Assembly: GCA_964016885.1 (NCBI GenBank)
Contig: OZ024742.1
Location: 159,402,001-159,466,000 of the forward strand
Source: Eledone cirrhosa
Lineage: Eukaryota
Reading direction: 5' to 3'
Length of the DNA stretch: 64,000 nucleotides
Each line of letters opens with the position of its first letter. Position 1 is the first letter of the stretch. The translations under genes and the position numbers were made by a program. Below the pieces are notes generated by a model. That model had not been told where the DNA came from, searched no databases, and worked only from the letters and a program-made list of their open reading frames with translations. Shown one piece after another: positions 1-64,000 of the stretch.

Positions 1-347
1 ATATACTTTCAGATGTTCAACCATCTGGCAGGAAGGTATACGTTGCTGACGATAGCTAATAAGCTTGAAACTAGTACAGCGTTCCTTTGTCATGTTGAAC
101 AAATGAGCAACGATGGTTGCTAGACACTGTACGGCTTAATTCGGGTTGTTTGTTTACAAACAAAGAGAGCATTATAATAAATGTTCGGTGAATCCATACG
201 TACATATATATATATGTGTGCATGTATGTATATATATACATACTACTGTACGTCTGTATACATATATGTATGTACGTATACATACTTATATTTAAGTAAC
301 AGCCGTACTAAGAGTGAGAAATTAAATTTCGTTTAATTTTTTCCGTT

Positions 348-349
<2 letters not shown>
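1..349 (+). mobile_element. HHR-bearing non-coding repeat family A (retrozyme-like), copy truncated by window start
   Basis: Homologous to 48853-49650 (+) and 38655-39101 (-); ends at ...ttccgtttat and runs into (TA)n. Confidence 0.8.
31..85 (+). ncRNA. Type I hammerhead ribozyme, family A
   Basis: cgttg CTGACGA t-agct-aata-agct-t GAAA ctag TA cagcg; stem I cgttg/cagcg extended by ggaa/ttcc; palindromic stem III CTAG. Confidence 0.85.
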
Positions 350-381
<32 letters not shown>

Positions 382-479
382 TATGTATGTATATATGTAT
401 ATGTGTGTATATATGTATGTGTGTATATGTATATATGTGTGTATATGTGTGTATATATGTGTATGTGTGTGTGTGTATG

Positions 480-517
<38 letters not shown>

Positions 518-519
518 TA

Positions 520-595
520 ACAGATCAAAGTTTAAGCAAAGAATCGCTGCTTTCACCCTTCACGGGATCTTCTGAAACTAACAAAGTCAATCTGT
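520..595 (-). ncRNA. HHR-like motif family C (CAGAAGA core variant)
   Basis: Reverse-complement copy of 14974-15049. Confidence 0.55.
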
Positions 596-650
596 AAACG
601 CAGAACTGGATATTTCAAAAAACGCTGCAACATGTATATATATATATGTG

Positions 651-709
<59 letters not shown>

Positions 710-722
710 ATGTATATGTATA

Positions 723-1092
<370 letters not shown>

Positions 1093-1149
1093 TACTTTCA
1101 CTCGTGTAGGACACCTCGGTTATTTTTCATTTTGTAAAAAAAACCTCAC

Positions 1150-1191
<42 letters not shown>

Positions 1192-1194
<3 letters not shown>

Positions 1195-1850
1195 AGGGCT
1201 TGTTGGAGAAGACGGCAAGCGGTAGGCCGCCGCTTCATGTGTCAGGTCACCAGTTGGTGCTACTGGTAACATGTATCCCAATACAACCTGTCTCATGGTC
1301 GGGTCGTTGGCGACTAAACTGGCAACCCTACCAAGGTTTCTTGGTGAGGAGGGTGACTTTGGATATCCTGCAGGACTAAAAGCAAAACCTGTCAAAGGGC
1401 AAAGGAGCTCTTAAGAGTCAATTGCCATCCAAAATCACCGGGAGAGATGACCCCTTAGCCTTTGTCAAGGCAGAATTCTAGGAGAAGGAAAACTCTGATA
1501 TAACACCTGCAACCCTGATGGTATCCAATGATGTTGACTTGTTCTTCTTTTTGGTAAATATCATCTTGGTTAAGAGAGTGGGACTGGCTTTGTGCAATGC
1601 CTTTGCTCACTATAAAAGCTTCACGGCACAGGCATTGCTTTATATCTGGAGATCTCTGCACTTGTCGTCACATGGTACCATGGGCCCAGCACTATGTGTC
1701 AATAATTGTCACAAGTGTAGTGTTTGTACCAGAGTTTTCAAGTCGCTGGCTGGACTAAAAAGTCACACTCGTTCAGCGCATCGGTAGGGGTTCTCCTACA
1801 TGGATATAAAGTAGTGGCCGTACTCGAAAACGAGTTGGCAGCCACCATAT
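1192..1850 (+). mobile_element. Non-autonomous bipartite RTE-derived element (RTE 5'UTR-like head plus 3' end)
   Basis: RTE-5'UTR-like motif ccttagcc...ctaggagaaggaaaactc (~1453-1496); C2H2 remnant CSVCTRVFKSLAGLKSHTRSAH*; 3' end gagttggcagccaccat; related copies on - at ~5410-5830 and ~23567-24095. Confidence 0.65.
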
Positions 1851-1875
1851 GTATATATATATATATATGTATGTG

Positions 1876-1921
<46 letters not shown>

Positions 1922-1974
1922 TGAATGTGTCTGTTGACACCTGGAATATAGTTTAAGAGAAACTTGAAGATAAT

Positions 1975-2330
1975 CGTATGATAGGCACTCAATATTTTGA
2001 ACTGGTCTATAGAATTCTCTAGGCCCTTTTCACTCTAAGTAGAACTTTAATGAATTAGCTTTTAAAGAATTTCCCTTTTCTTTAAATCCATCAACCATGA
2101 CCGACCCCCAACGATCTTATAGACACCTGAAATATAGGCATTGTTAGCTTAAGATAAACTTAAAAATAAGGAGTGGCACCCCATTCTGAACTTGTTTATA
2201 GAATTCTTTCTGCCTTTGTTACTCTAAATATAAATTATAACTTTAAATAATTAGCTTTTAATGAATTCCCTTTTCTATCAACCAATGACCTCTACCCATC
2301 CCACTCCCCACCCTCTCCTACCACCTGAAG
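1975..2330. repeat. Repeat present in inverted orientation at 16260-16613, associated with HHR family B
   Basis: Long reverse-complement match between the two loci. Confidence 0.8.
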
Positions 2331-2463
2331 AGACCTATAAATACCATTTCTAAAGAATGAAACAGTTCTAGACCTGTAGAATCTCATTGATATTAAAACT
2401 TTTATACTCTGTTATGTATTGAGTGCCTTACTTATTGTGGTTACCTCCGATCAACCCGGAATA

Positions 2464-2517
<54 letters not shown>

Positions 2518-2612
2518 CATCCACTACCTGGAATACCATAACTGGACTTCACCTAAGTGGACTGCATTTAACTATTATTTGTTAATCCGTATATATATAT
2601 ATATATATATAT

Positions 2613-2910
2613 ACAATATATTTATAAATAGAAACTATATTTATAAAACCAATTTTATTTTATTATATATATTTCAAGAGCAACCAAGGCAAATTATGGT
2701 GCGCTTTTATCAGATAAAATACAGATTTGTTTTAAAAATAAATATTGACATACCCGGAAAAAAGACCGGGTATGTCAATATTTATTTATAAAACAAATCT
2801 GTATTTTATCTGATGAAAGCGCACCATGATTTGCCTTGGTTGCCCTTGAAATATATATAATAAAATAAATATGGTTTTATAAATATAGTTTCCATTTATT
2901 AATATATTGT
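2613..2910. repeat. ~145-bp-arm inverted repeat (inverted pLTR pair) containing HHR family B
   Basis: Arms meet at cccgg-aaaaaaga-ccggg. Confidence 0.9.
2802..2867 (+). ncRNA. Type I hammerhead ribozyme, family B
   Basis: tattttat CTGATGA aagcgcacca...tggttgccctt GAAA tatata TA ataaaata; the mirror copy at 2656-2721 (-) has a mutated core CTGATAA. Confidence 0.8.
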
Positions 2911-3382
2911 GTATTTACTCCACTAATTGTTGAGTGCTTTATAACAGTTATAAAAATGTTTAAGCTTGTTGAATCCCAACAAATTAAATATAACCTCTGC
3001 ATATATATATATATATACTTTCATTACACTGTTTACTTTCATTATTGATCCAGCTTTCCCCCCTCTCCCTCACATATACACACAAGCCACCATCTACCCC
3101 AATCTTCTCACGAATTTCTATTTCCGCTCTCTTTCACACTTTCTGTTAATCTTTCTCTCTCCCGCTTCACTCTCCATCATCACTTTTCTCCTCACTTAAA
3201 TCTTCTATTCATTTAATAATCTCCGCTGTACCTGCCTGTGTGATTGTCTCTCTGTATGACTGTGTGTCTTATTTAATAGTCTCCATCATCATATTCTGAA
3301 TCTCTCTAACTGCTTCTACTTTCTCTCCTACATTTCACTTTCTCTCTCTTTCAGCTTCTATTTTTATCTTTCACTTTTCTGG

Positions 3383-3458
<76 letters not shown>

Positions 3459-4811
3459 GTGGTCTTTCTTTCTTTTTTGAACTTTCAATCGCCAGCAAAT
3501 CATTTATGAAATAACATCCTCTTAAATCAATAACAATGCCACAACGAAAGTTGTACTTAGCGTCTAATAACAACGCCAACAAACGAAACGAAAAAAAAAA
3601 AAATAGTAACAATAACAAAAAACAAAATGAAAGAAAAGAACAACAGCATCAACAAAAAGAACAACACGAAAAGACAACGCAATATCAACAACAACAACAA
3701 TATGTTCAGATAAAACTGAATGGGGCGATGCGGTGTATGTCAGTATGTTGTCACCTCTATAAAGAAGTCTTGCACAGTCGTAACCAAATTTGTCTGTATT
3801 CTTGCATAACAGACTGCATAGATGACAAACGGAATAATACTCTCACATAAAATCAAACAAGATTCGCCACAACGTGAATGCTACCTACGTATGTGTATGA
3901 ATGCGTATTTTTGTCAAATGTATGAATGTATATAAGTATTTATGTGTGTGTATGCATACAGACGTATTATGATTTCGCTTTAAAAACATTAACCCTCTCC
4001 CTCCTATAAAGCCCCACAACTTGCAGGCTAGGCCAGGACGTTTATTTGAACTTTTCTCTGCTATCACCTGACTGTCTGAGGAAATAAATACCAGTAATAC
4101 GATGAAGTCTGGCCAGTTAGTTGAATACTATTCTTTTTAAAAAACAGGGCTTTGTGCTCGAGGAAGAAAAAAAAAACAAAAGAAAAAAGAAAAAAAACAG
4201 TAAAAACACACACACAACCTCTCAACATTATAATCATATTTTAATTTACATATTAAGTAATCATTTCTATTAATATTTTCTTTCTTTTATTTGGGGTGGG
4301 GGTGGGGGGGACCTCGAAGCCGGCTATTGATGTTCTTGTTTGAATGAGTATGTGAATGTGTGTGTGCGTGTATGATTTTGTGTGTGTATGATTGTGAATG
4401 TGTGTGTAGTGTGAGTGTGTAGTATGTGTAGATTTGTAGTGTGTATGATTATATGTGCAGTATGTAGTCGGTCTGCGTGTGTCTATGTGTGTGAGTGTGT
4501 ATTTATGACTGCATTGTCTGTTCTGTACATGTAGTCCGTTCTGTGTGTATATGTATAGATGTGCGTGTGTTTTAATTAACGCCTGTCAAAGACAACTACC
4601 CCTATCTTGCTATGTGTTGGACATTCCGTGGACTTTTCACTTTAGCATGGATTGCTTTATGTCACGGGTGGGAATGCAAAAGGTACACCCGAAAAAGAGC
4701 CACAGTGAGTAGTACGTTATGATGATATACTTGTTGCTATTTTATAATTTTCTTTGTTGAATTATTTTTGTGTATTTGAAAACAGGAAACTTTGCATACG
4801 TATATGTATAT

Positions 4812-5245
4812 ACAATTGTTCCCCCGGTATTACGCGGGGTTACTTTCCTAGAGCACCCGCAAAGAGTGACAAACAGCGAATATTGGACGTGGTCCATAAA
4901 AATGCCTATAAACGTCAAAATATAACGGAAAATATAATAAAAGATAATAAATAATTATGCGAAGGGGCGTCCAATAGGCCGGCAAATACGGTATATTGTT
5001 ATTAATAATTTATCGTTAAATATATATATATATATATATTGTTTCTACTTTTGGCACAAGGCCAGCAATTACCCAGTGCATATATATTGCCACGAAAAAA
5101 GCCATAAAAAAAATCATGGAAGATATTTACGATTCCGCGAATATGCGGTAGTTTCCACAAACAATTATTAGTTAGGTATCTAAGGAAAATTCCGCGCATA
5201 ACTGGGACCACGAATGTCGGGGCCGCGAATGCCGGGGTGACACTC
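4812..5245. mobile_element. Degenerate Tc1/mariner-type MITE
   Basis: Imperfect TIRs (ccccggtattacgcgg / ccgcgaatgccgggg) near flanking TA. Confidence 0.45.
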
Positions 5246-5409
5246 TATATAAATGTATATATATACAAATTAAAATGAAGAATTAGAAATAGAAGCCAGG
5301 ACTATTCATCATCAGTGGTCTACTAGCCATCATAGGTATTTCTTCGCATATATATATATATATAGAGTCCTGCTAGGGACTTGCCTATGGCCAGCAATGT
5401 TATGTATCG

Positions 5410-5830
5410 CAAAAAAACGTCACATATCAATCAATGCCTCTGCTTGAAGCTATTTTAAGTGAGGAAAGGCTTTGCACGGGCCAGTCCCACTCTCTGAACA
5501 TCGAATGCATTTACCCAAATAGTAGAACTGCTCTGCATCATATGATGCAAACGAAGTCGCAGGTTTTATATCAGAGTGACCTTCTCCTAGAGAGATGTCT
5601 TAATGAAGACTAGGAATCTCTCACTCCACAAAAAAAAAAATCTTTATTGGATGGGAATTGACTCTTTTGAGTTTATCCACCCTTTGACGGGTCTTGTTTT
5701 TCATCCGACAAGCTGTCCAAAATCACCCTCCTCACCAAGCAAGCAAGCTTGGTGGGGTTAGCAGTTTAGTCGCCGACGACCCGACCATGTTAGGTCGTTC
5801 TTCAGCACTACTGGTAACATGTAACCCTGT
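5410..5830 (-). mobile_element. RTE-5'UTR-like non-autonomous element, degenerate
   Basis: Reverse-complement similarity to 1260-1630. Confidence 0.55.
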
Positions 5831-5890
<60 letters not shown>

Positions 5891-7029
5891 CTAATCAGGG
5901 CTGCGTATGCAACACACCAATCAAAGAACGATGATGCAATTAGGTTTAACACTCTACATAGTTTTCTTTGCAATGTATATTTTTTTTATTTCGCAACGGA
6001 GTATGTACAATAAGTATAATTGCTAAGGTCCAATGTAGATGTTCATAATTCCTTTATTCATAAAGCTGTGATACTTATTTCAATGATGTCTGGCTACGTG
6101 ATGCTTCGATCACGCAACCAGTAACACGAGATCATCAGACAGCATATTATACAATAAGATAAATTGCCAATGCAATACAAACTAACGAGACCTGTCATTG
6201 AGGTTGTTACAGCCCACTGTAGGCGGCATCCGGACTATCCTTCGCCTATTCAGGGAGCTTCCCCCCTCATATCGCAAACATTTCATTCTGACGCAATGAA
6301 CATTAATATTGCCTTATTGAGTGTACTTTGGTCGTCCTGAATGATCTACTGCATGCTTCCATAGCGTAATATTAATTTTGATGCAATGCACCTATTAACT
6401 GCATTCCCGTAAGCACGAGTACGGAGAACTACAAACTTTATATCTGTGCACACTTGCACAAGAACATATACATATCCAGGCGTTTAATCATTTATTACTA
6501 TAATAATTTGTGCCCCATGGTTTTATCCATAGGTATGTGTATATGTGTGTTTGTATATGTGTGTAGATATGTCTTCGTAGATATATGTGTACGTGCAGCT
6601 GTGTATATCTATATTATGCTTTATTTCTTCCCATACATTTCTCCCTGTATGACTGTACCCATTGTACAGTCCCCTTTCTACGCTTTTTGTTTTATTCATC
6701 TCCACCTTTTGTACTACTGGATTAGGGACCTTTACATCTTATTTCTTTTTCCTTTTTTATTTTATTTTATTGTTATTTCTTGTCTTTACTTGTTTCTCGT
6801 ATATCATATGAGTCACATACTTCATATAATTGGACACTACTTAATTTTTCATCTTTAACTTTTAATTATTATTTCTGAATTTTTAATGTTTAATGTTGAA
6901 TTTTAATTTCTAACCTTTTAACATTAATTTATCTCTTTTCCTATTTATTCGGGATCCAGAGGTGGAGGGTAAGTTAGTCCAAATTGAAAGCAGAATGAGC
7001 TGTTTAATTCCAGATGAAGCAACCGCTAA

Positions 7030-7332
7030 CAGGGTTGAATTTAGACCTTGGGGAGCCCGGGGCCCTTCAGGTTTGGGGCGCTCATACACAAAAAATTAGA
7101 ATACACGGCAAACCCTCAATTTTACATATTAAAATTACCTTGGCGCAAGTAATTGCAATTGAAAAGTTATACATACATATATTAAATTCAAAACTTATAA
7201 CCATCCTAAAACTAAAAGGCCCAGCCGAGGGTACAAATAAATTGCTACGGCATTCGCTGGTGTTCCCCCTCCTCCCCACTGCAGGGAGCCCGGGACAATT
7301 TCCCCCTTTGCCCCCCATTAAATCCGGCCCTG
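7030..7332. mobile_element. hAT-type MITE
   Basis: TIRs cagggttgaattta / taaatccggccctg; exact 8-bp TSD accgctaa (7022-7029, 7333-7340). Confidence 0.85.
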
Positions 7333-8805
7333 ACCGCTAAAGCTATTTTTTTAGTCTTGTCGAATTTTAGACAACAATAAGTTTATCAAGAATGTTTTAC
7401 CAGCCCCACCCGGAGTATCGATAAAAAATAGACCACCATTTTGTTGTGTAATTGACTTTAAAGTTTAATTCCTTCATCAATATAAGCATTTGCGGTCAGC
7501 GTGATGACCTACGTTGTCCTGCCAGATAATACTGGGGGAGGGGGGGGGGGGGGTTATACATGCCACCACCGAAATTCTATTTCAATACTGTTGGTGATTT
7601 CTGGAGTAAAGTAAAACATATTGTAGAGGAGAGGGGTGTTGATATGTCCGATAGACAATCAGTACCCTACCTCCACGTCAGAGCACAACGGTAGAGTGGA
7701 AATAAAGTTCACAAGGGAACGGAACACGGTGGTATTAAAAAAAAAAAAAAAAAAAAGCATCACGGCAAATTTATAGAAAAAGCACCCACTGGCTTTCGAT
7801 AAGAAAAACTTTTTCTAGATTTTCAAAATTTTCGACTAATCTCACCACCGACATGCTCACAATCTATTTTCTCCCGAAAACGGAATGACCCTTGGATTTT
7901 TCCAGCTTCGGAGTTTTCTTCGGTAGGAATTTTTTTTTTCTTTTCTAGTCATTTTTTTTTTTTTTTCGTTTGTTTTCAACTGATCTCACATCCGACTCAT
8001 ACGCAAACAACTCATTTCCCCGAAAATGGAAGTTACAGATCAGCACCTCTGTACTGTTTAAATTTATAGAAAAGCATCGCTGGGGTTCGCTAAGAAATGT
8101 CTTTTTTTTTTCTATGTTTTTACGTTTGTTTTCAACTAATCTGACCTTCGACATGCTCGCAATCAACTGTTTTCTCTTGAAAACAGAAGCGGAGCGATGA
8201 AGAAGAGGGGAGCCTTTGGAGGTATAGATAGGTTTTCCGTGTTTCCAGCGAATTTGACTTTTAAAAGCATTGGAAATTATCCATTTTTGTTTTTTAGTTA
8301 ACGGTATCTCACAACAAATGCTGGAAGGTCGGAGCAGCGAGGAGGAGGAGGTGGGTCAAAATGAAAGTAATAGTCACATTGTCCGTTCCCTTATCTTTAG
8401 CTTATATTGCATTGGAAACAACCTTTTGAATCACAGATACAGTCTATCTGAGGGGCATTTAAGCGGTTTCTCAGTGCTTAATTCAATTCACAAGGATTTA
8501 GTTGACCCGGGGCTATAGTAAAGGAAATTTGCTCAAGATGCCGTGCAGTGAGATCGAACCTGGATCGAATCTGAAGCAAACATCTTAAGCACACGGCTAC
8601 GTTGGAAGTGACGTTGCCATGAAAGATGTTGGAAAACAAGAATGAATCACTGATAAGACTTACAGGTTTAATGCACACATGACTAGCATTACTTACGATA
8701 TATATATAAAGAAAGAGAAAGAGGGGGAGATTGATTGATAGATAGATAGAAAGATAGAGGGAGAAAGAGAATGGGTTAAATAGATAGATAAATAGATAGA
8801 TAGAT

Positions 8806-9098
8806 ATCTTTCTTTATTTGCTACAGGGGCATACAAAAATGAGACATTACAAGACGTGACGGCGGGGGTTTTACATAAAATCTGTAACAATGATGAATAA
8901 CAATAAACTATATATAAAATAAAACAATCGAAATCCCCATTAGGGGGGAACGTTACTGCGGAGTTGTTTTACACCCCGTGAATAGAACAACCCTCAACAC
9001 CAGGAATACGCTTTGTAGGTGTTCCCATCTCCCCTCTGTTAATCTTCCTCAGCCTACAGGTTTATATACAGAGAAGGCCCATTCACTCGGGCTATTTT
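8806..9098 (-). mobile_element. Old 3'-end fragment of the L1/Tx1 family, inside (GATA)n
   Basis: Similar to 62753-63040 (gagaaggcccattcactcggg); GATA repeats on both sides. Confidence 0.65.
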
Positions 9099-9664
9099 CG
9101 ATAGATAGATAGATAGCGATACAGAGAAATCGTGTTCTATGAATGAAATAAAGTGTAATGAAATGATGGTGTCCACACACCCACCACATTGATTTATCTG
9201 CTGTCACCATAATTCAAATCGAAGGCACTTAACTAGCCCCCCCCCCCTCCCAAAGAAGAGAAAGAGGAAAAATAACAACCCTCTCCACACTCTCGCATGA
9301 ATGGACCGTCGTTAGTTTTGACAATGAGTGTTCCAGTTCAATCAACGTAACAACAGCCTGTTCATGAAACTAATGCGTAAGTAGTTGTTTATCAAGACGG
9401 CGCCCCTATGACTTAATCTTGGATAATTTTCCTCCAGAAGAAATCGGTTATATTTAAACCTTGAGAGGGATCAGCTCTGTCAGGTTTGAAATACTCAAAA
9501 CACGTCAATACATCACGACGGTTCCTCTACGATTTCATCAACAGTTATGGTTCGATTGATTGATGAGTATATTCATACATGCACATACTTGCACACATTA
9601 CCATCATCATCAATGTGTGTATGTGTGTGTGTGTGTGGGGGGGGGGGGGGGCGTGCATGTGTGT

Positions 9665-9920
9665 ATTCCAGTTGTTTGATCAATGGAACAGCCTGCTCAT
9701 TAAATTAACGTGCTGAGTATTCCGTGGACACGTGTACCTTCTTTAACGTAGTTCTCAGGGAGATTCAGCACGACACGGTATGTAACAAGGCTGGATCTCT
9801 TTGAATTGAATTGCAGGTACAACTCATTTTTGCTAGCTGAATAGAGTGGAATAACTTGAACTCCCGAACTTACGATCATGATCTAAAAACCCTAACCATT
9901 AAGCTAAGCAGCTTCACTCA
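9665..9920. mobile_element. SINE-like family 2 (aacagcctgctc...cacgtgtacc...gattcagc core)
   Basis: Related copies at ~9300-9390, 12355-12480, 22020-22290; opposite strand ~23295-23400, 25700-25865. Confidence 0.6.
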
Positions 9921-9930
9921 CCACCAATAT

Positions 9931-10148
9931 GATTTCTAGTATAGACACAAGGCTAGTAATTGCGGGGTGGGGGATAAATTCGATTAAATCGACCCCAGTA
10001 CGTTACTGGTGCTTTATTTTATCGATCCCGTAAGGATGAAAGGCAAAAGTTAACCTCGGCGGGATTTGAACTCAGACGGTAAAGGACCATAATCTATGCT
10101 GCAAAGTATGGTGCGCGACTCTCTAGCGATACTGCCAATCCACCGCCA
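9931..10148 (-). mobile_element. tRNA-derived SINE family 1
   Basis: On - strand: A-box tggcagtatcg, B-box gagttcaaatccc, central gcctttcatccttacggg..cgataaaataaag (Meta/MESC-like domain, inferred). Confidence 0.8.
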
Positions 10149-10197
10149 ATATAAGAAAGTCCTAACAGCAACAGAAGTGCTTTTGGAGAACTCATTC

Positions 10198-10378
10198 CAG
10201 GGGCGGTGGAACTAGGGGTGGACATCTATTTGTATATGCGCTACAATTTATGTATATGTTATGTTTATCGCATATCGAAGTTTTCTGATCATTTTAGAGT
10301 GCAAAGAGCTAAACTAATCAGTAACTAAATTGACCAAATTTGCCTCCATACATTTTAGAAATGCTTCCATCGCCCTTG
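10198..10378. mobile_element. hAT-like MITE, degenerate
   Basis: TIRs caggggcggtggaa / ttccatcgcccttg; no clean TSD. Confidence 0.5.
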
Positions 10379-10773
10379 CATTATGAAGTGTACAGACATA
10401 TAACAAAAAGGACTTTGACAAATCAAGGAATATAGAAATATATTAAATTTACAAAGGGGTGTGTGTCAGCATATAAGAATGGTGGAGTTGCAGAATTGGT
10501 AGCACATCGGATAAAATGCCAATGTGATTTTTATTTTGGCCCTTTACATTCTGATTCCAGATACCGCAGGTCAACTTTACTTTTCATGCTTCCTGGGTCA
10601 ATAAAATAAAGTACTAGTCAACTACTTGGGTTGATTTAATAATTTTGCCATTTCCCCCAAATTTGCTGGTCTTTTGCCTAAAGTAGAAATGAATATATCT
10701 TTCAACATACGGTTTACACCAAGAACCTTGCGAAACAAATATAGTAACCCCCACACGCCTTTTATAGGGGATA

Positions 10774-10943
10774 CCGTATTTCCCGGCGTAGAAGACGCTA
10801 CTTGTTTTCGTAAAATAAGTCTCAAAAATCTACCATGCGTCCTGGAGACCGAAGGTTGTTTATTATTTTTTTTCCAAATTTTTGGTTGTCAAAATTAGGG
10901 TGCGTCCTCGAGGACGAAGCGTCTTGGGCGCCAGGAAATACGG
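10774..10943. mobile_element. Tc1/mariner (pogo-like) MITE
   Basis: TA|ccgtatttcccggcg...cgccaggaaatacgg|TA. Confidence 0.8.
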
Positions 10944-11621
10944 TACTTTACCCGATTTCTTCAACAATTATTTATAATCATCTACTATTGTTATACTGAT
11001 TTACGTTGGGACGACTACATTTCAAATTTCAAATATTTCTAGTGTACGAAACTAATAAAGCATTTTACAACTTATTCATATAACGCTTATTCTTCTCCAC
11101 ATATAAGTAAACATATAAGCAAACACGAATATACATACACCATCTCTTACACTCTCTCTCTATCTCTTACACACGCACAAACAAATGTAATCGCTTTTTG
11201 CTTGTACCCCCCCCCCCCCCCCCCAAAAAAAAAAAAACATAGAGAGAGAGAGAGAGGGAGAGAAAGAGAGTAGTAGAAAAAAAACGCACTTAACCATCAC
11301 GTTTCTCTCCCTCTCTACCTCTCTCATTACACATTACGCACATCCACTTAATCTTCCTCCACTACCACCACGAATCTGTATATGTGTGTGACGGTGGGGA
11401 AGTGATTGACGTAATGTATTTAGCTGCGTATTTCCTGTCCATTGACAAAATTTTTGACATGAATACTCCAGCAAAATAGAAAGTATTAGTATTAGTTTTT
11501 CAGTGCTACATTCACAATGTGAAAATATTTGTACGAGTTGGGAGGAGAAATAGGAAGTTATGACATTCATAGATTTCCCAAGGGTATTAAGAAGCAATAT
11601 CACAGCCGGAGCGTCCCCTTC

Positions 11622-11875
11622 TGCTAGTTATGTGCTCTCTTCTCCCAGTTTTGCGATCCCTTCTCCCAGTTCTGTGTCTCTTACTTCCAGTTATGCCTCC
11701 CCACGTCGCCCAGTTATACGACTTCTCTCAGTGATGCAACTCCTTCTCTCAGTTATGCGGCCCCTTGTCCAGTTATGCATCCCCACTTCGCCCAGATATG
11801 CGATCCTTTGTGCCAGTTATGCGACCCCTTGTCTCAGTTATGTGACCTTTTCTCGCAGTTATGCTGCTCGCTCTC
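11622..11875. repeat. Minisatellite, ~12 units of ~21 bp
   Basis: Recurring ccagttatgcgacccc-like unit. Confidence 0.85.
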
Positions 11876-12048
11876 ACAAATAAAATCATTTCAGTTTACT
11901 ATTTGGCAAGCTGACAAACAAGTTTTTCACAATTCTTGATTTGACCACTCAGAAAATTACTAAGCTTGCATTATCTACTATACAGTCCACGTTCACCTAA
12001 GCCAATACCATAACAGAAATAAAATATAATAATATTGATGGTGCCCAC

Positions 12049-12219
12049 CAGTGCTGGATTTAGGACAAATAGGGCCATCTGTTAGTTACGTTATGAGGCT
12101 CCTTACTTGGGCGCTGAAAGAATTAAAAATTATTTTGGCAGGACGATGACCTCCCTCCCCCCCGGCTAACGGGGCCCTGTGCTTAAGCACAACTAAGCAC
12201 AATGGTAAATACATCACTG
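12049..12219. mobile_element. hAT-type MITE
   Basis: TIRs cagtgctggattta / taaatacatcactg; exact 8-bp TSD gtgcccac. Confidence 0.85.
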
Positions 12220-12734
12220 GTGCCCACGCATCCACACTCACTTATCTGCCAACGTCATATTTCAAATCCAAGGCAGTTAACACAAAAAATAGTAAACAAA
12301 AATAATTAAGTAAAAAAATAACATAACAAAAAGAAAACACCTGCTCGTTCGCATGAATGGTCCTCTGTCAGTTTCAACGATGAATATTCCAGTTGTTTAA
12401 TCAACGGGACAACCAGCTCATGAAATTAATGTGTAAATGACTGAGCATTCCACAAACACGTGTATTCTTAACGTAATTCTTTGTATTAGAGGTTCAGTCC
12501 TTCTGACAGGCTTCGAAACAGTTTCCGCCTACCCAATTTCACTCAAAAGACATGGATCGATCCAAGACTATGGTAAATGACACTTGCCCATGAGGTCACG
12601 CAGTGTATCGAACCCGGAGCCTAATGATTGCAAGCCAACACTTTTGCCATTCGGCCATGCTGCGTCCACTACGACTCTACATATGTGAAGTCAATCCACC
12701 TGTAAATGCTTGTTGATATATATATTTATATATA

Positions 12735-13259
12735 TATTGAAGACAAAATCCTTATGGGATTTTCCATGCAAATTAAAAGTTGCAATTACTTTTACAGTTT
12801 TTGAGCTTTTTTTTACCAAATGTGAGGCAGGCATTTCCTATGCCGTCGAGGTAATACAAGAAGATTATTTTTTCTAAAGTGTATACTGTAAGGGAGAAAT
12901 CAATCTAAAAACAATCCTTATATGGCTTTCCATTCAAACCGTTGGCACCTACAACTTTTTCATTTTTAAAGTAATTTCGTCCACATTTGAGGCAGGCATT
13001 ATCTATGCTTCCAGGATATTGTGAATTTATTTTAAAACAACTATTATTACAATGAAGAAATCTGTTAAAACAAATGTTTCCTTCATTATCAGCATAGTTT
13101 TATGTGTACAAAGATTGCACTAAATATTCGTTTGTATTAATTATTGAAGATTCTGCTTATTTTGACAGGTTGGGGACAAATAATTTTCTTCTTTTACTTC
13201 CTAGCTATATATTCTTAGCATAATTTCAAACCCCGTGATACGCCGGGTAAATCTGCTAG
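12735..13259 (+). mobile_element. Non-autonomous Helitron-like element
   Basis: 3' hairpin cccg...cggg followed by aatctgCTAG|T; 5' end uncertain. Confidence 0.55.
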
Positions 13260-13376
13260 TATATATATATGTACATAATAGAAAAACCGAGGGAGTTTCG
13301 TTTTTTCTATTATATACACTCTACTTGTGCATAGGGTGCTTGATTTGGTACCAACACCAATACTTCACCGTACTAC

Positions 13377-13469
<93 letters not shown>

Positions 13470-13471
<2 letters not shown>

Positions 13472-14065
13472 CCCCCTACACATAAATATAGTAACATTTT
13501 TAATAGAAATACTATTAAAATTTCTTACTCTATGACTCCTCACCTTGCACATAGCATCACAGCTTCAAATTTAGCTAAACTACCTAGCCGTAGGAACACG
13601 TGCAACCCTGTAGTTAGTACTAACTGTAATTGTAGGAATCGGGTTGATTGCCCCCTATCCGGGAAATGCCTCTCTAGTAACATTGTCTACAAATGTAAGG
13701 TTGTAACACCCACGTCCCGTAGGGCCTACATAGGGTTAACCGCCAATAGATTCAAGCAGCGTCTTTACATGCATACCCATTCTTTTCGTTACCCTCTAAG
13801 AAGGAATATGACGTCACTTTCAGCTTATATCTGGAGTCTTAAAGACAACCACACCCAATATAAATTACACTGGGAGATCCTAGCTAGGTCTAGATCGTAT
13901 AACGGAAATAAAAGACCATGTGACCTCTGCGCCGCTGAGGCCCTGGAAATACTCTACGCCACAGACCACATCTTAAACAAAAAATCTGAGGCAATTTCGG
14001 CTTGTAAACATAAATTGCACAAAACTTTCCTGTATTACAGCCCCACGTTATACCCTAACGGATAG
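13470..14065 (+). pseudogene. Penelope-like element C-terminus (linker + GIY-YIG endonuclease), Hydra-clade-like, 5'-truncated
   Basis: NIFNRNTIKISYS...CNCRNRVDCPLSGKCL..NIVYKC..AYIGLT..FKQR..H..CDLC..E..LNKKSE..CKH; starts at (TA)n; ~1-kb 3' region ends with HHR C. Confidence 0.85.
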
Positions 14066-14973
14066 TACGATCGATACGTGGATATTTTACGTCTTGATGT
14101 GGGAGCTAAGTATATGTTTTGTTTATACCTTTACTTATTTGCATAGGTAAGTATATATCACCCGTGTGTTTTGTGAAGGTACGTATACCTTCTCGTACGT
14201 ATATTTGATTGTTATGGCGTATAATTTTATATTTTCTGGTACATATGGTTTGGCTATGTGTATACGGGAGTTTTGCGTCTGTGTGAGTATGAAGGTTCGT
14301 ACGTATGTGGGTGTGTGTATATGTGTACTTCATGTTTTGGTTGACTTACGTCTCCGAACATTCGTGTATTTACATGTAGGTATGTGTGTGCGCTTGTTAT
14401 ATACGTATTTATTTATTTATATACGTTTATATAATTATTTATTTATTTGTATACACGCATACACACACACACATATTTATATGTGCGTGGTTTTGTATAC
14501 CTATGGTAAGTTTTTGCGTATGCTTGTGTATGTACGTATTTGTTTGCGTGTATGTATTTATTTATTTCTATTACTTCTGTATTGTATTTATTTACTTTGT
14601 TCTTAATTCTGTAGCGGAGATTCATTCGGTCTCCTAGTTAGAATTTTAGTCTACGACTTCTGCTATACCATTTACGTGGTTTTGTCTTTGCGTTTCTCCA
14701 CGCTCCACATATGACGTATTATCTTCGTTTTTTTTTCGTTCATTGCCAGAGAACGTCTCTATGCACCACCTAAGAGAACATTAGTCTACGACCTCTTTTA
14801 TACCATAAACGTGGTTCTGTCTTTGCGCGTAATTGTTTTTCACCGCTCCTATTAATGACGTATCTTATTCGTTTTTTCCCGTTCTTTGCCAGGGAACGTT
14901 TCCATGAACCAAAGTATCTTCTTCCTGTCTTCCTCCGGTTGCAACGTTTTTTGAAATATCCAGTTCTGCGTTT

Positions 14974-15049
14974 ACAGATTGACTTTGTTAGTTTCAGAAG
15001 ATCCCGTTAAGGGTGAAAGCAGCGATTCTTTGCTTAAACTTGAATCTGT
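14974..15049 (+). ncRNA. HHR-like motif family C in PLE 3' pLTR (CAGAAGA core)
   Basis: acagatt..gttt CAGAAGA tccc-gttaa-gggt GAAA gca..tgc TT aaac..aatctgt. Confidence 0.6.
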
Positions 15050-15175
15050 TATTTTAATAAATATTTGCTCTACGGTTCTTATATATTTGATATATATTTA
15101 TCCTTATCGAGCCCTCTTTGGATTTTAGTCTTCAAATTTATTATTATTACTATATATATATATATAGTAATAATA

Positions 15176-15206
<31 letters not shown>

Positions 15207-15210
<4 letters not shown>

Positions 15211-15328
15211 AAAATTTTCAAGATCCGGACGGCAGAGCTCAAGCCGTTTCGACGGCTATTTCTGGACGTCCAGAAATAGCCGCCGAAACGGCATGAGCTC
15301 TGCCGTCGGGGTCTTGAACATTTTTCTA
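15207..15328. repeat. Near-perfect palindrome built from the 3' half of an HHR (family D)
   Basis: Centre gacgtc (15265-15270); right arm has GAAA cggca-tgagctc-tgccg TC; no CTGANGA present. Confidence 0.75.
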
Positions 15329-15405
15329 TTACCCACTCTACTACCCTAAGCATTGAGTATTATGGTACGTTATGGTCCACCTGGTTCCTTACCACACTTC
15401 CTTCG

Positions 15406-15471
<66 letters not shown>

Positions 15472-15727
15472 TGTTGTTGTCTGTGTGTGTGTGTGTGTCC
15501 TCATTTTTGCAAAGACTATACAAATCCACTTTTCTACTCCGATTTACTTCAAACTTGCATTTATATATTCCTTGCGGTCTAAAGATACTCAATTTTCTGT
15601 TGTTAAAGGGGTGTTAGGCGCCGGTTATCGATCTTCGTCGAGCCCTTATAATATCTGTCTGTATGTCTGGCTGTCTGCATAACGACATTCTGACGAACAC
15701 GTCATTGCTGACGTATTATCTTCGCTA

Positions 15728-15797
<70 letters not shown>

Positions 15798-15940
15798 CAT
15801 ATATACTTATATGTACATACACATATATACATACACACACACATATATACACATATACACACACACACACATATATATATATACATATACAAACATATAC
15901 ACATATATATATACACATAAAAATATATGTATATATACAT

Positions 15941-16011
<71 letters not shown>

Positions 16012-16140
16012 CATACTCTCACACATATATATATGCATACATACACACACACACACACACACATATATATATCCAAGGATAACTTGAACCGTTAAGGTAT
16101 ATTCTCCTTGGTTATGTCAAAATTTATAAAAAACACTTCG

Positions 16141-16202
16141 TATTTTATCTGATGATAGCGTACCAAAATGTTTGGTACCCTTGAAATATATATAATAGAA
16201 TA
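16141..16202 (+). ncRNA. Type I hammerhead ribozyme, family B variant
   Basis: tattttat CTGATGA tagc-gtaccaaa-atg-tttggtac-cctt GAAA tatata TA atagaata. Confidence 0.7.
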
Positions 16203-16620
16203 AATATGGTTTTATAAATATAGTTTCCATTTATTTAATATCATTGTATATTTATATCTTTTCAGGTGGTAGGAGAAGGTGAGGAGTGGGATGGGTAGAG
16301 GTCATTGGTTGAAAGAAAAGGGAATTCATTAAAAGCTAATTCTTTAAGGCTATAATTTATATTTAGAGTAACAAAGGCAGAAAGAATTCTATAACAAGTT
16401 CAGAATGGAGTGCCATTCCTTATTTTTAAGTTTCTCTTAAGCTAACAATGCCTATATTTCAGGTGTCTATAAGATCGTTGGGGGGTCGGTCATGGTTGAT
16501 GGATTTAAAGAAAAGGGAAATTCTTTAAAAGCTAATTCTTTAAAGTTCTACTTAGAGTGACAAAGGCCAAGAGAATTCTATAAACCAGTTCAAAATATTG
16601 GGTGCCTATCATATCATTAT

Positions 16621-16732
<112 letters not shown>

Positions 16733-16787
16733 ACATATATATTTATACGCATATACTTATATATACATATATATACATATATATATG

Positions 16788-16855
<68 letters not shown>

Positions 16856-17092
16856 CACATATACACACACACATATATATATTTATATATAAATATAAAT
16901 TAGCAAGAATCGAAAAAAAACTTCCGAGATGTGTGGCAAGCGCTCAATGATTCAGATGAACCAGAGCTACAACATAGGCCAAACACACTGAGACGATGGT
17001 TAAACAATCATCCGCACAGTCATAAAAACGACCAAGTAATTCGGGTCAAACAAATAAAAGTATATGTGATTGAAAATTTATATATATATATA

Positions 17093-17967
17093 TATATGAA
17101 TAAAGTTAGTCCTTCATCAGTGATCTTCCAACCTTCATTGGTATTTCATCGCTTTAAAGACCATATACCTCCGGTTGGTGCGAGCAACGGCTAAAGAAAG
17201 TCGTTGGGACACGTAAATAAAGGGAACGAGCGAGAGTGTAAACAATCAAAGATGGTAATGCAACGAAAAGTGAGGAAGAAAGAGTCAAGTCCCAGATATC
17301 TATGAATGTAAGTTCGGTGAAATCGTGAACGAGAGAGAATAAGGACCATCAAACCTAGTTGAAATGTGAGCAAGGAAGGAATTCCGCACAGGTCAAACGG
17401 GAGGAAGAAGGAGTCTAGTCCCTGAATTCGGTGAACATAAGCTCTGTGAAATCGTAGACAAGAGAAAAAAATGAACAACCAGCCTGGTCAAGCGTGCGCG
17501 AGAAAAGAATTACGCACAGGTCAAACGGGAGGAAGTAGGAGAGGTAGTAGCAGAGAGTGAGTGAGTGAAGGGTGAGGAAGAGGCTAACAGAGAGAGTGAC
17601 TGTTAGAGGGGGTAAAGGGAGGTGAAAGATACAGAGGAAGCAGTAAGAACGAAATAGAGGGGTCACAGCGGAGGAAAATATATATGTGAATATGAAAACA
17701 AACGTGCTGCGTGGTTGCAAATGGGTTACATATGAATAAAGTTAGTCCTTCATCGGTGATCTTCCAACCTTCATTGGTATTTCATCGCTTTAAAGACCAT
17801 ATACCTCCGGTTGGTGCGAGCAACGGCTAAAGAAAGTCGTTGGGACACGTAAATAAGGGGAACGAGCGAGACTGCAAACAATCAAAGATGGTAATGCAAC
17901 GAGAAGTGAGGAAGAAAGAGTCAAGTCCCAGATTTCTATGAATGTAAGTTCGGTGAAATCGTGAACG
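17093..17967. repeat. Direct repeat of ~237 bp (17093-17331, 17730-17967) around a purine-rich spacer
   Basis: Two highly similar copies about 637 bp apart. Confidence 0.85.
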
Positions 17968-18079
17968 TGTATATATATATATATATATATGTATACACAT
18001 ATACACACACACATATATATACACACATATATATATACACACACACACACATATATATATATATAGACACAGACACACA

Positions 18080-18985
18080 CTTAGATATATTAATGTTAAT
18101 TCTAACCACCCCCAAAACATCACTGATAACTTAGTAAAAAGTGTCTCTATTAGAATCTCTGGCCTCTCTGCCAATGAAGATATATTTAACGCCTCTGCCT
18201 CCTACTACAATGACGCCCTCGCCCGCAGCGGATTTAAAGAAAAGATAACCTACCTAGAAACCACTGCAAGAATGCAGAGGAGGCATAGGCAGATTAGCTG
18301 GTACAACCCTCCCTTCAATAGAGAGGTCTCTACACCGATAGCTAGGATTTTCTTCACTTTGCTGAAAACACACTTCCCCATACAACATAGGTACTACACC
18401 ATCTTTAATAAGAACACAATAAGACTCTCCTACTCCACCACACCTAACCTAGCTAGAAATATAGCCAATCACAACTCTAAAAAATTAAATAAGCCAACCA
18501 CCTCCGAACCCAATCCCCGGACTGGGGCCTTGTGTAATTGCCTAAATAAGGAAGCCTGCCCACTTGAAAACAAATGCCTGACAAATGATATCGTATACAA
18601 ATGCGATGTCATCTCAGGCACCGATGATTGCAACAACAAAAAGAGTTACATCGACATGACTTCCAATAACTTAAGACCCGTTGGTATGCCCATACCCACT
18701 CCTTCAGAAGACCGGACAAATCAAACCAGACAACACTCGCTTCCTATGTTTGGGATCTCAAAAGGAACTCCACCCCTTCACGCTTAAATGAAAAAGCTTA
18801 AACAGAAAGCGCGCTCATACAACGGAGGACACAAGGGCTGCGACCTTTGTATCTCAGAGAGCTACGAAAATTTTATTCGCCAAGGGCCCGCTACTGAACA
18901 AACTCTCTGAACACTGTCCGAACTGCATGCACAAAAACTTTGCAACTTTCAAATACCTTAAGCCAGTGTTAATGCCCGATGGCTA
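18080..18985 (+). pseudogene. Penelope-like element (RT thumb + GIY-YIG), Hydra-clade-like, frameshifted and 5'-truncated
   Basis: YINVNSNHP..RISGLS..YYNDAL..SWYNPPF..IFNKNTIRLSYS..CNCLNKEACPLENKCL..IVYKC..SYID. Confidence 0.85.
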
Positions 18986-19340
18986 AAAACGACTTCCCCC
19001 TTTTTGTTTTTTTTGTTTTTAACGCCAGCCGACAAAATAGCCCCTCTACCTCCTTCCCACCCCACCCCTACCCCTCCTCAACCTGAAACACGGCCACTAT
19101 GGTTATGTAAGTACCTCTTACCTATCTGCATTTTATGCCTGTAGAGCTGTTTTTATATGCCTGTGTATATGCGTATATTTATGAGTACTTATTTGTAAGT
19201 ATTTATATGAGTGGCCGTTCGTTTGTATGCATATCGCTGTGTGTAGGTGCGTTCACATGTCATCTATGTGTGTATATTTACATGTATGTATATATGTATT
19301 TGTGTATGTGCAGTTTAACAGTCAGAGGTTCATCACTTCA

Positions 19341-19405
19341 TGACTGATGAACCTGTGGCTGTTAAACTGCACATTTCTGTGGCGAAACGAACTTAATTCG
19401 TATCA
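19341..19405 (+). ncRNA. Degenerate HHR family E in PLE 3' region
   Basis: tga CTGATGA...GAAA cgaa-cttaa-ttcg TA tca; stem II poorly closed. Confidence 0.45.
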
Positions 19406-19700
19406 GCAAACGTATAGTTATAAGGTTAGTAATTTAAAACTCTAATTCAGTGATTTGATTCTGACTTAGGTTTTTTCTATTTAATTGTTAAACCTGTAGA
19501 TATTGTTTTCTATACAGTAACGGTAAAAATCACTTGTAATAATTCTTTACACACATTTCACTGTGTAACACACTTCTATTTGCGTAATATATTTGTATCT
19601 GAGCTCAGAAGAGAATTCTCTATTCTTCTTTGAGCTAATATTATTATTATTATTGTGAACTGCGGAATACTCTTAATTCCGATCCTAGTATATGTGTGTG

Positions 19701-19769
<69 letters not shown>

Positions 19770-19851
19770 TTATTAAAATAACAGATTAAAGTTTAAGCAA
19801 AGAATCGCTGCTTTCACCCCTTTGGATTTTAGTCTTCAAATTTATTATTAT

Positions 19852-19852
<1 letters not shown>

Positions 19853-19932
<80 letters not shown>

Positions 19933-20063
19933 ATATATTTGTGTATATATATATATATATGTGTATATATATATGTATATATATATATATATGTATGTAT
20001 GTATATGTATATATATATATATGTGTGTGTGTGTATGTGTATGTATGTATGTATATATATATG

Positions 20064-20100
<37 letters not shown>

Positions 20101-20153
20101 GTATATATGTATATATATATATGTATATATATATATATGTATATATATATATG

Positions 20154-20184
<31 letters not shown>

Positions 20185-20253
20185 GTATATGTATGTATAT
20201 GTATATGTATGAGTATATGTAAATATGTATGTATGTGTGTGTATATGTATATG

Positions 20254-20326
<73 letters not shown>

Positions 20327-20435
20327 GTATGTGTGTATATATATATATATATGTATATATATGTATAAATGTATATATATATATATATATATATGTGTGT
20401 ATATATATATATGTATATATGTATATATATATATA

Positions 20436-20485
<50 letters not shown>

Positions 20486-20519
20486 TCTGTGTGTATATAT
20501 ATATATATGTGTATATATA

Positions 20520-20550
<31 letters not shown>

Positions 20551-20573
20551 GTGTATATGTGTATGTGTATATA

Positions 20574-20654
<81 letters not shown>

Positions 20655-20671
20655 ATGTATATATATATATA
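19853..20671. repeat. (TA)n/(TG)n compound microsatellite
   Basis: Direct inspection. Confidence 0.95.
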
Positions 20672-20979
20672 CCCCCTTTAACTGCTTCCTTGGAGTCGAC
20701 TGAAGCAGTGCAGTGCTATGCTACAAAACGTCATAACTTCTGGAGTTCGCAACCGATTTTCACAAAACTTGACACATGGGCTACGTTTGTTCTACAGGTG
20801 AATGTGAACTCTCAGAATTGACACATATTGAGTAGGGGACCCCTGGGGGCAGGAACCCCCTTTTGGAAAAAGCCGATGATTTTGTAAAAGTATAGTTTTC
20901 GAAGCAGCACTGAAGTATTGACATAAATGGTATACATAACTGCTATTTAATACCCGAGAAATGCCGGGTACCTCTGCTA

Positions 20980-20980
<1 letters not shown>
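20672..20980 (+). mobile_element. Non-autonomous Helitron-like element
   Basis: 3' hairpin tacccg..cgggta then ctctgCTAG|T, similar to the 13259 end. Confidence 0.6.
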
Positions 20981-21043
<63 letters not shown>

Positions 21044-21046
<3 letters not shown>

Positions 21047-21530
21047 AAACTATAATAAAGTAAGGAGTGCGGGACTGCGTCCAGAATATATTTTTTTATC
21101 CCGTTTGTAAAATAACTTGGGTTACTTTGAATAAATAATGAATGAATATTACATAATTTATCTACTAAATTTCGTTATTCTTGATTAAATATAAATAATT
21201 GTGTGGCTTATTTTGAGATTCACTTCTTTAAAATTTTCAAATGTCAACACTTCCGGTTAGCGATCGCGGAAATAAAAATTCATAAATTTCCGTCACTAAT
21301 TTTCTCCTAATGCAGTTTATATATAATATCGTCTTTTTTTAATGTATCATGGATTACGTTACTGATTACATAAGACAGTGTAACGCAGTCTTCGGTTAAT
21401 TTCTGTGTATATTATCAATTACGCTTTTTTTGATGTATCACATCTACATGCATATATACTTGCGTATAATATCAATATGCACACTACACATACTAGCAGA
21501 AAACCACCCGAAGGGTGATTTTTCTGCTAG
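21044..21530 (+). mobile_element. Non-autonomous Helitron
   Basis: A|TCtaaactataataaa ... hairpin ... ctgCTAG|T, canonical termini and AT target. Confidence 0.7.
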
Positions 21531-21620
21531 TATATATAATGCATAATCAAATTGGTCACGCATATACATAACATCTCAATGGCAAGAGATCGTTAAAGAA
21601 TATCATTCAGAAAAGCAAAT

Positions 21621-21950
21621 ATATATAGAACAGATTATACAAAATCACTGAAGAGTAGATCCCAGTAAAGTAGACTAAAAGAACACTTCACAAGCATCTT
21701 TCCTTGCCTGAAAAATAGAAAGCCTCAATAAATTCCCTGACAGCAGCTTCAAAACTGAAGAATAAGCCTAACCATTTTAATAGATTGAAATAGTCATCAT
21801 TAACAGAGCAATTTTTCCGAGAATTTAGTGAGGCTTCCTATTTTTATGTTGCTTTACTGTCCTTAGGGAAAGATGCTTGTGAAATGTTCTTTTAGAGTAC
21901 TTTACTGGGATCTATTCTTCAGTGATTTTTGTATCAGATATTCTATATAT
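21621..21950. repeat. Imperfect inverted repeat, ~115-bp arms
   Basis: aaaatcactgaagagtagatcccagtaaagta / tactttactgggatctattcttcagtgatttt and further matches. Confidence 0.85.
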
Positions 21951-22541
21951 ATATACACGCCTACAATGCTCCCAAAAAGCACAGTCATATGAATTCAATA
22001 CATGTTGGATGTGTGATGGACCTCCATTGTTCGCAACGATGATTGCTCCCGTTGATTCAATCATCAGAACTACCTGCTTGTGAAATTACCGTGTAATCGA
22101 CCGAACATTTCACAGACACGTGCACCTTTAACGTAATTCTCAAGAAGATTCAGCCTGACACAATGTGGGATATGTCTGGTCCATTGAATTTACAGGTACA
22201 ACTCATTTTTGAAGCAACATGCTGCTGATTCGAGAATCTGACGTCCTTGCGATCATGAACCGAACATCCTAACCTCTAAGCTATGCGACATCACGATAAA
22301 TCGCTTTGCTAAGTCGTCGGCTATCTTCAGTTGTATTTAAGTAATTCAGAAAATTCTCAATCTTAGGTTTCATAAAAATCCACCCATCCTTAGACCTTTA
22401 ACTACTGATGGAGTCGTAAGGTTACCTTCGTGATATACGGCGTATCTTGGACATTCTTCTCCATGTTTGAACATAGCCAATTTCTTCTAGAGAATGAGGA
22501 GACAGGAAGAGCAAGAGAGAGAGAGAGAGGTAGATAGAGAA

Positions 22542-22611
<70 letters not shown>

Positions 22612-23566
22612 TCTTACAAATAGTTAAAATACAGATACATTGCAGCGATATTTTTTCAATTGCTGATTCTAATATATCAGAGGCTCAATTTGCATTCGCC
22701 TTTATTGGATAAATTTATATTTGTTTTTTCATTGTAACATATCAATAGCGATCAATATAGACAAAAATTCCAATTTTCATTGCATCGAAATCGATCGATG
22801 ATTTATTAGCACCTACATAGATATAGTTTTAATCAATCAATATTTTGGCTTATTAATGCTAGCTGTTATTGTATCGATAAATATGTTGCTTGTACAGTAT
22901 TGTTTCGTTTAATACTGCAACAGTTTAATGTTCAGCTTCAACATTCTATTTTCCTTGGAAAGTATTTAGTGTATATGATGTTATTGTCTTTACAATCGCC
23001 TCGTTTCAACCTCAAACCTTATGATTGGAATTGGATAGAAGGAAACTGTAGAAACCCATCTGATAAGCTGTGCTTTGTAATTCAAATGTCTTTCAGACAT
23101 GTCAACTCTTCCCGTCCGACGGGGAGACCTCCCACCCACTTTCGGGTGGGTTAGAGATGTTTTCTCTTGTGAAAATGGGTATAGCTTTCATTCTGTAATA
23201 TCTCCCCATTTTGCCTCATTTTTCCCCGTTTTGGGGCATCTTTTTCATGATATTCCCCGTTTGGGTTTTTAGAGGTTGGCAGGTCTTTTCACATATTGTG
23301 TCATACTGATTCGGCTTGTGAAGTACGTTAACAGTACACGTGTCTGTGAAATACTCCGCCACTTACAAGTTGATTTAACGAACGTATCGGATGTTCAGTT
23401 GACATAATGTCTAAACGTGCACTCTTTTACTGGCATCAATCATTAGACTTCAGAGCAAGGGGTGGCGGATTGACTGGGCTGTAATCAAAGACCCCCCCCC
23501 CCCAGTATTCAAAGGGCACCATATATTTTTTTTTTTTGCTACATACATATGTACATACATACATAC

Positions 23567-24095
23567 ATGATGATGGCTGCAAACTCTGTTAAGAGTTTTG
23601 CAATCGCGTGTCAAATTATAGAGTTTGGTGCACTTTCAGGCTACGGCCAGCCACACTAACCTGTAATATATCCTGAACAAGCAACGTCTGTGCTTTGAAG
23701 GTTTTTTAAGTGAGGAAAGGCCTTGCACTTGACCAATCCCACTCTCTGAGCATCGAAAACACTACCCGAAAAGGAGAACTGGTCAATATCATCGGATGAT
23801 TCTGAAGTGGCAGGTTTTTTTTTCAGGGTTTCCCTCTCCTAGAAAGGTGTTGTGACAACAACTGGGGGCCTTTCACTCCCAGGTGGGAAAAAAAGTACTA
23901 TTTGGATGGCCGTTGACTCTGCTGAGTTCCTCCGACCTTTGCCGGGTCTTGTATTTCATCCCACAGGGTGTCCAAATATCACCCTCCTCAACAAGCACAC
24001 TTGGTGGGTTGCCAGTTTAGTCGCCCATGACCTGACCGTGAGGCAGGTTGTACTGGGTCACTTGTTACCAGTAGCACTCGAGAGCGATCTGACAC
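23567..24095 (-). mobile_element. Bipartite RTE-derived non-autonomous element
   Basis: Shares both the head (ggcgactaaactggcaacc) and the tail (gagtttgcagccatcat) with 1192-1850. Confidence 0.65.
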
Positions 24096-25514
24096 AACAT
24101 ACATACATACGTGTGGATGTGAGTGTGTTGTGTGTGTAAACGTGTGAGAAATGAAGTACCAGTCAAGTACTGGGTTAATTTAATCAACTTTGTCCTTGCA
24201 CTACGTTTCCTGGCCCTGTACCTAAATCAAAATCAGTACCGTATTAATGAAATATAAGGGGTATAAAATACCCCTTTGAAATATAATACTTCACATTTTA
24301 CCTTTCATACAAGTTTTACGCTATTTCACCGCGGCTCCTCGCACGATAATCTTATATTTCTTTTAGTTGTGTGTTTGCTATTCTAACTTACAAAGGCCAC
24401 ATGGGAAGAAATATATACGTATGTGTGTATGTGCGCGTGTTTGAGAGTGTATGTAAGTATGTATGTATGTAGGTAGGTATGTGGGTATGTATGTGTGTAT
24501 ATATATGTGTGTAGGTATGTAGGCATGTAGGTATATATATATATATATATATTTTATTTGAGATGTACCTTCACCCCAAATATCCCAGAAAAAATCAACC
24601 TGTGTCTTATAAACATAAGGTCAAGGGTTGTGATACTGACAAGTGATAGTTCAGGTAGTTGTAGTGTTCTCTTAAAATGAACAACTTTCTCACGAAACTG
24701 CTCGCCACAGTTATTAGTAAGGATTTTCTTTGGTTACAATATAATACATATCGACCCGTAACTCCTGACGGATCGTAGGAGCACCGTTGTGTCATACAGC
24801 TAGACCTTGGGCATTTAAAACCTGGCGGAGCCCATCCCCTGTCTGATTTGAACACAAGCGATTTCTTCCAGATCAGGAGAGAAGGCGTGATAGAGACGAA
24901 GTGAAAATGAAGAAGAATCGACCCCAATACTGTACTTTTTTATTCACATCGAAAGGATGAAAGTCAAGTTGACCTCGGCGAGAGACGAAACGAATACCGC
25001 AAAGCATTCTATCCGATGTTTTAACGATTCTGCCAAACCTTTGCCTATTAAGAGTAGTTACTTCGTATAATAACTAATAAGTAAATTATTAAGGAACTAC
25101 TTGTTACTGTCATATCGAATGAATAGAAGTAAACATATATATACGTACACCAGGTCTGAATACAGAGGAGCCAAACTCCCACTGTCATCGCCCCCATCTC
25201 TCTCGCCCTCCCCATCTCTCACGTACACCTGGTCTGAATACAGATGAGCCAAACTCCAACTGTGATCGCCCCCATCTCTCTCACCCTCCCCATCTCTCAC
25301 TATTATGTGCAAATGGGGCCATCTACAGCACCAGCGGACAGAATAGAAAAGGCGTTTCCCCGGAGGATGGTAAAGGTGATGCGCTGGAAGAGCCATTCCA
25401 TCTCGCGAAGCTCACCTGCGGCTAATCAGCTCAGCGCCTATGGTAGTGAGTAGGGAGGTAGCCCTAGAGCCAAGGACACCAGAAGTCTCCACTGCTAGGG
25501 GCTTGTGGATGCAT

Positions 25515-25675
25515 TATGGTTGAATGGTTAAGAAGTTCGCTTCGAAATCAGTAGGTCGCTGTTTCGATTCTATTGCGTAGAATCTTGGACAAATATCATT
25601 TATGATAGCTTAGTGTTGACTCAAGCCTTCTGGGGGGAAATTGGGTAGACAGAAGCTTTTTAGGAGTTCATCAGA
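25515..25675 (+). mobile_element. tRNA-derived SINE family 3, degenerate
   Basis: tggttaagaagttcgcttc..gtttcgattc head; related - strand copies ~8460-8600, 12515-12660, 54885-55010. Confidence 0.5.
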
Positions 25676-25896
25676 TGGTCTACTTTAATTCAGAGGGCCA
25701 GCCATGCCACTCACTGTATCACGTTGAATTTTTCTCGAGAATTATGCAAAGGGTACTCGTGTCTGTGAAATGCTTTGCCAGTTACATGTAAATTCCACGA
25801 GCAGGCTGTTTTTTTGATCGGACAAATGGAATAGTCATCGTCGAAACCAGCAGAGGTCCATTCCATTTCATATAAAATTATTCTTTCTAACACTGA

Positions 25897-26169
25897 CACT
25901 TAACCTCGGCGGGATTTGAACTCAGATCATAAAGGGACATAACTATGCTAGAAAGCATGGCGTCTGACCCTCTACCGATACTGCCAATGTAATATAATAT
26001 AATTGTTTCTACTTTAGACACAAGGCCAGCAATTACCCAGTGCATTACTGGTACTTTATTTTATCGACCTCGCAAAGTCAACCTCGGCGGGATTTGAACT
26101 CAGATCGTAAAGGGACGTAACTATACTGGAAGCATGGCGTCCGACCCTCTACCGATACTGCCAATCCAC
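25897..26169 (-). mobile_element. SINE family 1, two tandem partial copies
   Basis: Same A/B boxes as other copies. Confidence 0.75.
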
Positions 26170-27039
26170 TATAATATAATATAATATGATATGATATAAT
26201 ACAATTTGATATGATATAATATATGATGAATGCTAATAACTTATTTTATATGGTGATATTTACACAAAACTTAACTTTATATTCCATATTTTTATACCTT
26301 TGGTATACATATTTTAAACCTTTGTCATAATTCGGTGAGAAAAAGGTTGTTTTTTTTTTTTTCATGTAAAAAGAAACCATTATACAAGCACAACACGTCT
26401 ATCACATTAATATGCTTAATGTTCACTGATAAATAATATTCTAAAGTAAAAGAATAATAATAGCATAAAAAAAGGAAGTTAAACGAAATAATAGCGAATG
26501 TGGTAACATTTGAGTAACTTATGCAATCGAATCTCAGATTTCAACGATTTGTTGTATGACTTATTCTTTCGAGAGAGATATCACTATCACAATTTATGTT
26601 ATTTGACGCACGAAATAGTTTTTACATATTTATCTTCTTGTGTTGAAGGAGGATTGAACATGCGTCGGTATTCGGTCTGGTCTGATTAGAGAGGGATGGG
26701 CACTGCCAGGTTTGAAGTGACCATGTTACGTCGTGTATATGGACAACGCCACCACAACTCCACCAGGTGTTAAGGGGCCTTTACTTACTTCTTGTGGTGA
26801 CAATGTTGTCATTCTCTAACACTGAAAAAAAAAAAAATGGAAATTTCTCATTGTGTACAAAGAAATCACTCTACTGTACACAAACGTAAGCACATACATA
26901 TATGTATGTCTCTACCTGAAATTTCTGGTTGAGTCGTAGTGCCATAAGGTGTTTCTTGGGCATTTTTGAATCTGGCGAATCCATTTCCTCTTCAGCTCTG
27001 AACACAACCGTTTTCTTCCAGAGAGAGTGGCGGGGGATC

Positions 27040-27380
27040 AACCCCAGTACTGGATTGGTTCTTTTTTTTATCGACCTCGAAAGGATGAAAAGCGAAGTTG
27101 ACCTCTGTGGGTTTTTAGCTCAGAACACATATAACTGCAATGAATATCGCAAAACATTCTATCCGACGTTCTAAGAACTCTACCAATTCACCGCCTATAT
27201 ACTCATATATTATGTTTTACTATACAACTATAAGGCGGTGATTGGAAGTATCGGTAGAGGGTCGGATGCCATGCTTTCCAGCATAGTTACGTCCCTTAAC
27301 GATCTGAGTTCAAATCCCGCTGAGGTTGACTTTGCCTTTCATCCTTACGGGGTCGATAAAATAAAGTATCAGTAATGTAT
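27040..27380. mobile_element. SINE family 1 head-to-head pair (- 27040-27196, + 27233-27380)
   Basis: Central domain and B-box in both orientations. Confidence 0.7.
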
Positions 27381-27629
27381 CGACCTATGCCTTTTCCTTG
27401 GACAATATTTGTAGTGCTGCGACTTCCACAAAATACTCTGCCTAAGCTTGCATCTTGGGGGGGGGGGGGTCCAGATGCAAACCTATAACTAGATTATGAC
27501 CGGGAAGACCGGGGTGGGGGATTTGTTTTTCTCTGAAAGATAATTTGGGGATTCGTAATGATATTTTTAACGATATTCGTAACGACATTTAGATAAAATT
27601 ATTTTTGGATGGTTGGACATTTTATTACA

Positions 27630-28140
27630 ATAACTGTTTCTACTTTTGGCACAAGGCCAGAAATTATCTCAGTGTATTACTGGTACTTTATTTTATCGAT
27701 CCCGTAAGGATGAAAGGCAAAGTTAACCTCGCAGGATTTGAACTCAGACCATAAAGGGCCGTAACTCTTTGCTGCAAAGCATGGCGTCAGACCCTCTACC
27801 GATACTGCCAATCCACCGCATTTTATTACGATAATTGTTTCTACTTTAGGCACAAGGCCAGCAATTACCCAGTGCATTACTGGTAATTTATTTTATCGAC
27901 CCCATAAGGTTGAAAGGCAAAGTTAACCTCGGTGGGATTTGAACTCAGATCGTAAAGGGACGTAACTATGCTGGAAAGCATGGCGTCCGAACCTCTACCG
28001 ATACTGCCAATCCACCGCCCTTTATTACGATAATTGTTTCTACTATTGGCACAAGGCCAGCAATTAACCAGTACATTACTGGTACTTTATTTTATCGACC
28101 CCGTAAGGATGAAAGGCAAAGTTAACCTCGGCGGGATTAA
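27630..28140 (-). mobile_element. SINE family 1 tandem array (~2.6 units of ~195 bp)
   Basis: Units joined by tttattacgataat spacer. Confidence 0.85.
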
Positions 28141-28685
28141 CTTTATTACGATAATGTAGTCTTGCAAGATTCACTGAATGATAAGAACTATACTATTCGT
28201 TCTTAATTTTAAGTGTAACGTCGAGGTAATTTACTCAAATGAGATTAGATTCAACCATTATTTTTAAGTCGAACTGCTTCAAAAATATGAAGGTATTTTC
28301 TACATCTTTAAATTTTCTGGTGGTTGCGATTTCTAGGTATTAACAGTCCACCAATATAAACTTCCGAGAATGAAAGATTTTAGGATATAAAATCCTATTA
28401 TGACAGTTATCTCGGCTAAGTTTCTATTTTTCATACTAACATCAAAATGACGTTATATTGTTTTTTTTTTTTAATCCAGATACTATTATCGTAACAGATT
28501 TTTTAGTAGGAAAGATAATATCAATCTCCGAGGTCATTATGAATGAAACATCTTGCAGAAGTTAACATCAAACAAAGTTCTCGAGGTCAAACGCGGTATA
28601 ACAGCAGTTATCGTTGTCAAGAAAGGATTGAAACTAAATAACTGCGAAGTTACAATGTTTCTCAACACAGGCATACTTGAGGTTA

Positions 28686-28864
28686 CGAGGGCCGGTTGAA
28701 AAATTCATAGGTTTAAAAGCGAATAGGCTGACCAAGATACTCTTATGGAATGATCAAATGAGGTTTATTTTTCAACATAGTCCCCGAAAAGAAACAATAG
28801 TTTCACAGCTCTAGTATCACTCCTTCATAGACAGACAGCCTATGAACTTTTCAGCCCACCTATG
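28686..28864. mobile_element. mariner-type MITE
   Basis: TA|cgagggccggttgaaaaattcatagg ... cctatgaacttttcagcccacctatg|TA. Confidence 0.65.
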
Positions 28865-29381
28865 TAGTTTAAACTTCAATATTATTTTTTCCAGAGAATG
28901 TTTATGAATATCTGTTATAGTGGGTTTAATAAGTCTTGAAGAAGGGTTGTTTGCAAAAAAAAAAAGCTTGTAGTGTTTCAAAATAAAATGTGAGTTTTAT
29001 AAATGTGGCCTACAAATGGGCTATTCAGGTGTTCTCTGTGGGCCTCGGATATTGTCGAATTTTTATATAATATAAGGGCCATAAGCAAAACTAAAAATAA
29101 AAATCAGAAAAAAATCCGCAGTGGGCAATATAAAACTAAATTGCTTCCCCCTTGTTTTTATATTATCTTCTATGTCCACTTTACTGGCAACCTTCTTCGT
29201 TTCAGTGTTGATATGGTGTAAGGTTACGATCATAGTTTTTTAACACCTTTATTATCCTATATAAAATGAAGTACACTGTGTTTTAATTAATTAATGAGGA
29301 TTTTTAGAGACAACTAAAATTATTATTTCATTATTAAGATTTGTAACAAGTATTTGTAACAAGAGGTATAAAATTATGTGT

Positions 29382-29540
29382 TTTACTATAGGCATAAGGC
29401 CAGCAATTTGGGGGGTGGGGAGTCGATTAAATTGACACCAGTGCATTATTGGTGCTTTATTTGATCGACCCCGTAAGGGTGAAAGGCAAAGCTAACCTCA
29501 GCGGGAGTTGAACTCGGAATATAAAGGGCCGTAACTCTAT
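29382..29540 (-). mobile_element. SINE family 1 fragment
   Basis: Central domain and B-box. Confidence 0.7.
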
Positions 29541-29808
29541 GCCCTTAAAACGGGTATTTTGTTCCATAGAACCAGAGATTGTTTTGGACCAGTTGGTATC
29601 AAAAGGATTAGATATGTAATCATTGTAAACCAATTACATAAGAATCTATCTATTGATAGAAGTTGTTTTAAAGAAAAGAATATAAATAATTGGATTTTAG
29701 ATCCCTCTCATATTGGTATATATGATTTTAAAATTTAATGTTCTTAATTATTTTAAAGACGTCTTCGAATAGTTGCAATAGTGTGTGCGCGCGTGTGGTG
29801 TTTGTATG

Positions 29809-29849
<41 letters not shown>

Positions 29850-29884
29850 TTTTCTATACTTTTCTATACTTTTCTATACTTTTC

Positions 29885-29979
<95 letters not shown>

Positions 29980-30139
29980 CGTATGTGTGTATGTATATAT
30001 CTCTATATGCGTGTATGCATGTAAGCATGGGAAACGGACAAAATACTGCTATGTGTGTGTGTGTGCGTGCGTATGTGTGTATGTATATATCTCTATATGC
30101 GTGTATGCATGTAAGCATGGGAAACGGACAAAATACTGC

Positions 30140-30200
<61 letters not shown>

Positions 30201-30278
30201 GTCTGTGTTATGTGTATGTGTGTGTCTGTGTGTTATGTGTATGTGTGTGTGTGTATATACATATATACACATTTATAC

Positions 30279-30309
<31 letters not shown>

Positions 30310-30372
30310 TGTATGTATGTATGTATGTATGTATAATCTCCTTCGCGGTGGCTACGGGCCTTCATCTTTTGT

Positions 30373-32510
30373 TCTACTGTTACGCACTGCAAATGGAAAA
30401 TCTCTTCTGAGGCAACCAAAGGAAATACTGGGCAGTTGGCATCAGCACGTTGACGAACTTTTAAATCAGTCTTCAGAGATCGATGAGGTGTTTCTTGAGT
30501 CAATACCTTGCAGAACTGTCAAAGATACTTTGGCAGACGTTCCTTCTGTAGAAGAAATCGCGGCTGCTGTTCAAAAACTTAACAGTAGCAAGTCTCCCTG
30601 TATGAATGGCTTGTTTGCAGAATTCTTTAATTGTGGAAGTGAAAACTCAAAGCCTTCCTTGCCACCTTGACACAGAAAGTGTGGGCAGAAAAGAATAGGA
30701 CTGGAAGGGTGCTCCAATGGTTTTCCTATATAAGGGAAAGAGTCGAAAGGATGACAGTAGCAACTAGAAAGAAATAGTGTTGTTGTCAGTGGCTGAAAAG
30801 GTTCAGCACCGGCTTATACTTGACAGGCTTATGTTACACATTACTGGCGATGTTCTTTCAGAATCCCAATGTGGTTTTAAACAAAGCTGAAGCACAGTGC
30901 ACATAATATTTTCGATTAGACAGCTTCAGGAAAAGTGTATGGAACAAAGAGTAGATCTGTTTGAAGTGTTCATTGACTTGTCATAGGTATTTGACACAAT
31001 TAATAAAGAAGCACTTTGGAAAGTACTTAGAAAGATTAGCAGCTCGAACAAATTCTTGACAATCCTGTGTCAATGTCATGATGACATGAAAGCCTAGATT
31101 AATATTGGTGGAAGTGTGTCAGAGCCTATTGCTGTTAAGAAAAGGCGTCAAACAGGGCGACATAACACACTGTTTTTACTGTTCTTTGCAGTGGTATTTT
31201 TAATGGCATGTAAAGACTGTCAACATGGAATATACATCTGACAAGCTTTTCAACATAAGACGCTTTTCAACATAGGACGTTTTTCAACAGAAGACGCTTT
31301 AGTGCCAATATAAAAGTCATGTATTCACTATTGAGAGAATTTCTGTACGCAGATGATTGCGATATTTTTGCCCATGCGCAGGAAGATATGCAGCATCTGA
31401 TGGGCTCCTTCAGCAGTGAATGTTCTGCGCTTGGCTTAACAATCAGCTTGTAAAAGACTGTGGTCATGTACCAGCCAGCACCAGGAAAACCATATGTAGA
31501 ACCAGGCCTAAAAGTGTATGATCAGAAACTCCGAGTGGTGGACAGATTTGTGTATCTTGGCAGTACCATATGTGTATCGTGCACTCTTCACAATGAAATA
31601 TAATCAAGAATTCGCAAAGCTAGTGATGCATTCGGAAAATTGGAAAAGCGACTTTGGTCCCAGAGAGCTATCTATATTGATACTAAAGGTAAGGGTCTAC
31701 GTGACTCGTGTATTGTTATCTCTACTATACACTTGTAAGACGTTAGTTACTTACCAGAAGCATCTAAAACTGCTGGAGCGCTTTCACCAGCAGTGCCTTT
31801 GTCGAATTTGGGGTCTACACTGGAGGATGTATGTTAGTAATGTTGTGGTAATTGAAAGAAGTCTCTGTCAGAGTATGGAGTCGATTATCTTGCAACACCG
31901 TCTCCAATGAGTTGGACAAGTAGTAAGATGGAGGACTATAGGTTACCCAAACAACTCCTTTATAGTGAGCTGAGGTTTGGCAAATGTCCACCTCTTAAAT
32001 CTAATATAAGGTTCAAGGACTGTGTGAAAACATTTCTAATGAAAGTTGGTATTTCCGATGGAAACTAGAAACAAGATTCCAATGATCGAATTCTGTGGAA
32101 AGAAGTAGTATATGAAAGGAAAGTACACTTTGAAACTGCTCGAAAAAATTATGAGGTTAAAAAGGGATATGAAGAAGGACTTAAAAGTGGAATTGCCAGG
32201 AAGCGTGAGAGACCAAGGAGAGCTGATATGCAATGAGTGTTGGAGAGTCTGCCCCAGCAAATCTGGATTGAAGAGTCATAAAAGGAGCCATGTAAAAAGG
32301 GTTGATGCAAATTACATTGGTGCATATGGTGTAACAATCTGCCATCAATGTGGTAAAGTCTGCTAATCAGCAGGAAGCCTGAGACGACACATGAAAGTAC
32401 ATGGCAACCAGCTATCGATTCTTGATAACAAAGACCATGTCTGTAAAGTCTCTGCTGGGAAATGTAGGACACTTGCTGGCCTAAAATGTCACGTCCATGC
32501 TTCACACATG
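30373..32510 (+). pseudogene. Decayed RTE-clade LINE (RT domain + C-terminal C2H2 fingers)
   Basis: WHQHVDELLN..PSVEEI..KSP; SESQCGF; QLQEKCMEQ; LYADD at 31343-31357; many stops and frameshifts. Confidence 0.85.
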
Positions 32511-34774
32511 CAGAAACGCGCGCGCGTTTGTATAAGTGCGTATGAATGTGTATGTATTAACACTTCCTCCACTCCTTCTTTTTGAAATTTGTGCTAATAT
32601 TTCTCTTCTAAAACACAGTTCAAATAAGTGTCAATCAATCCAACCTCACCCAGTTATTGTCACCACCTATTACCAGTTCCAGTAACGGTCGGTAAACTAA
32701 AATACGCATCACGCGGTACTCTGGTGGCAAAAAAATATAAATAATAACAAATATATATATATGTACAAAATCTTACAATGTCATGAAAGACCATTAAAAT
32801 TATATAAAAAATAATTGAGCAACATCTAATAAAAACAAGACACAGTACTAAAGGGAACAAAAAAGGAAGAAGAGAAAAGAAAGGGAAAAGGTGAAAAAGA
32901 AAGAAGGATCAAGCGTCGAAAGACAGATAGAGGTAGGAGGGACAGTCACTACACCCCAATCCGAGCGGTGCCTCAGCCGTACACCACGGACATAACGGCA
33001 AAAGCGTTACCGAGGATAGATAGAGAGACACCCACTGCAGCAACCACCCCTCTTCATGGGACTCCCCACTCAAGCGGGCCGCCGTCTTCGTTGTTTGCAA
33101 CGTTAAAAATAGGAATCGAAACATGATTGAAGATTTGGAATGTCAGCACAGACGGAGTAAATTCTTTTGGGACCTTAAGTATTTAAACATTATGGTTTCC
33201 TTCAACACTCACGTATCAAGCCAGCAATTTTTTTTTCTTTTTGAATGACAAATACATTTAATTTGAATTAAATGGAATATCTCTTCCTTTGATGACCTAA
33301 GCAGGTAGTTATTTTGCTTTATGGTTAATTCAGCCCTGGATGTCAAACATCTAATAATTCCTGTCATTACGCAGTCACTCGACCCACAAAAAATAACAAC
33401 CTAATGCCCGAAAAAGGGAAGGATATATTATATAATATCATTGGTATTTTACATATTTAAAATTAAATAGATAAAATAGAAGTGTTCATGACCGTAACGA
33501 AAACCTTTGAACATGTATTCGCTCACTCAAACTACCCTAGGGCTAAACAACAATATACAACTTGTGATGGCAGTCAAAAATATCTGTCTGCTATTATTTG
33601 TGTATTAAATTTATATAGCTTCATAGTGTAAGATTTCAGCTATTTTACTTTTTATTCTACTTTTTTTTTAAATTCCTTAAATACCTGTTTTAGATAATAA
33701 GAAAATGACAAACAACAATACAAGTATAAATATACAACGATACAAAACTAGAGTAAAAATTGTTGAATGAACCGGTGTCGTCGGATGTCAATCTTCACGC
33801 ATGCTCAGTAATGTCACTGGAGAGAAAAGTATAAGCCACATTCGCTATCTCTTTATATATATTTATTTATCATAACCTACATATGTAATTTTCCATATGG
33901 CTTGTATTTGCTACACGCTATCCGGTTTCTTTTCCAAGCTGTTTATGGAGTAAATATTTAGATATATATGACTGTAAACAGTTTATTATGGCTATTATAT
34001 ACCAGTGTATTAACGTAACCTGGAAGTTATAACGGTGACTCATTATCGCTTTTCCTCGTTTAATCTATCCCACCGCAACTACATCTGTGGACATCTGTCT
34101 CTGTTTTTACCTCTATAATCACTCCTGCTGTGATATCAGACTTTAAACATTCGTTATTATTATTATTGCCTAAATCAGAAAAAGATTGCTCGAGTTGTTA
34201 AACACTCCTCAAGTAAAATCAATTCTCTTTAAATTAGGCTTTCCCCGTGCGATCACGAAGTCTAGTCATGAATTATTTAAGGTAGGTGGTATTCCTCAGT
34301 TAAATACTCTCTCTTACGTTGATAATTCCCATTCGCAGTGCTGCTTTGCCAGGCTGCATTGCCGAACATATAGGCACGTATACATTCTCACAGACGTTAT
34401 CCTTACACCGCTATATATATATATATTCCTAACTAAGCATGTGATGAAATATTTTCTGGTATAGAAAAAAAACTATACAGCTGCACGTACACAAATACAA
34501 GTACATATGTTATATTAGACGTTATATCATTTATTTTTTTAATTCAAAGGAGTTAATCTTCTAACATTCTTAATGATGCACATCTAAATACAATGTTTTA
34601 CACTTTGATATTTTACGTACACACGCTATACATACATATAATGATTAACTTAAGTATTGGGAAAATTTGAAATGTATTTTCCAAACCAAATGACCATAAT
34701 AATAATAATGATAATAGTCGATTTCTCAACTGCTATTATGGTCATTTACGTTTGGACGCACACACTTCGTATGC

Positions 34775-35175
34775 GCCTTTCGTCCTTACGGGGTCGATAA
34801 AATAAAGTACCAGTGACGCACTAAGGTCGATTTAATCGACTTTCCCTTCCCCCAAAATTGTTGTCCTTGTACCTAAATCAAAAACCATTATTATTAGGTT
34901 AACTTTGCCTTTCATCCTTACGGGGTCGATAAAATAAAGTACCAATAATGCACTGGATAATTGCTGGCCTTGTGCCAAAAGTAGAAACAATTATTATAAC
35001 AGCTGGACTGGCAGTATTGGTAGAGGGTCGGACGCCATGCTTTGACGCATAGTTACGGCCCTTGCCATTCTGAGTTCAAATCCCACCGAGGTTAACTTTG
35101 CCTTTCATCCTTACGGGGTCGATAAAATAAAGAACCAGAAATACACTGGATAATTGCTGGCCTTGTGCCAAAAGT
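34775..35175 (+). mobile_element. SINE family 1 tandem cluster
   Basis: Three central domains, one full head. Confidence 0.8.
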
Positions 35176-35990
35176 AGAAAAAATTATTATTATAACAGAG
35201 TTCTCTTTTGCTCTGAATTCGTGTCTATACTGAGAACGATTTGCAGTCCCATAGCTTATTTTTCTCGCCAGGGAAGGAATGCGGGATAATTGGATGAAGT
35301 TAGTGCGGTTAATGTTCTGTTGTTAGTTGTTGTAGTGAAAAACGTGTGGGAGTGGTAAAATTAATTTAGCTGTCACTGTTAAAACTGTTGACTCCTTTTC
35401 GTTCCTTTTAATAATTCTATGTAATTAGTAATCCTTCGTTTTAAGATCATAAACAACTTCCGGTAATTTCCGTAATTAAAAAGGACAATTAAAAAAGAAA
35501 AATCAACATATAGCAAGCTACACATTCGAAAATGTATCTCCGCAAAACCAATATTATGAAGAAAGTTTTGAGGAAAATGATGTATTTTCTTCATAACTTA
35601 ATGTATATTTTGTAGATATATTTTCGAAACTGTACACTACGATTATGTTGATAATAATGATTATTATTATTTTCAATTAAATTGTAATTTTCACTCTCGG
35701 AAATTACCGGAGGTCGTTTGTGATGTCAACACGTAGGATTAGCATGTAATTAAATTGTTTACTTTGTATTAATTACTATTGAAGACTCAACTACCAGATG
35801 TTGATATCCTGGTATCATTCGTGAAGGCGAGAGACGGCACTTGAAAATGTCATAGAATTACTGGTAATAACTTAACTAGACAGTGTTAACCGGGCGATCA
35901 TCTCGCCGAGGTTAAGTTTGGGGTCGATAAAATAAAGTACCAGTAATGCACTGAGGTAATTGCTGGCCTTGTGCCAAAAGTAGAAATAAT

Positions 35991-36024
<34 letters not shown>

Positions 36025-37842
36025 TACGATTAATTTTAAAGTTTAGGCGAAATGTGTAGAATGACCTCTACACTTTAGTTGTCAATATATCGTAATTATC
36101 TTAATGTTGATTAAATTCACTGTTTGCGAACATTTTCAGAACTTGAATGCGCGCGTGTCATTTAGTTTTGATATATGAAAGGTATTTCCTTTTTAAAGTT
36201 ATCTAAAATATAATTTAACTGAGTGAATTCCTTTCATTCATCTTAGCTTCGCTTTTGAGTTAGGAAGATACGATTGAAACAAACAGGGTACTGCCATTCT
36301 TTTAACAATAGTTTTTTTAACGGGCAATAATCTACATGCCATGTAACTAACTCTTTGACGATATATTTCTGGTAATACCACCTTCTTTCCCTGGATATCT
36401 TTGACAAACAATCTACTTCCTGTCTATAGAATTAATGTTAATCTTCTAATCCTATTGTTATTTTGTATTGCTCAGAACCCATGGGAATAATCGTTCTTGT
36501 TTAACATTTCTTTTGTTTACTCTAGCTTGTTGTAATCCGAGTATCGTTTAAATAATTTATTCTCATTACGGCGTTGTAACTACCATTTCCACTTCGGTGC
36601 AAACATACACACATAACGTGTATGTATATATATTTATATATGCACACAGACACAGTAACCACATTGACACATAAGTAGTGTTGTGTAAGGAGGGTGTGTG
36701 TGAAGTCCAAGTGATATATGCTAGAAGTTGGCTACACAACGCGCTCTTTATATATCCAATAACCAGAGAAAATGACGCCCTGTTTCGAATTTGTGTAAAC
36801 TACACTCATAAATGTGTTCACACAATACAACTTTTCAGTATATCCTTTCGTAATATATATATAAAGTCAGTGTCTGTGATCAACTGTTACAACTTGTTGA
36901 GTTGAGCACTCCTCACACCATTTTCTTAGTTAAGTAGTAGTATCAGTCAGCTGTTAGCTACGTATTATTATTTTTTTTTTTTCGTTTTTACGTATGCTTA
37001 AGTACACAGTAAAACATTCTTCATATCAGCAATTCCTCTTGTAATCTTGAGACTAATTTTGTCATATTTTCCATACGTTATATCTCTAATTTCTTCATTT
37101 CCATCTAGATTTTAACTCGACGCTGGCATCTCCGCACAAAAAATCCAAATTAGATATTATTTATGCATAAAGCGAATATTTCTTGCTGCTTATAATGTTT
37201 GTAGTATAGCATCAATGTACATATATTTCTGAATATGAATTTTGCGGACATGCAAGTCAAACACCTAAATTTGCATTAGTATGCAAAGAATAGATATTGT
37301 AATGTGGACATAGTTGTCACATTTTTGCATTAATTTTTTTTATAGCAAAAAAACTTTATTGATACTTTATATGCTTCATTGCAGCTGGTGTCCTTCCTCT
37401 AAAGCAACGTCCCTTCGAACTGACGCAAAATAATTTATATTTAAACTGTGTTCGAAAATCTTGCTGATTTTTGTAATGTCCTAGTAGACTTCCTTCTTCC
37501 TACTGCTTTTAAATAATGTAACATTGTCTTTTTGTTGTTTACCCCCCACCCACCCACACACATTCTCCTCGGGGTTTTTGATATACATGTACATGTATAT
37601 GCATTGCCAATGAAGCAGGGTTACAAGGATCAAAAGATTTAAGTGTAAACATACGAATATACACATATATATATAAATATATATATATGTATATATATAT
37701 GAAAGTGTTAAACAATATTCAATGATTATGTCAAAGAATGAGTTTTACAGTAGATTGGAAGCACTCAACAGCATAATAATTTTCTGGAGTTATTAACATT
37801 AAAATACAAATATTAATAAAATAGATGTTCTTTTGATCAATT

Positions 37843-37899
37843 ACATTTTATGATACATATTTCGGATGTACAACAGTACGTCCTCATCAGACAAAATAT
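37843..37899 (-). ncRNA. Type I hammerhead ribozyme, family F
   Basis: atattttgt CTGATGA ggacgtac-tgtt-gtacatcc GAAA tatgta TC ataaaatgt. Confidence 0.85.
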
Positions 37900-37980
37900 G
37901 AGATGTTAAATGGTAAAGATTTAATCAAGGTACCTTGATTAAATCTTAAGCATTTAACATCTCAGGGTATGTCATGTATC

Positions 37981-38037
37981 ATATTTTGTCTGAGGAGGAC
38001 GTACTGTTGTACATCCGAAATATGTATAATAAAATGT
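37981..38037 (+). ncRNA. Type I hammerhead ribozyme, family F
   Basis: atattttgt CTGAGGA ggacgtac-tgtt-gtacatcc GAAA tatgta TA ataaaatgt. Confidence 0.85.
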
Positions 38038-38075
38038 AATTGATCAAAAGAACATCTATTTTAATAATACTTATA

Positions 38076-38113
<38 letters not shown>

Positions 38114-38233
38114 GGAGGTGAGTTTTATTGTACAATAAAGCAATGCAGATATCGGATAAGAAGCACTCTACAGTTTGTAGGACTGGAGTATACATAATAT
38201 ATAAGATCAAAAGATGGTTAAAGGAGTTCCATG

Positions 38234-38303
38234 TATTTTATTATGCGCATTTCAAAAACAAACATCATCATGCAATAATATTTGTGTTTTCATCAGATAA
38301 ATA
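38234..38303 (-). ncRNA. Type I hammerhead ribozyme, family G
   Basis: tatttat CTGATGA aaacacaaatattattgcatgatgatgtttgttttt GAAA tgcgca TA ataaaata. Confidence 0.8.
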
Positions 38304-38361
38304 TGTTGATTTAAAACTGCACTATCCACAAGTGTTTTTTAGCCTTCATATCATGTCCTCC

Positions 38362-38432
38362 TGTTTTATCTGATGAAAACACAAATATTATTGCATGATG
38401 ATGTTTGTTTTTGAAATGCGCATAATAAAATA
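38362..38432 (+). ncRNA. Type I hammerhead ribozyme, family G
   Basis: tgttttat CTGATGA [long stem II] GAAA tgcgca TA ataaaata; palindromic stem III. Confidence 0.85.
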
Positions 38433-38495
38433 CATGGAACTCCTTTAACCATCTTTTGATCTTATATATTATATATATATATATATATTTATAAC

Positions 38496-38645
38496 TCTAA
38501 TGCTCTATTACGTGTTCAAGCTGACAGGCTGAGGCAATGCTGGGGCACCGCCATTCATATATATATATATATATATATATATCTAATGCTCTATTACGTG
38601 TTCAAGCTGACAGGCTGAGGCGATGCTGGGGCACCGCCATTCATA
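38496..38645. repeat. Tandem duplication of a ~62-bp unit separated by (TA)n
   Basis: tctaatgctctattacgtgttcaagctgacaggctgaggc..gctggggcaccgccattca x2. Confidence 0.85.
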
Positions 38646-38654
38646 CATATATAT

Positions 38655-39230
38655 AAAGGGAAAAAATGAAACGAAATTTCATTTCCCACTCTTAGTACGG
38701 CTGTTACTTAAATATAAGTATGTACACGTACATACATATATGTATACAGACCTACAGTAGTATGTATAAACATATGCATACATGCACACATATATATATG
38801 TACGTGTGGATTCACCGAATATTTATTATAATGCTCGGTGTGTTTGTAAACAAACATCATGTATTAATCCGTAGTGTCCAGAAACCATCGTTGCTCGTTT
38901 GTTCAACACTGACAAAGGAACGCTGTACTAGTTTCAAGCTTATTAGCTATCGTCAGCAACGTATACCTTCCTGCCAGATTGTTGAACGTATATACTTACA
39001 TTATGCATATTAACGGCTGAGTAGCCCAATTTGCATATCGAGTGGGTTAATCGGCCAGGTGCACCGAAAACGATAAACGGAAAAAAAGAAACGAAATTTC
39101 ATTGAACAAACGAGCAACGATGGTTGCTGGACACTACGGCTTAATACGGGATGTTTGTTTACAAACACACCAAGCATTATAATAAATGTTAATAAATCCA
39201 TACGTACATTATAATAAATCCATACGTACA
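38655..39230 (-). mobile_element. Family A retrozyme-like unit with terminal redundancy, plus an inverted partial copy (39102-39230)
   Basis: Junction sequence gaaacgaaatttcat is present at both ends of the unit. Confidence 0.8.
38917..38971 (-). ncRNA. Type I hammerhead ribozyme, family A
   Basis: Reverse complement equals the motif at 31-85. Confidence 0.85.
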
Positions 39231-39236
39231 TATATA

Positions 39237-39336
<100 letters not shown>

Positions 39337-39399
39337 TGTATATATATATATATATTCATGTATATATATATATATATTCATGTATATATATATATATTC

Positions 39400-39444
<45 letters not shown>

Positions 39445-39733
39445 TGTATATATATATATATTCATGTATATATATATATATATATTCATGTATATATATA
39501 TATATATATTCATGTATATATATATATATATATTCATGTATATATATATATATATATTCATGTATATATATATATATATTCATGTATATATATATATATA
39601 TTCATGTATATATATATATATATATATTCATGTATATATATATATTCATGTATATATATATATTCATGTATATATATATATTCATGTATATATATATATA
39701 TATATTCATGTATATATATATATATATATATAT

Positions 39734-40939
39734 AAGCAGGGACTAGAGAGAAAGGGCCTCAAAGTCAACATGACAAAGACTAAGGTCCTTATAAGTAGAC
39801 GAGAAAACAGAACCCAGATCCCCTCAGGGAAATGGCCTTGCTCAGTATGTAGGAAAGGTGTAGGTAGGAACTCCATTCTTTGCCCCAAATGCAAACAATG
39901 GGTACACAAGAGATGTAGCGGGATCTCAGGAAGCTTAATTAAGAATGTAGGATTCACATGCAGCAGCTGTGCTGAAACAGCAAGCAAACAGCCACAGGAA
40001 ACAAGTACCACCAATCTCTGGGAGGGCCCTGTAGAAACAGTAGACAGCTTCTGCTACCTAGGTGACCGAATTAGCAACGGAGGTGGGTGCTCAGAAAGTA
40101 CAATAACTAGGGTAAGAACGGGATGGAAGAAGTTTAGGGAACTACTACCACTGCTAGCTGCAAAAGGCTTCTCCCTCAGAATGAAAGGCAGACTGTATGA
40201 TGCGTGTATCCGAACAGCGATGTTGCATGGTAGTGAGACCTGGGCGCTGAAGGTGGAAGACTTACGTAGATTAGAGAGAAACGAAGCCTGCATGCTCCGA
40301 TGGATGTGTAACAGTAATATACGTGAACGACAAAGCATAAATGAATTGAGAGAGAGACTGAGCATAAGAGGAATCAAATGCTGCGTGCAGGAGAGGCGGT
40401 TACGCTGGTATGGACATGTGATGCGTATGAAGGATGACAGCTGCATAAAAAGGTGCAGAGCACTAGAAGTTGATGGAAACCGCGGAGTGGGGAGACCCAA
40501 GATGACTTGGGATGAGGTGATAAAAGCCGACCTTACCCAACTACACCTCTCAAAGTCAATGACACACGACCGTGACTTCTGGCGTCACGCAGTAATACAG
40601 GGTACCCGACCTCCCATGGGTACATGCTGAAGCATATAAACAATATGCCCCCCCCCCCCCCCACCGCAAGGTGGTCGTGGAGGTGCCACGGCAAAAAAGC
40701 ACCCAGCCCACACTGTAAAGTGGACGTGTAGGCGCCACGAAAAAGCACCCAGCACTCACTGTAAATGAGGTTGGTGTTAGGAAGGGCATCCAGCTGTAGA
40801 AATCAAGCCAGATCAGTTCCTGTATGAGCAAGGCATGGTCAGCCGACCAGACACTGCCCACAACAGGACAACCCGTCTAACCCATGCTAGCGTGGAAGAA
40901 CGGACGTAAAACGGTGATGATGATGATGATGATGATGAT
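39734..40939 (+). mobile_element. 5'-truncated RTE-type LINE copy, essentially identical to 42468-43667
   Basis: Starts at KQGLERKG; same 3'UTR and (TGA)n tail. Confidence 0.9.
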
Positions 40940-40997
40940 ATATATTCATGTATATATATATATATATATTCATGTATATATATATATATATTCATGT

Positions 40998-43364
40998 ATA
41001 GCCTTCCCTAGTGAGGAATGTACATCCCAACATAGCTTAGTTGTCAGCGACCTCACGGTCAGAACTAGACGAGCCCTGAAACAGAGGCCAACCTGGAGAA
41101 GAAAGATCTGGAAGCTGAAAGTCCCCTCAACCAGTAACAGATTTAAAGATATTTTACTCAACGCCTACGACAGTAAAGAAGAACAGATAGAGACATTTAA
41201 CGTAGAAGAGAACTGGGAGTTCCTAAAAAATAACTTACTAGAGGCGACGGATGAGGTTTGTGGCTGGAGTAAGACCTCAAGCAGGAGGAGAGTGACTTGG
41301 TGGTGGAACAATAAGGTAGATGAAGCAGTCAAGGCCAAGAGACAGGCATGGAAAGAATGGAAGAACGGGGGGAGCAGGGTACATTACATAGAGACCAAGA
41401 GGGAAGCTAGGCGACAAGTATACTTAGCTAGGAGGGAAGCAGAGGATAGAAAATTCAAGCATGTTTTACAACGTGAGGACCAGAAACAGGAGGTATTCAA
41501 GATTGCGAGGCAGTGTGTCAGAGATAGTTGTGATGTCATTGGAGAGAAGTGTATCCGGAATGATAAAGGTGAGCTTGCCCTCACAAGTGCTGAGAAGAAA
41601 GATGCATGGAAGAGTCATTATGATAGATTACTAAATGAGGAGAATGCATGGGAAGAAGAGACCCTACCCCACGTAGACCCTATAGAGGGACCAGCAGTAC
41701 AAGTCAGCGGCAGCGTAGTAAGTAAGGCAATCAGAGATATGAAGATAGGGAAGGCAACCGGTCCATCGGGTATAGCTGCCGAGATGCTGAAGGCATCTGG
41801 GTCTGTAGGTCACACTATAACCACACGTATCGTTAACCAGGTAATACTAGAGGGGGCCATACCAAAAGATTGGTGCAGTAGCATCATTGTCAACTGCTAC
41901 AAAGGTAAAGGCGATGCACTAGATAGAGGAAACTATAGAGGTATAAAGTTGATGGACCAGGTCATGAAAGTAACAGAAAGAGTTATAGCACAGCTGATTA
42001 GGGACCGGGTGAATATAGACGAGATGCAATTTGGGTTTGTTCCAGGGAAAGGCACCACTGATGCGCTCTTCCTTGTGAGGCAATTACAGGAAAAGTACCT
42101 AGCTAAAAGTAAGCCACTCTACTTGGCATTTGTCGACCTTGAGAAAGCCTTTGACAGAGTTCCACGTGCAGTAATCTGGTGGGCTCTTAGAAAACTAGGA
42201 GTAGATGAATGGCTTGTGAAAGCGGTACAAGCCATGTATAGGGGAGCAGTCAGCAAAGTTAGGATTGGCAATGAGTATAGCGAGGAATTTAGCGTACAGG
42301 TTGGGGTCCACCAGGTCTCTGTTCTTAGCCCTCTCCTGTTCATCATAGTCCTGCAGGCAATAACGGAGGAGTTTAAGACCGGATGCCCATGGGAACTCCT
42401 GTATGCTGATGACCTCGCACTCATAGCTGAATCTATGGTAGAACTAGAGAATAAATTCCAAACCTGGAAGCAGGGACTAGAGAGAAAGGGCCTCAAAGTC
42501 AACATGACAAAGACTAAGGTCCTTATAAGTAGACGAGAAAACAGAACCCAGATCCCCTCAGGGAAATGGCCTTGCTCAGTATGTAGGAAAGGTGTAGGTA
42601 GGAACTCCATTCTTTGCCCCAAATGCAAACAATGGGTACACAAGAGATGTAGCGGGATCTCAGGAAGCTTAATTAAGAATGTAGGATTCACATGCAGCAG
42701 CTGTGCTGAAACAGCAAGCAAACAGCCACAGGAAACAAGTACCACCAATCTCTGGGAGGGCCCTGTAGAAACAGTAGACAGCTTCTGCTACCTAGGTGAC
42801 CGAATTAGCAACGGAGGTGGGTGCTCAGAAAGTACAATAACTAGGGTAAGAACGGGATGGAAGAAGTTTAGGGAACTACTACCACTGCTAGCTGCAAAAG
42901 GCTTCTCCCTCAGAATGAAAGGCAGACTGTATGATGCGTGTATCCGAACAGCGATGTTGCATGGTAGTGAGACCTGGGCGCTGAAGGTGGAAGACTTACG
43001 TAGATTAGAGAGAAACGAAGCCTGCATGCTCCGATGGATGTGTAACAGTAATATACGTGAACGACAAAGCATAAATGAATTGAGAGAGAGACTGAGCATA
43101 AGAGGAATCAAATGCTGCGTGCAGGAGAGGCGGTTACGCTGGTATGGACATGTGATGCGTATGAAGGATGACAGCTGCATAAAAAGGTGCAGAGCACTAG
43201 AAGTTGATGGAAACCGCGGAGTGGGGAGACCCAAGATGACTTGGGATGAGGTGATAAAAGCCGACCTTACCCAACTACACCTCTCAAAGTCAATGACACA
43301 CGACCGTGACTTCTGGCGTCACGCAGTAATACAGGGTACCCGACCTCCCATGGGTACATGCTGA
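40998..43364 (+). CDS. RTE-type LINE reverse transcriptase, 5'-truncated open frame (APE domain almost entirely missing), with a PHD-like Cys/His finger after RT
   Basis: SQH end of APE; KATGPSG; NYRGIKL; QFGF; AFVDLEKAFDRV; LYADD (YADD 42402-42413); CSVC..CPKC..H..C..CSSC; RLRWYGHV; GRPK. Confidence 0.92.
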   Translation: MAFPSEECTSQHSLVVSDLTVRTRRALKQRPTWRRKIWKLKVPSTSNRFKDILLNAYDSKEEQIETFNVEENWEFLKNNLLEATDEVCGWSKTSSRRRVTWWWNNKVDEAVKAKRQAWKEWKNGGSRVHYIETKREARRQVYLARREAEDRKFKHVLQREDQKQEVFKIARQCVRDSCDVIGEKCIRNDKGELALTSAEKKDAWKSHYDRLLNEENAWEEETLPHVDPIEGPAVQVSGSVVSKAIRDMKIGKATGPSGIAAEMLKASGSVGHTITTRIVNQVILEGAIPKDWCSSIIVNCYKGKGDALDRGNYRGIKLMDQVMKVTERVIAQLIRDRVNIDEMQFGFVPGKGTTDALFLVRQLQEKYLAKSKPLYLAFVDLEKAFDRVPRAVIWWALRKLGVDEWLVKAVQAMYRGAVSKVRIGNEYSEEFSVQVGVHQVSVLSPLLFIIVLQAITEEFKTGCPWELLYADDLALIAESMVELENKFQTWKQGLERKGLKVNMTKTKVLISRRENRTQIPSGKWPCSVCRKGVGRNSILCPKCKQWVHKRCSGISGSLIKNVGFTCSSCAETASKQPQETSTTNLWEGPVETVDSFCYLGDRISNGGGCSESTITRVRTGWKKFRELLPLLAAKGFSLRMKGRLYDACIRTAMLHGSETWALKVEDLRRLERNEACMLRWMCNSNIRERQSINELRERLSIRGIKCCVQERRLRWYGHVMRMKDDSCIKRCRALEVDGNRGVGRPKMTWDEVIKADLTQLHLSKSMTHDRDFWRHAVIQGTRPPMGTC

Positions 43365-43667
43365 AGCATATAAACAATATGCCCCCCCCCCCCACCGCAA
43401 GGTGGTCGTGGAGGTGCCACGGCAAAAAAGCACCCAGCCCACACTGTAAAGTGGACGTGTAGGCGCCACGAAAAAGCACCCAGCACTCACTGTAAATGAG
43501 GTTGGTGTTAGGAAGGGCATCCAGCTGTAGAAATCAAGCCAGATCAGTTCCTGTATGAGCAAGGCATGGTCAGCCGACCAGACACTGCCCACAACAGGAC
43601 AACCCGTCTAACCCATGCTAGCGTGGAAGAACGGACGTAAAACGGTGATGATGATGATGATGATGAT
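43365..43667 (+). mobile_element. RTE 3'UTR and (TGA)n tail
   Basis: aggaagggcatccagctgtagaaa ... ggacgtaaaacggtgatgatg. Confidence 0.85.
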
Positions 43668-43699
43668 ATATATATATATTATATATATATTCATGTATA

Positions 43700-43745
<46 letters not shown>

Positions 43746-43763
43746 TGTATATATTTATATATA

Positions 43764-43801
<38 letters not shown>

Positions 43802-44005
43802 TGTATATATTTATATATATATATATATATATATTCATGTATATATTTATATATATATATATATATATATATTCATGTATATATTTATATATATTTATAT
43901 ATATATATTTATATATATTTATATATATATATATATATATATTCATGTATATATTTATATATATTTATATATATATATATATATATTCATGTATATATTT
44001 ATATA

Positions 44006-44043
<38 letters not shown>

Positions 44044-44253
44044 TGTATATATGTATATATATTTATATATATATATATATATATTCATGTATATATATTG
44101 TTATACTTTGGGAGGGCCATGTTGCCAATAAGAAACACACGCACCAGTTGCTTTCACTTCAATTTAATTTATTATATATTTATAAATTTACAAATTTATA
44201 AATTTCTGGTTGGTTGGTTGGTTCCACAACCAGATAGTTGTTTATATATATAT

Positions 44254-44298
44254 AGTCATAGTTCTTTCGTCACACACTCTGTGACCTCTTCAGTGACT
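44254..44298 (-). ncRNA. Minimal type I hammerhead ribozyme, family H, sense to the PLE at 44604-45070
   Basis: agtca CTGAAGA g-gtcaca-gagtg-tgtgac GAAA gaac TA tgact. Confidence 0.75.
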
Positions 44299-44344
44299 GG
44301 GGATTTCTTTCTTCGTTTCTGTGCCTTTCCTTTCTTCTATCCTA

Positions 44345-44400
44345 CGCCATTTTGTTTGTGTGTGGGTTGCGTGCTCAGTTTGCGCATGCGCCACATCCGG
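44345..44400 (-). promoter_or_regulatory. Candidate pLTR internal promoter (ETS-, NRF1- and YY1-like motifs)
   Basis: On - strand: CCGGATGT, GCGCATGCGCA, then CAAAATGGCG about 50 nt upstream of HHR H. Confidence 0.4.
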
Positions 44401-44603
44401 GTGTCTGTGTGTGTTTGTGTTCATTTTTCTATTTTTCTATTTATATTTTTCTATTTGTTTGTTTATTTATTTATTTATTGTTGGTTGGTTGTTTGTTCTA
44501 TGTGTGTGTGTGTTTTCATTTTGTCTTGTGTGTGTTTTCATTTTGTGTGTGTTTTCAATTGTAAGTTGTTTGTTCTATGTGTGTGTGTGTTTTCATTTTG
44601 TCC

Positions 44604-45070
44604 TTAATTGTAAGTTGTGATGTTGCTGTTCCACTCATATTTTCTATTTAATTTTGGTTTTAATTCTTTTATGCTTACTGCCTCTGTAATTTGCCTAAAC
44701 ATTGCGTCTTTCTTGTGTGTGGATTCTATTTTTATTTCTATGCTCTCTAATTTACCCCTGTGTTCTATCTTAGCATGTTGGTAGAGCACAGATGATTCTT
44801 TACTATCTTGGAGGTCTCGCCAGTGTTCATATATTCGTTCCCCTATACTACGAGCTGTCTCACCTATGTACACTATATTTTTGTTTCTACATTGTCCTTC
44901 AGTACATCTTATGCTATATACTACATTTCTAGTTTTACAGTTAATATGGGGGCTTATTTTACAGGTTATACATTTCTTATCTATACATGAGGGTCTTTGG
45001 AACGGGTATGTCTTGCTAATAAGTGTTTTTACGGAGGTACCAGGTCTAACAAATTCAGAAACGAAACATG
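44604..45070 (-). pseudogene. Penelope-like GIY-YIG endonuclease C-terminus, Naiad-like, 5'-truncated
   Basis: [22 protein letters not shown]....[17 protein letters not shown]...H..RQITEAVSI..LNRKYEW. Confidence 0.85.
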
Positions 45071-45194
45071 TATATATATTTATATATATATATATATATT
45101 CATGTATATATGTATATATATTTATATATATATATATATTCATGTATATATATTTATATATATATATATATATATTCATGTATATATGTATATA

Positions 45195-45230
<36 letters not shown>

Positions 45231-45292
45231 TGTATATATGTATATATATTTATATATACATATATATATATATTCATGTATATATGTATATA

Positions 45293-45336
<44 letters not shown>

Positions 45337-45383
45337 TATATATATATGAAATTTTGAATTGTTGTTATTATCAATAAATATAC

Positions 45384-45537
45384 TTCATTATTTCTGAAGA
45401 CGGCGTATATATGTGTTGGTATGTATATTTAATCTTGATAATTTGTATAATTTTGTATAATTTTGTACATAGATCTGTTGAATATGCATACCAATTCTAA
45501 CACATATATATCCTAGAAACGATCGTTAAATAATGAA
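45384..45537 (+). ncRNA. HHR family I with 115-nt stem II
   Basis: ttcattattt CTGAAGA [115 nt] GAAA cgatcg TT aaataatgaa; 10-bp perfect stem I; palindromic stem III. Confidence 0.7.
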
Positions 45538-45582
45538 CTTTTTTTGTTTAATATAAGGAATTGTTTATTCATTATTTGTTTA

Positions 45583-48175
<2,593 letters not shown>

Positions 48176-48521
48176 TCATCATCATAATCAACGTTTAACG
48201 TCCATGTTCCACGCTTGCATGGGTTTGGACGGGGGTTTTCCCACTTGAGGCAAGAGTGATTGTCTTGCTCGCATAGGACTGTCTGGCAGGTTTTCTACAG
48301 TTGGATGCCCTTCCATGCCCTTCCTAACACCAACCACATTTACAGTGTGGGTCTGGGAGGTTTTTACCGTGTTGCCTACACGGCCACATTACAGCGTGGA
48401 CTGTGTGTTTTTTTTGTCGTGACACCTACACGATCTCATCTGTTTCGGCCTGGATGGTGTGGCACCAACATAACTTTACAGAGAAGGGGGCGGTGTGGAT
48501 GGGGTGGGGGTGGTGGGACGG
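48176..48521 (-). mobile_element. Diverged RTE 3'-end copy running into the gap
   Basis: (CAT)n, aacgtcc..ttccacgcttgcatgggt, ttctacagttggatgcccttcc. Confidence 0.7.
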
Positions 48522-48721
48522 NNNNNNNNNNNNNNNNNNNNNNNNNNNNNNNNNNNNNNNNNNNNNNNNNNNNNNNNNNNNNNNNNNNNNNNNNNNNNNN
48601 NNNNNNNNNNNNNNNNNNNNNNNNNNNNNNNNNNNNNNNNNNNNNNNNNNNNNNNNNNNNNNNNNNNNNNNNNNNNNNNNNNNNNNNNNNNNNNNNNNNN
48701 NNNNNNNNNNNNNNNNNNNNN
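48522..48721. other. Assembly gap (200 N)
   Basis: N run. Confidence 1.
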
Positions 48722-48969
48722 CTGGAATGGAGTAAATATATTTTCCGAAGATCATAAAGAAAAGCATTCCGTCGTCAGGAAAGTCTCTTTTCGTGTAAGT
48801 TTCCAGGCATAGCGAGGACTCTGGAAAATTCTTTATAATTATCTCTAATTCATTTCCGTTTATCGTTTTCGGTGCACCCGGCCGATTAACCCACTCGATA
48901 TGCATATTGGGCTGCTCAGCCCAACCGTTAATATGCATAAGGTAAGTATATACGTTCAACAATCTGGCA

Positions 48970-49024
48970 GGAAGGTATACGTTGCTGACGATAGCTAACA
49001 AGCTTGAAACTAGTACAGCGTTCC
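48970..49024 (+). ncRNA. Type I hammerhead ribozyme, family A
   Basis: CTGACGA 48985-48991; GAAA 49006-49009; ctag TA cagcg. Confidence 0.85.
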
Positions 49025-49397
49025 TTTGTCAGTGTTGAACAAACGAGCAACGGTGGTTACTAGACACTACGGCTTAATACGGGATGTTTGTTTACAAACA
49101 CACCGAGCATTATAATAAATGTTCGGTGAATCCATACGTGCATATATATATATGTGTGCATGTATGTATATATATATATACATACTACTGTACGTCGGTA
49201 TACATATATATATGTATGTACGTGTACATACTTATATTTAAGTAACAGCCGTACTAAGAGTGGGAAATGAAATATCGTTTCATTTTTTCCGTTTATCGTT
49301 TTCGGTGCACCCGGCCGATTAACCCACTCGATATGCATATTGGGCTACTCAGCCATTAATATGCATAAGGTAAGTATATACGTTCAACAATCTGGCA

Positions 49398-49452
49398 GGA
49401 AGGTATACGTTGCTGACGATAGCTAACAAGCTTGAAACTAGTACAGCGTTCC
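49398..49452 (+). ncRNA. Type I hammerhead ribozyme, family A
   Basis: CTGACGA 49413-49419; GAAA 49434-49437; ctag TA cagcg. Confidence 0.85.
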
Positions 49453-49649
49453 TTTGTCAGTGTTGAACAAACGAGCAACGGTGGTTGCTAGACACTACGG
49501 CTTAATACGGGATGTTTGTTTACAAACACATCGAGCATTATAATAAATGTTCGGTGAATCCATACGTGCATATATATATGTGTGCATGTATGTATATATA
49601 TATATACATACTACTGTACGTCGGTATACATATGTACGTGTACATACTT

Positions 49650-51278
<1,629 letters not shown>

Positions 51279-51394
51279 TGTTGGAGGTGAGTTTTACTGT
51301 AGTACAATAAAGCAAGGCAGATATCGGATAAGTAGCACTCTACAGTTTGTAGGACTGGAGTATAAATAACATAAGATCAAAAGATGGTTCCATG

Positions 51395-51465
51395 TATTTT
51401 ATTATGCGCATTTCAAATACAAATATCATCATGAGATGATATTTGCGTTTTCGTCAGATTAAATA
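51395..51465 (-). ncRNA. Type I hammerhead ribozyme, family G
   Basis: tatttaat CTGACGA aaacgcaaatatcatc-tcat-gatgatatttgtattt GAAA tgcgca TA ataaaata. Confidence 0.8.
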
Positions 51466-51880
51466 GGGATACATGATATGAAGGTTAAAAAACACTTGTG
51501 AATAGTGAAGTTTTAAATCAACATATGAAAAGTAATTTAAGATTGATGTGTGATATTGGGAAAAAAATGAGGGCGGGGTTGGAAAGGAGGAAAAAGAGGA
51601 GGAGATGAGAGTAAAGAATGGTGGAGGAGGAGTATAATAAGGAAGGATGAGACAGGAGGAGAGATGGGTGATAGAAAGAGAGAGATAGATTTTATAATTG
51701 AGAAAAAAAAAATTGTTTCACAGAGAGAGGTTAAAAATCCGTTGAAAGATAATATATAATTTAAAAGAATTTGAAAATTGATGAAGAGAAAAAATTAAGA
51801 ATAATATTAAATTAAGGTTTGTATATTGAAGGGTTTAATGATATGTGCGATGAAAAGAAATTGTTAATATGTATTATTAA

Positions 51881-51926
<46 letters not shown>

Positions 51927-51928
<2 letters not shown>

Positions 51929-53365
51929 TACAATGGGTGCATCCGATTCATCGCAATTGACTGATTTAATTGGTATCTTTATTTTGAATTCTTTCATTCG
52001 GAAAATTCCTCAACTTTGCGGTAGAATTTATCGGAACGATGGACTTTTTACTATCTTAAATTACAACATAGTTAACCTTAATATTATTAAGAACAATATA
52101 CACGATCTCTTTAACCAAAATAACTTAAAAATTGAATTTGATAACAACGTCAAACTAGCTAACTTCTTGGATATACCCCTTAATCTTGACACTGGCCTAT
52201 ATTACCCTTACCATAAAAACAATGAGAATCTAAATTATGTTAATTTTAAATCTAACCACCCCACAAACATTAAAAATGCTATAGTTAGTAATATTGGAAA
52301 AAGAATATCAAACCTATCATCTAATAAACATATCTTTGATGCTAACGCCAATTACTATAATAATGCGCTTTCTAAAGCCGGTTATCCTGATAAAATCAAA
52401 TACAGTAAAGAAACCAATCCTAGAAGATCTTACAGTAAAATAATTAATTATGATCATTCCAATAACTTAAATAAAAGACCTAGATACAAAAATATAATCT
52501 GGTATAATGCTCCTTTCTCTATTTCTATTAATAATAATATTCCTAAATTATTCTTTAGTGCCTTAAATAAATGCTTCCCTCACATATCTATAGTAAAATA
52601 TTTAACAAACATACAATAACATTTTCTTATTCCACCTCCTTCAACATCTCCAACATTATCTATAAACACAACAATAAAATATTAAATACTAAATCTCTTC
52701 CTTCCAACACTGAATGTCATAATAATAGCAGTAGTACTCCCGACGTCATTGTTAACTCTAGGCTAGTTTCTGCAAACCCAAATACGACGTCAAACGTAAC
52801 TTCGTCAAATGTTCTTAATACCAATCTAAATCAGGAAACTATTATTCCTATCGTAAATAACTTCTCCAATCCAATTCCTCCTATAGATAACACTAGGTCA
52901 CTTGTTAATAACTCTGTTAATTTCTCTAATAGCAATTGTAATTGCCCTGTTAAAAATAAATGTCGTCTCAACAACCATTGTCTTGAAAAAAACTTAGTCT
53001 ATGAATGTAAAGTTATAACTGATACCAATTCCTTTACCTATTTCGGCTCCACTTCCACCTCATTCAAAGCTCGTTTTTATAATCACAATTCTTCTTTTAA
53101 ATACCAACTTAAAAGAACCAAAACGGCACTCTCAGAACTCATATGGTCCTTGAAAGACAAAAATATTAACTATAACATCTCTTGGAGGAAAGTTTGTTCT
53201 GCCTCTCCCTACTTGAATGCCTCCCTATCCAGAACGTGTAATCTTTGTTTATGTGCGAAATTTACCATTATATCTAATTTAGATTCTATAATAAATAGAC
53301 GCACTGACTTATTTTCTCTCTGCTTGCATAAATTCCACAGAACATTCCATGAAGTATACAGCTAA
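51927..53365 (+). pseudogene. PLE RT (from motif B') + thumb + GIY-YIG, Hydra-clade-like; frameshift near 52580
   Basis: ITMGASDS; IYRNDG (expected YRDD); NFLDI; SNHP; IIWYNAPF; CNCPVKNKC; LVYEC..TYFGST..FKAR..H; CNLC; CLH. Confidence 0.9.
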
Positions 53366-54184
53366 TATCTAATACCTTACCAGTTTAAAATCCTTTTTCT
53401 CAAAGGCTTATATATATATTTCTTTAAAAATATACCCATCTTTCTACCTTATTTCAATATTATTTATTATACATTATATAATACTAGTTACTCATTCTAT
53501 TTATCACTTTCCTTTCTTCCTCTTTTCTTTTAATTTCTAACCTCTAATCTGTACTTTTTCTTCCTAAATACTTCTCAATTCTTATTATTACTCACTACAA
53601 CATATCCACTCTTCCATCTTTCTTCATATCATTGGCCATAAAATGTATTATTACCTTTTAAATACTTTATCGCATTACCTTTAAAAATCCTTCGTAAACA
53701 TAAACATTTTTTTGACGTTAGATTATTCCTCCTCAGTTCATTATATTTTTCTCCCTTTCATGCTTGTCTGACTTTTACATATTACATATCACAATACATA
53801 AAAACAAACTTAAACCCTAACTAATCTCCTTTATTACATTATATTATTACCATTAGAAAATACTTCACAAACATATATATTTTGATGTTAGAGTCTTCTC
53901 TTCCTTAAACACTATTTTCTTCTTTGCTTTCTGCGCTCATTTGTAAACAAACTATTTACATATATTACGCATACATATTACACTACATAAAAACAAACTT
54001 AAACACTAACTAATTCCTCTAAATTCATAATTCATCCACTCTTCTACTTCTTTTCACCTTATATCCTGAATAACATTAATATTTTAATTTTAATAATACA
54101 TATTAACAATTTCTTTTCATCGTACATATTATTAAACCCTTCAATATACAAACCTTAATTTAATATTATTCTTAATTTTTTCTC

Positions 54185-54189
<5 letters not shown>

Positions 54190-54216
<27 letters not shown>

Positions 54217-54425
54217 TTCATTTTACGTCCGCTTTTCCCTGCTTGCAAGGGTGGGACGGGAACTGATTCTGGCTTGATTTCTACAGCTGGATGCCCTTCC
54301 TAACACCAACCTCATTTACAGTGAGTGCTGGGTGCCTTTTTTACCGTGGCACCTCCACGATCACTTTGCAGTGGAATGATATGGACCCCAGTCCCTATCA
54401 TCTCATTTCTACAGCTGAGTAAACT
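54190..54425 (-). mobile_element. Short RTE-tailed insertion in the PLE 3' pLTR
   Basis: (CAT)n tail; shares ctggcttgatttctacagctggatgcccttcctaacaccaacctcatttacagtgagtgctgggtgc with the RTE 3'UTR; tcatca at both junctions. Confidence 0.75.
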
Positions 54426-54740
54426 CATCAATTTTCAAATTCTTTTAAATTATATATTATCTTCCAACGGATTTTTAACCTCTCTCTGTGAAACAATATA
54501 TATATTTTTTTCTCAATTATAAAGGCTATCTCTCTCTTTCTATCACCCATCTCTCCTCCTATCTCATCCTTCCTTATTATACTCCCTCCCCACCATTCTT
54601 TACTCTCATCTCCTCCTCTTTTTCACCCCCCCCCCAATTTTTTCCCCAATATCGCACATCAATCTTAAATTACTTTTCATATATTGATTTAAAATTTCAC
54701 TATTCACAAGTGTTTTTTTAACCTTCATATCATGTATCCC

Positions 54741-54811
54741 TATTTAATCTGACGAAAACGCAAATGTCATCTCATGATGATATTTGTTTTTGAAATGCGC
54801 ATAATAAAATA
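54741..54811 (+). ncRNA. Type I hammerhead ribozyme, family G
   Basis: tatttaat CTGACGA aaacgcaaatgtcatc-tcat-gatgatatttgttttt GAAA tgcgca TA ataaaata. Confidence 0.82.
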
Positions 54812-55658
54812 CATGGAACTCTTTTAACCATCTTTTGATCTTATATTATATATATATATTATATATATATATATTATATATAACGGTTTTCTGCTGTTTC
54901 CCCTCAACCAAATTTCACTCACCAGGTATTGATTAACTTGAGGCTGTAGCAGAAGTCACAACCCCAAAGTGCCGCGCAGCAGGGCTGAACCAAGAACCAC
55001 GAAGTTGCGATATGAACTTAATAATCGCATAGACACGCACACGCACGCACGCATATATACAGGCAAACAGAAATAACAAAGCAAACGACACAGTACAACG
55101 AAGAAATATATTACTAGTTTTACTACTTTTCAAAGATGAGTTTTCTGTCGACGGTGTTCTATCTCTCTGTTAAAGTATAGTAAAGAAACCGAATATTAAA
55201 GGACCCATTATTTTTCAGACAGACAATACTATGTAGATAAAAACAAAGATAATAATTCTAAACATTGGTTAACAAAGGTTGTTGTTCTTAGATGAGAATA
55301 AACACTTTAAAACAAATAGTATTGTATAATATAGAGAACATGGTAATAATATAGTCTATGTGATGTTAATGTTTTAGTGTAATACGTAGATAAAACAGGT
55401 TGAAGTGTGAAACTGGAGAGTGAAAGAATAGGAGGAAGAGCGAAAGAGAATATCACGTGACCGAAAAAGCAGACGACATCGTTAATGTCTCTCAAGTTTT
55501 TCAAATAATTGTCGAATAAAAACAATACTGATCAAGAAAATAGTTGCAATGAATAACACCACTGCTAAACATATTATTTTTTTGAAATTTGTTTTACACT
55601 TTTCAATAAATATTGCTTTGTATAAGCACCATGAAATTTGAAAAGAAAGTTTAATTAT

Positions 55659-55843
55659 AATTGTTTCTACTTTTGGCACAAGACCAGCAAAAACCCCAGA
55701 GCATTACTGGTACTTTATTTTATCGACCCCGTAAGGATGAAAGGCAAAGTTAACCTCGGCGGGATTTGAACTCAAATTGTAAAGGGACATAACTCTATGC
55801 TGGAAAACATGGCGCCCGACTCTCTACCGATACTGCCAATCCA
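55659..55843 (-). mobile_element. SINE family 1
   Basis: Near full-length copy. Confidence 0.8.
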
Positions 55844-56414
55844 ATTATATGTATGACGTAGTGCCTAATATTACCCACAATGGCAAAAGTACACTTTCAA
55901 AACCATTCGTTATATGACGGGTTACACTCTAATATAGATTATCCGAAAAATTAATAAGCGTGTGTATGTGTGTGTAGGGGGGGGGGGGTGCATTATTCGA
56001 AAGTATGGGAATTAAGTTGGATCGTTGTGAAGCTTGAAGTGTTTATATAAATACCATATCTTTCTACAAAACTTATTCCACATAAAAAAGCACTTACTCG
56101 TCAGACCATTCTTTTGAAGCTTGGGGTGTCTTTTTTTTTAACGTAGCCAAGCATTTGTCACAATGTTTTCTCGCCACTAAGTAATGTAAGTAAATTATTT
56201 ACCTTTATGAAGATTTACCGTTATGAAGATTTAATAAAATATATCTAAAATAAGTCTATTTTAACTGTTGACTTTCAAAATTCTAACCTTTCCAGTGAAA
56301 TACAGTTTGATGCCAAACTATCCGAAATTCGTTCTACAATACAGAACTATTTTAAAGTGTTTCAATTTATCTATCATAATGGTAGGAAAAAACGTTTATT
56401 ATATTATGTTCCAA

Positions 56415-56785
56415 CGGTGGATTGGCAGTATCGGTAGAGGGTCGGCGCCATGCTTTGCAGCACAGTTACGCCCCTTTACGGATTGCGTTCAAATCCCGCC
56501 GAGGTTAACTTTGCCTTTCATCCTTACGGGGTCGATAAAATAAAGTACCAGTAATACACTGGGATAATTTCTGGCCTTGTGCCAAAAGTAGAAACAATTA
56601 TATTATGTTCCAAATAGGGCGGTGGATTGGCAGTATCGGTAGAGAGTCGGACACCATGCTTTATGATCTGAGTTCAAATCCCGACGAGGTTAACATTGCC
56701 TTTCATCCTTACGGGGTCTATAAAATAAAGTACCAATAATGTACTGGGTAATTGCTGGCCTTGTGCCAAAAATACAAACAATTAT
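56415..56785 (+). mobile_element. SINE family 1 tandem dimer
   Basis: Two units, each flanked by tattatgttccaa. Confidence 0.85.
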
Positions 56786-58849
56786 ATTATGTTCCAAACA
56801 CCGGCTTAATAACAAGAAAGTCACTTTTGCATTTAAATTTTGTATATATAAATTGTTAATTACAATTTCCTACACTAAATCCACTTTAATATGTCAATTT
56901 GGTAATTTGCTGTGTATTTTAATTTTTTTCTATAAAAATTAGAAGGTCTGCAACTGAGTGGCATGTTAATAAAGAGAGAAATGCCATTGAAACAGATATG
57001 AAAGATATAGACTCTGTGTGTGAGAAATGCCATGATTTATAGGAGCAAGACAAGGGTGATAACCGTGTATCATCCAGAATATGGAGCAGCAGAGAAGGAT
57101 AGAAAGAATGAAAATGATAAGGTGGATAAATGGAGTATTGTTCATATAGAGGATAACAAAAATTGAATTGCAGAGGTTGGTGGGAATAGAACCAGCGATG
57201 GATGTTGTGAAAAGAAATGTGAAGGAGATGGTTGGGTTATGTGCAGAGGAAATGACTGAGGGAGAGGAGTATTTGAAACGAATGCTAGAAAAACGGGAAG
57301 ACCAAAAAATACATAACTGGGAACAATGGTAGAAAACGGAGAATGCAGCCACTATGGCGAAGTATCGAAGCTTGCCGGCAAGGTTAACTTTTAGCAGGAA
57401 ATGACCTTAAAGTGATTGTTGATGTTATATGAGTGCCCCTCTCCCCATCAGGTCTAAAATGGTCCCAGCCTGGACTGCCGACGACAAGGTTCTTGTCCTT
57501 GTTGGAGGCTCACCCTACTGATGTATAAGGTGATTGTCACCACTCGCGGCAATGCTGTGTTAGCCTGCCTAAAACATTATTAGAGAGAAACTCCTGCAAC
57601 CTTGTTGTGGCGGCGTGTGATTGAGTGTACGGGTTTTCACCCACTCTTTTACTTCTATTTTTACTACGAAAGAAACAATGATAATCTGGAAATCATTCAA
57701 CTGTAAAGTTTAATACAGAAACGTTTGTATTAGTTATTTGCTACATTCACACGTAATATGTAAGTATGTAAACTCTGACGCACTTAATAAATTACTCTAT
57801 ATGTCAAGCTTTAGTAGAACGACATGACCAGTAAGTAAATGATTGAAATGGATACAAATTTGACAAGCCTCATCAAATAAATTTAAACACTTAAATTTAC
57901 AGTATATATAATTTTTACATCAAAATAAACTTTTGAATGACAAAATGAAAAAAAAAAGAAAGAAAGGAAGGTAAGGAAAAAGGAGATGAAGAAATAGGGA
58001 GGGAAAACTATATCCTTGACTGGACAACTCATCTCATATGTGCCTCGCACACAAGAAGTACAGCCAGCAATACCTTCTTTCTCTATCAGTTATTTCACCT
58101 CGAGGGGTTCCTTCCTTAGGCGTGATGTTCTTGTCCTGGTTTGGTGGAGAAAAACAGCAGTAAGGAGATCCAGAACACCGAAGGTTTAAATGGTGAGTCA
58201 ATATCTGCTACAGCATTTGATAAAACAAGTCCCTAATTTACTGTATACTGGAAAAAGGTTTATCATCAAGAGAAATGAATCTAGAATACAACAGATATGA
58301 ATTTATACCTCGTGTCAAATTGTTTGGCGCTTTTCGTTTCCAGGACTCCCTGGAATTAAAATAAAACCGAATTCAATAAGCGTTGAAAGGGGAAGAGGAA
58401 ATATTATCAAAGAAATGTATGCTTTTTTTTTTTTTTTAAATATTTTCAACATTAAATTTAGATTTGTAAATGCATTCATACATTAATAAAACTTTTAACT
58501 GATGTATATACTATTTTAAACTTTCTTCGTCTTGCTCGATGGGACTGGCTTCATCCTAGGTCAGCGACCCCCAGTGGCGAGAGGTTCCAGACAAGCGGCA
58601 GCCCATCATCCGACTATTCAACAACACGTCCAGAAGAACCCTCAACATGTTATGAAACCGACCATAAGACACCAGACTCTAAACTTACTCTGTAAAAATA
58701 GAAAATAAATAAAAAGATGTATTTCTTTGGTGATATTTCCTCTTCCGGTTTCGGCGCTCGCAATTCAGTTTTAGTTTGCTGGAAACGAAAAAGCACCAAG
58801 TGATGTGGGGCAATTTTACTATTAAAGCCGTCTCGGAGATGGGTGTAAT

Positions 58850-59005
58850 AATTGTTTGTATTTTTTGGCACAAGACCAGCAATTATCCCAGTGCATTACT
58901 GGTATTTAATTTTATCGACCCCGTAAGGATGAAAGGCAAAGTTAACTTTAGCAGGATTTGAACTCAGACCGCAAAGGGACGTAACTCTATGCTGCAAAGC
59001 ATGAC
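58850..59005 (-). mobile_element. SINE family 1 fragment
   Basis: Central domain and B-box. Confidence 0.75.
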
Positions 59006-59251
59006 GTAACGCAGTGTATGACAAGGTTGGCCCTTTGAATTGCAGGTACTGTTATCGGGACGAAGTTGGCCACCCGCAGGAGTGAACCCCATGCGTTGGA
59101 ATGGCTATTACAACTCGCCTCCCTTACTATCTTCCATTCTGTCCGCTGAGACCATGAGGTAGCAGACACCTAGGGTCCCTCCATTCTGTCCTCTGGGACC
59201 ACGAGGTAGCAGACACTTTGTAGAATGGAAATATAAATATTTGCTGACGAC

Positions 59252-59521
59252 ATGTTGCTATGCATTAAATGCCCGAATTGTGAAGAACTATATGTCGGTC
59301 AAACTGGAAATGCTCTATCGGAACGTGCACGGGTGCACCGACAGCAAATCAGAGACCCAAATGTCCGTCAGATACCCCTGAGTAACCATCTAGCAACATG
59401 TGGTCAGAAAATATTTATAATATTTCCATTCTACAAAATACACAGCCCAAGTGAAATCAAGAGAAAAATTAAAGAAAAGAATTTTATTGATAAATTCCAA
59501 CCCAAGCTAAATGAACAATAA
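59252..59521 (+). pseudogene. PLE-type GIY-YIG endonuclease fragment
   Basis: CIKCPNCEELYVGQTG..L..R..VH..LSNHLATC..RKIKE..FI..PKLN. Confidence 0.75.
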
Positions 59522-59610
59522 TATTACTTAGGGGTATTACTCCTACTATGACTACGCCTACGACCATGTCGAACACCACCACTAACAACAACAACAACTA
59601 ATAATAATAA

Positions 59611-59800
59611 TAATTGTTTCTATTTTAGGCACAAGGCCAGCAATTACCCAGTACATTACTGGTACTTTATTTTATCGACCCCGCAAGGATGAAAGGCAAA
59701 GTTAACCTCGTCGGGATTTGAACTCAGATCATAAAGGGACGTAACTCTATGCTTCAAAGCATGGTGTCCGACTCTCTACCGATACTGCCAATCCACCGTC
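59611..59800 (-). mobile_element. SINE family 1
   Basis: Full-length copy. Confidence 0.8.
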
Positions 59801-60257
59801 CCAACAACAACAATAATAATAATAAAAGTGATGTTGGTGGTGATGATTACTGAAGACTTTTTATAAAAACCCTAGAAAATGCTATTTTCATCATTTCTAA
59901 AATAGCAAAACAATTAATGCTTTGGATAGGCTCAAATAGAAGTCGGTAGAGATGCTCAACCAACCGTGACGCCTAAACCAATTAGCTTTAGTAATCTAGT
60001 GAAACTACACACCGATTGGTCGAAATACAGTTTGCAAAACTTAGCATTCTGTAGCCGCTTTTCACTGTATATAAGGCACAAAATTTACCCATCTCATTAC
60101 AGTTGAAAATTGTAAACTGTCACCACTGAATATGAACCTGAAAATTGCGAAAGCATGAAAGTACTTGTTCAATTAGCACTTAACATTTAATATTCTACCA
60201 TACTATTTCATTATAATATCATTATAATTTAAAATAGAATTGGAATTCCTTTTACTA

Positions 60258-60292
<35 letters not shown>

Positions 60293-61063
60293 TACATACA
60301 TACATACATATATATATATATATATGGATCACTACCTCCCTACGGACAACTGACGCTGCACACAAGGTCCGTACACAGAAGAACCGAACTCCCATTGTCA
60401 TTGCCTCCAACTCTCTCGACCTTCCCATCTCTCTATATTATCAGTAAATGGGGTCCACGTGCTGAAAGAGCCATTCCATCTCGCGAGGCTCACACCTGCG
60501 GGTGGCCAGCTTAGCGCCTATGGTGGTAAGTAGGGAGATAGCCCTAGGGCCAAGGAGACCAGAAGTCTCCACTGCTAGGGGCTCGACTGAAAACCTGTCG
60601 GAGAGCGACCGATACTTGGAGAGTTTACCCTCTCAGCCCGAAGTGCAGCAGAACCTGGGTTAGTCGTAGACTGCACCAGATTGCGGCTGGAGAATGTGTC
60701 GCTACAAGTGGCATTCCAGACGAGGGGTTTACCACGATCTCTAGGAATGACAATTTTCCCGGGGTCAGTCCCTTATCTGGGATGCTACATGTTGCAACAT
60801 CTTCTCAGCTATCAACGCAGTCTTCGTTGCTCGCCAGGCTGAAGAGGGCAAACTGTCAAAAGTATCAGCCATTCTCTGATAGGGTTGTAGTCGAGCCTCT
60901 GGCAGTGGAGACTTCCGGCGCTCTGGGCCCACACACCACACCCTGACTCATTGCTCTCGAGACGGAATTGGTGGAGTGTCTGTTCCAGCGCGTCTTCTTT
61001 GTTACCGTCCGGAGTTATGTCCTTTTCATACTGTCCGCCGGAAAGCCATATAAACATTTAACA

Positions 61064-61181
<118 letters not shown>

Positions 61182-61214
61182 GTTTTTGAATTGTCACTTA
61201 TTTTTAATTCGGTA

Positions 61215-61591
61215 TTTGTGCTAACCCTTATCTATGGTCAAGAATCTTGGGTAGTGAACGAAAGAATAGGATCGCGAATACAATCGGCTGAAATGGGGTT
61301 CCTCTGAAGGGTCTTTGGAGTAACGTTACTCGATAAAGTGCGTAGCTCGGAGATCAGAGAGTCACTCCTGGTAGAGCCACTGCTTTTCCGAATAGAGATC
61401 TCAGCCCCGATACTATGGGCATGTGGTTAGAATGTCTCAGGAAAGAATCACTGGACAGATTTTTCCGGGCAAAACCAACCGATATGACACCCAGGGGTAA
61501 ACCCCGAGCAAGATGGTTGGATAACATAGGCTGGTCTCGATCTATTTGGATCCGCTAGCGGATCCAAATAGATCAGTTGAAGAAGAAGAAG
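61215..61591 (+). pseudogene. Decayed RTE 3' fragment with (GAA)n tail
   Basis: LIYGQESW..IQSAEMGFL..DKVRSSEIRESL..YGHVVRM..RGKPRARW. Confidence 0.7.
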
Positions 61592-62211
61592 TTATTTTTA
61601 AAATTGAGTTGCAAGAAACTTAGATATGCCGTAAAAAGCATGTTTGTTTTCATGTAGCTGGTTATCTATTTAATCATTTCACCTCTTCAACGTATACTAA
61701 GCGTTATTTTACTAGTTTTTTTGTTACTGCTGAATTATCTCCCCTGAACGGGTCATCGCGTAATATTTAAGTTGAAAAACAAACACATTCTTTTCTTTTC
61801 TTTTTTCTTTTTTTACTGGTTTCAGTCATTGGACAGCGATTATGTTGGAAAGTGAGATTCTATGTTATTGTTGTATTGATATAACATATATCGCCGTATC
61901 GAAATAGATATCGGGATAGTGCATCATCAGGCTAAAGAGAACTGCATCAACCCATTTCGATTTAAAATATTTATACTATATATATATATATATTGAGTTG
62001 TTCCCCTTGTCATTATTTGGTAGACCTAAGCTTTGTTCAATTATGTTTACCTTAGTATAGGTATAAAGGTGAAGGGCCCATATCTCCTGGTGAAGTTGTA
62101 GGGGGTGCCGTTCTGTCACGCATCGTGACTTGAGCATCTTAAAATTTGGTGGCGGAACACAGTCGGAACACAGTCAATTTCTTCCCGAGAGAGAGAGAGA
62201 TAGATAGATAT

Positions 62212-62627
62212 GTTTCTTTATTAGCCACAGAGGCACAAAAGAAGGGAACAAATACAAAGGGGGAAGTTTACATAAAATAAAAACGTGTAAAATACTATAG
62301 ATAGATATATTTCTTTATTAGCCACAGGGGCACAAAAGAAGGGGACAAATACAAAGGGGGAAGTTTACATACAATAAAAACGTGTAAAATGTTATCACAG
62401 ATGGAATTTAAAAGTTAGTCGATTTTCCCCAATAGAGGGAGACAGTTTATATGGGTAACACATACCCCCGAAAAAAAATGTGCAACCCTCATCTCCAGGA
62501 GTACGAAGAGCTTGTACTCCTTTCCTCTCCTCCTTTTCCTCAACCTACAGGCTGATATAGAGAGAAGGTCCATTCACTCGGGCCATTCTCGCCACTTTCA
62601 CCCACCTTTCATAAAACTTGCTGGGGT
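62212..62627 (-). mobile_element. Two stacked 3'-end copies of the L1/Tx1 element (62212-62297, 62309-62627)
   Basis: Each begins (+ strand) gatagata..tttctttattagccac; GATA repeats at junctions. Confidence 0.85.
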
Positions 62628-62752
62628 GATAGATAGATAGATATATATATAGAGAGAGATAGATAGATAGAGAGAGAGAGATAGATAACTAATTAGATAT
62701 CTTTCTTTATTTATTCGTTATTTTTTCATTTATTTATTGATAAATAGATAGA

Positions 62753-64000
62753 TATGTTTCTTTATTAGCCACAAGGACACAAAAGAAGGGTACAAATACA
62801 AAGGGGGAAGTTTACATACCATAAAAACGTGTAAAATATTATCACAAATGCAATTTAAAAATTAGTCGATTTTCCCCAATAGGGGGAGACATTACATATG
62901 GGTAACACATACCCCGACAAAAATGTGCAACCCTCATCTCCAGGAGTACGAAGAGTTTGTACCCGTTTCCTCCCCTCCTCCCTTTCCTCAACCTAAGGCT
63001 GATATAGAGAGAAGGCCCATTCACTCGGGCCATTCTCGCCACTTTCACCCACCTTTCATAAAACTTGCTGGGGTACAGCACCTCTCTCTCCATCCTGATT
63101 CTTCTTCCAAAGTGGTATTTGAAAAAAAGAATCAGTTGTTGGCCGGAGAGAAAGGTGTCTGACCTCAGCCCTTTCAACCTTGTCCACCATACAACCTCTT
63201 TCGCCATAGCTTTCACACAAAGGAAAACCGCCTCTCCTTCGTTTTTGAAGGAGGGTGGCGGTTTGATCATGACAATGGACTCGGTGGTCAACCGGATTGG
63301 TCCGACCCGCGACAATAGACGTTCTACATAGCCCCACAGGTCGGTGACGCCCGGGCAGTGTATGAATGCGTGCGCGACGGTTTCTGCATCTCGCACACAC
63401 ATCGGACATCTTTTTTTGCAGGGTCCCTGCCCGGGCGCCCATGTCTGTAGAGCTTGTCTCGAACTGGTAGAGCTCCTCGGTATCACTGACAAGCCAGGGA
63501 CTTTTGGAAGTTGTCCATCAGTCCCGAGCGGAAGGTCCTACCGAACAGACTGGCCAGTTCGTCTTCCTCTACGCCTAGAGTTTCACCGAGCGCATCGTCG
63601 CACTTGCTGCGGATGAACCCCCTATAGAATGACGAAGTGGAGTCTCCACTGATCGCCGGGTCCGCTTGCCAGAGGGCTGTGAGCGCCTGGGCACATTCGA
63701 TGTGCCAGTCGCCATTTTCCTCGATCTTTGCTTGACCCAGGACTGCAGCTCGGTCAGCGAGACGAGTCGTGGGAAGGCTCGCCTCACGAACGGGGCCCAC
63801 ACCGTTTGTGCGCATCGTCAGCCACGGCTTCACCAGCCCTCGGTTGGAAGGGTGTTGGCAGCAGATGGATCTTCTCACCAAAGGAGCCCGCCTCTTCCAA
63901 AGGAATTGGAAGAGCGCGCGCTCCATTTTGGTGAGCGTTTTGGCTGGACAAGGCACGACGGTCAAGCGGTAGTAGATGGCGTAGTAGTGTTCGCCACCTC
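62753..64000 (-). mobile_element. L1/Tx1-clade non-LTR retrotransposon 3' portion (ORF2 C-terminus with zf-RVT/CCHC), frameshifted
   Basis: LFQFLWK..VRRSICCQ..GL; CPMCVRDAETVAHAFIHCP..LW; AKEVVW..R; F.ERW; aataaa near 3' end. Confidence 0.85.

What the first reader, a model, noticed from the sequence alone, without database searches (positions are those of the whole stretch)
38655..39230. Terminal redundancy in dispersed family A copies implies a circular or multimeric template
Seen: this copy carries the unit junction (gaaatttcgtttc..ttttttcc.tttat on the - strand) at both ends. The copy at 1-349 ends at the same junction and runs into (TA)n. The HHR is identical in all four copies except for one loop II base, while flanks have indels. 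An inverted partial copy abuts the unit, as in PLE insertions. Inference: reverse transcription of a circular or concatemeric RNA by a (TA)n-targeting PLE enzyme, with constraint on the ribozyme.
Basis: partly seen in the sequence, partly recalled or inferred. Interest (0 to 1): 0.75.

Follow-up and report, generated by a model that had tools for sequence, protein, structure and literature searches.

The report
Two-armed hammerhead retrozyme, Penelope-style insertion
This is one copy of an abundant 422-base non-coding repeat that carries a predicted self-cutting hammerhead RNA and sits in TA microsatellites as two back-to-back arms ending at two fixed sites; it was likely pasted by a Penelope-type retrotransposon enzyme from a longer-than-unit, possibly circular, RNA, and elements of this kind are already known.

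Summary
The redundancy is 31 nt: one 422-nt unit plus a 5'-truncated second unit. The family has at least 8,639 exact hammerhead (HHR) copies in the genome. Its 3' ends are fixed at two sites 59 nt apart; its 5' ends vary. Of 58 two-armed insertions, 43 had both ends scorable: 41 pair one tailed with one tail-less arm, and 36 of 36 do when both ends are in (TA)n. Coding Penelope-like elements (PLEs) in this genome show the same footprint. 90 of 116 arms cross the HHR cut site with no 5' pile-up anywhere, so the template was longer than one cleaved unit. A circle fits but is not shown: some arms are subfamily mosaics, and no RNA data were available. The HHR is constrained in source lineages (helices covary, core invariant across families); copies diverge about half as fast there as in flanks. 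The parent PLE was not found. Verdict: new member of the known animal non-LTR retrozymes / non-autonomous PLEs. The scan has reported the same architecture before, for other families in this genome and in other genomes.

The parts
38653..39103 (-). Tailed arm: one full 422-nt unit (39072-38653) preceded by a 5'-truncated second unit; its last bases are shared with the (TA)n run
39073..39103 (-). 31-nt terminal redundancy (unit 392-422); the 5' truncation falls in the tail hairpin
   Evidence: 29/31 identical to 38683-38653
38920..38962 (-). Predicted type I hammerhead: helix I 6 bp, CUGACGA core, extra U, helix II 4 bp, GAAA, 2-bp helix III with self-complementary loop; predicted cut between 38926 and 38925
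   Evidence: cleavage not tested
38653..38711 (-). 59-nt tail (unit 364-422) between the two fixed 3' ends, with a predicted hairpin
38989..39036 (-). Octamer motif (39036-39029) and TATA-like box (38994-38989), spaced roughly as upstream of two U6 genes of this genome; candidate promoter (lead only)
   Evidence: local alignment to the U6 upstream DNA not significant
39102..39230 (+). Inverted second arm, unit 167 to about 280, head-to-head with the first; runs into the unit's internal TA microsatellite, 3' end lost
39230..39734 (.). Expanded (TA)n tract, followed by an RTE-type LINE fragment at 39735
1..350 (+). Family A tailed arm of a second two-armed insertion; the tail-less minus arm lies just upstream of the window
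   Evidence: L043
48853..49653 (+). Family A tandem (about 1.9 units) ending at the tail-less site in (TA)n
48722..48841 (-). Piece of another HHR-bearing tandem family (F, about 520-540-nt unit), head-to-head with the family A arm; far end hidden by an N gap
44095..45197 (-). 3' part of a coding PLE (GIY-YIG endonuclease, own HHR near 44303-44249, tail-less end). Same footprint as family A but no sequence similarity to it; context, not the shown parent

Best explanation
This is a copy of a 422-nt non-coding repeat with a predicted hammerhead ribozyme that inserts in (TA)n as two head-to-head arms ending at two fixed sites, likely written by a borrowed Penelope-type RT-endonuclease from a longer-than-unit, probably circular, RNA. 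Shown by sequence: unit, tandem arms, two fixed 3' ends (unit 363 and 422), variable 5' ends, one-tail pairing, TA targets, HHR covariation. Inferred cycle: a tandem locus is transcribed through two HHRs (possibly from the octamer/TATA element); the dimer-type HHR would cut out a monomer that is ligated to a circle; a PLE enzyme would cut both strands of a (TA)n tract; each 3' end would pair with a few A/U bases on either side of the 59-nt tail and prime reverse transcription; the two cDNAs would run on average 400-600 nt regardless of unit borders and be joined head-to-head, often at short microhomologies. I put the circle, as against an uncleaved linear multimer, at about 55%.
For: Ends: 41 of 43 scorable two-armed insertions pair one tailed and one tail-less arm (2 tail+tail, 0 tail-less pairs, p=2e-10 against 0.5); 36 of 36 with (TA)n at both ends. 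Same footprint in the RT/GIY-YIG-coding PLE family N (5 of 5 scorable, plus 1 with a truncated end) and family K (1 of 1 scorable), and in sister family C (2 of 2). No wall: 1 of 116 5' ends within 143-153; 87 entries and 1 stop at the cut site after removing the long-array loci; no 11-nt window enriched, p=0.79. Cut site seamless: 217 of 223 anchored units have the expected spacing, 6 lacked the downstream anchor, none had an indel. One array of about 21 plus at least 8 units shares one length variant in both arms. Arms share subfamily: diagnostic-site discordance 7.6% between arms, 7.0% within arms, 33% for random pairs; 6 rare alleles are shared across arms. HHR: 108 of 108 cells paired over families A, C and D, 8 of 12 pairs change on both sides; 13 of 13 core positions identical between A and C against 69% outside. 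Literature: optional tail on one inverted pLTR (PMC3846280, PMC8557442); two RT start sites bound the tail and both strands are cut and extended (PMC11167929); retrozyme circles in coral, mussel, axolotl (PMC7229834).
Against: No parent PLE: family A similarity was not found in the UTRs of 50 GIY-YIG loci fetched (of 150 listed). Arms are not always homogeneous: L135 switches from old to new subfamily within one arm, L081 and L109 are mixed, L079 alternates two units, L089 has two different units in register in both arms, so a monomeric circle cannot be the only template. Both start sites here share 3-6 TA-like bases with the target, whereas the purified anole PLE primed without homology and used uncleaved RNA (PMC11167929). 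T-runs in the unit would be expected to stop Pol III (general knowledge). The HHR has U.U instead of the usual G-C at the base of helix II (usual pair recalled) and no Rfam match. 54 of 112 clusters are single-armed by BLAST. The sample is not random.
Confidence: 0.72

Rival explanations
1. Same PLE enzyme and same two start sites, but the template is an uncleaved linear read-through transcript of genomic tandem arrays; the HHR cuts rarely or only with protein, and no circle is needed.
For: Mosaic and two-unit-periodic arms (L135, L081, L089, L079). HHR cleavage was not needed for insertion in vitro (PMC11167929). 8 of 9 Xenopus retrozyme dimers did not cleave (10.64898/2026.07.22.740005). Long arrays exist that could act as masters.
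Against: Most arms are 1-2 units (median 389 nt in 96 arms not picked for length), so linear transcripts should often give a 5' wall at the start site or cut site; none is seen. The HHR is kept by compensatory change. 5' truncation would shorten arrays each round.
Confidence: 0.35
2. The template is the HHR-cleaved linear monomer and the enzyme jumps from one monomer to the next, or across the unsealed break.
For: Template switches occur: internal deletions and a family F/A joint. An earlier scan note proposed this for another family (e1-8664908).
Against: No indel at the cut site in 217 anchored units; 1 stop in 157 passes.
Confidence: 0.07
3. The inverted arm arises by fold-back or self-priming of a single cDNA (self-priming model of PMC3846280), and tandems by local DNA recombination after insertion.
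For: 8 of 59 arm pairs break within 15 nt of each other (expected 4.3, permutation p=0.08), some at hairpins (this count includes the window copy). Local duplications exist (L079, L082, L151).
Against: Either arm can be the longer one (tailed longer in 22 of 43). Most breakpoints differ. Fold-back does not explain why the second arm ends at the other fixed site. Tandems are dispersed and young with exact unit joints.
Confidence: 0.1
4. The element is a SINE-like passenger of the RTE-type LINE that also lands in (TA)n here.
For: RTE copies abut family A head-to-head in several loci (L063, L079, L152).
Against: No shared 3' end: RTE ends in (ATG)n. The two-site, two-arm layout matches the coding PLEs.
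Confidence: 0.04

Closest known systems
Metazoan non-LTR retrozymes (Cervera and de la Pena 2020, PMC7229834: abstract and passages; Li, Clavereau and Pollet 2026, 10.64898/2026.07.22.740005: parts 1-3 of 5, main text to the acknowledgements)
   Same: Non-coding, low-GC (38%) head-to-tail repeat with a type I HHR in each unit, short palindromic helix III, dimers to multimers, thousands of copies, coexists with PLEs.
   Different: Unit 422 nt, slightly above the 170-400 nt of the 2020 paper but within the 51-972 nt of the 2026 preprint. Circular RNA and cleavage not shown here. The passages read do not describe two-armed insertions with fixed start sites.
EN+ Penelope-like elements and their non-autonomous derivatives (Craig et al. 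2021, PMC8557442: passages; Arkhipova et al. 2013, PMC3846280: passages; Cervera and de la Pena 2014, PMC4209133: passages)
   Same: Partial tandems, 5' truncation, inverted 5'-truncated copy, optional tail at one end, (TA)n bias, HHR in the repeat, no discernible target duplication. The 2014 paper already proposed circles as the source of PLE tandems.
   Different: No ORF. Tail 59 nt rather than 30-40. No homology to a coding PLE found. Tail pairing is near-obligatory here (36 of 36), where the papers say 'often' or 'optionally'.
Poseidon element PAc of Anolis, in vitro (Frangieh et al. 2024, PMC11167929: parts 1-2 of 4)
   Same: Two internal RT start sites bound the tail; both target strands cut and extended; AT-rich targets; predicted dimer.
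   Different: PAc is autonomous, primed without target homology, and showed no strand difference in start site. Family A start sites end in TA-like bases and the two arms use different sites.

Membership tests
Metazoan non-LTR retrozyme | Type I hammerhead in each unit | tested here: met
   Core motif and covariation; no Rfam match
Metazoan non-LTR retrozyme | Short non-coding head-to-tail repeats, low GC, no LTR | tested here: met
   422-nt unit, GC 0.38, arrays of 2 to about 21 units; no credible ORF over the unit
Metazoan non-LTR retrozyme | [quoted passage not shown] | tested here: met
   Met by the family and by window 48853-49653; the copy at 38655 itself has one HHR
Metazoan non-LTR retrozyme | Self-cleavage of the transcript | not testable with these tools
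   Needs in vitro transcription
Metazoan non-LTR retrozyme | Expressed as linear and circular monomer RNA | not testable with these tools
   No suitable RNA run available
Non-autonomous Penelope-like element | 5' truncation, partial tandem, inverted 5' copy, optional tail | tested here: met
Non-autonomous Penelope-like element | Microsatellite (TA)n target bias | tested here: met
   36 of 43 scorable two-armed insertions have (TA)n at both ends
Non-autonomous Penelope-like element | 3'-end or pLTR homology with a coding PLE of the same genome | tested here: inconclusive
   None in 50 of 150 listed GIY-YIG loci or in PLE ends within the fetched loci; 10,597 candidates exist
Autonomous PLE | ORF with telomerase-like RT and GIY-YIG endonuclease | tested here: not met
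   No such ORF within or continuous with family A arms
Plant LTR retrozyme | Type III HHR in LTRs, 4-bp target duplication | tested here: not met
   Type I topology, tandem units, ends merge into (TA)n

The most novel reading that the evidence does not exclude
A PLE enzyme dimer binds the tail hairpin of one small circular ribozyme RNA and starts two reverse transcriptions, one on each side of the tail and one from each end of a double-strand break, rolling round the circle. The obligatory tailed/tail-less pairing and the lack of any 5' wall are then the genomic record of an asymmetric double-priming, rolling-circle mechanism common to PLEs and retrozymes, with a U6-like promoter in each unit supplying the RNA.
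Probability: 0.35. Interest if true: 0.65.

Novelty: new member of a known kind. Interest (0 to 1): 0.4.

Why it matters
The PLE replication cycle is still undefined, and the PLE-retrozyme link rests on co-occurrence and pLTR similarity. This young, high-copy family gives exact start sites, a near-strict pairing rule and a test for template ends, so a 422-nt RNA and a (TA)n target make a small, defined substrate for testing circle versus multimer and double priming. The element class and each structural feature are in print. I did not find the strict pairing quantified in the five literature searches made, but earlier notes of this scan report it for other families.

Tried and rejected
Rfam scans found no hammerhead family; the miRNA hits are low-complexity matches below gathering score. 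Folding the 71-nt HHR region alone is not more stable than shuffles (z -0.2 to -0.5) and the MFE is not the active fold. RNA: no RNA holder listed; four small-share runs laid nothing; no evidence either way on expression. Parent search: GIY-YIG family search and PLE 3' ends gave no family A homology; L140, where a PLE ORF end precedes a family A piece, looks like a truncated insertion because the HHR part is missing. My first HHR-versus-flank test (private rate 0.0195 vs 0.0185) was biased, because those loci had been picked for lacking an exact HHR match; it was replaced by all tail-selected loci. One search counted the window copy's plus arm as tail-less on a TA-run alignment; this was corrected, which leaves it out. 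Classical L1-type twin priming was rejected because the arms overlap in sequence and the tailed arm does not stop at the second site. U6 promoter alignment: not significant for family A (p 0.3-0.8 on the sense strand, two U6 loci usable of four tried). Whether single-armed copies abutting other repeats are two-RNA chimeras was not settled. The sequence look-up in earlier findings returned nothing. Supplements of the cited papers were not read; those of PMC8557442 list PLE families and could bear on the parent.

Full report
Observation. The minus strand of 38653-39103 holds one full unit plus 31 nt of the preceding unit; the two junction copies match at 29 of 31 nt. An inverted piece (unit 167 to about 280) starts at 39102 and runs into the unit's own TA microsatellite. 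The other window copies are 1-350 and the tandem 48853-49653. Their alignment shows one variable column in the 43-nt hammerhead against 16 of 106 downstream, p=0.025. Unit numbering below starts just after the junction; the reference is a natural 422-nt unit from L032.

The family. The own genome (3.0 Gb) has 8,639 exact matches to a 25-nt HHR stretch and 11,810 to a 23-nt tail stretch, with 0 for the reversed controls. About half of tail-selected copies (28 of 53) keep the exact 25-mer, so roughly 16,000 HHR-bearing units is a fair estimate. I analysed 104 loci: 12 best hits (young, long arrays) and 92 chosen by the two patterns, all but one in the first 48 Mb of contig C1. They gave 112 clusters after duplicates were dropped. 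The sample is not random. Earlier scan notes call the host an octopod; I did not test this.

Ends. 3' ends fall at unit 422 (tailed) or about 363 (tail-less), both ending in TA-like bases that merge with (TA)n; 5' ends vary. I scored 58 two-armed insertions after dropping six rows (five duplicates, one old diverged copy). 15 had a truncated end. Of the other 43, 41 pair tailed with tail-less, 2 are tailed twice (neither has a TA run on its minus arm) and none is tail-less twice. With (TA)n at both ends the count is 36 of 36, p=3e-11. The finding's own insertion cannot be scored because its plus arm has lost its end. 54 clusters were single-armed by BLAST; by eye some have a very short opposite arm and several are cut at the internal TA run by later insertions.

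Link to PLE machinery. A coding PLE family with a 3' fragment in the window (GIY-YIG, E=1e-4; weak RT match in L105) has its own HHR and two ends about 58 nt apart. Its two-armed copies pair one of each in 5 of 5 scorable cases, and a second coding family does so in 1 of 1. Sister family C (460 nt, 64% identical to A over 348 columns) does so in 2 of 2. No coding PLE with sequence similarity to family A was found in 50 GIY-YIG loci, so the enzyme is assigned by footprint only.

Template. 90 of 116 arms cross the predicted cut site and 1 stops within 143-153. After removing the long-array loci there are 87 entries and 1 stop, expected 2.3. No 11-nt window is enriched in 5' ends (max 8, null mean 8.4). 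Spacing across the cut site is exact in 217 of 223 anchored units, with 6 unscored; this sample is heavy in young arrays. A cleaved linear monomer is therefore not the template. One insertion has about 21 plus at least 8 units that share one length variant. These points favour an RNA without a 5' end. Against a monomeric circle as sole template: L135 changes subfamily within an arm, L081 and L109 are mixed, L079 alternates two units, and L089 carries two distinct units in register in both arms. Post-insertion recombination could explain some of these. The two arms usually come from the same lineage: discordance at 25 diagnostic columns is 7.6% between arms, 7.0% within and 33% for random pairs (two clusters there were merged with old neighbours, which inflates the first two). 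Six rare alleles are shared across arms, four within one arm, and 212 are singletons.

Ribozyme. The motif is a type I HHR with a 2-bp helix III whose loop is self-complementary (predicted duplex -5.4 kcal/mol), the architecture that PMC4209133 describes as cleaving in dimers and sparing monomeric circles. Over nine sequences of families A, C and D all 108 cells pair, 8 of 12 pairs change on both sides, and slid controls pair at 27-44% (the rows are related, so these are three lineages, not nine events). Within A, positions 114 and 150 change together: T-G 76, G-T 7, A-T 3, C-G 2, unpaired 4. In 53 tail-selected insertions, non-CpG divergence is 2.3% in the HHR and 4.1% in flanks. Private changes are 19/1940 vs 151/10017 (p=0.075; composition-adjusted p=0.02). 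Shared changes in the core are 0 of 17 columns vs 25 of 198 (p=0.23). Constraint is real but mostly acts on source lineages. Cleavage was not tested.

Promoter lead. Two U6 loci have an octamer near -75 and a TATA box near -30; family A has an octamer at unit 37-44 (65 of 82 insertions exact, 12 with one young variant) and a TATA-like box 41 nt further. The alignment is not significant, and T-runs in the unit are a problem for Pol III, so this stays a lead. That newt satellite 2 has an snRNA-type promoter is recalled; one search did not confirm it.

Comparison and verdict. Partial tandems, an inverted 5' copy, a tail at one end and TA bias are standard PLE features (PMC8557442, PMC3846280). 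The tail equals the gap between two RT start sites (PMC11167929). Circles as the source of tandems were proposed in 2014 (PMC4209133) and shown to exist for retrozymes in 2020 (PMC7229834). A 2026 preprint derives retrozymes from PLE pLTRs (10.64898/2026.07.22.740005). The element is a new member of that kind. The added value is the near-strict tail pairing and the no-wall test. The scan has noted the same pairing in other families and genomes; those are unchecked notes and not independent support. Interest 0.4.

Noticed in passing
L043 3532-4530 (just upstream of the window); L031 1-1190; L194 6438-6650: Sister family C, 460-nt unit, homologous HHR with compensatory helices, same two-armed layout.
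   Followed up: partly
L097 2300-3000; L083; L037: Family D, HHRs about 310 nt apart in L097, same HHR architecture with a different palindromic helix III loop.
   Followed up: partly
window 48722-48853; L146 2641-3301: Family F (HHR-bearing tandem) lies head-to-head with a family A arm in two loci; in the window a short F piece is also joined in the same sense to A. May be insertions made from two different RNAs.
   Followed up: partly
L063, L079, L152, L038; window 48179-48520: 5'-truncated RTE-type LINE or RTE-tailed repeat abutting a family A arm head-to-head; chimeric event or later insertion not resolved.
   Followed up: partly
L032 5695-6118: One array unit contains an inverted patch copied from the opposite arm's end and its flanking DNA; recombination between arms or an assembly error.
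   Followed up: no
window 38115-38477; 51284-51784; 54425-54856: Another two-armed repeat in (TA)n with an HHR-like motif with long helix II; the copies at 51284 and 54425 frame PLE-like ORF fragments (51816-53365).
   Followed up: no
window 38496-38555 and 38582-38642: Two near-identical 60-nt blocks separated by (TA)n just left of the finding; one weak match elsewhere in the loci.
   Followed up: no
window 39735-40939 and 40881-43663: RTE-type LINE with RT and PHD finger; its 3' 1,198 bp are present twice at 99.75% identity, both in (TA)n.
   Followed up: no
window 13205-15150, 17957-19700, 51816-53365: Three further PLE-like 3' fragments with long 3' UTRs; the first ends in a hammerhead-like motif with CAGAAGA in place of CUGANGA.
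   Followed up: no
L082 and L151 (C1 about 19.618-19.625 Mb); L103 and L104: Whole two-armed insertions duplicated locally or as an inverted segmental duplicate.
   Followed up: no
G000 C19 31.78-31.84 Mb: Tandem cluster of about 30 U6-like genes at about 1.8-kb spacing.
   Followed up: no
L145 1-1221: Open frame of 407 residues rich in Tyr/Arg/Met/Gly/Asp repeats that resembles reflectin (resemblance recalled, not tested).
   Followed up: no
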